DNA from: a virus | Lineage: Duplodnaviria > Heunggongvirae > Uroviricota > Caudoviricetes | Reading direction: 5' to 3' (one strand) | Length of the DNA: 6,610 nucleotides | IMG/VR virus record: IMGVR_UViG_2706794697_000006 | Part shown: piece by piece, positions 1 through 6,610 of the stretch | How the letters are laid out: each line of letters starts with the position of its first letter | How positions within the stretch are numbered: the stretch's first letter is position 1 | Position numbers and translations under genes: made by a program | Notes under the pieces: model-generated | What the model was told of the DNA's origin: nothing | Seen by the model: the letters and a program-made list of their open reading frames with translations, nothing else | Database searches by the model: none

Positions 1-140
1 CATTGAGATTTTCTACAATCGTCAGCGTCGTCACTCTCGTCTGGGGAATATCTCCCCGGCAGCCTTCAGGGAAAAATATCATCAGATGGCTGCTTAAAAA
101 AAGAACAAATGGTAGTGTCCGCTATTGCCAGTACACCTCA
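1..140 (+). mobile_element. IS3-family insertion sequence, right-end fragment (copy A); body lies left of the window
   Basis: Bases 1-140 are the exact reverse complement of 6471-6610. They contain the 3' end of a transposase ORF and end in ...GCAATAGCGGACACTACC...TCA-type terminus (TG...CA ends typical of IS3 family). The two flanks diverge immediately after base 140 / before 6471. Confidence 0.8.
2..97 (+). CDS. IS3-family transposase (OrfB-type) C-terminal fragment; 5' end outside window
   Basis: Frame starting at base 2 translates to IEIFYNRQRRHSRLGNISPAAFREKYHQMAA then TAA at 95-97. This resembles the conserved C-terminal tail of IS3-family DDE transposases (from memory, not searched). 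Confidence 0.75.
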   Translation: MEIFYNRQRRHSRLGNISPAAFREKYHQMAA

Positions 141-150
141 GGATAGCGGT

Positions 151-194
151 CATGTGATGCCGGTTTCCCGGTAACTCAGCACCGGTATCTGAGT
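151..194. repeat. Stem-loop pair module X1 (hairpin 160-171 plus hairpin 174-194), related to module X2
   Basis: CCGG/CCGG 4-bp stem with TTTC loop (160-171), then ACTCAG/CTGAGT 6-bp stem with a 9-nt loop (174-194), preceded by ATGTGATGC. A second copy of the same architecture lies at 372-418. Confidence 0.5.
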
Positions 195-320
195 CAACGT
201 TTTCTCTACTGGGTCATTTCCGATACGCCCTGCCTGCTGACAGGCTTTCATCACATCTGAAAATATAGCACCCTGACTGATACTGTAGTACCTAAGGTTC
301 CAGAAACTGTGATGTATCCG

Positions 321-347
321 GCACAGAAAAGCCCCTCCGGAGAGGGC
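321..347 (-). terminator. Candidate intrinsic terminator (minus strand)
   Basis: Minus strand reads GCCCUCUCCGGAGGGGC (imperfect GC-rich hairpin, 331-347) followed by UUUUCUGUG (plus-strand A-run 327-330). The stem has one bulge. Confidence 0.35.
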
Positions 348-371
348 TGGAGAGTGGCGCTATGTGCCATT

Positions 372-418
372 GCATGATGCCGGGTGCCTCCCGGTGAATT
401 CAGTACCAGCACCTGAAT
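372..418. repeat. Stem-loop pair module X2, related to X1
   Basis: CCGGG/CCCGG 5-bp stem (380-394), then ATTCAG/CTGAAT 6-bp stem with a 9-nt loop (398-418), preceded by GCATGATGC. Relative to X1 the second stem carries a compensatory C-G to T-A change. Confidence 0.5.
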
Positions 419-544
419 CCGCGATTATCCCATATACCTACTCGCTGATTGCCCCTCCGCACAGGGGGATTCACCATGCCAGTTTCTTTTAACAAACTCC
501 CCGCAAAACAGACAACTGTCAACCGTCTGAATTGTGAGACATTT

Positions 545-570
545 AAAAAAAAGGCCCGCAAAAGCGAGCC
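545..570 (-). terminator. Rho-independent terminator immediately downstream of tRNA-Arg
   Basis: Minus strand: GGCUCGC-UUUU-GCGGGCC hairpin (plus 553-570; 7-bp stem with one G-U pair) followed by eight U (plus-strand A-run 545-552). Confidence 0.7.
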
Positions 571-584
571 AGGGAAAATAAGTG

Positions 585-661
585 TGGCGCGTTGTACTGG
601 ATTCGAACCAGTGACCGATTGCTTAGAAGGCAATTGCTCTGTCCGGCTGAGCTAACAACGC
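585..661 (-). tRNA. tRNA-Arg, anticodon UCU (reads AGA); phage-borne rare-codon tRNA
   Basis: Minus strand folds as a 77-nt cloverleaf: acceptor GCGTTGT/ACAACGC, D-stem GCTC/GAGC, anticodon stem ATTGC/GCAAT with loop CTTCTAA (anticodon TCT), variable loop CGGTC, T-arm ACTGG-TTCGAAT-CCAGT, discriminator G, encoded CCA. Confidence 0.9.
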
Positions 662-674
662 ATGATGCAGATAA

Positions 675-715
675 TGGACCGCCATCGGGGACTTGAACCC
701 CGCGCAGCCAGCTTC
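675..715 (-). tRNA. Partial tRNA, 3' portion only; 5' half including the anticodon lies in the N-run
   Basis: Minus strand shows T-arm CGGGG-TTCAAGT-CCCCG, then 7-nt acceptor strand ATGGCGG, discriminator T and CCA ending at 675. Identity cannot be determined. The implied 5' acceptor strand (CCGCCAT) is unusual, so this is tentative. Confidence 0.45.
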
Positions 716-925
716 NNNNNNNNNNNNNNNNNNNNNNNNNNNNNNNNNNNNNNNNNNNNNNNNNNNNNNNNNNNNNNNNNNNNNNNNNNNNNNNNNNNNN
801 NNNNNNNNNNNNNNNNNNNNNNNNNNNNNNNNNNNNNNNNNNNNNNNNNNNNNNNNNNNNNNNNNNNNNNNNNNNNNNNNNNNNNNNNNNNNNNNNNNNN
901 NNNNNNNNNNNNNNNNNNNNNNNNN
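716..925. other. Run of 210 N (assembly gap or masked sequence)
   Basis: Directly visible in the sequence. It hides the 3' end of the methyltransferase gene and the 5' part of the adjacent tRNA. Confidence 1.
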
Positions 926-1898
926 GCCCGAGCGCCAGTGCCGCTTTCACTGTCGAACCCAACCCCATGAAAAAATCTGCAATCAGGTCACCCGGACGAC
1001 TGCTAGCGCTGATTATCTGCTGCAGCATTTCTGCCGGTTTTTCGCACGGATGTTTCCCGGGATAGAACTGCACCGGTTTATGCGTCCACACATCGGTATA
1101 CGGCACCTGCACCGTCACGCCAAAATACCGCCGCAGATGTTTATATTCACTCAGCAGCTCCGCATACTGCCGGTTCAGTGAGGTATACGTATCCACCAGC
1201 TGGTGGTGGAGCTTTTCCAGTTCACCACGCCGATGCTTCTCTTCTGCCACCCGGGCAAACAGCGCCTGTAATTTCAGATAATCGCTTTCATTCGGCAACT
1301 GCCACTGACCGGCACTGAACCAGTGCGACACCATGTTTTTCTTTCCTGTGGCATCTGCAATCTGTTTTGCCGTTATCCCCAGGGCAGCTCGCGCATCACG
1401 AAAGTAAGAAATCAGCGGGGCCATCACATGCTGTTTCAGTGCACTGCCCTTCGCCGCATACCCGGCATCTTTCGGACGATACGGCCCCTGATAATGTTCC
1501 GCGAACAGAATGCGCTCTGTGGCGGGGAAATACGCCCGCAGGCTTTCCTTGTTGCATCCGTTCCAGCGTCCGGACGGCTTCGCCCAGATAATATGGTTCA
1601 GCACACTGAAGCGTTCACGCATCATGATTTCGATATCAGATGCCAGGCGATGACCACAGAACAGGTAAAGACTTCCGGCAGGTTTCAGCACCCGCCAGAA
1701 CTGCGCCAGACACTGGTCCAGCCACTTCAGGTAATCATCGTCGCCCTTCCACTGGTTATCCCAGCCCTCAGGCTTCACTTTAAAGTACGGCGGGTCCGTG
1801 ACTATCAGGTCAACAGAATTTTCGGGTAACGACCGGATAAATTCCAGGCAGTCGGCGTTGATTAACTCACAACTGGATATTTTTACAGTATTAAGCAT
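926..1898 (-). CDS. DNA methyltransferase (N6-adenine/N4-cytosine, DPPY class), orphan; C-terminus lost in the N-run
   Basis: ATG at 1898. The translation contains IVTDPPY (catalytic motif IV) near the N-terminus and HPCEKP plus DFFMGLGST (AdoMet-binding-type motifs) later. The ORF-track extension through the N-run and over the tRNAs (543-925) is an artifact. No obvious Shine-Dalgarno precedes the ATG. Confidence 0.85.
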
Positions 1899-1992
1899 GG
1901 ATCATTAAGCCTGTCTCTGATAGGCTCATTCTGCTTTTGCGCAAAGCAGTGGGCCTGAGGTTTGCTTGTGAACCCAACGCATGAGCAGATGG

Positions 1993-2019
1993 CTGGTGGG
2001 TGCCCCTAACACCCACCAG
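1993..2019. repeat. Perfect 10-bp inverted repeat CTGGTGGGTG / CACCCACCAG with 7-nt spacer
   Basis: Seen directly at 1993-2002 and 2010-2019. It is not followed by a U-tract on either strand, so it is not a canonical terminator. It lies in the 150-bp non-coding gap upstream of the methylase start. Confidence 0.6.
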
Positions 2020-2034
2020 CCGCCCATTTACCAC

Positions 2035-2062
2035 AAATAAAAAAGCCTTCACTGCGGAAGGC
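2035..2062 (-). terminator. Rho-independent terminator (minus strand) overlapping the stop of the small ORF at 2049-2246
   Basis: Minus strand: GCCUUC-CGCAGU-GAAGGC hairpin (plus 2045-2062) followed by UUUUUUAUUU (plus-strand A-run 2035-2044). Confidence 0.7.
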
Positions 2063-2246
2063 GTCTGTAACAACCGAACTGATAGTCTGCCAGACCCGCC
2101 ATAACCAGCTGGGTCAGTATTAACTGGCAGCGTTCGCGTGAAAGGTAAGTATTCTGCGCTATCTCCCCGACTGTCGCCGGTTCGGTAACGCTTAATTCAT
2201 TAAACACCACTCTGGCGGTTTCTGTCATATCCTGCTGTTTTAGCAT
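2049..2246 (-). CDS. Small hypothetical protein (65 aa), possible winged-helix DNA-binding regulator
   Basis: ATG at 2246 preceded by AAGGA about 6 nt upstream. The segment TVGEIAQNTYLSRERCQLILTQLVMAGL looks like a helix-turn-helix recognition region, and size and composition resemble FaeA/PapI-type small regulators. This assignment is by eye only. Confidence 0.5.
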   Translation of the reverse strand: MLKQQDMTETARVVFNELSVTEPATVGEIAQNTYLSRERCQLILTQLVMAGLADYQFGCYRRLPQ

Positions 2247-2365
2247 GTCTTTTCCTTTTCCGGTTAACGTGACACACCAATAACTCTTGTCGAAAAAGCC
2301 AGCAAGCTGAAAGACAGGTATTCACCGCCACCAGCGCGTTTACTGTACTGACGCGATTTCAGTCA

Positions 2366-2390
2366 TAAAAAACCCGCTCGGCGGCGGGTT
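2366..2390 (-). terminator. tR'-like intrinsic terminator downstream of the late promoter
   Basis: Minus strand: CCCGC-CGCCGA-GCGGG hairpin (plus 2373-2388) followed by UUUUUU (plus-strand A-run 2367-2372). It lies about 50 nt downstream of the predicted PR' start. Confidence 0.7.
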
Positions 2391-2437
2391 GTAGAAACTC
2401 TTCTAACGTCAGGCATAAAACGCCCATCGTTATAACG

Positions 2438-2465
2438 AATTTACCACAGATTCCGGAAAAATCAA
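2438..2465 (-). promoter_or_regulatory. PR'-like late promoter (sigma-70) just downstream of Q; expected site of Q engagement
   Basis: Minus strand TTGATT (-35, plus 2460-2465), 16-nt spacer, TAAATT (-10, plus 2438-2443). TAAATT is the -10 hexamer I recall for lambda PR'. The position between the Q stop and a terminator matches lambdoid late-control architecture. Confidence 0.5.
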
Positions 2466-2470
2466 CCTTG

Positions 2471-3292
2471 TTACCTAGTTACCTTTTTTAACTGCCGCTC
2501 AGCCCATGCTTCTTCAATATCAAACCGGGTCACCAGCGCATCATAAAATTTCTTAACTGTTTTTTCCCATGACGCGCGTGTTATCTGGTTTGTCACCTCG
2601 CATATAGCATTAAATGCCTCCGTTGATGGTAGTCTTTCATAGCCACGACCACCACAACGCTGGCAGTCTCTGATAACAGGCATACCACGTTTTACCGACT
2701 CTTCACGATGAATGGCGACACCACGCCCACGGCAATCCTTACAGGCGGTGGAAACCTCACCCTTTCCGCCACACTCCGGACAGGCAACTTTTACCACCTC
2801 CCTGACTTTTTTCCATTCTTCCCAGTAAGACGGATACACACCTTTCGTACACTTTGCCCATACCGGCGGCTTACCATCCGGATACTGGATCTTGTTTGTA
2901 AAAACCTCGCTTTCAATAAATTTTTTTCCGTGACAGCAGGGGCACTGTTTTTTGCTCGCCGCGCTACGGGCATAATCTTCAAACGCATACGAAGCCATAA
3001 TACGCATCACTGCCGGTTTTATTTCTGCCGGGAGTTTTCTTAACGCCGCCACGCGATCACACCGACTGAGTGCATATTCTGTCAGCAATTCTGTTGCCCG
3101 CTCTCTGTCATTCATACTAATGCCCATTTTCCCAAGGAACGCAGAAACCCCCATCTCAGCCCGATTCTGTGTCATGCCCTGCGCGGCCATCACATCAGTG
3201 ATACTCAGCGCATCTTTCGACGTTGAGGCCGATGCATCAGTCAGGCCGGGGGATTTTGGGGAGTAGTATTTCGGTAAATCTTCCAGTTTCAT
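2471..3292 (-). CDS. Q: Antitermination protein Q, long zinc-finger type (273 aa)
   Basis: The protein carries multiple CxxC motifs (CPCCHGKK, CPECGGKG, CKDCRGRG, CQRCGGRG). It sits immediately upstream of a PR'/tR'-like promoter and terminator and directly downstream of rusA, as in Qin-type prophages. Its start overlaps the rusA stop (ATGA). Confidence 0.75.
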   Translation of the reverse strand: MKLEDLPKYYSPKSPGLTDASASTSKDALSITDVMAAQGMTQNRAEMGVSAFLGKMGISMNDRERATELLTEYALSRCDRVAALRKLPAEIKPAVMRIMASYAFEDYARSAASKKQCPCCHGKKFIESEVFTNKIQYPDGKPPVWAKCTKGVYPSYWEEWKKVREVVKVACPECGGKGEVSTACKDCRGRGVAIHREESVKRGMPVIRDCQRCGGRGYERLPSTEAFNAICEVTNQITRASWEKTVKKFYDALVTRFDIEEAWAERQLKKVTR

Positions 3293-3669
3293 TTTTTGAC
3301 CTGCCCTTCAAGCATTATGGGATAAATCTTCACCCCCAGACGTCCACCAGATACTGGCTGAGCACGAACGATATTGATTTCATCAAACTGCTCATCGTCC
3401 ATTAGCAACCCCGCATGCGTCAGCGCATCCAGCGGCGCTTTCAGAATATTGTCCAGGTCACGGCGGCGCTTATCCGGTGGTTCTGCAATAATTTTTATTG
3501 CCAACCTTCCGGACAGGCTTAATTTCAGCCGCTGCTGGCGAACAATAAGCGCCACTGCCCGGCGATAACGCTCCCCGGCTTTTGATACAAAATATGTGCT
3601 GCCACGACGACGCCAGTAAGTGTTCACCGTCGGCGGGTAAGGTAAAACAAATTCTATGCGCTCGGTCAT
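3289..3669 (-). CDS. rusA: Holliday-junction resolvase RusA
   Basis: 126 aa. The translation contains DKRRRDLDNILKAPLDALTHAGLLMDDEQF and SGGRLGVKI, closely matching the conserved RusA core ([22 protein letters not shown]...DD, GGRLE) recalled from E. coli RusA. Confidence 0.9.
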   Translation of the reverse strand: MTERIEFVLPYPPTVNTYWRRRGSTYFVSKAGERYRRAVALIVRQQRLKLSLSGRLAIKIIAEPPDKRRRDLDNILKAPLDALTHAGLLMDDEQFDEINIVRAQPVSGGRLGVKIYPIMLEGQVKK

Positions 3670-4728
3670 TTATGCTTTCCACTTCAGAACACCCGAATTT
3701 CTCGCGTGCATTAAAAAACGAATCAGCAACAACAGCTGACTGCCGTGTTTCTCTTCAAAATCTTTTACTCCGGCATGTAGTTCGTTACGGCATTTACGGC
3801 ATAACGGAATAACAAACAAATCATCAGCCTTTGTTCCCATCCCTCCCAGTCCATGACCAATGATGTGATGCGGATCATCTGCCTGATTGCCACACGTCAT
3901 GCATTTCTGCGTTTTTACCCAGCGCGTGTATACAGGCATCTCTTCCCGTTGTGATTTCTGGCGCTGGAGATACTGAGCCGGTGACTCCGGATCAACGGCA
4001 ATGCTGACCACCGTCTTTTCCTGTGGTGGGTTCTGTTGCTGGTGGACGTGAGGCAGTAACGCAATATTTTTTGTGCGCTGCTTCAGTATGCTGGTGGCTG
4101 TCTGCTCTCCCGGTATGATGTCGCTTTCACTGTACACAGAGCGAATTTTTTCCGCACGCAACCCCAGCGAACGACGTAATACCGCTTCCGGTAGCGCGTC
4201 CGCCACCTGATTGCGGACCGCCCACCAGGATAATTCAGCCAGAGATAATTCACGCTCCTGCGTACCGCTTATTGCGTGACCGATGACGTCAATCATCCAT
4301 GCTGACAGGTTTTGATGAGCAAGTTGCTCGAGTGATTCGGATGTCTGGTCACGCAGCTGGTTGTCGCAGTGCCAGCACAACACCATTGCGCCGGTACCAT
4401 AACGGTGAATGACGGTTTCGCTGTGATGATAATCGCCGTGTGGCCACTGGCAGGATTTAATATGGCGCAACAGCCAGTCAGACAATGCACCAGCACCACC
4501 AGCAGCACGAATCACCCGTGCGTTACTGAAAAACGGCAGCAATGTTTTGTCTTCCACCAGCGGCTGGCGAGCGGCAGGAACGACCCCGGACGGCAGATTA
4601 CGCATGCTTTTTGGTTCCGGCTCCACCAGTATTCTGCCGTTATGGAATGCTGACATTGATTCACGGCCTGGCTTAACGATAACCAGACCGAGTTCCGGTA
4701 CCAGAACAGGTCGAAGTAATACCCGCAC
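3670..4728 (-). CDS. DUF968-like (YdfU-like) prophage protein with C-terminal HNH/zinc-finger-like motif
   Basis: 352 aa from a GTG at 4728 that has GGAGG 4 nt upstream; an alternative ATG at 4656 would give 328 aa. C-terminal motif CMTCGNQADDPHHIIGHG...CRKCRNELH. Size and position (upstream of rusA and Q) match ydfU of Qin-like prophages. Its stop abuts the rusA start. Confidence 0.7.
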   Translation of the reverse strand: MRVLLRPVLVPELGLVIVKPGRESMSAFHNGRILVEPEPKSMRNLPSGVVPAARQPLVEDKTLLPFFSNARVIRAAGGAGALSDWLLRHIKSCQWPHGDYHHSETVIHRYGTGAMVLCWHCDNQLRDQTSESLEQLAHQNLSAWMIDVIGHAISGTQERELSLAELSWWAVRNQVADALPEAVLRRSLGLRAEKIRSVYSESDIIPGEQTATSILKQRTKNIALLPHVHQQQNPPQEKTVVSIAVDPESPAQYLQRQKSQREEMPVYTRWVKTQKCMTCGNQADDPHHIIGHGLGGMGTKADDLFVIPLCRKCRNELHAGVKDFEEKHGSQLLLLIRFLMHARNSGVLKWKA

Positions 4729-4803
4729 ATTACCTCCAGATCCGTTGCTGGAATGTGCGGGACGGACGCGTTGGCCGTTCGGAGTAAGGGAGCCTGACGG
4801 AGA

Positions 4804-5085
4804 TTATCCAGTGACGGTAGTCGAGGCTAAGGGCTTTTTTAACCTCGCATCCGCGCCTGCGGTAACACTGAATGAGCCATTCGGCCTGTTCTTCAGTGCA
4901 TGGGGGATGCTGGTACCAATCAGATTTAAATGCGTGAGAGCGCCGCCCGTGCCTGCTGGCAAAGACGGCTGAATTATCAGAATTGTGTAGTCTGGAAGGC
5001 AGTGGCTGACAATAGCGCCATTCTCAACGCGCACAGTATAGAGGCCATCTTCACTAAAAATTTCACGTAATTCTTCGATTTTCAT
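4804..5085 (-). CDS. Hypothetical protein (93 aa) at the position occupied by rem in Qin-like prophages
   Basis: ATG at 5085 with GGAAGGA about 9 nt upstream. The ORF track starts it at a TTG one codon earlier. Position between hok and the DUF968 gene corresponds to rem; sequence identity to Rem was not verified. Confidence 0.5.
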   Translation of the reverse strand: MKIEELREIFSEDGLYTVRVENGAIVSHCLPDYTILIIQPSLPAGTGGALTHLNLIGTSIPHALKNRPNGSFSVTAGADARLKKPLASTTVTG

Positions 5086-5206
5086 CAACAGAATCCTTCC
5101 AGATAAATAGCACTCCCCTGTTCGGGGTCCATCCCTCTTCTCCCTGCGCGCTACTTAAGTATTTTTGATTCTATTCCGGCACCATCTAAAACTTCAAACG
5201 CGTTGA

Positions 5207-5236
5207 AAATAAAAACAAAAACCCGCCGAAGCGGGT
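5207..5236 (-). terminator. Rho-independent terminator at the 3' end of the hok mRNA
   Basis: Minus strand: ACCCGC-UUCG-GCGGGU hairpin (plus 5221-5236) followed by UUUUUGUUUUUAUUUU (plus-strand A-rich run 5207-5220). Confidence 0.8.
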
Positions 5237-5305
5237 TAAGTGTGGGTGCATTGAGGATGCCTGCCCCATCAGAGGTGGCGAGGGATTTCTCCCCCGCCTG
5301 GTCTC

Positions 5306-5461
5306 TTACTCCTCAGGTTCGTAAGCTGTGAAGACAGCGACCTCCGTCTGGCCGGTTCGAATTCGTACCTCGCAGAGGTCTTTCCTCGTTACCAGTGCCG
5401 TCACTATGACGGTTAAACAGATGACGATCAGGGCGATTAACATCGCCTTTTGCTGCTTCAT
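5306..5461 (-). CDS. hok: Hok-family type I toxin (51 aa membrane peptide)
   Basis: Translation MKQQKAMLIALIVICLTVIVTALVTRKDLCEVRIRTGQTEVAVFTAYEPEE, which matches HokD/RelF of E. coli as recalled. ATG at 5461 is preceded by GGAGAAGCAGGCT. Confidence 0.9.
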   Translation of the reverse strand: MKQQKAMLIALIVICLTVIVTALVTRKDLCEVRIRTGQTEVAVFTAYEPEE

Positions 5462-5518
5462 AGCCTGCTTCTCCTTGCCTTTCGGCACGTAAGAGGCTAA
5501 CCTAGATTTGCCGTTCAT
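5306..5518 (-). CDS. mok: mok-like reading frame (70 codons), in-frame N-terminal extension of hok
   Basis: ATG at 5518 in the hok frame adds MNGKSRLASYVPKGKEKQA upstream of Hok. The 70-codon length and arrangement match my recollection of mok loci. Confidence 0.55.
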   Translation of the reverse strand: MNGKSRLASYVPKGKEKQAMKQQKAMLIALIVICLTVIVTALVTRKDLCEVRIRTGQTEVAVFTAYEPEE

Positions 5519-5575
5519 AGATTGAGCCTCAGATTAATGTTAAGCGTCTTGCCGGACGCGTAATGTTAACTGGGG
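5510..5575 (+). ncRNA. sok: Candidate sok-like antisense RNA (position inferred, boundaries approximate)
   Basis: Plus strand opposite the mok start. Possible promoter TTGCCT (5475-5480), 17-nt spacer, TAACCT (5498-5503). Possible terminator hairpin GCGTC-TTGCCG-GACGC at 5544-5559 followed by a weak U-rich stretch. No clean terminator, so this is weak. Confidence 0.25.
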
Positions 5576-5612
5576 CTTTTCTCTATCTGCCTTTTGGTGT
5601 TCATGCCTGAGA

Positions 5613-5665
5613 CAGATAGCCTCAAGCACCCGCTGCAATTCTACTTAACTCTCCTTTTCCCGCAA
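5613..5665 (-). promoter_or_regulatory. hok promoter and mRNA 5' end carrying the fold-back partner of the 3' fbi element
   Basis: Minus strand TTGCGG (-35, plus 5660-5665), 16-nt spacer, TAGAAT (-10, plus 5638-5643). The predicted 5' end GCAGCGGGUGCUUGAGGCUAUCUG (plus 5613-5636) is complementary to the mRNA 3' region (plus 5241-5258) with one bulge, and resembles the GCUUGAGGC 5' motif of hok mRNA. Confidence 0.55.
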
Positions 5666-5672
5666 ACCGTTT

Positions 5673-5756
5673 TTATCCCCAGCGGCAAATCGAATACACC
5701 ACCAGCGCCACCGCCATCGCAATTCCTACCGTTGTTAATGCTTCAGGCCAGGTCAT
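5673..5756 (-). CDS. Candidate 27-aa hydrophobic peptide (ORF C), start overlapping the ORF B stop
   Basis: ATG at 5756-5754 overlaps the TGA of ORF B (ATGA). Translation [27 protein letters not shown] has a single predicted transmembrane-like stretch. It is below the ORF-track size cutoff. Only a weak GGA lies upstream. Confidence 0.3.
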
Positions 5757-6097
5757 CGTAAAATATCCTCCACGCTTATCAGTCCGTTCCGCTCCAGATA
5801 ACTCATCGCCTTATCCGGTAATTTGCAGTCTGGCTTCGCTTTCCTCAGTTGCCAGGTTAACTGCTTTACCAGCATGGTTAACTCATCGACCAGACGCTGA
5901 TATCCCACTGGTTTGTATTCATGCAATTTACCGGCTGGCTCTGCTGCCAGCGATACCAGTGCGATTTCCAGAACAGCAATATCCATCTTATATGTGCGGA
6001 TGATGTCATGGTCGATTGTGCCCGGTATGCACAGTCTCTGTGCTTCAATAGTCTCCTCTGCGTGAGCTATTAACTGCTCTCTGGTAAAAGTCGTCAT
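5753..6097 (-). CDS. Hypothetical protein (114 aa, ORF B), paralog of the upstream 55-aa ORF A
   Basis: ATG at 6097 overlaps the TGA of ORF A (ATGA). The N-terminus MTTFTREQ parallels MTTITKER of ORF A, and the internal [10 protein letters not shown]...EY parallels [10 protein letters not shown]...KY. Confidence 0.6.
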
Positions 6098-6261
6098 GCC
6101 GTAGCCCCTTCTTGATATTTTTCAAACCAGAACACAACCGGCTCTGCTTCCAGCGATGCCAGCGCAATCCGTGCCAGTTCCATTTGTTCACCACGGGTAA
6201 GCCCGTTTTCAAGCGGGTTTTTAATGAACAATTCAATACGTTCTTTGGTAATAGTGGTCAT
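6094..6261 (-). CDS. Hypothetical protein (55 aa, ORF A), first gene of a three-ORF coupled cassette
   Basis: ATG at 6261 with GGAG 7 nt upstream. Translation [55 protein letters not shown]. It is below the ORF-track cutoff. Its stop overlaps the ORF B start. Confidence 0.55.
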
Positions 6262-6271
6262 GTGTTACTCC

Positions 6272-6470
6272 TTAACCCGCAGTGCTTTCAACTGATGAGG
6301 GGAACAAAATCTTTTCATCAAACCCTGCATTCATATCATGAACAGCAACACACCAATCCATCGACGAACGATTATCAAGAGCCTCCATGATTTCATCCAT
6401 GCGGCGTAGGTCATACAGGTAAATGCTTTTATCGCCAATGGTGTAAAAGCCAATTTTTTTCGGTGATGGA
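6272..6470 (-). pseudogene. 3' fragment of an unidentified prophage gene truncated by the IS insertion (66 native codons)
   Basis: Open frame ending in TAA at 6272-6274 runs without a start codon up to the IS boundary at 6471. Native translation ...HPSPKKIGFYTIGDKSIYLYDLRRMDEIMEALDNRSSMDWCVAVHDMNAGFDEKILFPSSVESTAG. The frame continues into the IS to an ATG at 6502. Confidence 0.5.
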
Positions 6471-6610
6471 TGAGGTGTACTGGCAATAGCGGACACTACC
6501 ATTTGTTCTTTTTTTAAGCAGCCATCTGATGATATTTTTCCCTGAAGGCTGCCGGGGAGATATTCCCCAGACGAGAGTGACGACGCTGACGATTGTAGAA
6601 AATCTCAATG
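6471..6610 (-). mobile_element. IS3-family insertion sequence, right-end fragment (copy B, inverted); body lies right of the window
   Basis: Exact reverse complement of 1-140. The terminus faces into the window. Confidence 0.8.
6514..6609 (-). CDS. IS3-family transposase C-terminal fragment (copy B); 5' end outside window
   Basis: Mirror image of the 2-97 fragment, with the same translation ...EIFYNRQRRHSRLGNISPAAFREKYHQMAA. Confidence 0.75.
   Translation of the reverse strand: MEIFYNRQRRHSRLGNISPAAFREKYHQMAA

Follow-up and report, generated by a model that had tools for sequence, protein, structure and literature searches.

The 6,610-nucleotide stretch that we analysed (the window) is very probably a draft contig or scaffold, bounded by repeats, of a genome of the Shigella sonnei type, holding part of a defective lambdoid prophage located by ompW and ending on both sides in IS600 copies that the assembly left unresolved and that have separate histories. 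Such an IS600-bounded prophage remnant is an ordinary and well-documented feature of Shigella genomes; it belongs to a known kind of structure and is not a new mobile unit. The window is organised as follows.

1 to 140, plus strand: right end (positions 1125-1264) of IS600 copy B, with the end of OrfB at 2-98; the copy is cut at the window edge
141 to 143, no strand: GGA, inner triplet of copy B's target-site duplication; the outer triplet, on the far side of the IS, is not part of the window
319 to 508, minus strand: sRNA that matches Rfam STnc100 at 123.6 bits against a gathering score of 47; terminator-like hairpin at 330-348
585 to 661, minus strand: tRNA-Arg (TCT)
675 to 925, minus strand: start of a tRNA-Arg (TCG), then 210 N (716-925)
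926 to 1898, minus strand: N6/N4 DNA methyltransferase (PF01555), 352 aa in relatives, 3' end hidden by the N run
2471 to 3292, minus strand: late antiterminator Q (PF03589), 273 aa, intact, with a terminator-like hairpin downstream at 2371-2390
3289 to 3669, minus strand: RusA Holliday-junction resolvase (PF05866), 126 aa, intact
3670 to 4728, minus strand: DUF968 / NinG-like protein (PF06147), 352 aa, intact
4804 to 5088, minus strand: 94-aa ORF across a 250-bp deletion, breakpoint 4997/4998
5306 to 5631, minus strand: hok/sok type I toxin-antitoxin (PF01848), Hok ORF 5306-5518, sok RNA 5456-5631
5753 to 6261, minus strand: two small nin-region ORFs, 114 aa and 55 aa
6272 to 6470, minus strand: 3' three-quarters (~65 codons) of an 87-codon gene cut by copy A; GGA at 6468-6470 is the insertion-point triplet
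6471 to 6610, minus strand: right end (positions 1125-1264) of IS600 copy A; the copy is cut at the window edge

The two ends of the window had been described in a first-pass annotation as perfect reverse complements, and a repeat search of the window returned precisely this: two arms of 140 nt (1-140 and 6471-6610), 100% complementary and 6330 nt apart. It is effectively impossible that such a match arose by chance. Each arm is the last 140 nt of IS600, at the IRR end of the 1264-bp element as rebuilt from locus L005, and is identical over 140/140 nt to the elements annotated in RefSeq as "IS3-like element IS600 family transposase", which occur in thousands of records. The left arm ends in ...ACCTCA at position 140, which is the IRR tip. 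The translation of 2-98 is the C-terminus of OrfB, IEIFYNRQRRHSRLGNISPAAFREKYHQMAA followed by the stop (the last 31 codons), so both transposase genes point inward. The initial reading of the ends as inward-facing right ends of an IS3-family element carrying the 3' end of the transposase gene agrees with the IS600 identity and with this C-terminus. The inner flanks are unlike (GGATAGCGG... on the left, ...GGTGATGGA on the right), as was already noted when two separate junctions were proposed.

The window itself carries just these last 31 OrfB codons, and the features of the full element were read from other loci. The tips of IS600 are TG...CA, and its terminal inverted repeats are imperfect, as in the IS3 family (IRL = TGAGGTAGCCTG..., IRR = TGAGGTGTACTG...); they have their first 6 nt in common, plus a conserved GGACACT block. 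Full copies carry orfA (100 aa) and orfB (272 aa) with an A7G frameshift motif (AAAAAAAG, IS position 316), a fused 385-aa product is called, and the Pfam domains are HTH_Tnp_1, HTH_21, rve and rve_3. These are the two overlapping ORFs, the programmed -1 frameshift, the HTH and the DDE (rve) domain of the family.

The length of the arms, 140 nt, is set by the window edges. Copies A and B are both full length in complete genomes (1.26 kb each, >99.8% identical). A true divergence of the copies at 140 nt was considered and rejected, since they are identical over 284 nt from the IRR tip and the first difference comes at 285 nt, which is IS position 980. Other draft contigs of the locus stop 107, 72, 61, 51, 47 or 37 nt into IS600. 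Both ends of the window run 140 nt into a repeat that the assembler failed to resolve. One could also imagine that assembly alone created the inverted ends, in a chimeric or folded-back contig, and that one junction has no second IS600: the arms are equal in length and end exactly at both window edges, and the internal run of 210 N does not match the 245 bp present in all relatives. This is hardly credible, however, as both junctions, with the full 1264-bp IS600, are found in many independent complete chromosomes and IMG/VR contigs. The artefact is confined to the arm length. The collapsed repeat that the first-pass annotation had raised as an objection to its own reading is thus real as far as the 140-nt ends are concerned, which are a contig boundary in such a repeat, but both copies of the IS exist.

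Between the arms, 6.3 kb hold nin-region ORFs, hok/sok, DUF968, RusA, Q, a DNA methyltransferase, three tRNAs and an sRNA. The suggestion that this is prophage DNA is borne out by the genes that RefSeq annotates in locus L001, where the matching region is 97% identical, by the Pfam domains and by phage matches. The interior has the nin region, the Q gene, the late-operon order and the phage homology of a lambdoid prophage. The int, immunity and replication genes of a complete or inducible prophage are missing, int being reduced to its last 319 bp, and no gene is called between DUF977 and int in the S. sonnei chromosomes. As the early region is absent, the prophage is defective, and with this loss Q, the methyltransferase gene and the tRNA genes, though intact, are cut off from their native early promoter. 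A scan for sigma-70 promoters returned fewer sites than in shuffled controls, and none at the junctions. The stretch masked by the N run is 245 bp long in all relatives, where it comprises the rest of the tRNA-Arg, a tRNA with a CAT anticodon, which RefSeq lists as tRNA-Ile, and the methyltransferase gene's 3' end. The 250-bp deletion is defined relative to S. sonnei genomes without copy B, which carry a Rem-family gene at that place.

Both junctions were found in complete S. sonnei chromosomes, and they occur together on one IMG/VR contig (L005). Neither was found in the complete E. coli genomes, in all of which the match to prophage DNA breaks off precisely at 140/141 and 6470/6471. The index of a public assembly collection records the junction ORF in 795 blocks; the 10 places listed are complete or near-complete chromosomes, and two of these 10 are named S. 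sonnei in papers. The window differs from locus L015 by 2 SNPs in 5685 nt. It can probably be assigned to S. sonnei on this near-identity to chromosomes, two of them confirmed by name. An exact-match scan of genome and metagenome contig collections with both junction 40-mers gave no match; the genomic context came from viral contigs and from a protein look-up. Two arrangements are seen beyond the copies, a common one (L015-type) and a rearranged one (L023/L005-type), in the lineage of which copy A has recombined with a third IS600; the outer flanks that tell the two apart are not part of the window.

The left junction is that of a clean insertion. Copy B is present at its full 1264 bp in loci L015, L017-L020 and L022-L024, where the filled site reads ...CGCTATCC-IS600-TCCTTCCAGG, versus an empty site ...CGCTATCCTTCCAGG in other S. 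sonnei (loci L016, L021 and L010). The target-site duplication is perfect and 3 bp long, as in the IS3 family (GGA/GGA in the window orientation, that is TCC/TCC), and the spacing from the methyltransferase to SASA differs between filled and empty sites by 1267 bp, which is 1264 + 3. It had been proposed that this junction truncates the region after the tRNAs; instead, copy B sits in an intergenic stretch, with the tRNA/sRNA module on one side and the nanS-p and lysis genes on the other, and nanS-p (SASA esterase) and the holin gene come directly next, intact. The comparison with an uninterrupted related prophage, which had been suggested as a check, found the outer flank of copy B to be collinear with that prophage (L001). 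Copy B would be the younger of the two copies; it came in by plain transposition with a 3-bp GGA duplication and is oriented against late transcription. In locus L002, the IRL flank of copy B is foreign. Independent insertions into a hotspot were considered for the left junction shared by L002 and L003, and rejected: mismatches to these loci start only at window position 508, which suggests a prophage that is mosaic downstream.

At the right junction, copy A splits an 87-codon hypothetical gene and has no target-site duplication, its inner flank being GGA and its outer one AAA (CTA in L005 and L023). The gene at 6471 had rightly been called truncated: about 65 codons are kept, and they now belong to a 76-aa fusion ORF whose start, at 6502, is in IS600. 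The remainder of the gene, including GGA (L001 12172-12243), is inverted and lies ~2.2 kb further out, where it is joined exactly at GGA to the last 319 bp of a phage int, beside ompW. This int remnant corresponds to the final 319 bp of int in an O157:H7 prophage that also adjoins ompW. The right side is a rearrangement junction, as anticipated, with GGA facing AAA and the other part of the gene displaced and inverted. The far junction between the gene part and int is present in 8 of the 10 chromosomes, including ones without copy B, and the early region carried by related prophages between these points is absent. Of the two situations set against its own reading by the first-pass annotation, the second was that both copies have their own duplication and undisturbed flanks, which holds for copy B but does not for copy A.

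The comparisons show the IS identity, the two full copies, the duplication and empty sites of B, the missing duplication of A, the displaced inverted half of the gene and the collinearity; the order of events and the molecular route given next are proposals. Copy A would be the older copy, inserted into the 87-codon nin-region gene, and its lack of a duplication would result from a later rearrangement. This event would have cut exactly at the IRL tip of copy A, leading to the inversion of ~2.2 kb of adjoining DNA (which includes a later IS1), and the same event would have deleted what lay between DUF977 and the remaining 319 bp of int, a region which carries replication, immunity and recombination genes in related prophages. 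An IS is present at one only of the two new joints of this inversion-deletion: one joint lies exactly at the IRL tip, and the other, exactly at the GGA triplet, is fused to int without any IS. Conceivably, though this is doubtful, the 2.2-kb inversion and the loss of the early region were a single aberrant transposase event at one IS end and not homologous recombination between two IS. In that case, the 3'-OH of the IRL would attack the opposite strand within DUF977, and the freed flank would then be joined illegitimately. To our knowledge, one-step inversion-deletions have rarely been documented for copy-out/paste-in elements of the IS3 family. A two-IS inversion followed by IS loss could have left a short piece of IS600 at the far (int) junction, where only chance matches of 9-11 nt were found; the search for an intermediate form of the rearrangement found none, and there is no second IS600 at the far junction.

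Two full-length, near-identical IS600 copies in inverted orientation have the geometry of a composite transposon, and the window had indeed been likened to one. Yet the outer flanks in L015-type chromosomes are GGA on the left and AAA on the right, so there is no shared 3-bp duplication around the 8.9-kb unit, and copy B has its own duplication as well as empty-site alleles, which means that it arrived alone. The junction loci all correspond to the same ompW prophage or to its IS-recombined derivatives, with secondary swaps of the outer flanks, so that no second, unrelated site is known for the unit among them, and the complete E. coli genomes lack both of its junctions. A plasmid search with the interior turned up related prophage DNA, with a best match of 94% identity that is not flanked by IS600, and thus offers no support for the mobility of the unit. 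It is almost certainly not the case that the two copies and the 6.3 kb move as one through their outer IRL ends, and the likeness to a composite unit does not survive the differing outer flanks and the single prophage background.

Homologous recombination between the inverted copies could also have flipped the 6.3-kb segment, either in the isolate from which the window came or as a switching isomer. With a length of 1.26 kb and >99.8% identity, such inverted repeats are good substrates for recombination, the recombined copy A of L023/L005 and the foreign IRL flank of copy B in L002 point to exchanges at this locus, and a repeat-bounded contig looks identical for either isomer. Nevertheless, in all complete chromosomes with both copies (8/8), the IRL flanks are in their un-inverted combinations (CCCTTTAATTTT for A, or TAAGCTGATTAG in L023, and TCCTTCCAGGCC for B) and the segment is collinear with the lysis genes on one side and the int/ompW end on the other, and SNPs at IS positions 126 and 980 still tell the two copies apart in most genomes. 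Neither a reversal nor exchanged triplets were seen in complete chromosomes, copy B keeping both of its own, and we regard such a flip as very unlikely. An IS-mediated inversion or deletion of the prophage had been envisaged; an inversion and a deletion do exist beyond the right copy, outside the window, but the 6.3-kb segment itself is un-inverted.

The locus adds to the known cases of cryptic S. sonnei prophages broken up by IS600, and it leaves the current view of IS and prophage biology unchanged. It carries a caution for the reading of draft contigs: a perfect terminal inverted repeat whose arms end exactly at both contig edges is the mark of a unique segment between two copies of a collapsed repeat, and the arm length of such repeats is a product of the assembler and not biology. 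Whether a genome carries copy B, taken together with the 250-bp deletion linked to it, could mark its lineage.

Compared with known systems, the likeness to the composite transposons Tn10 and Tn5 is geometric only, an inverted pair of one IS around DNA; unlike them, the locus has no duplication around the unit, one IS with its own duplication and a single genomic context. The order DUF968-RusA-Q-methyltransferase-tRNAs-nanS-p-holin is common in Stx and related phages and in E. coli prophages, at 90-97% nucleotide identity. With respect to the Q-tRNA-(stx)-nanS-p-lysis module of Stx phages, the locus has neither stx nor other cargo, IS600 occupying that place, and its early region is gone. As in the lambdoid prophage of O157:H7 at ompW, the int remnant adjoins ompW. 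The IS itself is the IS600 of Shigella (IS3 family, IS3 group), with the same 140-nt identity, 1264 bp, TG...CA tips, A7G motif, HTH and rve domains and the 3-bp duplication at B; the element itself shows no difference, and copy A is without duplication. IS600 is among the five IS that have expanded throughout Shigella (Hawkey et al. 2020 PMC7373316; S. sonnei reference set PMC12795559). Shigella chromosomes each contain hundreds of IS copies, which lead to fragmented short-read assemblies, gene disruption, deletions and, in S. sonnei, IS-flanked inversions (Hawkey et al. 2020 PMC7373316; PMC12795559). We found no description of this particular locus in that Shigella IS literature (PMC7373316; PMC12795559). 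With the IS-driven decay of Shigella prophages it shares an insertion, an adjacent inversion-deletion and flank swaps between IS600 copies, and it differs in that an IS is found at one of the two joints of the inversion-deletion.

The window is a piece of draft assembly from a cryptic Shigella sonnei prophage, riddled with IS600, that is present in many public genomes. Its extremities form a perfect inverted repeat of 140 nt (1-140 and 6471-6610, separated by 6330 nt in the repeat search). Each arm is the right end of IS600 (RefSeq label 'IS3-like element IS600 family transposase') and is found at 99% identity or more in over 3000 E. coli records. The first-pass annotation had both transposase genes reading into the segment, and this is confirmed, since positions 2-98 translate into the OrfB C-terminus (...YNRQRRHSRLGNISPAAFREKYHQMAA, then the stop) and the IS600 tip ...ACCTCA terminates at base 140; the inner flanks of the two arms are indeed unlike each other. 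Rebuilt from L005, an IMG/VR contig with both junctions, the full IS600 measures 1264 bp (tips TGAGGT.../...ACCTCA) and contains orfA (100 aa), orfB (272 aa) and a slippery run, AAAAAAAG, at position 316.

Between the arms, positions 141-6470 are lambdoid prophage DNA in which every gene lies on the minus strand:

minus strand, 87-codon gene, 3' three-quarters
minus strand, 55-aa ORF and 114-aa ORF
minus strand, hok/sok
4804-5088, minus strand, 94-aa ORF
minus strand, DUF968 (352 aa)
minus strand, RusA (126 aa)
minus strand, antiterminator Q (273 aa)
minus strand, 65-aa ORF
minus strand, N6/N4 DNA methyltransferase
minus strand, tRNAs
319-508, minus strand, STnc100-family sRNA (strong Rfam match, 123.6 bits; gathering score 47)

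This segment is 95-97% identical to prophages of many complete E. coli genomes, and every one of these alignments ends precisely at 140/141 and 6470/6471. Situated between the tRNAs and the left IS600, the sRNA comes with a terminator-like hairpin of its own (330-348). A 250-bp deletion at 4997/4998, relative to L010, L016, L021, L009 and L013 (related prophage loci), cuts away a portion of a Rem-family gene and gives rise to the 94-aa ORF. Its breakpoints show no evident direct repeat, and in the loci examined it occurs together with the left IS600 copy.

The left copy arrived by simple transposition, which duplicated 3 bp (GGA, in the window orientation). In chromosomes of the L015 type, S. 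sonnei-like and complete or nearly so, the filled site reads ...CGCTATCC, IS600, TCCTTCCAGG..., while the empty site of L016, L021 and L010 reads ...CGCTATCCTTCCAGG...; the spacing from the methyltransferase to the SASA gene differs between the two by 1267 bp, that is 1264 + 3. The site is intergenic and downstream of the sRNA terminator, no sequence was lost, and the outer flank runs on collinearly, as in the uninterrupted related prophage L001, into nanS-p (534 bp away, encoding a SASA esterase) and the holin gene. About 180 nt separate the sRNA from the insertion point downstream. In Stx phages, stx sits at the equivalent position, whereas the S. sonnei prophage has no cargo there. The left junction was also seen in two other loci, L002 (3087-4350) and L003 (999-1547), but with different downstream sequence; their mismatches to the window start at 508, and L003 has about 2.2 kb of extra DNA before the methyltransferase.

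The right copy has a different history. Its inner flank (...GGTGATGGA) is unlike its outer flank (AAAATTAAAGGG... in eight chromosomes, CTAATCAGC... in chromosome L023 and in L005), so there is no target-site duplication. In the uninterrupted prophage, the 87-codon gene runs on as GGA followed by CAGCGATCAAG...; in S. sonnei this continuation (L001 12172-12243, GGA included) is inverted and sits 2.2 kb further out than the right copy. The outer end (IRL) of that copy is directly abutted by the DUF977 gene, likewise inverted. At the far joint, ...GCTGTCC is followed by TGTGGTGTCATCC..., the displaced gene part being fused, through the GGA/TCC triplet, to a match of the last 319 bp of a prophage int, which corresponds to the integrase 3' end adjoining ompW in O157:H7. 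The inverted piece (L015 6526-8768) comprises the gene 5' part, DUF4014, a 70-aa ORF, a later IS1 and DUF977; from DUF977 to the int 3' end, all the intervening DNA is missing. In L015, the IS1-bounded insert measures 1188 bp between located IS1-type ends and has near-identical 9-bp flanks (CAGCACTGT and CGGCACTGT).

The far joint is present in 8 of the 10 chromosomes and missing from L020. As both chromosomes devoid of the left copy carry it, the event at the right copy is older than the left insertion. Each of the two new joints coincides exactly with a position set by the IS600 tip (the IRL itself in one case, the duplication triplet in the other), which points to an IS600 end as the probable breakpoint. 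Either a one-ended transposase event or recombination with a second copy and subsequent loss of an IS would explain the rearrangement; at the far joint, no remnant of IS600 could be detected. Of the deletion initially envisaged for the prophage, nothing is found at the left junction, while a deletion with a small inversion did occur on the outer side of the right copy, beyond the window.

The composite transposon that had also been proposed is rejected, and the proposed inversion is unlikely. The outer triplets differ (GGA and AAA), the left copy shows a separate duplication as well as empty-site alleles, and only one background was found to carry the unit. The 6.3-kb segment keeps its normal orientation relative to int/ompW and the lysis genes, and its inversion was seen in none of the eight chromosomes with both copies; as the window includes no outer flanks, inversion in the source isolate itself is judged improbable, not rejected.

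The exact junction 40-mers had no match in genome_contigs or metagenome_contigs, and were found in IMG/VR contigs, both on L005. The assembly collection indexes, in 795 blocks, a 76-aa ORF that runs through the right junction; the ten places displayed are complete or near-complete chromosomes. Two junction-bearing chromosomes are S. sonnei UKMCC1015 (CP060117) and 2015C-3566 (CP022457), and over 5685 nt there are 2 substitutions between L015 and the window, so that on sequence grounds S. sonnei, or a very close relative, is the most probable source of the window. The right junction is present twice in the IMG/VR scaffold L013 (3846-3885 and 6935-6974, the second at the scaffold end), through either duplication or a scaffolding artefact.

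An assembly artefact accounts for the equal length of the arms, which are 140 nt merely because the window ends there, but not for the two IS600 copies, which are real and full length at the locus in complete chromosomes. There, they differ only at IS positions 126, 551 or 980, the difference nearest to the IRR tip being 285 nt away. Draft contigs of the locus stop 107 (L007, both ends), 72, 61, 51, 47 or 37 nt inside IS600. Moreover, positions 716-925 are a run of 210 N, for a stretch of 245 bp in every relative examined (remainder of tRNA-Arg(TCG), a CAT-anticodon tRNA annotated as tRNA-Ile, and the methyltransferase 3' end); not being length-preserving, this run represents either a gap in the scaffold or inexact masking. 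Together, these full-length copies, varied stops and N run show that the window is a draft contig or scaffold bounded by repeats. A de Bruijn-graph contig reaches about k-1 bases into a repeat, and the arm length presumably matches this (140 = 141-1). The L015 copies (8769-10032 and 16398-17661) share the variants 126T and 551A, by which the copies are told apart in other strains, perhaps through gene conversion between them or as an effect of assembly polishing.

Other IS-linked changes were observed around the locus. In L023 (8170-8781) and L005 (8619-10847), the IRL flank of the right copy consists of a truncated gene from another phage-like element, whose E. coli counterpart lies in the yecD-yecN region and splits a DUF72 gene; this flank would imply a large IS600-by-IS600 chromosomal rearrangement. 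The left IS600 of L002 reaches only 98.5% identity, and its IRL flank (CTCCCGTAAAGA) is foreign. Both flanks, and the absence of the far joint from L020, fit recombination among the many IS copies of these genomes, as known from the literature.

The first observation was accurate. What is mildly unusual is solely the inversion-deletion beyond the right copy, precise to the IS600 tip. The structure is otherwise ordinary and of an already known kind. IS600 belongs to the five IS that have expanded in all Shigella, whose reference chromosomes carry 229-348 IS insertions each (PMC7373316), and S. sonnei shows fragmented assemblies and lineage-specific IS-flanked inversions (PMC12795559).

Follow-up and report, generated by a model that had tools for sequence, protein, structure and literature searches.

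In eight prophages of Sakai, the moron site has been found to encode convergently arranged Hfq-bound sRNAs, among them EcOnc27, which lies 3' of stx2B (Tree et al.; PMC4104026, PMC7873438). EcOnc27, also known as sRNA103, overlaps a prediction of the STnc100 family (PMC12711010). In EDL933, 11 STnc100 copies are transcribed, most of them with low ribosome coverage and one of them confirmed by Northern blot (PMC5331693), and in Salmonella LT2 the STnc100 copies are bound by RpoD (PMC10794520). A related pair, PasD1 and PasD2, which are EcOnc13 homologues of EPEC strain E2348/69, is encoded between Q and an esterase gene; both RNAs are Hfq-dependent on Northern blots and have targets identified by RIL-seq (PMC8550237). 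PasD and STnc100 have been presented as structural homologues in a preprint that also describes STnc100 matches, tRNAs and transposases around these loci (bioRxiv 10.64898/2026.05.13.724894).

Here we compare with these systems a 6,610-nt stretch of phage DNA (the window), in which positions 141-715 hold tRNA sequence followed by several hundred nucleotides devoid of a convincing reading frame and then by the end of an insertion sequence. We consider it highly likely that the locus consists of STnc100-family sRNA genes at a lambdoid moron site, cut by a routine IS600 insertion.

Results

The window within its prophage

The prophage features of the window are all read from the minus strand, the one used for late transcription in a lambdoid prophage. 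Their order is hok/sok (the Hok toxin gene accompanied by sok RNA, Rfam 112 bits), DUF968, RusA, the Q antiterminator (273 aa, PF03589), a 65-aa ORF, an N6/N4 DNA methylase and then the region under study; positions 716-925 are masked as N. The 140 nt at positions 1-140 recur, inverted, at 6471-6610. Both ends are thus equal lengths of one repeat, and in 1580 index blocks the longest contig with the Q protein of the window measures 5-10 kb; the window is therefore probably a whole short-read contig broken at IS600.

Using the exact Q protein of the window, we found ten loci on complete chromosomes in public assemblies (L011-L020). Positions 141-715 are 100% identical to eight of the loci that share this protein, and the 5.5-kb body of the window differs from the Shigella sonnei locus L011 at 2 positions, so that the window comes from S. 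sonnei or from a source that cannot be told apart from it. The prophage is laden with insertion sequences (IS1 and several copies of IS600), and its lysis cassette is cut by another IS600 further on. Within an overall explanation that we hold to be very probable, the window covers the late-regulatory part of a cryptic S. sonnei lambdoid prophage, with two IS600 copies as its bounds.

tRNA genes and terminator

The tRNA gene nearest to the region is an argO-type tRNA-Arg(UCU) at 585-661 on the minus strand, called by ARAGORN and scoring 70.1 bits on the Rfam tRNA model. The 3' part of an argN-type tRNA-Arg(UCG) lies beside it at 675-715 on the same strand, recognised through the identity of 141-715 to L011, in which the tRNAs map to 12494-12743. 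The rest of this gene and a tRNA(CAU) would be hidden under the N mask, because 141-715 is 100% identical to S. sonnei chromosomes in which the order is tRNA(CAU), tRNA-Arg(UCG), tRNA-Arg(UCU). An intrinsic terminator follows tRNA-Arg(UCU) at 545-570 on the minus strand, detected in a terminator scan as the hairpin GGCTCGCTTTTGCGGGCC at 570-553 and a T8 run at 552-545, and it is also kept in relatives. Terminator-like sites are frequent in this part of the window, with 7 in positions 1-2500 vs 2.5 +/- 1.7 in shuffles. The ORFs in 141-584 are short (34-77 aa) with non-ATG starts, and the two longest overlap the tRNA.

The arrangement reported in the initial annotation, namely tRNA-Arg(UCU), a terminator, about 400 nt without a credible gene and an IS end at 140, is borne out by these results. 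Its description of the tRNAs as a cluster stands insofar as identical genomes imply one, although one tRNA alone is complete in the readable window. It had further stated that the tRNAs of Stx-type phages sit directly upstream of stx, and for Stx2 phages this we can confirm: the order in a Stx2a phage is methylase, ileZ-argN-argO, stx2A, stx2B, an 864-nt intergenic region and an esterase, so that stx2AB stands between the argO terminator and an STnc100 unit, which starts 74 nt after stx2B. Homology between the window and Stx2a phages extends over the tRNAs and the terminator and ends at window position 547. The window is the slot of the Stx2a phages without the toxin gene, with the terminator directly preceding the sRNA block.

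A three-unit array in uninterrupted relatives

Two uninterrupted E. coli prophages, in BEC1-S17 (L001) and UTI89 (L002), are 98-99% identical to window 141-715 and served as comparators. Both read, in order, Q, a hypothetical gene, a methylase, tRNA-Ile/Arg/Arg, a 976-nt intergenic region, a SASA/nanS-p esterase, holin, lysozyme and Rz. Within this intergenic region, three STnc100-type units follow one another in tandem along the late strand, with Rfam scores in BEC1-S17 of 136 bits for unit 1 (complete in the window at 319-508), 30 bits for unit 2 (cut by the IS, with 141-258 remaining in the window) and 161 bits for unit 3 (absent from the window). Scores across the uninterrupted relatives and S. 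sonnei are 123-136, 30 and 152-161 bits, and the same strong-weak-strong array is found in the phages vB_EcoS-733R4 and 640R1, at 79-84% identity to the window stretch. The 5' domain of each unit, folded alone, gives an 8-bp P1, internal hairpins including H4 (8 bp), and H5 abutting the 3' arm of P1.

In every related prophage and phage examined, sRNA units are located within the Q-to-lysis interval, while the tRNAs, the cargo and the presence of the esterase vary; in other relatives the cargo around the same unit is IraM, TciAB or TolA-like, and the tRNAs differ too. Unit 1 shares this location, lying in a lambdoid prophage between Q and the tRNAs on one side and the lysis genes on the other, with the nanS-p esterase intervening where present.

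Unit 1, a full-length member of STnc100

In a permissive Rfam scan, positions 319-508 on the minus strand match STnc100 (RF02076) over its full length (cmscan 123.6 bits, E 1.3e-27, model positions 1-206 of 206). This is 2.6 times the curated gathering score of 47 bits, which makes unit 1 a member of the family. The architecture is that of STnc100 as well: P1, a CCCCC/GGGGG hairpin, H4, a CCGGG/CCCGG hairpin and a 3' terminator appear in the cmscan structure line and when the 5' domain is folded to minimum energy. That domain spans 108 nt (372-479, minus strand) and is closed in the minimum-energy fold by P1, GCAUGGUG/CAUCAUGC. The 3' part (326-371, minus strand) was delimited from the terminator scan and the Rfam structure line, and is composed of a single-stranded tail at 371-349, a terminator hairpin at 348-330 and a U-run at 329-326. 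The tail has the sequence AAUGGCACAUAGCGCCACUCUCC and is a candidate seed region. Folded at full length, unit 1 has z = -0.38 and a minimum-energy fold that differs from the Rfam fold; thermodynamics therefore lends no support, and the case for unit 1 rests on the covariance model and the comparison of copies.

The 5' end of the RNA is likely G479, because this base aligns with the 5' end of PasD2 as defined by RNA-seq, GCATGGTGAATCC (NC_011601, position 741157), which is the first base of P1 and has a TAAAAA box 7 nt ahead of it, with TTGACT as the -35. By the same homology, a putative promoter can be placed at 486-515 on the minus strand, with TTGTCT at 515-510, an 18-nt spacer and TGt-TAAAAG at 494-486. 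All STnc100-type units have a conserved TTTGTTAAAA block upstream; it aligns with the promoter region of PasD2 and may serve as the extended -10 of unit 1. The putative promoter fails the -10 criterion of a consensus promoter scan.

The S. sonnei copy departs from its relatives in small ways. Its terminator stem has a 1-nt deletion that changes the folding energy from -17.3 to -10.2 kcal/mol and is common to the S. sonnei loci examined (L011, L015, L019), the U-tract of this terminator is 4 nt, and a G-C pair of P1 has become G-U. A literature search with the literal sequence of unit 1 returned a single match, an STnc100 qPCR primer.

Unit 2, a diverged middle unit

The Rfam match of unit 2 to STnc100 is weak, scoring 21.8 bits at 92-280 of the minus strand and extending into the IS. 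Intact copies of unit 2 score 30.0-30.1 bits, so that the unit is below the STnc100 gathering score of 47 both in the window and where intact. From this weak match and from folding, we place its 5' structured domain at 151-258 on the minus strand, 108 nt with P1 formed by AUGUGAUG/CAUCACAU and with hairpins H1, H4 and H5. Alignment with uninterrupted relatives identifies the adjoining 141-150 (minus strand), ACCGCUAUCC, as the first 10 nt of the 3' tail.

Intact unit 2 folds at z = -2.51, its minimum-energy fold has the architecture of the STnc100 family, and compensatory substitutions support this architecture. In P1, 8/8 pairs are kept with four double changes relative to STnc100 (G-C to A-U, C-G to U-A, A-U to G-C and G-C to A-U); in H4, 8/8 pairs are kept with two double changes; H5 is a 4-bp hairpin; and the two alleles of unit 2 differ in H1 by a compensatory C-G to U-A replacement. 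These pairs were tabulated from helices anchored on invariant flanking bases, because MAFFT failed to align the helix arms of unit 2 correctly with those of PasD2. The covariation is chiefly a comparison between paralogues, two alleles of unit 2 being known.

Upstream of the unit lies a putative extended -10, TGCTATATT, at 262-270 on the minus strand. The two alleles are 9% diverged, and TGCTATATT is invariant between them, the transcribed part nearly so, and the DNA just upstream heavily diverged, a pattern consistent with TGCTATATT being a promoter element of unit 2; the element is absent from the output of the consensus promoter scan. Unit 2 is present in 673/5426 complete E. coli genomes and in 5 phage records, and a literature search with its literal sequence gave no match. 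We considered unit 2 as an allele of PasD and rejected this, since BLAST of PasD2 against the region aligns the shared 5' 40 nt alone. The CCGG hairpins were likewise considered as remnants of tRNAs; ARAGORN makes no call there, and in the sRNA fold these hairpins correspond to H4 and H5.

This diverged, unannotated and sub-threshold middle unit is the only mildly new item of the locus. Tentatively, and with rather more doubt than confidence, we suggest that unit 2 (window 141-270; about 150 nt intact) may represent a third, hitherto undescribed branch of the STnc100/PasD superfamily. It would have its own extended -10, its closing helix would be re-coded, and its short tail, ACCGCUAUCCUUCC, would be distinct and directed at targets of its own; the IS600 insertion would then be a polymorphic natural knockout.

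A simple IS600 insertion

Positions 1-140, on the plus strand, are the right end of IS600 (IS3 family) by identity, comprising the last transposase codons with a stop near 97 and a terminal inverted repeat that ends ...ACACCTCA at 140; the identity is 100% to elements annotated by PGAP as 'IS3-like element IS600 family transposase'. Both junctions of the window recur exactly in 7 of the 10 loci (L011-L014, L016, L017 and L020), while in L015, L018 and L019 the right-hand junction is present and the left one is without the IS. L015 is S. sonnei 53G (HE616528.1), in which the insertion is absent and the three-unit array intact. We read L011 base by base and found an IS600 of 1264 bp with termini TGAGGT.../...ACCTCA and a 3-bp target duplication, TCC; identity, TG...CA termini and target duplication together establish the element as IS600.

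The insertion point lies directly 3' of the 141-150 tail, which leaves the unit 2 terminator outside the window. In BEC1-S17 and 53G this terminator, AGGCCCATCCGCTCCGGTGGGCCTTTTT, comes next. In L011 it lies beyond the IS, where the target resumes at the very next base with AGGCCCATCCGCTCCGGTGGGCCTTTTT and continues into unit 3 (152 bits) and then into the SASA/nanS-p esterase, holin and DUF1327 genes. The IS600 is a simple, strain-polymorphic insertion without deletion. The exact 41-nt junction of IS and intergenic region has no match in a collection of one genome per GTDB species, which is probably without S. sonnei, and the 140/141 junction is spanned by none of the top-ranked complete E. 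coli genomes, in which matches begin at 139 or 140.

The initial annotation had left two options for the stretch, either that the IS event had removed downstream cargo or that the region encodes something other than protein. The first is refuted by complete chromosomes with the exact junctions (L011-L014, L016 and L017) and by the simple insertion in L011; on the far side of the IS, where the annotation had advised looking for lysis or toxin genes, L011 has its esterase, holin and DUF1327 genes. The second was correct, the region being occupied by STnc100-family sRNA genes according to Rfam. As an observation that would speak against its reading, the annotation had named intact relatives with the same 400 bp followed directly by lysis genes. 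The relatives come close to this: UTI89, BEC1-S17 and 53G do carry the stretch, as part of the 976-nt region and with the esterase before the lysis genes.

Discussion

The arrangement described here can be read as follows. The tRNA unit would be closed by its intrinsic terminator, and the sRNA block would come next. Unit 1 would be a complete STnc100 gene with its own sigma-70-type promoter, a 108-nt domain, a tail and a Rho-independent terminator, and unit 2 would be a diverged paralogue of the same architecture, each unit being an independent gene for an Hfq-dependent, trans-acting sRNA expressed in the lysogen. By homology with EcOnc27/sRNA103 and PasD1/2, the unit RNAs are most likely Hfq-bound regulators in trans. 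Q-modified RNA polymerase from PR' reads through terminators, as is established for lambdoid phages; at this locus the terminators of the tRNA unit and of the sRNAs would halt ordinary transcription, and Q-modified polymerase would pass them to reach the esterase and lysis genes upon induction. IS600 landed 10 nt downstream of the structured domain of unit 2, severing the unit from its terminator and putting 1.26 kb between the array and the remainder (unit 2 terminator, unit 3, esterase and holin). Unit 2 is probably inactivated, as its structured domain is separated from its terminator, and the prophage copy in S. sonnei may be decaying, given the weakened terminator of unit 1, the G-U pair in P1 and the IS-riddled state of the prophage.

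The same signs of decay could be taken further, to mean that the units have the identity we propose and yet that the S. sonnei copies are dead relics without function in their host. The loss of stability in the unit 1 terminator, with its short U-tract and altered P1, points in this direction, as do a unit 2 without a terminator and a prophage with IS1, several IS600 copies and a truncated lysis cassette. However, the terminator hairpin of unit 1 still forms, the Rfam score of the unit remains far above threshold, and its promoter region and 5' domain are intact, which leads us to regard the relic reading as unlikely, albeit one to be taken seriously. S. sonnei is too clonal for conservation to favour or oppose it.

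We think it improbable that the units, rather than being independent genes, act in cis within the Q-dependent late transcript as a series of structured terminators and processing sites before the esterase and lysis genes, with any small RNAs arising as by-products of termination or RNase cleavage. Such a reading would fit the fact that the units are read from the late strand, lie between PR' and the lysis genes and each end in a terminator; it would also fit the weakness of the proposed promoters by consensus and two precedents: the neighbouring sRNA PasA reportedly originates by cleavage of a longer RNA (preprint), and StxS arises by early termination of the late transcript (PMC7873438). It is harder to reconcile with the accumulation of homologues in uninduced lysogens in an Hfq-dependent manner (PMC8550237, PMC5331693) or with the binding of RpoD at the Salmonella copies (PMC10794520). 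Moreover, the 5' end of PasD2 falls exactly on the first P1 base, 7 nt downstream of its TAAAAA box with the TTGACT -35, and the strong terminator before unit 1 would let little transcription enter from upstream in the lysogen.

Nor do small proteins offer a good account of the stretch. The candidates are ORF 150-254(-), which matches phrog_23557 (E 2e-19), and a 42-aa ORF at 364-492(+), to which a PGAP pseudo-CDS, a partial hypothetical, corresponds opposite unit 1 in relatives; 'hypothetical proteins' are also annotated over the units in phage records. PHROG families, however, derive from predicted ORFs, and a further match in the region, to phrog_27294, is antisense to tRNA-Arg. The 55-codon ORF of unit 2 starts with ATG in 733R4 and has ATA in the window allele, which leaves a 34-aa GTG ORF, and by eye 6/8 substitutions between the alleles in this ORF change the amino acid yet keep the RNA pairs. 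With no Pfam or functional annotation and with low ribosome coverage on most EDL933 STnc100 copies (PMC5331693), we judge a protein-coding role very improbable. Least credible of all is the deletion of cargo, toxin or lysis genes after the tRNAs by an IS event that left the 400 bp as a remnant: the window does run into an IS 445 nt past the tRNA and shows neither esterase nor lysis gene, in an IS-laden prophage whose lysis cassette is cut by another IS600, but chromosomes sharing the junction show a 1264-bp IS600 with a TCC duplication and target sequence continuous to the esterase and holin, and the 400 bp are 98-99% identical to uninterrupted prophages.

A block of STnc100-family sRNA genes interrupted by IS600 is of a locus type already documented, and an insertion of this kind is routine in Shigella. 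Nevertheless, practical points follow for the annotation of prophages. Before a stretch without ORFs behind phage tRNA clusters is called anomalous, it should be compared with Rfam STnc100, PasD, AsxR and AgvB, and a contig end in IS600 should not be taken to signal a deletion. Strains of S. sonnei that carry this IS600 and strains that do not (53G among the latter) also present a natural pair for phenotypes of the middle unit or of read-through into the esterase and lysis genes.

Comparison with known systems

As an insertion polymorphism, the window IS is ordinary among those known for IS600 in Shigella, and the sole notable point is that its target lies inside an sRNA gene. Among described sRNAs, EcOnc27/sRNA103, located 3' of stx2B in EHEC Sp5/933W, occupies the same slot between moron cargo and the nanS-p esterase. 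The EcOnc27 locus differs from the window, which has no stx genes and no convergent anti-sRNA of the AsxR or AgvB type (RF02703 and RF02702; neither the window nor 5 kb of an intact relative gives a match at E <= 1). Its 5' domain is 129 nt, in contrast to 108 nt in the window, and its 3' tail is of another type, for which reason the targets of EcOnc27 and of the window unit probably differ.

PasD1 and PasD2 share with the window units the 5' end GCAUGGUGAAUCC, a fold closed by P1 and a position between Q and the esterase. PasD2 scores 41 bits on the STnc100 model; its tail, by contrast, consists of a UGUGAG seed and a different terminator, both of which are absent from unit 1 and unit 2. With STnc100 itself (RF02076), unit 1 shares the whole model, the helices, the terminator and a prophage context downstream of Q, the S. 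sonnei copy being set apart by the 1-nt deletion in its terminator stem and the G-U pair in P1.

Organization and variation of the STnc100-type units

In phages mEp460 and JLK-2012 (L008 2448-2638, L010 2465-2637), homology ends just past the 3' arm of P1, the helix closing the 5' domain of these sRNAs, and other sequence stands in place of the usual tail and terminator. Among phages, the 5' domains and 3' tails of these sRNAs are reassorted.

The uninterrupted E. coli BEC1-S17 prophage (L001) further offers a putative convergent partner for the array. Directly after unit 3, the opposite strand carries a terminator, GCCCGCGTCTCCCAGCGCGGGC followed by T7 (L001 about 6655-6692, plus strand), which closely resembles in sequence the EPEC RIL-seq candidate sRNA 'E2348C_1409.E2348C_1408.IGR'; in S. 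sonnei, its site falls on the far side of the IS. The Rfam AsxR and AgvB models do not recognize this element, which would be a convergent partner of the kind described by Tree et al.

A short motif, CTCACAAT, occurs at window 531-538 (minus strand) and in three more copies in the L001 intergenic region, standing ahead of each STnc100-type unit as well as ahead of the esterase gene's ribosome-binding site. This motif complements UGUGAG, the reported seed of the related EPEC sRNA PasD, and may be either a coincidence or part of the promoter.

Within S. sonnei, the terminator stem of unit 1 (330-348, minus strand) carries a species-specific 1-nt deletion (CCCC to CCC), which is not a sequencing error since the examined S. 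sonnei chromosomes share it, the finished 53G genome among them. In the first hairpin of unit 3, a C7 run replaces C5 in IS-bearing S. sonnei (L011 14553-14764), where the unit scores 152 bits versus 161 in 53G, which lacks IS600 at 140/141.

IS600 junctions

Positions 1-140 and 6471-6610 both consist of the right end of IS600, the identical 140 nt in inverted orientation; because of these ends, and because many 5-10 kb contigs carry the same Q protein, the data suggest that the window is a whole short-read contig broken at the IS600 repeat. The right-hand junction (6470/6471), which leaves a 76-aa ORF starting within IS600 (6272-6502, minus strand), is found in 10/10 S. sonnei-type chromosomes examined, including 53G, and therefore predates the insertion at 140/141.

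Other RNA elements and overlapping ORFs

Two protein families overlie RNA genes, phrog_27294 matching an ORF antisense to tRNA-Arg(UCU) (449-655, plus strand) and phrog_23557 an ORF over sRNA unit 2 (150-254, minus strand); over-calling of ORFs is the probable origin of both families.

A complete hok/sok type I toxin-antitoxin module occupies 5306-5631 (minus strand), comprising a Hok ORF (5306-5518, PF01848) and a sok RNA match (5456-5631, 112 bits). The stretch at 5216-5297 (minus strand) may be a further prophage sRNA: it gives a sub-threshold match to the Hfq-binding RNA isrK (25.8 bits versus a gathering score of 50), and ends in a terminator hairpin, and the same match is seen in the UTI89 and S. 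sonnei loci.

Directly 3' of the Q gene, a short stretch (2364-2470, minus strand) ends in a terminator (2390-2371); its sole Rfam match, to Trp_leader, is at chance level. The stretch probably represents the short PR'-tR' transcript, and the matching position in Stx phages, just after Q, is where StxS arises.

Follow-up and report, generated by a model that had tools for sequence, protein, structure and literature searches.

Two tandem STnc100-family sRNA genes in a prophage, one of them a divergent paralogue truncated at an IS600 junction

The minus strand at positions 141-515 of the window, the whole 6,610-nucleotide stretch of Caudoviricetes DNA that was analysed, very probably carries two tandem prophage sRNA genes of the STnc100 family: a complete copy (gene A) and a diverged paralogue (gene X). 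This grading applies to the best explanation as a whole, including its mechanism. The four hairpin features of a preliminary description are all real, but they are not separate modules; they are pieces of these two adjoining minus-strand genes. Gene A is an intact, canonical family member, and gene X is an unannotated and divergent paralogue whose terminator was lost in an IS600 event. The type of element is already known, and its newness lies in one divergent member. The window itself is an ordinary case, a known sRNA next to an IS-truncated paralogue, and opens no long-standing question; Rfam annotation shows one sRNA here, and the second paralogue, sometimes called a hypothetical protein (phrog_23557), goes unseen.

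Architecture of genes A and X

The two genes follow a common plan. In each, a -10 element is placed so that transcription would begin at the first base of an 8-bp closing helix (P1), which would enclose a 5′ hairpin, a variable segment, hairpin 3 and hairpin 4; the linker on the 3′ side of the 5′ hairpin would pair with the loop of hairpin 3, creating a pseudoknot, and the 3′ part of the unit would consist of a short single-stranded tail followed by a Rho-independent terminator. The RNA is assigned to the minus strand because of the orientation of promoter and terminator, and because its frequent G-U pairs would be A-C mismatches on the opposite strand.

Gene A (324..479, minus strand, about 156 nt) was delimited by Rfam, the core model R1 described below, RNAfold and a terminator scan. 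Its P1 strands are at 479-472 and 379-372; between them lie the 5′ hairpin (467-452), the pseudoknot linker AUCAGCG (449-443), hairpin 3 (420-396, loop 412-404) with the pseudoknot partner UGCUGGU in its loop (411-405), and hairpin 4, CCGGG-AGGCA-CCCGG (394-380). The single-stranded tail (371-349) leads into the Rho-independent terminator found by the terminator scan (348-330, then a U-tract at 329-324). The Rfam model RF02076 matches 319-508 on the minus strand with 123.6 bits (E = 1.3e-27, model positions 1-206), above its gathering threshold of 47 bits, so that gene A is a member of the family by Rfam's cut-off. The minimum free energy (MFE) structure from RNAfold contains the same helices, with an energy no better than that of shuffled sequences (z = -0.21). 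Moreover, the published STnc_100 RT-qPCR primers (PMC12370729) match gene A exactly, at 459-478 on the minus and 386-405 on the plus strand. Gene A shares with STnc100 its fold, a promoter-proximal conserved block, the GCCCCUCUCCGGAGGGGC terminator and the prophage slot, and differs from close relatives by a 1-nt deletion in the terminator stem and a G-U pair in P1.

A putative promoter for gene A, read from the sequence and from the geometry of PasD2, lies at 486..515 on the minus strand, with a -35 element TTGTCT (515-510), a spacer of 17 nt and a -10 element TTAAAA (492-487), or alternatively an extended -10 element TGtTAAAAG (494-486). The first base of P1 (479) is 6-7 nt downstream of the putative -10 element. 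This geometry resembles that of PasD2, whose mapped 5′ end (NC_011601.1:741157; Table S6, PMC8550237) is the G of GCATGGTG, 8 nt past TTAAAA, and the promoter stretch is itself conserved, corresponding to positions 1-30 of the Rfam model. A consensus promoter scan, which demands both hexamers, detects neither sRNA promoter in the window; both promoters were deduced from conserved -10 elements and the mapped PasD2 5′ end.

Gene X occupies 141..256 on the minus strand (core 256-152), as located by R1, Rfam and RNAfold. Its P1 is formed by AUGUGAUG (256-249) and CAUCACAU (159-152), an 8-nt perfect inverted repeat (152-159 with 249-256) that a repeat search recovered independently. Within it follow the 5′ hairpin GCCUG-UCAG-CAGGC (245-232), the linker GUAUCGG (226-220), hairpin 3 (196-172) with the loop partner CCGGUGC (185-179), and hairpin 4, CCGG-GAAA-CCGG (171-160). 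The MFE structure has the same architecture as gene A, with z = -2.5 to -2.6. The full tail of an X gene is GACCGCUAUCCUUCC, of which the remnant GACCGCUAUCC (151-141) is left in the window. The window copy is without the terminator of its relatives (AGGCCCAUCCGCUCCGGUGGGCCUUUUU), and intact relatives have one, for example at 3997-3974 of contig L001. Gene X is thus like STnc100 in P1, the 5′ hairpin, hairpins 3 and 4 and, in intact copies, the tail and terminator; in contrast, its sequence has diverged in every helix, and its hairpin 4 has 4 bp and a GAAA loop where 27 canonical members have an invariant CCGGG-AGGCA-CCCGG.

This divergence is reflected in the scores. The Rfam STnc100 model gives the truncated gene X of the window 21.8 bits (E = 0.15) and the intact copy in L001 30.1 bits (E = 2e-4), the latter over the whole model including the terminator; intact relatives score 30.0-30.1 bits against RF02076, and all X copies stay below the 47-bit gathering threshold. 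Gene X is therefore a homologue, or superfamily relative, of STnc100 and a non-member by Rfam's own criterion, as is PasD, and Rfam-based annotation misses it because it scores below the cut-off. Its promoter is putative, deduced from the conserved extended -10 element by itself: TGcTATATT at 262..270 on the minus strand, with the first base of P1 (256) 6 nt downstream. The sequence CAGGGTGCTATATTTTC is invariant between two X alleles whose sequence upstream differs heavily, and cmscan places this element on the -10 region of the STnc100 model.

Conservation of the fold and a proposed pseudoknot

The core model R1 is a covariance model built from 25 unrelated IMG/VR phage sequences, with neither X nor window sequences among them. 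Across the whole 6.6-kb window it gives exactly two significant matches, gene A (372-479, minus strand, 87.9 bits, E = 2e-21) and gene X (152-256, minus strand, 30.0 bits, E about 1e-6, model positions 1-111), and the next-best match has 7.6 bits (E = 0.46). Genes A and X align over all 111 model positions, and their separate MFE folds contain the same helices. These searches are the covariance-model check that the preliminary description had proposed for its two paired stem-loop modules, X1 (151-194) and X2 (372-418): Rfam matches the X2 region as RF02076, and R1 detects the genes that hold X1 and X2.

Both modules are present as they had been described. In X1, a CCGG/CCGG hairpin spans 160-171 and an ACTCAG/CTGAGT hairpin lies within 172-196; in X2, a CCGGG/CCCGG hairpin spans 380-394 and an ATTCAG/CTGAAT hairpin lies within 396-420. 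Their common layout is also seen as direct repeats (155-168 with 375-388, and 177-189 with 407-419), and the compensatory change in the second stem is real, a double change from C-G to T-A. Of the two further GCCCCTCCG hairpins, the first was correctly placed at 331-347, but the second spans 451-468 and not 461-476, a shift of 10 nt; the repeat search pairs 331-346 with 451-466. Both GCCCCTCC hairpins belong to one gene, the one holding X2, as its terminator and its 5′ hairpin.

Selection on structure, which had been suggested from that single compensatory change, is borne out across the family. Covariation was assessed by RNAalifold and pair counting on 29 diverse cores, gene A and both X alleles included. 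In this set 94.3% of cells are paired, compared to 82.1% after shuffling, and none of 500 shuffles reaches the observed value; slid controls fall to 37-45%. Compensatory changes occur at 19 of the 28 pairs, and in the stem of the preliminary description's compensatory change every one of the seven pairs covaries (7/7). Overall, covariation across the family supports every variable helix, this stem included, and the core fold, an 8-bp closing helix around the 5′ hairpin and hairpins 3 and 4, is found in both A and X. Gene X itself is known in only two alleles and a few SNP variants, which limits covariation within X; the two alleles are 84.6% identical and have pairing-preserving differences in the 5′ hairpin and the terminator.

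The preliminary reading of the region as a small structured RNA under pairing selection is correct, and the X2 region matches Rfam STnc100 over its full length. Its alternative, in which a phage or host protein would bind the inverted repeats as sites in double-stranded DNA, could draw on the short CCGG..CCGG palindromes that occur twice. It finds no support here and is scarcely credible: pairing is conserved across about 100 nt in P1 and between the linker and a hairpin loop, which would be meaningless for a DNA site, and the frequent G-U pairs of the minus-strand reading, found in 19 of the 29 members at one pair, point to selection at the RNA level on one strand.

The pairing of the linker with the hairpin 3 loop was evaluated without an alignment, as contiguous linker-loop complementarity in 39 non-redundant members. 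The observed mean is 6.95, compared to a mean of 4.60 (sd 0.17, maximum 5.13 in 1000) for shuffled loops and of 4.80 (sd 0.18, maximum 5.49 in 1000) for permuted loops, and the position is occupied by many different sequence pairs across the family. Gene A (AUCAGCG/UGCUGGU) and gene X (GUAUCGG with CCGGUGC or CCGAUGC) fit the pseudoknot with a 7-nt complementarity each. These sequence comparisons support a linker-to-hairpin-3-loop pseudoknot as a candidate feature proposed here; it is missing from the Rfam consensus, and the 2026 Pas/STnc100 preprint makes no mention of it.

Two other structural identities were considered. A tRNA-like four-way junction is discounted, as ARAGORN calls nothing and the hairpin 4 loop has 5 nt. 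The presence of two stem-loops one nucleotide apart brings to mind the put elements of phage HK022; a put-like cis-antiterminator is disfavoured, because the units end at their own terminators.

Locus context, distribution and the IS600 junction

Genes A and X belong to a lambdoid prophage and lie at its "moron" slot, where the gene order is Q, methylase, tRNAs (Ile/Arg/Arg) and sRNAs. Pfam identifies DUF968, RusA, Q and methylase genes upstream, and in relatives esterase, holin and lysozyme genes lie downstream of the sRNA slot, so that the pair has the family's location between Q, pR' and the tRNAs on one side and the esterase and lysis genes on the other. Upstream of gene A, tRNA-Arg(UCU) (661-585, minus strand; ARAGORN and Rfam tRNA) is followed by an intrinsic terminator (570-553, minus strand; terminator scan) that divides the tRNA cluster from gene A.

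On the other side, positions 1..140 are the right end of an IS600 element (IS3 family, plus strand), recognized by the 3′ end of orfB, its stop codon at 97-99 and the terminal inverted repeat, and 100% identical to the IS600 ORF2 ends in pO157 and Shigella pINV. IS600 meets the prophage at a junction (139/140|141) that falls inside the gene X tail, with prophage homology beginning at 140. The same junction is present in five IMG/VR contigs and in none of 5426 complete E. coli genomes, and its exact 35-mer is missing from a one-genome-per-species collection. In contig L013 the sequence beyond IS600 is something other than the missing X terminator, and the event was therefore not a simple insertion.

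Gene X is found in 673 of the 5426 complete E. coli genomes (about 12%). In most copies with enough flank it lies between two canonical copies, and when uninterrupted it has its own extended -10 element and terminator; such A-X-B triplets, complete with terminators, are present in E. coli (strains ATCC 11775, NU14 and BEC1-S17-ESBL-09, for example), in E. albertii and in phage PhiR5_2. The combination of a conserved pseudoknotted 5′ scaffold, variable tails and tandem arrays makes these loci a useful system for the diversification of phage sRNA repertoires.

Proposed role, alternatives and relatives

By homology to EcOnc27/sRNA103 and PasD, the likely role of these genes is that of Hfq-dependent, trans-acting sRNAs. 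In a lysogen, RNAs of the A and X type would be made from their own promoters and bound by Hfq through the terminator and U-tail, and their variable 3′ tails would base-pair with mRNAs, with the conserved 5′ core serving as a structural scaffold. These traits (a discrete transcript, Hfq binding and target pairing) are carried over from the homologues EcOnc27/sRNA103, STnc100_4 (Northern blot) and PasD (RIL-seq). The X copy of the window has probably lost its activity, because it has no terminator/U-tail module. EcOnc27/sRNA103, encoded downstream of stx2B in Stx2 phages, is an STnc100 (RF02076) member. It binds Hfq (PMC12711010, PMC7873438), and EDL933 has 11 transcribed STnc100 copies, one of them confirmed by Northern blot (PMC5331693). 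Little is firmly established about what STnc100 itself targets or does in the cell; published work describes only that its overexpression affects fimZ and espA, and that stxB is matched in silico.

Gene X could instead be a decaying, non-functional STnc100 pseudogene even when uninterrupted, leaving A as the only real gene. With the family models X reaches 30 bits where its neighbours reach 88-161 bits, its hairpin 4 is shortened at a place invariant in 27 canonical members, just two alleles are known, and the window copy is certainly damaged by IS600. However, all helices and the pseudoknot can still pair in both alleles, the allele differences in the 5′ hairpin and terminator are compensatory, the intact copies lie between an extended -10 element that is conserved without any change and a terminator that is undamaged, and the gene is kept in those 673 E. 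coli genomes and also in E. albertii; a pseudogene is on these grounds an unlikely explanation. The 33-aa frame MKACQQAGRIGNDPVEKTLTQIPVLSYRETGIT, or a 55-aa ORF annotated in some phages, might instead encode a small protein from the X region: both alleles keep the 33-codon frame open over the X core, the 55-aa version has a match to phrog_23557 (function unknown), and phage records carry a hypothetical protein there. Against this, allele 1 has ATA at the place of the 55-aa ORF's start codon, pN/pS is about 0.5 from only 8 differences, all of them pairing-compensatory and in an RNA hairpin, there is no apparent Shine-Dalgarno sequence or Pfam match, canonical copies have a stop in the homologous frame after 11-25 codons, family core lengths are not multiples of three, and phrog_23557 may merely gather repeated ORF calls over this RNA. 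Among the overlapping ORFs (251-412 on the minus strand, 364-492 on the plus strand, and the 33- and 55-aa X frames) there are no Pfam matches and phrog_23557, for X, is the only hit; coding by the 251-412 and 364-492 frames is unlikely for want of Pfam matches, and a small protein from X is very improbable.

The elements could also work in cis, as parts of the late (pR') or tRNA transcript that serve the moron region for termination, processing or stability. Such a reading would account for their place on the late-operon strand between tRNAs and lysis genes, for the terminator at the end of each unit, and for a 5′ core conserved far above what is usual for an Hfq sRNA. It is nonetheless improbable, since in every unit a promoter-like -10 element is spaced for transcription to begin at P1, PasD2 has its mapped 5′ end exactly at the P1 start and its mapped 3′ end exactly at the terminator U-tract, and family members are found as discrete, Hfq-bound RNAs in lysogens. 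The trans-acting reading itself has a more speculative extension. The 5′ core, which A, X and more than 100 distinct phage variants have in common, shows much stronger conservation than the 3′ tail and terminator, which are exchangeable, and may for this reason be a functional module of its own, a pseudoknotted multi-helix domain acting, for example, as a platform for protein or ligand binding or in processing or stability. Members would then combine a fixed scaffold with swappable seed cassettes, tandem arrays of 2-5 copies would be amplified in the moron slot, and the unannotated X type would form a third subfamily beside STnc100 and PasD; this is a tentative possibility.

A divergent relative with experimental validation is PasD, for which a common ancestor with STnc100 has been proposed (bioRxiv 10.64898/2026.05.13.724894). 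PasD is sub-threshold for Rfam STnc100 at 38-41 bits and scores 38.3 bits against R1. The STnc100 copy of Sakai Sp5 scores 207.7 bits. PasD1 and PasD2 (= EcOnc13, EPEC E2348/69) have the same 5′ start (GCAUGGUG) and 5′ hairpin as STnc100 and lie in the same prophage region, by esterase and holin genes; in contrast, they have lost hairpin 4, carry a long, different tail with the seed UGUGAG, and are dispersed and not tandem, and PasD2 has only the P1/5′-hairpin region in common with gene A. The sizes of PasD1/2 were confirmed by Northern blot, and their RIL-seq partners were identified, with chimeras at the 3′ end (PMC8550237). PasD shows that divergent superfamily members can be genuine sRNAs. 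Its tail and the seed UGUGAG occur in neither A nor X, and comparison with the E2348/69 sequences rules out X as PasD or PasA.

AsxR and AgvB (RF02703, RF02702) are likewise encoded downstream of pR' in this moron slot, where they form a pair with an STnc100-type sRNA (Tree et al. 2014, PMC4104026; Sakai Sp5). At 51-60 nt, they lie on the other strand, converge with the STnc100 copy and have an unrelated fold, unlike the co-directional and paralogous A/X pair. Rfam finds no AsxR/AgvB match in the window (E <= 1) or in L001 (E <= 10), and the positive control, AsxR of Sakai Sp5, scores 88.1 bits, convergent and on the other strand; an AsxR/AgvB-type anti-sRNA is thus ruled out for X. IpeX, of the K-12 cryptic prophage DLP12, sits in the same slot, between a moron gene and the lysis genes. 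It is non-homologous, as the quuD-nmpC-essD region of MG1655 has no STnc100 match at E <= 1, and this identity was likewise discarded.

Adjacent duplicated sRNA genes with a common scaffold and partly different pairing regions are known from OmrA/OmrB, PrrF1/PrrF2 and Qrr1-5. These are chromosomal core genes with no sequence kinship to STnc100, and their conserved part is usually the seed, whereas in the STnc100 family the 5′ structured core is conserved and the 3′ tail is variable. Tandem paralogous sRNA genes are also compared in the discussion of the preprint by Zhu et al.

STnc100-family genes in a lambdoid late region

The paired stem-loop modules of the preliminary description, X1 (151-194) and X2 (372-418), are both seen in the sequence; a repeat search of the window recovers them too, pairing 155-168 with 375-388 and matching 177-189 to 407-419 as direct repeats. 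In X1, a first hairpin CCGG-tttc-CCGG (160-171) is followed by aACTCAG-caccggtat-CTGAGTc (172-196); the corresponding hairpins of X2 are CCGGG-tgcct-CCCGG (380-394) and gaATTCAG-taccagcac-CTGAATcc (396-420). The two accompanying GCCCCTCC hairpins also exist and the first was correctly positioned, but the second, placed at 461-476, was set 10 nt too high, as the repeat search finds the GCCCCTCCG units at 331-346 and 451-466.

The main interpretation of these modules, a small structured RNA, is right. On the minus strand, Rfam returns a full-length STnc100 match (RF02076; gathering score 47) across X2 at 319-508 (123.6 bits, E = 1.3e-27), together with a weak full-model match across X1 at 92-280 (21.8 bits, E = 0.15), and the family covariation described below agrees. 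In the stronger match, here gene A, the Rfam alignment and the minimum free energy (MFE) fold place a 5′ hairpin at 452-467 and two central hairpins that X2 supplies; the fold adds an 8-bp closing helix, P1 (372-379 with 472-479), and a terminator scan finds a Rho-independent terminator at 330-348 plus its U-tract, all on the minus strand. Published STnc_100 RT-qPCR primers, used on STEC outer-membrane vesicles with an expected amplicon of 93 nt (PMC12370729), match the window exactly and flank the expected 93-nt amplicon. The experimentally mapped ends of PasD2, a validated relative in EPEC E2348/69 (PMC8550237, Table S6), correspond in sequence comparison to base 1 of P1 and the final U of the terminator; by this homology, gene A would run from about 479 to about 324, with a putative -10 element (TTAAAA/TGtTAAAAG, 494-486, minus) 6-7 nt 5′ of the inferred start.

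Several smaller features accompany gene A. Its terminator stem (330-348) carries a 1-nt deletion (AGCCCUCU versus AGCCCCUCU in close relatives), leaving 6 pairs versus 8 in the related locus L001, and a C-to-U change from those relatives in P1 (372-379) produces a G-U pair; both changes also occur in contig L013, which has the same IS600 junction. A 13-nt inverted repeat, 85% complementary, joins 302-314 (CAUCACAGUUUCU), just 3′ of the terminator, with 475-487 (AGAAACUGGCAUG) in the leader and start, and would be relevant only to a read-through transcript. In RefSeq, the strand opposite gene A bears a pseudogene annotation, a partial "hypothetical protein" (L001 4226-4351), which is probably an ORF call over the RNA gene.

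The window corresponds, on its minus strand, to the late-regulatory region of a lambdoid prophage, with Pfam-assigned genes for DUF968 (3670-4728), RusA (3289-3669), antiterminator Q (2471-3292) and a DNA methylase (about 926-1898), followed by tRNA-Arg(UCU) (585-661, ARAGORN) and its scanned terminator (553-570). Comparison with L001 indicates that a masked run of about 210 N (716-925) should hide a second tRNA-Arg, tRNA-Ile and the 3′ end of the methylase gene; the ORFs listed across it (543-1898, 662-970 and 693-1181) are masking artefacts. Positions 140-715 are 98-99% identical to prophages of hundreds of complete E. coli genomes. A hok/sok toxin-antitoxin locus lies within 5216-5631 on the minus strand, comprising sok RNA (RF01794, 112.4 bits, 5456-5631) and a Hok/Gef ORF (5306-5518); the stretch also gives a weak, below-threshold isrK-like match (25.8 bits, 5216-5297).

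Selection on pairing and a candidate pseudoknot

Scanning IMG/VR with the invariant hairpin-4 motif yielded more than 120 loci and 140 distinct sequences, and pairs were counted on 29 diverse cores that include A and both alleles of gene X, the paralogue containing X1. RNAalifold predicts five helices, in which 94.3% of cells are paired versus 82.1% after shuffling, where none of 500 shuffles attained the real figure, and 37-45% with slid partners; changes on both sides occur in 19 of 28 pairs. In particular, helix 4, the second stem whose compensatory change had been attributed to selection on structure, covaries at each of its 7 pairs, which upholds that claim. Hairpin 4 (CCGGG/CCCGG) is uninformative because it is invariant. 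G-U pairs are common on the minus strand, with one position G-U in 19 of the 29 members, which fixes that strand as the transcribed one.

Further, the linker that follows the 5′ hairpin complements the loop of hairpin 3, and the pairing sequence differs by variant (AUCAGCA with UGCUGAU, CUGGUG with CACCGG, CCAGUC with GACUGG, AAGGUUG with CAACCUU, AGACUGACAAA with UUUGUCAGUCU, and GUUCCAGCAG with UUGCUGGAGU). Tested without an alignment in 39 non-redundant members, mean contiguous linker-loop complementarity was 6.95, versus 4.60 for shuffled loops (sd 0.17, maximum 5.13 in 1000) and 4.80 for loops permuted among members (sd 0.18, maximum 5.49 in 1000); the second-stem loops are thus pairing partners rather than spacers. 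Gene A would pair AUCAGCG (449-443) with UGCUGGU (411-405), and gene X GUAUCGG (226-220) with CCGGUGC (185-179), the second allele having the loop CCGAUGC. This pairing is absent from the Rfam consensus line, and the word "pseudoknot" from the 2026 PasD/STnc100 preprint (bioRxiv 10.64898/2026.05.13.724894). Overall, the bulk of the finding is an already catalogued sRNA family, to which the predicted core pseudoknot and the divergent, unannotated X paralogue are modest additions.

Gene X and the IS600 junction

A core-only covariance model, R1, was made independently of Rfam from 25 diverse IMG/VR sequences containing no X-type and no window sequence. With filters off, it matches the minus strand of the window at 372-479 (87.9 bits) and 152-256 (30.0 bits, E about 1e-6), the next best match being 7.6 bits; the second match spans all 111 model positions, so the X core is complete. 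Independently computed MFE folds give A and X equal layouts, X having P1 (AUGUGAUG with CAUCACAU, 256-249 with 159-152), a 5′ hairpin GCCUG-UCAG-CAGGC (245-232), hairpin 3 (196-172) and hairpin 4 CCGG-GAAA-CCGG (171-160), all minus. Identity between the two X alleles is 84.6%; their otherwise diverged upstream regions share an identity island, TGcTATATT (270-262, minus), a putative extended -10 element 6 nt 5′ of P1. Allele differences keep pairing in the 5′ hairpin (GCCUG/CAGGC versus CUGCC/GGCGG) and likewise in the terminator.

The modules recur in other prophages. Uninterrupted relatives (L001, AP022298; L002, ATCC 11775; L005; phage PhiR5_2; E. albertii) hold a co-directional triplet 3′ of the tRNA cluster and its terminator, in the order A, X and a second canonical copy, B; A and B each have a predicted promoter, an STnc100 gene and a terminator, X has its own terminator (AGGCCCATCCGCTCCGGTGGGCC-TTTTT), and an esterase gene or iraM, then lysis genes, lie 3′ of B. 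There, the X element scores 30.1 bits against Rfam STnc100 (E = 2e-4) with its terminator within the alignment.

In the window, the right end of IS600 occupies 1-139/140 and joins the prophage at 139/140|141 (minus strand ...GACCGCTATCC|TGAGGTGTACTGGC... versus ...GACCGCTATCCTTCCAGGCCCATCCGC... in relatives), so that the X tail is cut and its terminator gone; the terminator scan of the window found no replacement site. Five IMG/VR contigs (L013, L041, L057, L072 and L110) share this exact junction, but a search of 5426 complete E. coli genomes found it in none. What lies past IS600 in L013 bears no relation to the X terminator that would be expected there, which indicates that the insertion was not a simple one but came with a rearrangement. 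Outside the window, in the region lost through the IS600 event, L001 has a strong terminator (GCCCGCGTCTCCCAGCGCGGGC-TTTTTTT, 3664-3685, locus plus strand) convergent with the sRNAs and facing B; its position is that of AsxR/AgvB in EHEC phages, but Rfam gives no AsxR or AgvB match there, and it could belong to an unclassified convergent sRNA.

Other readings of the locus can be weighed against these results. The inverted repeats are not a repeated protein-binding DNA site, an alternative that had been raised, because the covariation is long-range and strand-specific. Cis-acting elements of the late transcript are disfavoured by the mapped PasD2 ends and the discrete Hfq-bound RNAs of the family. 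X could be a pseudogene in all its occurrences; against this, every pairing, the conserved -10 element and the terminator are kept in 673 genomes. A small protein encoded over X would fit a 33-codon frame open in both alleles and a 55-aa annotation matched by phrog_23557; however, the start codon of the 55-aa ORF lacks conservation, the few allele differences are RNA-compensatory ones, and the frame is not maintained in canonical copies. That annotation, a hypothetical protein in phage records (L006 1508-1675), is probably an ORF call over the RNA gene.

Family arrangement and predicted function

Family members share a conserved 5′ core but differ freely in the tail and terminator that follow P1. 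Tandem copies are frequent: canonical copies lie 484 nt apart with X in between, X having a canonical neighbour on each side in 73 of its 123 occurrences, and direct arrays of 3-5 canonical copies have a spacing of about 253 nt. In such IMG/VR arrays (L143 373-988, L156 1726-2341, L189 4380-5459 and L135 2326-3350), each gene joins the conserved core to a different 3′ tail and terminator.

Members of this family exist as discrete RNAs, several of which bind Hfq. EDL933 has 11 transcribed STnc100 copies, one Northern-verified (PMC5331693); EcOnc27/sRNA103, 3′ of stx2B, binds Hfq and, when overexpressed, increases fimZ and espA transcript levels (PMC12711010, PMC7873438). PasD1/2 are seen on Northern blot, with RIL-seq chimeras in the 3′ 50 nt and the seed within the tail (PMC8550237). 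sRNA genes occupy the moron slot of at least 8 Sakai prophages (Tree et al. 2014, PMC4104026), and a common ancestor has been proposed for PasD and STnc100 (Zhu, Shabalina, Storz; bioRxiv 10.64898/2026.05.13.724894). Given the discrete, Hfq-binding relatives and the PasD tail seed, gene A is most likely an Hfq-dependent sRNA pairing with targets through its tail, for which the 5′ domain would be a scaffold. In intact loci, X plausibly acts in the same mode with its own tail, GACCGCUAUCCUUCC; in the window it is probably inactive, being without the terminator and U-tail module, much as terminator-less PasA-3 has been treated (Zhu et al., bioRxiv 10.64898/2026.05.13.724894). Directly 5′ of sRNA genes, "DUF3927 family protein" CDSs are annotated (L005 1106-1222; L003 959-1117), the one in L005 lying over an apparent tRNA-Arg gene remnant.

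Follow-up and report, generated by a model that had tools for sequence, protein, structure and literature searches.

The window, by which the whole stretch of DNA analysed here (6,610 nt) is meant, carries on its minus strand, in this order, a gene for the antiterminator Q, a PR'-like promoter, a tR'-like terminator, a 65-aa open reading frame (small ORF), a second hairpin, an inverted repeat, a DNA methylase gene and tRNAs (Table 1). The region is best explained as the beginning of a late operon, close to its promoter, in a lambdoid prophage of a type common in E. coli, which has decayed in the window; the fragment is flanked on both sides by IS600. A masked run of N interrupts the methylase gene, and the boundary at position 926, taken over from the sequence-only reading, is therefore an artefact of masking. 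A tRNA-Ile gene is presumably hidden under the same run by homology, the intact homologous locus L001 having tRNA-Ile and tRNA-Arg directly 3' of the methylase.

Table 1: Features of the window, given in minus-strand order.
Feature	Positions	Strand	Basis and remarks
Q antiterminator gene, 273 aa, with DnaJ-type zinc-finger region	2471–3292	-	Pfam, PHROG, L001 annotation
Candidate late promoter PR'	2426–2465	-	read directly from sequence
tR'-like intrinsic terminator, AACCCGC-loop-GCGGGUU then U6	2361–2390	-	terminator scan
Promoter-shaped element, candidate promoter and/or operator	2269–2307	-	cross-genus conservation
Gene of predicted 65-aa winged-helix protein	2049–2246	-	ORF; Shine–Dalgarno AGGA at 2256–2253, 6 nt before ATG
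Hairpin with U-tract, weak intrinsic terminator	2035–2062	-	terminator scan, fold
Leader domain 1, long irregular RNA hairpin	1981–2027	-	repeat, fold, covariation
Leader domain 2, long-range helix with enclosed hairpin (about 1921–1957)	1899–1975	-	RNAalifold, counted pairs, MFE fold
Gene of M.EcoGII-family beta-class N6-adenine DNA methyltransferase (assigned by sequence)	926–1898	-	Pfam, identity to M.EcoGII
Masked N-run	716–925	.	hides methylase 3' end; stop expected at 849–851
tRNA-Arg (UCU)	585–661	-	ARAGORN; Rfam tRNA, 70 bits; next gene of the late transcript

The Q protein was matched by the Pfam families Antiterm (PF03589, 1.6e-53) and DnaJ_CXXCXGXG (5.9e-07) and by the PHROG family 'anti-termination protein Q-like'; its copy in L001 is annotated as antitermination protein. 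The candidate PR' consists of a −35 hexamer TTGATT (2465–2460), a spacer of 16 nt and a −10 hexamer TAAATT (2443–2438) preceded by TG; it fell below the threshold of the consensus promoter scan (8/12 matches). Downstream of the −10 hexamer lies AACGAT (2431–2426), which we take to resemble the pause element of lambda PR', the likeness to lambda PR' being presumed. The tR'-like terminator, already seen in the sequence-only reading, was confirmed by terminator scan and fold (stem 2390→2371, −11.2 kcal/mol, z −2.6); a hairpin with a U-run also stands ahead of the module in related loci, and SfV has a terminator annotated at the same place. No Rfam sRNA family was matched by the short PR'–tR' transcript.

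Between the tR'-like terminator and the tRNAs the small ORF was found with a good ribosome-binding site, as had been claimed. Its product belongs to PHROG 331 (1.4e-37), which is annotated with 'unknown function'. The ORF is kept at 62–67 aa in 30+ species; conservation is seen in its helix 3 (RCQLILTQLVMAGL) and in a DMTE motif near the N-terminus, the wing varies, and the amino acids of helix 3 stay constant while synonymous sites change freely. The invariance of RCQLILTQL is partly an effect of ascertainment, because the loci were collected with two search patterns, of which this peptide was one. Judged from these alignments, the small ORF truly encodes a protein and is conserved. Database gene calls of 96–106 aa are over-calls, because indels that are not multiples of three occur between the upstream element and the ATG.

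The AlphaFold2 model of the small protein (pLDDT 89) has the topology H1-β-H2-H3-β-hairpin (helix 4–16, short strand, helices 26–33 and 37–49, hairpin 53–56/59–62), which is the winged-helix order H1-S1-H2-H3-S2-wing-S3. Foldseek gave TMq 0.82 to the winged-helix domain of IclR type in 2g7u and 0.75 to MarR/OhrR; against PDB and BFVD the matches were to generic winged helices, none with E < 1e-3. The protein is thus confidently predicted to be a generic winged helix, and the expectation of a conserved ORF with a DNA-binding-type fold is borne out at the level of the model. The proposed kinship to FaeA/PapI was not upheld: PF04703 was absent among the Pfam matches at E ≤ 1, a result limited by the HMMER filters, which may discard very weak matches. 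The Pfam families that did match (TrmB, MarR_2, DprA_WH, HTH_24) all stayed under their thresholds, the best scores being 18.0 bits for TrmB (cut-off 25.6) and 14.7 bits for MarR_2 (cut-off 27); TrmB is the NCBI name on many copies, and the gathering threshold of Pfam TrmB is not reached. An Xre-type HTH_3 match was sought in Pfam and none was obtained. A profile search of 1.84 billion representatives returned 87 sequences at E ≤ 1e-3, forming a narrow family with no bridge to a named one; the sequence search of solved structures yielded nothing meaningful (best E 0.63, YraP), and NCBIfam and PADLOC gave noise only. Kinship to Z-alpha, suggested by a few matches with E of about 1e-2, was rejected, the Z-alpha contact residues being neither present nor conserved.

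The promoter-shaped element upstream of the small ORF consists of TTGCTG (2305–2300), 17 nt and TATTGG (2282–2277), followed by GTGTGTCAC; in relatives the second hexamer reads TAYNNG. According to the alignment the element is invariant across genera and its flanks have diverged. It stands 42–47 nt (mostly 43–44) before the ATG of the small ORF, with the methylase downstream, in 72/72 viral contigs that have enough downstream sequence; it was found only beside the small ORF and is absent from phage LLS, which has none. The −10-like hexamer ends in G or C, without the usual final T, and the element was not called by the consensus promoter scan; for both reasons it may not be a sigma-70 promoter. 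By eye and alignment, a LexA box, a sigma-54 promoter, and CRP and IHF sites were rejected for misfits of spacing or key bases, and an RNA hairpin because the short CUG(G)/(C)CAG pairing shows no covariation.

A second terminator had been read at the end of the small ORF. A hairpin with a U-tract is indeed present (stem 2062→2045, then U6AU3), but it is weak: −8.9 kcal/mol, z −0.9, with 37/200 shuffles folding equally well. The stop codon of the small ORF (UGA, 2051–2049) lies inside the loop and the 3' arm, and a terminating ribosome would melt the hairpin. Loci of Enterobacteriaceae type keep it: compensatory changes preserve the pairing, and the stop codon stays in the loop. Proteus and Providencia lack the hairpin, whose U-tract is variable and in several genera poor.

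The inverted repeat, originally described as 10 bp and perfect, is perfect but comprises 12 + 12 nt (1991–2002 and 2010–2021, arms 7 nt apart). Its hairpin folds with −28 kcal/mol (z −6.05; 0/200 shuffles as stable) and forms the upper stem of leader domain 1, which reads AUGGGC-GGCUGGUGGGUG...CACCCACCAGCC-AUCU-GCUCAU. In the alignment of relatives, helices 1 and 2 of the leader are 95–99% paired, and 4 pairs show double changes in at least 3 lineages. Helix 3, in domain 2, pairs GGGUUCACAAGC (1975–1964) with GCUUAAUGAUCC (1910–1899), the latter being the 12 nt immediately 5' of the methylase AUG; 11 pairs were counted, 5 of them changed on both sides, and 89.7% of cells are paired (RNAalifold, counted pairs). 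Over the whole leader 93.5% of cells pair, against 29–42% with the partners slid, the MFE fold of the leader has z −3.4, and the covariation score (10 pairs with double changes) was reached by 0/500 shuffles; independent covariation events are few, because most of the compensatory changes come from a few lineages (Proteus/Providencia, Plesiomonas). G·U cells number 119 vs 17 A·C cells, and the hairpin therefore forms in the sense strand. The leader profile matched 244/255 loci, 238 of them directly 5' of a methylase, and phage LLS keeps the leader though its small ORF has been replaced. The leader of about 135 nt is a conserved structured RNA with the inverted repeat as its hairpin core. An operator role of the repeat, as had been suggested, is not supported by these data: what relatives preserve is an RNA hairpin, as its compensatory changes and G·U pairs show, and the repeat persists in LLS without the small ORF. 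Rfam 15 contains no match to 1899–2034 on the minus strand at E ≤ 1, nor to the corresponding leaders of five divergent loci. Two ORFs overlapping the leader, one of 60 aa (2073–1891) and a 4-codon uORF (MIHA) at the methylase start, were discarded as not conserved, because single-base indels in the leader alignment break their frames in relatives.

Ahead of the methylase AUG (−13 to −4) a Shine–Dalgarno core was found in 0/31 leader sequences. In 28/31 the AUG is adjoined by UGAUC(U/C), which lies within helix 3; the UGAUCC of the window is complementary to GGAUCA of 16S rRNA and is the sole ribosome-complementary element there.

Of the methylase, 324 of the expected 349 codons are visible, the last ~25 being masked. 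The DPPY motif (motif IV) stands N-terminally in TDPPYF (residues 34–39; DPPY at 1796–1785), a target-recognition domain follows in the centre, and FxGxG (motif I) is C-terminal as FMGLG (residues 310–314; 971–957), which is the order of the beta class; Pfam N6_N4_Mtase (1.4e-35) covers residues 29–324. Compared with published M.EcoGII, 302/324 residues are identical (93%), and the intact L001 orthologue, which at 349 aa has the length of M.EcoGII, shares 331/350 (95%), the reference being the sequence printed in the SUPREM supplement, whose text has extraction errors (e.g. 'HH' where 131/131 loci show 'HII'). By this degree of identity, the enzyme is an M.EcoGII orthologue. Relative to L001 the window copy carries S197G, V306I, S313L and M321L; S313L falls in motif I and occurs in only 3/130 relatives, Ser being present in 127/130. 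Because of S313L and of its position in an IS600-bracketed fragment, the window copy may be inactive. Neither the window nor L001 contains a gene for a restriction enzyme, so that the label 'orphan' given to the methylase holds, and a search for an endonuclease gene in the window, L001, SfV and LLS found none.

According to passages of PMC5778455, M.EcoGII acts on adenine whatever the surrounding sequence, and lysogens do not express it; its forced expression is harmful, and the plasmid-borne enzyme is active alone and non-specific. Homologues of ~93% identity are listed as non-specific, and O111 lysogens show no methylation signal from them. On the strength of sequence likeness, context-free methylation and silence in the lysogen may be carried over to the window copy. 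With M.EcoGII and M.EcoGI (prophage of O104:H4 C227-11; PMC5778455) the window methylase shares a location in a prophage and the lack of a restriction partner; it differs from M.EcoGII in S313L, S197G and a masked C-terminus, and its activity is assigned by sequence only. In their searched passages, the M.EcoGII papers mention neither an antitermination or tRNA context nor a small upstream ORF or structured leader, and a non-exhaustive literature search, for either the small ORF or the leader in connection with M.EcoGII or with the late region of Stx phages, found no description of them.

The distance from the start of the small ORF to that of the methylase is 339–356 nt in 31/34 species-level loci with at least 3 Q types, and 75/76 viral contigs found via the methylase have the small ORF 347–349 nt upstream; a second scan of viral contigs, with the methylase alignment, returned the same close relatives again. 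Small ORF, spacer of ~150 nt and methylase thus form a unit that recurs throughout Enterobacterales downstream of different Q types, and the tight linkage of the small ORF to an orphan DPPY methylase between terminators and downstream of PR' is as had been described. L001, SfV and LLS share the order Q, terminator, small ORF (replaced in LLS), methylase, and then tRNAs or lysis genes. Losses were also recorded: the small ORF is stopped at codon 23 in L030 and deleted in L053, PhiR5_1 and L020 no longer have the methylase, and the leader is deleted in L225. Small ORF and methylase are separable, and neither is therefore strictly required for the other. The module is present in 3171/5426 complete E. 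coli genomes, and in many phages of the Stx2a and Stx2c kinds stx follows it directly.

These findings are probably best accommodated, in our moderately confident view, by a late anti-restriction methylase under layered silencing, with the small protein as a possible autoregulator. Q would let RNA polymerase coming from PR' pass tR' and the second terminator, and we infer that the methylase is most likely made only then; many adenines of the progeny phage DNA would be marked, which may shield this DNA against many of the restriction enzymes met in the host infected next. Because the enzyme is harmful to the growing cell, its silencing in the lysogen appears to consist of three layers. The outermost would be tR'; the next would be the weak hairpin with the stop codon of the small ORF, whose action should depend on the ribosome at that place; the innermost would be the leader, helix 3 of which may occlude the 12 nt 5' of the methylase AUG. 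This start is without a canonical Shine–Dalgarno sequence; UGAUCC may serve as a ribosome contact that is hidden in the helix, and a conserved helix over bases so close to the start codon implies that expression would need the helix to be opened. The 65-aa protein is viewed as a putative module-specific winged-helix binder of nucleic acid, whose most likely target is the element 43–44 nt upstream of its own start; it would then be an autoregulated regulator of the module.

In having Q, a constitutive-looking promoter and an intrinsic terminator, with cargo (methylase and tRNAs; stx in relatives) ahead of the lysis genes, the region resembles the lambdoid late operon (lambda 6S RNA; StxS of Stx phages, PMC7547250), from which it differs by the small-ORF/methylase module between tR' and the tRNAs. 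The leader is like those that sequester a ribosome-binding site (lambda cIII, RNA thermometers) in that a helix pairs the bases directly before the start codon; unlike them, it occludes UGAUC(C/U) and not GGAGG, is without an identified trigger and belongs to no Rfam family.

The methylation-dependent switch of the sequence-only reading would have a PapI/FaeA-type co-regulator act with a site-specific methylation pattern in 1900–2050 as a heritable ON/OFF switch. The region shares with PapI/FaeA and Dam a small protein of winged-helix type near adenine methylation: the 65-aa protein is a predicted winged helix of about PapI/FaeA size beside an adenine methylase, and immediately before the ATG of the methylase, on its 5' side, stands a conserved GATC. 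This GATC is, however, explained by the RNA (helix 3; complementarity to the 16S 3' end), the inverted repeat acts as an RNA hairpin, the FaeA family is missing among the Pfam matches, and, unlike in Pap, no Lrp-type GATC pairs were identified and the setting is a phage late operon and not a fimbrial one. Furthermore, the methylase is 93% identical to an enzyme that passages of PMC5778455 describe as non-specific and lysogen-silent, so that neither differential protection of sites nor a site-specific heritable pattern for a Pap-type switch is to be expected. This reading is largely refuted; a site-specific switch of the Pap/Fae type is unlikely and retains hardly any weight. It is possible, though doubtful, that the small protein has the function of a C-protein controller, in that it binds the DNA at 2269–2307 or the leader RNA and times or caps the methylase, either by repressing read-through in the lysogen or by licensing translation late in infection. 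A linkage that is nearly universal and keeps its spacing whatever the genus or Q type, and an invariant helix 3 together with an invariant nucleic-acid element nearby, point in this direction; a dedicated regulator would make sense, because the methylase is without a normal ribosome-binding site and, by passages of PMC5778455, is harmful if mis-expressed, and some winged-helix domains (SelB) bind RNA hairpins, a SelB type being among the fold matches. Like the C-proteins, the small protein is a putative DNA binder encoded upstream of a modification gene that is dangerous if untimely, and autoregulation is plausible. True C-proteins are, in contrast, Xre-type helix-turn-helix proteins that bind C-boxes and delay a restriction gene, of which there is none here, and a terminator and a structured RNA of 135 nt separate small ORF and methylase in a manner foreign to C-protein systems; moreover, methylase and leader persist without an intact small ORF (LLS, L030, L053), the small ORF persists without the methylase, and plasmid-expressed M.EcoGII is active by itself.

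The classic anatomy of a moron, i.e., a promoter-like element, an ORF and a hairpin with U-tract, would fit an independent lysogen-expressed gene unrelated to the methylase, e.g. a regulator of host or competing-phage genes; the small ORF is separable from the methylase, and in relatives the slot downstream of Q carries other inserted genes. Such a gene is unlikely here, the −10-like hexamer being poor and the methylase linkage and constant spacing across genera and Q modules exceeding what is expected of unrelated neighbours. Quite unlikely, too, is a small protein that binds the methylase itself, whether to inhibit it in the manner of an antitoxin or to serve as its targeting or specificity subunit. 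A small ORF of DNA-binding type upstream of a toxic enzyme recalls the order of type II toxin-antitoxin systems, the two genes co-occur tightly, and the top Foldseek matches are winged-helix dimerisation modules of some methyltransferases; yet the structured spacer of 150 nt and the terminator are unlike coupled toxin-antitoxin operons, the small protein diverges much faster (41–86% identity) than the methylase (59–81%) and is lost or replaced where the methylase is intact, and M.EcoGII by itself is, in passages of PMC5778455, fully active and non-specific.

Beyond the late methylase under layered silencing, which is the preferred reading, it is suggested very tentatively, and as somewhat improbable, that the small protein, its upstream element and the ~135-nt leader constitute a dedicated, hitherto undescribed licensing circuit for a toxic adenine methylase without sequence specificity. 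The small protein, whose putative recognition helix is invariant, would bind the DNA element or the leader RNA, and the methylase would be translated only during Q-driven late transcription. Such a circuit would do the work of a C-protein-type controller with other components, and its object would be an orphan enzyme of a phage.

The module is mostly ordinary but has an undescribed control layer. M.EcoGII is widely used in the laboratory as a reagent for non-specific m6A marking, and the way in which its natural host silences the harmful enzyme has so far only been guessed at, according to passages of PMC5778455. Two terminators, a leader that occludes the ribosome-binding site and a winged-helix protein, all in putative roles, make this question of silencing directly testable. 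The leader is a candidate new structured RNA motif for curation and, if the licensing circuit is true, would represent a new class of cis-regulatory RNA. From the reading as a late anti-restriction methylase it is predicted that virion DNA, including that of Stx phages, would be heavily adenine-methylated, by which the host range with respect to restriction systems would be affected.

The methylase belongs to the M.EcoGII family. Motif TDPPYF lies towards the N-terminal end and FMGLG towards the C-terminal end, the protein matches Pfam N6_N4_Mtase, and 302 of 324 residues are identical to M.EcoGII; the orthologue of an intact E. coli prophage (L001) shares 331/350 residues and, with 349 aa, is equal in length to M.EcoGII. 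The reference sequence was taken from the supplement of the SUPREM paper (Supplementary Table S1, PMC11551740), the text of which contains extraction errors ('NHHIWAK' vs 'NHIIWAK' in 131/131 genomic copies; stray spaces), and the identities are therefore slight underestimates. According to PMC5778455 and PMC7544214, M.EcoGII methylates adenine in any sequence context with dsDNA, ssDNA and RNA as substrates, is one of a very large family carried by a well-defined E. coli prophage, stays unexpressed in lysogens and is deleterious on constitutive expression; its homologues of ~93% similarity are classed as non-specific, with no signal in lysogen methylomes (PMC6602927). No restriction gene was found near the methylase, as the sequence-only reading had it. 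A Pap-type switch requires that a methylase of defined specificity and a DNA-binding protein compete for certain sites. With an orthologue of the non-specific, lysogen-silent M.EcoGII in this place the basis for such a switch is gone, and the methylation-dependent switch of PapI/FaeA type proposed from the sequence was rejected. The observation behind that proposal is real and its central gene was already known; the specific mechanism is unsupported. Gene order and the published silence of M.EcoGII suggest that expression of the methylase would be late and Q-dependent. An anti-restriction function may be supposed.

Coordinates of the features are collected in the table; both terminator-like sites, the 65-aa ORF, the inverted repeat and the methylase noted earlier were all present.

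Features of the window (Q, antiterminator)
Feature	Position	Strand	Basis or remark
hok/sok-type toxin-antitoxin locus, complete	5306-5631	-	Hok/Gef Pfam 3e-23; sok RNA Rfam 112 bits
DUF968 gene	4728-3670	-	
rusA	3669-3289	-	
Q antiterminator	3292-2471	-	long form, 273 aa
Terminator-like site 1	2390-2371 + U-run	-	terminator scan
65-aa ORF	2246-2049	-	
Terminator-like site 2	2062-2045 + U-run	-	terminator scan
Methylase ORF	start 1898	-	
Masked N-run, 210 nt	716-925		
tRNA-Arg	661-585	-	
STnc100-type sRNA	508-319	-	Rfam 123.6 bits (gathering 47); downstream of tRNAs

The N-run covers the last ~25 methylase codons and the stop (expected gene end ~849); the boundary at 926 assigned earlier is merely the edge of this run, the methylase ORF itself being present. 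By comparison with L001, tRNA-Ile is also masked, and only tRNA-Arg is visible. In L001, where the corresponding region is 98% identical, the order is antitermination protein, hypothetical protein (65 aa), DNA-methyltransferase (349 aa), tRNA-Ile, tRNA-Arg, with holin and lysozyme farther on; 3171 of 5426 complete E. coli genomes have a match to the stretch 926-2470. Window positions 1-140 and 6471-6610 carry, in opposite orientations, one and the same 140-nt sequence from the 3' end of IS600 (IS3-family), comprising the transposase C-terminus FYNRQRRHSRLGNISPAAFREKYHQMAA with its stop and the terminal repeat; either a 6.3-kb prophage fragment is bracketed by the insertion sequence or the contig broke within the copies. 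The Q protein showed a zinc-finger region of DnaJ type (CXXCXGXG; Pfam 5.9e-07, which is under the gathering score). Sub-threshold matches were an isrK-like one just downstream of hok/sok (5216-5297) and a second, weaker STnc100 match (92-280, minus strand; 21.8 bits). The methylase differs from that of L001 in four residues: S313L falls within motif I (FMG-L-G, 957-971; Ser in 127/130 relatives, Leu common to 3/130), which makes the activity of this copy uncertain, and residue 197 (~1308-1310, minus strand) is Gly for Ser (Gly in 8/130 relatives). This allele of a decaying prophage may have lost part or all of its activity.

The 65-aa ORF is a real gene. It is preceded by a good RBS (AGGA, 6 nt 5' of ATG), as noted earlier, and an ORF of 62–67 aa was kept in more than 30 species of Escherichia, Salmonella, Klebsiella, Kluyvera, Citrobacter, Enterobacter, Buttiauxella, Mangrovibacter, Mixta, Proteus, Providencia and Plesiomonas. 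Amino acids of RCQLILTQL(V/A)MAGL and of an N-terminal DMTE motif are constant and third codon positions vary freely; the loci were collected with two peptide patterns, one of which was RCQLILTQL, so that the invariance of this segment is partly ascertainment. The AlphaFold2 model (22-sequence alignment, pLDDT 89) has the order H1, strand, H2, H3, beta-hairpin of a canonical winged helix. Foldseek with this model returned winged-helix domains of IclR (TMq 0.82), MarR/OhrR, O-methyltransferase dimerisation domains and SelB, with no match at E<1e-3; the viral library likewise gave generic winged-helix matches. No Pfam family threshold was reached (TrmB, 18 bits vs 25.6 cut-off; MarR_2, DprA_WH and HTH_24, lower), and FaeA and HTH_3 were not matched. 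The predicted fold is winged-helix, which agrees with the earlier assignment by eye; its FaeA/PapI kind is unsupported. The protein is PHROG 331 ('unknown function') of a narrow family (87 representatives in a profile search of 1.84 billion proteins), and it may have a regulatory action: it may control the methylase, or else bind it or be an independent neighbour.

Small ORF, leader and methylase form a conserved module with separable parts. In the collection based on the small protein, an M.EcoGII-type methylase starts 339–356 nt after the small-ORF start in 31/34 species-level loci with a constant spacer of ~150 nt, and this spacing holds at 41–55% small-protein identity and whatever the type of upstream Q; in the methylase-based collection the small ORF is found 347–349 nt upstream in 75 of 76 viral contigs. 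The module is present in Stx2a and Stx2c phages, 1720a-02, phiP27, SfV (orf47/orf48, with annotated terminators on either side), cdtI and mEp460. Phage LLS (L040 1887-2465) keeps leader and methylase and has a 192-aa ORF without family match instead of the small ORF; a hairpin again stands just before its leader. The small ORF is stopped at codon 23 with the methylase intact in L030, lost together with the 5' arm of the hairpin in L053, and kept with the methylase absent in PhiR5_1 and L020. At L225 (1744-1990) the leader is deleted, and the methylase, with a different N-terminus (MDIYKSKG...), follows the small ORF after only ~30 nt. A Buttiauxella prophage (L002 4053-5662) carries two genes in reverse orientation (one of 170 aa, probably membrane, the other of 356 aa), neither of them matching Pfam or PADLOC, between a Q of different type (PF06530) and the module.

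Conservation is higher in the ~135 nt preceding the methylase AUG than in the 3' half of the small ORF. The perfect inverted repeat in this leader, described earlier as 10 bp long and taken for an operator, measures 12 + 12 nt (1991-2002 / 2010-2021), and its hairpin is far more stable than those of shuffled sequence (-28 kcal/mol, z -6). The structure was fixed by RNAalifold with ribosum scoring and pairs were counted on 31 sequences: standard pairs occupied 93.5% of helix cells vs 29–42% with partners slid by 1–3 columns; both sides had changed in 10 pairs; the covariation score was reached by 0/500 column shuffles. Domain 1 is a long irregular hairpin (2027-1981) with the inverted repeat as upper stem; this stem is GACUGUAAAAGUG/CACCUUUACAGUC in Proteus and GGCUGGUAAGUG/CAUUUACCAGCC in Plesiomonas, so that separate lineages have preserved it through compensatory changes. 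A long-range helix (helix 3) closes domain 2 and pairs GGGUUCACAAGC (1975-1964) with GCUUAAUGAUCC (1910-1899), the latter being the 12 nt that abut the methylase AUG; 5 of its 11 pairs showed double changes. Helix cells include 119 G·U vs 17 A·C, an excess from which it follows that the structure was selected in the sense-strand RNA, not as a DNA palindrome or antisense. The inverted repeat as an operator for a protein was rejected. The window leader itself folds with z -3.4. A leader sequence profile matched 244/255 collected loci, 238 of these directly 5' of the methylase start; no Rfam 15 family matched the leader in the window or five divergent loci.

A canonical RBS of the methylase is absent: a four-base Shine-Dalgarno core at -13 to -4 was found in 0/31 leaders, and UGAUC(U/C) abuts the AUG in 28/31. 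The 3' end of E. coli 16S rRNA is ...GGAUCACCUCCUUA-3'. UGAUCC is complementary to its GGAUCA and stands where a full-length SD duplex would normally place it, and is hence plausible as a weak ribosome-binding element of non-canonical kind. It forms one strand of helix 3, which in the simplest reading would hide the start region, with translational occlusion of a harmful enzyme; helix 3 would in this way repress the methylase. A 4-codon uORF (AUG AUC CAU GCU UAA; 1891-1905, minus strand) overlaps the methylase start in the E. coli-type sequence only and was not conserved in other genera.

Terminator-like site 1 (tR') was called by scan, as in the earlier reading, and forms a reasonable hairpin (-11.2 kcal/mol); site 2 was likewise called, its fold being weak (-8.9 kcal/mol, z -0.9). 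Enterobacteriaceae-type loci have at the small-ORF stop a G+C-rich hairpin of 6–7 bp with compensatory changes and the stop codon in the loop; in the window copy, the U of UGA closes the loop and GA begins the 3' arm. The U-run after the hairpin ranges from U8 down to nearly nothing; Proteus and Providencia are without this hairpin. Ribosomes can interfere with terminators; one that terminates at the small-ORF stop would cover the hairpin, so that transcription termination would be expected to lose efficiency whenever translation of the small ORF runs close behind polymerase.

Common to all loci in the interval from tR' to the small ORF are CTTGCTG, 10–11 variable bases and then CAGAGTTAYNTGTRTGTCAC (window 2307-2269). 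By exact-pattern scan of viral contigs this element occurred only in front of the small ORF, which starts 42–47 nt downstream and is followed by the methylase in 72/72 hits with enough sequence; phage LLS has neither small ORF nor element. The association with the small ORF is exclusive. The geometry is promoter-like (TTGCTG, 17 bp, TAYNNG, ~30 nt to ATG including SD); the -10-like hexamer is without the final T, and the promoter scan did not call it. The element as a whole does not covary as a hairpin. The DNA element is invariant, and so is the recognition helix of the protein encoded beside it, a combination suggestive of a candidate autoregulated promoter-operator pair. Downstream of the element, viral contig L201 encodes a longer, divergent relative of the small protein (86 aa; …HMTEEAKAFL…EIAKHAHMSIACRQFILML…); this contig piece ends before a methylase could be seen.

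What is added is a defined and apparently undescribed control architecture for a methylase that is both in wide use and widely distributed.

What the first reader, a model, noticed from the sequence alone, without database searches (positions are those of the whole stretch)
5205..5665. Complete hok/mok-type locus with 5'/3' fold-back complementarity, not embedded in a relBE operon
Hok here matches HokD/RelF as I recall it, but in K-12 that gene is described as lacking its own regulatory elements and sitting downstream of relBE. Here the locus has its own promoter, a 70-codon in-frame mok, a strong terminator, and a 5' end (GGGUGCUUGAGG) complementary to the 3' end (CCUCAAUGCACCC). That suggests an autonomously regulated, potentially active type I toxin module. 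The sok antisense partner is only tentatively placed.
Basis: partly seen in the sequence, partly recalled or inferred. Interest (0 to 1): 0.5.

Follow-up and report, generated by a model that had tools for sequence, protein, structure and literature searches.

The report
Intact prophage hok/mok/sok toxin–antitoxin locus
This is a complete, apparently working copy of the well-known hok/sok killer-gene module carried by lambda-like prophages of E. coli; it is the intact form of the gene that survives only as a 5'-truncated stump (hokD) in laboratory strain K-12, and it is common and already described.

Summary
On the minus strand, 5666-5205 holds a full hok/mok/sok type I toxin-antitoxin locus. 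It has a promoter-like -35/-10, a transcript starting GGGUGCUUGAGG (5631), and a 70-codon mok in frame with a 51-codon hok. It also has a 3' element, CCUCAAUGCACCC (5256-5244), that pairs with the 5' end, and an intrinsic terminator. The antisense Sok gene lies at about 5510-5581 (+) with its own promoter.

Pfam, PHROGs and Rfam all place it in the hok/sok family. Thirty-eight related loci conserve the 5'/3' pairing, with compensatory changes. Thermodynamic folding reproduces the three-state switch described for plasmid R1.

Hok is identical to K-12 HokD. K-12 shares the DNA only from the hok ribosome-binding site onward; upstream of that it has relE. The window therefore holds the intact form.

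That intact form is ordinary. The regulatory region is found in 4286 of 5426 complete E. coli genomes. It is annotated as hokW/mokW/sokW in phage 933W, and the module was shown to work in Sp5 in 2021.

Side observations: a hypervariable patch at the Sok recognition site, a conserved TadA editing site, and IS600 ends bracketing the prophage fragment.

The parts
5638..5666 (-). Putative hok promoter: -35 TTTGCG (5666-5661), 17-nt spacer, -10 TAGAAT (5643-5638); +1 at G 5631
   Evidence: Read from the sequence. The -10-like hexamer sits at a fixed distance from GGG in divergent loci. It was not reported by the consensus scan.
5212..5631 (-). Full-length hok mRNA (about 420 nt)
   Evidence: MFE -169.5 kcal/mol, z -7.2. 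Rfam RF01794 matches 5631-5456 at 112 bits against a gathering score of 59.
5620..5631 (-). tac (translational activator) element, nt 1-12, GGGUGCUUGAGG
   Evidence: Pairs alternatively with fbi, with ucb, or with nt 19-29.
5603..5613 (-). Partner of tac in the metastable 5' hairpin (nt 19-29)
   Evidence: 96.4% of cells paired across 38 loci, 3 pairs with changes on both sides; the slid control gives 29-53%. It is the MFE of the nascent 1-170 nt RNA.
5570..5578 (-). ucb / anti-SD (AAGCCCCAG, nt 54-62)
   Evidence: tac/ucb stem 99.6% paired but invariant. ucb/mok-SD pairs 61/101 and 62/100 change on both sides.
5527..5530 (-). mok Shine-Dalgarno GAGG (nt 102-105)
   Evidence: Invariant in 38 loci; lies 8 nt upstream of the mok AUG.
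5306..5518 (-). mok ORF, 70 codons plus stop, in frame with hok
   Evidence: An ATG at -57 in frame is also found in most related loci and in the R1-type IncFII locus.
5505..5526 (-). Hypervariable patch: mok SD-AUG spacer plus mok codons 2-5; this is the target of the Sok 5' tail
   Evidence: Per-site diversity 0.30-0.35, against 0.016 at hok third-codon positions. At least 15 alleles of the 11-nt patch.
5493..5498 (-). dcb (AGCCUC, nt 134-139), pairs with the mok SD in the processed form; overlaps the first base (5498) of the sok -10 hexamer on the other strand
   Evidence: Pairs 102-107/134-139 are conserved. In the R1 description dcb overlaps the Sok promoter (PMC9841398).
5475..5503 (+). 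sok promoter: -35 TTGCCT (5475-5480), 17-nt spacer, -10 TAACCT (5498-5503)
   Evidence: Identical to the 933W/Sp5 sequence. Per the primers of PMC8621323, mutating that -10 region gave the 'pro-less' construct that lost protection. Conserved across loci.
5510..5581 (+). Sok antisense RNA (about 72 nt): 5' single-stranded tail, long hairpin, U tract
   Evidence: Mapped from the sokW annotation in 933W. Fold -31.8 kcal/mol, z -4.9.
5306..5461 (-). hok ORF, 51 aa plus stop; SD AAGGAG at 5476-5471
   Evidence: Pfam PF01848, 1.2e-23. PHROG 251 'MokW-like host killing', 2.8e-33. 100% identical to K-12 HokD.
5321..5323 (-). Tyr47 codon UAC within UUACGAA: candidate TadA A-to-I editing site (Tyr to Cys)
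   Evidence: TTACGAA is invariant in 38 loci. The A is predicted mostly unpaired. Editing of K-12 hokD mRNA is reported at 6% (PMC12214031).
5277..5298 (-). 3' UTR hairpin GGCGGGGGAG...CCCUCGCC (nt 334-355), the likely 3' end protector of the processed mRNA
   Evidence: 97.4% paired, 2 pairs with changes on both sides. The role is inferred from R1 (PMC9841398).
5244..5256 (-). fbi (fold-back inhibition) element CCUCAAUGCACCC
   Evidence: Duplex with tac -21.5 kcal/mol. Same position and compensatory changes in 38 loci.
5205..5237 (-). Intrinsic terminator: stem-loop 5237-5220 plus U-rich tail

Best explanation
This is an intact hok/mok/sok type I toxin-antitoxin module in the nin region of a lambdoid prophage remnant. 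It belongs to the hokD/hokW lineage.

Mechanism, by homology with plasmid R1 and phage Sp5:
1. A weak constitutive promoter makes a stable mRNA of about 420 nt.
2. While the RNA is being made, its 5' end (tac) is held in a metastable hairpin, and the anti-SD box (ucb) covers the mok ribosome-binding site.
3. In the finished RNA, tac pairs with the 3' fbi element. The molecule is then closed, untranslatable and unable to bind Sok.
4. Slow 3' trimming removes fbi. tac then pairs with ucb instead, the mok start region is exposed, and translation of mok drives translation of hok.
5. In cells that keep the locus, the abundant, short-lived antisense Sok RNA pairs with the mok start region through its 5' tail, and the duplex is destroyed.
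6. If Sok supply stops, because the element is lost or the prophage is induced, Hok is made, enters the inner membrane and kills or lyses the cell.

Shown here: all sequence elements, their conservation and covariation, and the predicted alternative folds. Inferred: transcription, 3' processing, Sok instability, toxicity and biological role.
For: - Family assignment: Pfam HOK_GEF 1.2e-23; PHROG 251 'MokW-like host killing'; Rfam RF01794 at 112 bits.
- Similarity: 91.6% DNA identity to the annotated mokW/hokW/sokW of 933W. The sok promoter and hairpin are identical to 933W.
- Experiment on the near-identical Sp5 copy: toxicity of HokW and neutralisation by sokW RNA (PMC8621323).
- tac/fbi: present at the same place in 38 of 40 loci from Escherichia, Kluyvera, Photorhabdus and Pantoea.
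- Pair counts on 38 loci: closed form 88.8% paired with 14 pairs changed on both sides; open form 85.3%; metastable hairpin 96.4%. Slid controls give 29-53%.
- Position 4 covaries with both its fbi partner and its metastable partner.
- Folding: the nascent 1-170 nt RNA gives the metastable hairpin plus ucb/SD. RNA 1-362 gives tac/ucb plus SD/dcb. RNA 1-408 gives tac/fbi, about 10 kcal/mol better than tac/ucb.
- The 201-nt regulatory region is 100% identical to copies in several complete E. coli genomes.
- The element names and the switch are as described for R1 in PMC9841398.
Against: - No expression data exist for this copy.
- The hok promoter fails a simple sigma-70 consensus scan.
- In the full-length MFE, ucb pairs with a 3' UTR UGGGGC rather than with the mok SD. 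The ucb/SD version is 2.4 kcal/mol worse, so the exact closed structure is uncertain. The mok SD is still paired, with dcb, in that fold.
- The tac/ucb stem is invariant across the loci, so covariation neither supports nor contradicts it.
- Chromosomal hok loci tested in earlier work did not mediate post-segregational killing (cited in bioRxiv 10.1101/2025.08.07.668861).
- The prophage here is a fragment bracketed by IS600 ends. The induction-linked role shown for Sp5 may therefore not apply.
Confidence: 0.9

Rival explanations
1. The locus is structurally complete but functionally silent. It would be a relic that no longer kills, like the K-12 chromosomal hok loci, and persists only by hitch-hiking in prophage DNA.
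For: - Earlier work cited found that chromosomal hokA, hokB and hokC loci could not mediate post-segregational killing.
- K-12 hok loci other than hokB are regarded as inactivated (PMC12214031).
- The surrounding prophage is a 6.3-kb fragment between IS600 ends.
- Tyr47 needs A-to-I editing to become the conserved Cys, and K-12 hokD is edited at only 6%.
Against: - No disabling change was found in any element: promoters, tac, ucb, mok SD and AUG, dcb, hok SD and ORF, fbi, terminator.
- The regulatory region is 100% identical to copies in several complete E. coli genomes.
- The HokD coding sequence was toxic on overexpression (preprint).
- The 92%-identical HokW locus is active.
- Paired positions show compensatory change, which implies continuing selection on the RNA switch.
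Confidence: 0.15
2. hok here is not autonomously expressed. It would be mainly a passenger of the phage early rightward transcript and act as an auxiliary lysis gene only at prophage induction. The tac/fbi switch and Sok would serve merely to keep it silent in the lysogen.
For: - hok lies on the same strand as all neighbouring nin-region genes: phrog_660 ORF, DUF968, RusA and Q.
- No terminator-like site is found between the upstream ORFs and hok.
- In Sp5, sokW RNA vanishes and HokW appears after mitomycin C in a RecA-dependent way, and phage release is halved without the locus (PMC8621323).
Against: - A -10-like hexamer at a fixed distance from the conserved GGG 5' end is kept even where the upstream DNA is unrelated, as in Photorhabdus, chromosomal hokC-type loci and R1.
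- The 5' end must be exactly at tac for the fold-back to work.
- In this window the fragment is cut off from any phage early promoter by IS600.
- This reading complements the main explanation rather than excluding it.
Confidence: 0.25
3. The 5'/3' complementarity is a chance match, and the region is simply a small membrane-peptide gene with an ordinary terminator.
For: A 12-bp match between two short segments could occur by chance within a 400-nt RNA. Single-sequence MFE predictions are unreliable.
Against: - Same pairing at the same position in 38 of 40 loci, with changes on both sides (UA24/CG12 at position 4; GC/AU at position 12).
- z = -7.2 against shuffles.
- Rfam match at twice the gathering score.
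Confidence: 0.01

Closest known systems
hokW/mokW/sokW of Stx2 phage 933W and Sakai prophage Sp5
   Same: - Same position in a lambdoid prophage and the same architecture.
- 91.6% DNA identity over the locus; Hok 92% identical.
- tac, ucb, the Sok hairpin, the sok promoter, the hok SD and fbi are identical or nearly so.
- Experimentally a toxin/antitoxin pair that aids phage release (PMC8621323).
   Different: - The 11 nt after the mok AUG, which encode the Sok 5' tail, differ: AACGGCAAATC here, CTGAACACATG in 933W.
- Downstream flank: rem-like here, a different gene in 933W. The terminator sequence also differs.
- Here the prophage is only a fragment between IS600 ends.
hokD (relF) of E. coli K-12 cryptic prophage Qin
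   Same: - Identical Hok protein.
- Near-identical DNA from the hok SD through fbi and the terminator to rem.
- Same downstream neighbours: rem, DUF968 (ydfU) and Q.
   Different: K-12 has the end of relE in place of the promoter, tac, ucb, mok start and sok. The window has the complete 5' half and no relBE. The K-12 junction is the minority state: 1165 genomes against 4286 of 5426.
hok/mok/sok (parB) of plasmid R1
   Same: - Same order of elements and same logic: tac-fbi closure, ucb, mok AUG 57 nt upstream of and in frame with hok, Sok promoter inside the mok/hok leader, fbi just before the terminator.
- Conserved GCTTACGAA in the hok 3' part.
- Mechanism as described in PMC9841398.
   Different: - Plasmid-borne, and acts in post-segregational killing of plasmid-free cells.
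- Low protein identity: the literature gives 44% between HokW and R1 Hok.
- The Sok-mirror hairpin in the 5' UTR is longer here; tac is GGCGCUUGAGG in R1.
Chromosomal hokA, hokB, hokC (gef), hokE loci of E. coli
   Same: Same family and the same RNA elements. hokC-type loci in Escherichia species align throughout and show the same tac/fbi pairing (loci L015-L022).
   Different: About 80% protein identity, a shorter Sok-mirror hairpin, and a location outside prophages. The K-12 copies other than hokB are reported as inactivated by IS elements (PMC12214031).

Membership tests
[quoted passage not shown] | Small hydrophobic Hok/Gef-family toxin ORF of about 50 aa | tested here: met
   Pfam PF01848 at 82.9 bits against a cut-off of 22. 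PHROG 251, 2.8e-33. 100% identical to K-12 HokD.
[quoted passage not shown] | Overlapping upstream mok reading frame with its own SD, to which hok translation is coupled | tested here: met
   70-codon ORF 5518-5306 with GAGG 8 nt upstream. Same -57 in-frame arrangement in most relatives and in the R1-type locus. The coupling itself cannot be tested here.
[quoted passage not shown] | cis-encoded antisense Sok RNA covering the mok start region, with its own promoter, a 5' single-stranded tail, a hairpin and a U tail | tested here: met
   Promoter TTGCCT-17-TAACCT is identical to the sokW promoter. The predicted 72-nt RNA folds as tail plus hairpin plus U tract, z -4.9. Expression was not tested.
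[quoted passage not shown] | 5' tac and 3' fbi long-range pairing that closes the full-length mRNA | tested here: met
   12 bp, -21.5 kcal/mol. Conserved position with compensatory changes in 38 loci. It is the MFE of the full-length RNA.
[quoted passage not shown] | Alternative pairings: tac/ucb (open form), ucb/mok-SD (closed form), mok-SD/dcb | tested here: met
   All are formable. The MFE of RNA 1-362 is tac/ucb plus SD/dcb. ucb/SD flanking pairs covary. The tac/ucb stem is invariant, so covariation gives no information on it.
[quoted passage not shown] | Metastable 5' hairpin in the nascent transcript | tested here: met
   nt 3-13 pair with nt 19-29. 96.4% paired, 3 pairs changed on both sides. 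It is the MFE of nt 1-170.
[quoted passage not shown] | Match to the curated RNA family model (Rfam RF01794) | tested here: met
   112.4 bits against a gathering score of 59, E 1e-25, full model length.
[quoted passage not shown] | Slow 3' processing of stable hok mRNA, unstable Sok, RNase III cleavage of the duplex, killing when Sok is lost | not testable with these tools
   Known for R1 (PMC9841398) and partly for Sp5 hokW-sokW (PMC8621323). Inferred here by homology only.
relBE-hokD operon arrangement (K-12 Qin type) | relE immediately upstream of hokD, replacing the hok 5' regulatory region | tested here: not met
   The alignment with K-12 diverges about 14 nt upstream of the hok AUG. The Pfam scan of the 10 ORFs tested and the PHROGs scan gave no RelB or RelE match, and the ORFs directly upstream of hok are phage ORFs.

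The most novel reading that the evidence does not exclude
The 22-nt patch between the mok SD and mok codon 5 (5526-5505) encodes the single-stranded 5' tail of Sok and its target. It may be a specificity code under diversifying selection. Prophage hok/sok copies that are otherwise more than 97% identical carry at least 15 different alleles there. Each prophage's Sok would then silence mainly its own hok, so several copies could coexist in one genome (median 2, up to 9-11) while each stays individually addictive or individually triggerable at induction.
Probability: 0.3. Interest if true: 0.4.

Novelty: already known. Interest (0 to 1): 0.12.

Why it matters
It matters little as a discovery. 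The module is a textbook system. Its prophage form was annotated in 1999-era phage records and tested in 2021. NCBI's pipeline already labels close copies as hokD, and 79% of complete E. coli genomes carry the regulatory region.

The useful points are clarifications:
- K-12 hokD is the derived, 5'-truncated state of this prophage locus. K-12 should not be used as the reference for what 'hokD' looks like.
- Genome annotation usually marks only the hok ORF and omits mok, Sok and the RNA switch elements mapped here.
- The hypervariable Sok-recognition patch could be used to ask whether co-resident prophage hok/sok copies cross-talk.

Tried and rejected
- Consensus promoter scan. It found neither the hok nor the sok promoter; both have only 3 of 6 matches in one hexamer. 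The one site it did report (5197-5168, minus strand) lies downstream of the terminator and is unrelated. The promoters are therefore placed by homology and conservation.
- Weak Rfam hits isrK and rsmX at 5216-5302 (25 bits against gathering scores of 50-56). Rejected: they match only the 3' UTR hairpin plus the terminator.
- My recollection that R1 mok is out of frame with hok. Rejected: in an R1-type IncFII locus the mok ATG is 57 nt upstream and in frame. Some relatives (L011, L012, L024, L026, L029-L032) have one extra base and no in-frame ATG.
- Whether co-resident copies always differ in the hypervariable patch. The three copies in one Shigella flexneri genome all differ, but two IMG/VR contigs from one genome share an allele. 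There are too few cases for a test.
- A YUNR U-turn motif in the Sok-target loop. I looked by eye only, could not place one in the window's allele, and did not pursue it.
- MAFFT misaligns the distal half of fbi between loci with and without the bulged base. The 'unpaired' counts for columns 394-399 are therefore alignment artefacts; the per-locus duplexes are the better measure.
- Protein database searches, structure prediction and fold search were not run. The family assignment was already unambiguous.

Full report
**What is there**

The feature lies on the minus strand. Reading 5'->3' on that strand, the elements are:
- A -35/-10 pair: TTTGCG (5666-5661), a 17-nt spacer, TAGAAT (5643-5638).
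- A transcript start at G 5631, with the sequence GGGUGCUUGAGG.
- A 5' leader of about 110 nt.
- A GAGG ribosome-binding site (5530-5527), followed 8 nt later by an ATG at 5518. This opens a 70-codon frame (mok).
- A second ribosome-binding site, AAGGAG (5476-5471), and an ATG at 5461. This opens the 51-codon hok frame in the same phase. Both frames stop at 5308-5306.
- A G+C-rich hairpin in the 3' UTR (5298-5277).
- The sequence CCUCAAUGCACCC (5256-5244).
- An intrinsic terminator: stem 5237-5220 plus a U-rich tail.

- GGGUGCUUGAGG and CCUCAAUGCACCC form 12 base pairs with one bulged U (-21.5 kcal/mol).
- The MFE structure of the whole transcript closes the two ends on each other (-169.5 kcal/mol, z = -7.2 against 100 shuffles).
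- A scan of one genome per species returned 53 loci encoding Hok relatives in Escherichia, Shigella, Kluyvera, Pseudocitrobacter, Citrobacter, Photorhabdus, Pantoea and others.
- Among the 40 unique loci that carry the 5' motif, 38 have the complementary 3' element 45-56 nt after the stop codon. The two sides change together: GGGUGC/GCACCC becomes GGGCGC/GCGCCC, and GAGG/CCUC becomes GAGA/UCUC or GAAG/CUUC.
- On the 38-sequence alignment, position 4 pairs as U-A in 24 loci and C-G in 12.

**Family assignment**

- Hok matches Pfam PF01848 (82.9 bits against a cut-off of 22) and PHROG 251 'MokW-like host killing'.
- The 5' 176 nt match Rfam RF01794 over the full model (112 bits against a gathering score of 59).
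- Phage 933W carries a 91.6% identical locus annotated mokW, hokW and sokW.
- In the near-identical Sp5 copy, HokW arrests growth and sokW RNA, made from its own promoter, prevents this. Mutating the sok -10 abolishes protection. The locus doubles phage release after mitomycin C (PMC8621323).

**Placing Sok**

- Transferring the sokW annotation gives a plus-strand RNA from about 5510 to 5581.
- Its promoter is TTGCCT (5475-5480), a 17-nt spacer, and TAACCT (5498-5503). It is identical to the 933W sequence, whose -10 region was mutated in the Sp5 study.
- The predicted RNA has a single-stranded 5' tail, a long hairpin and a U tract (-31.8 kcal/mol, z = -4.9).
- It covers the mok AUG and SD.

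**The RNA switch**

The R1 description (PMC9841398) names the elements tac, fbi, ucb and dcb and a metastable hairpin. All are present here:
- tac: nt 1-12.
- Metastable partner: nt 19-29.
- ucb: nt 54-62.
- mok SD: nt 102-105.
- dcb: nt 134-139. It overlaps the start of the sok -10 hexamer on the other strand, in line with the R1 description that dcb overlaps the Sok promoter.
- fbi: nt 376-388.

Pair counts over 38 loci:

| Conformation | Cells paired | Pairs changed on both sides |
|---|---|---|
| Closed form | 88.8% | 14 |
| Open form | 85.3% | 12 |
| Metastable hairpin | 96.4% | 3 |

Controls with the partners slid by 1-3 columns give 29-53%. Position 4 covaries with both its fbi partner and its metastable partner, and it is the bulge in the tac/ucb stem. 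That is the pattern expected if one nucleotide serves successive structures.

Folding the window's own sequence reproduces the sequence of states:
- Nascent RNA 1-170 gives the metastable hairpin plus ucb/SD.
- RNA cut after the 3' hairpin (1-362) gives tac/ucb plus SD/dcb.
- Full-length RNA gives tac/fbi, about 10 kcal/mol better than tac/ucb.

Two caveats apply. In the full-length MFE, ucb pairs with a UGGGGC in the 3' UTR; the ucb/SD alternative is 2.4 kcal/mol worse. The tac/ucb stem never varies, so covariation says nothing about it.

**Relation to K-12 hokD**

- The Hok protein is identical to K-12 HokD.
- The alignment with K-12 Qin is near-perfect from about 14 nt upstream of the hok AUG, through fbi and the terminator, to rem.
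- Upstream of that point K-12 has the 3' end of relE.
- Downstream gene order is shared: rem-like, DUF968/ydfU, then Q. The window also has RusA.
- K-12 hokD is therefore a 5'-truncated copy of this same prophage locus, and the window shows the intact form. This agrees with the published view that K-12 hokD lost canonical components by rearrangement (PMC12214031).

**How common it is**

- The 201-nt regulatory region (5440-5640) is covered at 80% or more in 4286 of 5426 complete E. coli genomes, and at 100% identity in several.
- The relE-hokD junction occurs in 1165 of those genomes.
- Of 80 IMG/VR contigs encoding the identical Hok protein, 77 have the complete 5' region and 3 do not; 2 of those 3 carry the K-12-type relE upstream sequence.
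- A recent survey reports hok enriched in prophages (bioRxiv 10.1101/2025.08.07.668861).
- The finding is therefore correct but already known.

**Context**

- All neighbouring ORFs are on the same strand and are nin-region genes of a lambdoid phage: phrog_660 and phrog_3323 ORFs, DUF968/HNH, RusA, antiterminator Q, tRNA-Arg(UCU), STnc100 and a DNA methyltransferase.
- No terminator-like site separates the upstream ORFs from hok. In an intact prophage, early rightward transcription could therefore run into the locus and across the convergent sok promoter. This could explain the loss of sokW at induction seen in Sp5, but it is inference.
- In this window the prophage DNA is only a 6330-bp fragment (141-6470). 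It lies between two inverted copies of the last 140 nt of IS600.

**A feature worth noting**

- Among 66 unique sequences of this lineage, diversity along the transcript is very low: 0.03 in the 5' UTR and 0.016 at hok third-codon positions.
- The exception is nt 106-127 (5526-5505), where diversity is 0.30-0.35.
- This patch is the mok SD-AUG spacer plus mok codons 2-5, which is the target of the Sok 5' tail.
- At least 15 alleles of the 11 nt after the AUG exist. The window's allele, AACGGCAAATC, is in 7 of 93 loci.
- The three copies in one Shigella flexneri genome all differ, but two contigs from another genome share an allele. Whether this reflects selection for non-cross-reacting Sok/hok pairs remains open.

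**Verdict**

The novelty rating is 'already known' and the interest is low.

Noticed in passing
window 5505-5526 (minus strand; hok mRNA nt 106-127): Hypervariable patch at the mok SD-AUG spacer and mok codons 2-5, which is the Sok 5' tail and its target. Per-site diversity is 0.30-0.35, against 0.016 at hok third-codon positions, among otherwise near-identical prophage copies. At least 15 alleles exist; the window's allele AACGGCAAATC is a minority one.
   Followed up: partly
window 1-140 and 6471-6610: The two ends of the window are perfect inverted copies of the last 140 nt of IS600 (IS3 family), ending in the IS terminus ...CAGTACACCTCA. The prophage DNA (141-6470) is thus a 6.3-kb fragment bracketed by two inverted IS600 copies. 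This may be a contig bounded by repeats, or a composite-transposon-like unit.
   Followed up: partly
window 5318-5324 (minus strand), Tyr47 codon UAC at 5323-5321: UUACGAA is invariant in all 38 aligned hok loci and in R1. The A is predicted unpaired in a loop. This is the TadA A-to-I editing context that recodes Tyr to Cys in hokB/C/D/E mRNAs; K-12 hokD is reported edited at 6%.
   Followed up: partly
window 5673-5756 (minus strand): Unannotated 27-codon ORF ([27 protein letters not shown], one hydrophobic helix). It overlaps the stop of the upstream ORF by ATGA and ends 41 nt before the hok transcript start. It is kept with amino-acid variants in 933W and other loci. Some other loci have a different small hydrophobic ORF (MEGALAVIAVVGVYCLVVFLMDRLGN) at the same place. 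There is no PHROG match.
   Followed up: partly
window 319-508 and 92-280 (minus strand): A strong match to the sRNA family STnc100 (123.6 bits) lies downstream of the Q antiterminator region. A second, weak, sub-threshold match (21.8 bits) lies next to the IS600 end.
   Followed up: no
window 585-661 (minus strand): tRNA-Arg (anticodon UCU) between Q and the DNA methyltransferase gene.
   Followed up: no
window 716-925: A run of 210 N interrupts the DNA methyltransferase ORF (543-1898, minus strand). This is masked or unresolved sequence.
   Followed up: no
window 5263-5268 (minus strand; hok mRNA nt 364-369, UGGGGC): The window has G where the three aligned relatives (K-12 Qin, 933W and the closest E. 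coli match) have T: GAUGGGGCAG against GAUGUGGCAG or GAUGUGUCAG. This creates a 6-nt complement to ucb (GCCCCA). The full-length MFE fold prefers it over the ucb/mok-SD pairing by 2.4 kcal/mol.
   Followed up: no
window 4804-5088 (minus strand): The rem-like ORF downstream of hok matches its PHROG family (phrog_340) only over the first 29 residues. It is longer than K-12 Rem: 93 aa against a 252-nt rem gene. The ORF may be frameshifted or divergent.
   Followed up: no
locus L028 (Kluyvera sp. CHPC 1.2972), about 2815-3000: A Kluyvera genome has the K-12-type relE-derived sequence upstream of a hok homologue that is only 70% identical. The relBE-hok junction is therefore not confined to E. coli.
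   Followed up: no

Follow-up and report, generated by a model that had tools for sequence, protein, structure and literature searches.

Layout of the locus and its prophage setting

The window (the whole stretch of DNA that was analyzed, 6,610 nucleotides) holds 6.3 kb of a Qin/Rac-like lambdoid prophage located between two IS600 ends, which lie at positions 1-140 and 6471-6610 and are perfectly inverted. The gene order on the minus strand begins with a 5'-truncated phrog_1714 gene (6272..6470; 87 aa if intact), which is interrupted by the second of these IS600 ends, and continues through three small open reading frames (ORFs A, B, and C), a hok/mok/sok locus, and a rem-like ORF. These are followed by DUF968 (YdfU-like), RusA, and Q antiterminator genes, a small ORF, and a DNA methylase gene, and then, past a masked run of N, by a tRNA-Arg and the STnc100 sRNA.

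The three small ORFs were listed on the minus strand with the lengths that an earlier, sequence-only reading had given them, namely, 55 aa for A (6094..6261), 114 aa for B (5753..6097), and 27 aa for C (5673..5756). Both ATGA stop/start overlaps described in that reading are also present on this strand, between A and B at 6094..6097 and between B and C at 5753..5756. Purine runs resembling Shine-Dalgarno sequences lie 5' of all three starts (AAGGAG for A, GAAGGGG for B, and GGAGGA for C), and the proposed translational linkage of the ORFs holds.

Directly downstream of the cassette, and outside it, lies a type I toxin-antitoxin locus, hok/mok/sok (5306..5631, minus strand), in which mok spans 5306-5518, hok spans 5306-5461, and the leader/sok region spans 5456-5631. 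It was identified with the Pfam HOK_GEF model (3e-23) and with the Rfam sok/hok-leader model, which matches 5456-5631 with 112 bits. No terminator was found in the interval between C and hok. A putative hok promoter, TTGCGG-16 nt-TAGAAT (5641..5668, minus strand), was read from the sequence and starts 5 nt past the C stop codon; it is not among the sites returned by a simple promoter scan.

The cassette had been placed in the slot where Qin-type prophages carry relB-relE, and this placement is right: the order relB-relE-hokD-rem-ydfU-ydfT of K-12 Qin parallels A-B-C-hok-rem-like-DUF968-RusA-Q here. Like A-B, relB-relE are two small overlapping genes upstream of hok and rem-ydfU-Q, but the two pairs share no homology, and relBE is a genuine toxin-antitoxin system with autoregulation. 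Moreover, relE of K-12 ends 72 nt before hokD, which is too little for a mok/sok leader, whereas the leader is complete here.

Of 5426 complete E. coli genomes, 241 contain at least 80% of the 1011-bp stretch that holds the cassette (5500-6510), a recurrence that speaks against a chance arrangement. In an intact E. coli prophage (L001), A-B-hokD is located far along a co-oriented string that begins at cro (cI-cro) and runs through YdaT, replication genes, DUF977, and several genes annotated as "ead/Ea22-like" or hypothetical before reaching A-B-hokD and then DUF968-RusA-Q. A itself starts 10 nt past the stop of the preceding gene, inside a long co-oriented gene string, and a simple consensus scan of the minus strand gave no promoter-like site upstream of it. 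In this window IS600 cuts the cassette off from the upstream early operon, with the 3' end of the IS600 transposase directed into the cassette. IS600 would have removed the native upstream promoter, so that any expression here would rely on IS600 read-through.

Mosaic architecture of ORFs A and B

The sequence-only reading could assign neither A nor B to a known family. Profile searches did match both to phrog_660, while Pfam, NCBIfam, and PADLOC gave no significant match for A, B, or C. The phrog_660 proteins have a variable helical head ending in IALxSLxAEP, an optional variable middle domain, and a conserved 45-residue C-module that contains ELTMLVKQL and holds 18 of the 19 invariant columns in an alignment of 28 diverse sequences (alignment A1). 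The match of B to this profile of 193 positions (E=8.2e-43) is split in two, one part at the N-terminal and one at the C-terminal end of the profile. Within this mosaic (YfdT/Eaa) family B has the shortest architecture, consisting of an N-module (residues 1-54; 5936-6097), a short linker (residues 55-69), and the coiled-coil-like C-module (residues 70-114; 5756-5890), all on the minus strand and with no middle domain. For A, the match to phrog_660 (E=3.9e-10) covers the head only, and the C-module is absent.

The head, MTTxTKE...IALxSLxAEP in both A and B, is predicted to form a helical hairpin. AF2 models place the helices of the head at residues 6-23 and 30-51 in B and at residues 6-14 and 23-38 in A, with pLDDT around 85-94. 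The model of B is all-helical (pLDDT of 77.5, with a pTM of only 0.41), and that of A combines its two confident helices with a disordered tail (residues 44-55; pLDDT of <50). These helical models show neither a toxin fold nor a DNA-binding domain. The structural model of B gave no functional match, and a sequence search for relatives of solved structure returned just noise and designed coiled coils.

The composition of A is explained by comparison with other phages. Its head (residues 1-42; 6136-6261, minus strand) is an Eaa-type N-terminal helical-hairpin module, nearly identical to the N terminus of the 197-aa Salmonella "Eaa" protein P0090 (87% over the length of A). Its tail (residues 41-55 and the stop codon; 6094-6141, minus strand) is the 3'-terminal part of an HNH endonuclease gene. 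In phage ArgO145, a 121-aa HNH endonuclease gene overlaps the start of B at the place where A sits here, and its last 15 residues are identical to the last 15 of A; the megablast match to ArgO145 covers B and C (5672-6138) with 99.6% identical DNA. The PHROG scan likewise matched residues 1-54 of A to the N termini of phrog_3323, phrog_60, and phrog_660, and residues 31-54 to the C-terminal end of phrog_2118 (HNH). Head and tail meet at a shared CCNGTTG. Judged from these matches, A is a recombinant in which an Eaa-type head was fused in frame to the last ~14 codons of the HNH gene. Given this chimeric origin, the A-B ATGA overlap descends from an HNH-B junction like that seen in other phages. 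Indeed, of 85 loci in which the gene 5' of B was determined, 56 carry A and 26 carry the 121-aa HNH endonuclease gene; the other 3 have a 61-aa ORF with a second head type on the same HNH tail.

The similarity between A and B had been taken for paralogy. N-terminal homology is real, but it is confined to ~54 residues (BLASTP 33% identity, E=1e-5), and the proposal that B is a duplicated and extended copy of A was not borne out. The A head matches Eaa proteins, and the B head matches those of the DUF551 proteins P0064 and P0066 with 96-100% identity, so A and B carry two alleles of a shuffled module and do not result from a local duplication. The heads also recombine with each other. In the natural recombinant P0031, a head identical to that of A is joined to the tail of B, with the crossover inside a direct repeat that encodes IALxSLxAEP; its copies in the window lie at 5936..5965 in B and 6139..6168 in A (both minus strand) and share 23 of 30 bases. 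Natural A-B frameshift fusions occur as well (P0001 and P0002), as does a B-C frameshift fusion, P0011, which arose from an indel.

Several characterized or annotated proteins resemble A and B in part. Among the "Eaa" proteins of Salmonella and E. coli lambdoid phages, P0090 starts with the A head and ends with the B C-module, and in P0064 and P0066 the B head is fused to DUF551; these Eaa and DUF551 proteins differ from A and B in being longer and in having middle domains. YfdT of the K-12 prophage CPS-53 belongs to the same PHROG (E=1.3e-30 against phrog_660), has a homologous head (MTTFT...EIALVSLxxEP; 41% identity over 54 aa, E=8e-6), and likewise closes a string of early prophage genes, in its case beside xis/int. 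Unlike B, it is without the conserved C-module, has a different middle and C-terminal part, and is not followed by ORF C in K-12, where TAATAG stands in place of ATGA. In multicopy, yfdQ-yfdR together with either yfdS or yfdT inhibits the initiation of replication (PMC4776307); this sole known phenotype of YfdT needs YfdQ and YfdR, both of which are absent at this locus.

Ea22 of lambda is a tetrameric, pro-lysogenic protein with a short N-terminal segment, a coiled coil, and a swappable C-terminal domain, and some Ea22 variants of Stx phages carry DUF551 (PMC10834534). Like B, Ea22 is an accessory product of the early operon and is built as a mosaic, and the likeness is organizational only: as candidate homologs of lambda Ea22, A and B were rejected, with BLASTP E values of 1.3 and 0.45, respectively, and no match to the Ead_Ea22 Pfam model. 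From the profile and module matches, A and B are new copies of an already known mosaic phage family, phrog_660.

The 27-codon ORF C and its relatives

In the sequence-only reading, ORF C was suspected of being a chance frame. It is instead the best-conserved element of the cassette. A degenerate-pattern scan of IMG/VR and of our own loci gave homologs of exactly 27 codons in 227 of 238 cases, a conservation of length that is due in part to shared ancestry, as most copies are closely related; the remaining homologs include diverged forms of 22-29 codons with the layout unchanged. The frame is intact in 53 of 64 unique nucleotide sequences. As codons 1-11 were set by the search pattern, pN/pS was computed on codons 12-26, outside it, and was 0.37 in the C frame versus 0.88 and 2.37 in the other frames. 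Between the window and phage Av-05, pS is 0.60 and pN is 0.10. This purifying selection and the constant length argue against a chance frame, and on their strength C is a real protein-coding gene that has remained largely unannotated.

The arrangement around C is conserved at one side only. The start of C lies on the stop codon of the preceding gene in every homolog found, whereas the pairing of A with B varies. B-type C-modules that have diverged by a few residues are followed by the same 27-codon ORF and the same ATGA overlap. Beyond the C stop codon, in contrast, at least five unrelated sequences were found (two hairpins that resemble terminators, the putative hok promoter, and two more), which indicates that homology between phages ends at the C stop codon. 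C lies next to hok in 85 of 115 loci.

The genes that precede C are diverse. Among 90 unique complete proteins encoded upstream of it, 51 have the head module, 40 have the C-module, and 29 have a DUF551-type C-terminal motif; 19 have neither head, C-module, nor motif and include the L0139/phrog_1621 family and a 209-aa family. DUF551 genes whose products end in PEPPQEVNQ, directly before the stop codon, are frequent upstream partners. Going by these assignments, C follows genes of at least four unrelated families. An apparent clustering that suggested C to be a part of DUF551 proteins proved to be an artifact, those DUF551 proteins being without C. A programmed frameshift from B into C was also considered and rejected, given that a slippery heptamer is absent and that the sequence 5' of the C AUG varies between contexts.

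Homologs with 63-78% identity to C were detected by tblastn in 91 phage records. In the three records that we examined, those of phages 933W, BP-4795, and Av-05, C has 27 codons, lies on the preceding stop codon, and is unannotated. It is found in 933W after L0139 and before hokW (27 aa; positions 58829-58912 of AF125520), in BP-4795 after a DUF551 gene near xis/int (MNWPEAFTAVGVAIAVAFILYSLFRWG), and in Av-05, a member of the Vequintavirinae, after an Eaa-like gene (MTWPEAFTTVGVVMAVAFAVYSVCRWG). A conserved gene thus goes unlisted in the reference records of two Stx phages of medical importance, 933W and BP-4795. C was also left uncalled by the NCBI pipeline in the one RefSeq genome inspected, and in protein databases it occurs sporadically, under the names "hypothetical" or "prophage protein." A concatenated query of two C variants retrieved nothing beyond small proteins annotated as hypothetical and variants with a frameshift or a lost stop codon.

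A scan of species-representative genomes with a strict C motif gave true matches only in E. coli and Shigella flexneri, and the range of C accordingly looks narrow. The same scan returned two chance matches and one probable contaminant contig.

Nine residues of C are invariant (M1, W3, E5, A6, G11, A15, Y21, S22, and W26). Residues 6-24 form a hydrophobic core with a mean Kyte-Doolittle hydropathy of 2.16, so that C combines purifying selection with a single hydrophobic span of ~19 residues, and it is predicted to be a single-pass membrane peptide. The terminal tryptophans, the small-xxx-small motif, and the C-terminal arginine suggest a helix with N-out/C-in orientation that packs against another helix. 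C matches no PHROG, Pfam, or NCBIfam family; its only family hits, to KdpF (E=0.12) and to the DUF883_C glycine zipper (E=0.029), are weak and nonsignificant. KdpF, AcrZ, and MgtS are small single-pass membrane proteins, and Hok, TisB, and DinQ are type I toxins. C resembles all of these in size class, in its single hydrophobic helix, in its interfacial aromatics, and in its small-xxx-small motif, but it has no significant homology to them and no promoter or antisense regulator of its own, and, unlike them, it is phage-borne and coupled to an upstream stop codon. A search of published papers for the C peptide strings found none, nor were they present in the supplements of small-gene Ribo-seq work on EHEC Sakai, and the literature on small membrane proteins and translational coupling offered nothing relevant to C.

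In 7 of 83 B-linked loci (~8%) C is broken by a frameshift or nonsense mutation, which indicates that it is dispensable in prophages. In the record of vB_EcoS-689R5, where C is frameshifted, the annotators called the shifted frame of 36 aa.

A probable accessory-gene string and the alternatives to it

We consider it probable that the region is the distal end of a lambdoid accessory-gene string built from interchangeable modules, and not a toxin-antitoxin system, with A a recombinant, B a minimal phrog_660 protein, and C an autonomous gene. The string, between the replication genes and Q, would be the counterpart of the ea/nin genes, and C a 27-codon passenger riding on the 3' end of whichever gene precedes it. 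The genes would be transcribed within the early polycistronic mRNA of the phage, and ribosomes terminating at each UGA would reinitiate at the overlapping AUG. By analogy with the organization of Ea22, the heads of A and B may mediate homo- or hetero-oligomerization. C would insert in the inner membrane with its N terminus out and its C terminus in, as E5 at the N-terminal and R25 at the C-terminal side suggest, and the interfacial Trp3 and Trp26 together with the invariant face formed by G11xxxA15 and Y21-S22 may allow it to pack on itself or on a host membrane protein. The presence of C in a Vequintavirinae phage points to a role in phage development rather than in prophage addiction. With its joints at CCNGTTG in A, at the IALxSLxAEP crossover site, and precisely at the C stop codon, the locus is a clean example of phage accessory genes rebuilt by short-homology recombination.

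The earlier suggestion of "an alternative toxin-antitoxin or other accessory module" stands in its second half, an accessory module in the relBE slot, whereas the toxin-antitoxin half found no support. In its type II form, A would be a labile antitoxin that binds and neutralizes a toxin, B, as relB-relE do in Qin. Two small translationally coupled genes in the K-12 relBE slot beside hokD would fit such a system, and the helical head shared by A and B could heterodimerize. We nevertheless hold this to be very improbable. A and B match no toxin, antitoxin, or defense model of Pfam, NCBIfam, or PADLOC, and neither a recognized toxin family or fold nor an HTH, RHH, or AbrB domain was found; A, as the would-be antitoxin, is a chimeric fragment with a two-helix head, a foreign, HNH-derived disordered tail, and no DNA-binding domain. 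The two genes are also not a conserved pair, as the HNH endonuclease replaces A upstream of B in the 26 loci mentioned above, P0031 merges A and B by deletion, and A-B frameshift fusions occur naturally. Moreover, the genes lie inside a long operon, and the simple consensus scan gave no promoter-like site upstream of A. With this false lead removed, the supposed pair of paralogs is seen to stem from the shuffling of modules in lambdoid ea/nin accessory regions. A toxic role could fall to C instead, which would then be a small membrane toxin of the type I kind (like Hok, TisB, and DinQ) limited by the product of the preceding gene or by tight coupling to it, so that B and C would form a toxin/immunity or host-killing pair. 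A single hydrophobic helix of 27 aa has the size and composition of type I toxins, hok is a frequent neighbor, and a minority of prophage copies are frameshifted, as a harmful gene might be. This, too, appears unlikely, given that no antisense RNA, long structured leader, or Rfam match was found over C; the sok/hok-leader match starts at 5631, downstream of the C stop at 5673. C is translationally coupled and not translationally silenced, it has no match to Hok_Gef or to another toxin family, and the diversity of the upstream families leaves no conserved specific protein as its neutralizer. Known members of the Vequintavirinae are virulent, and in the phage of this group that carries C, postsegregational killing would make no sense.

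A different reading of the same mosaic is that the cassette is debris of a decaying prophage, with A, and perhaps B and C, being nonfunctional leftovers of recombination. Recombination has visibly left A as a scar, the 6.3-kb prophage fragment of the window lies between inverted IS600 ends and has a truncated upstream gene, and both frameshifted C variants and A-B fusion variants exist. For the cassette as a whole we regard this as improbable, since 18 columns of the B C-module do not vary among 28 diverse relatives, purifying selection acts on C, which is kept in functional phages (933W, BP-4795, ArgO145, and Av-05), and the exact A and the exact B sequences are each found on >1000 contigs. 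Decay is plausible for this IS-truncated copy, and plausible for A alone, for which we would put it at somewhat less than an even chance.

Within the accessory-string reading, C most deserves further work. Larger membrane machines are often regulated by small membrane proteins, which makes C a concrete candidate for a factor in phage-host interaction, and one that can be put to the test. A more far-reaching version, which we put forward tentatively and regard as rather doubtful, is that C founds an undescribed family of mini-proteins that act on a specific host inner-membrane target, and that A may modulate head-bearing proteins. Such a family would be defined by M[T/N]WPEAF, one transmembrane helix, and a short basic end within 22-29 aa; it would be promoterless, spreading by stop/start overlap onto unrelated early genes, and would span lambdoid and Stx phages and a Vequintavirinae phage. 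If so, C would serve, for example, in host takeover or in the exclusion of other phages, and A would act on B-like head-bearing proteins via hetero-oligomerization.

A itself is probably a by-product of recombination. Two types of head were seen among head-only ORFs like A, and three different contexts upstream of them; ORFs that recur in this manner could be selected products instead of scars.

Exchange of the gene downstream of B-like genes

In one subfamily of B-like genes carrying ...NGLVSAEGVLR-type C-modules (comparison loci L096, L204, L087, and others), the ATGA overlap leads into a different gene, which begins MTISTKKPLYAEVHNVPDDYEFTDEELNRIIAG, and not into ORF C. The downstream partner is swapped in this subfamily, with the ATGA overlap retained. 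In the CPS-53 prophage of K-12 (L271, 10150-10190), yfdT is followed by GAGGTGAAATAATAGAGCC, in place of the junction GAGGTGAAATGATGAATTGGCC found in the Stx phage BP-4795. ORF C appears to have been lost in K-12 at the homologous position after yfdT.

An ORF C of the type present in the Stx phage 933W, followed by the hok promoter region, was also found in a 431-nt contig attributed to “Xanthomonas pisi” (NZ_JPLE01000323.1; L394). This copy is almost certainly contamination of that assembly by an E. coli Stx phage.

The hok neighborhood

Next to hok, relBE in the Qin prophage of K-12 and A-B-C in the window meet their neighbor at different boundaries. In Qin (L397, 7120-7634), hokD lies only 72 nt beyond the end of relE, and therefore the mok/sok leader, which is complete in the window, is absent from K-12 Qin. 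In the closest E. coli prophage (L001), hokD is separated from the rem-like gene by a gene pair for an HTH protein and an ImmA/IrrE metallopeptidase (4724-5562), which the window lacks.

A weak Rfam match to IsrK, an sRNA of the Gifsy-1 prophage, was obtained at 5216-5297 (minus strand), where the hok mRNA ends with its terminator (5220-5237) and shortly before the rem-like ORF. Its score of 25.8 bits is below the gathering threshold of 50, and the match could be due to chance or could reflect a distant relationship to the IsrK/anti-Q regulatory region. The rem-like ORF itself (4804-5088, minus strand, 94 aa) resembles K-12 Rem only in its first ~45 residues (56% identity, E=8e-15) and is divergent thereafter; this is one more mosaic joint.

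Window borders and the left part of the window

Both borders of the window (1-140 and 6471-6610) consist of 140-nt 3' ends of IS600 (IS3 family), which are perfectly inverted and oriented inward. The 6.3-kb prophage fragment is therefore enclosed in a structure resembling a composite transposon. The gene that precedes ORF A, phrog_1714, is truncated by the right IS600 copy.

Toward the left border, a strong Rfam match to the sRNA STnc100 (319-508, minus strand; 123.6 bits, E=1.3e-27) adjoins a tRNA-Arg(TCT) at 585-661, and a second, weak copy of STnc100 was matched below threshold at 92-280 (minus strand). The DNA methylase region is broken near its 3' end by a masked run of N at 716-925, and the listed ORF of 451 aa that spans this run (543-1898) is an artifact.
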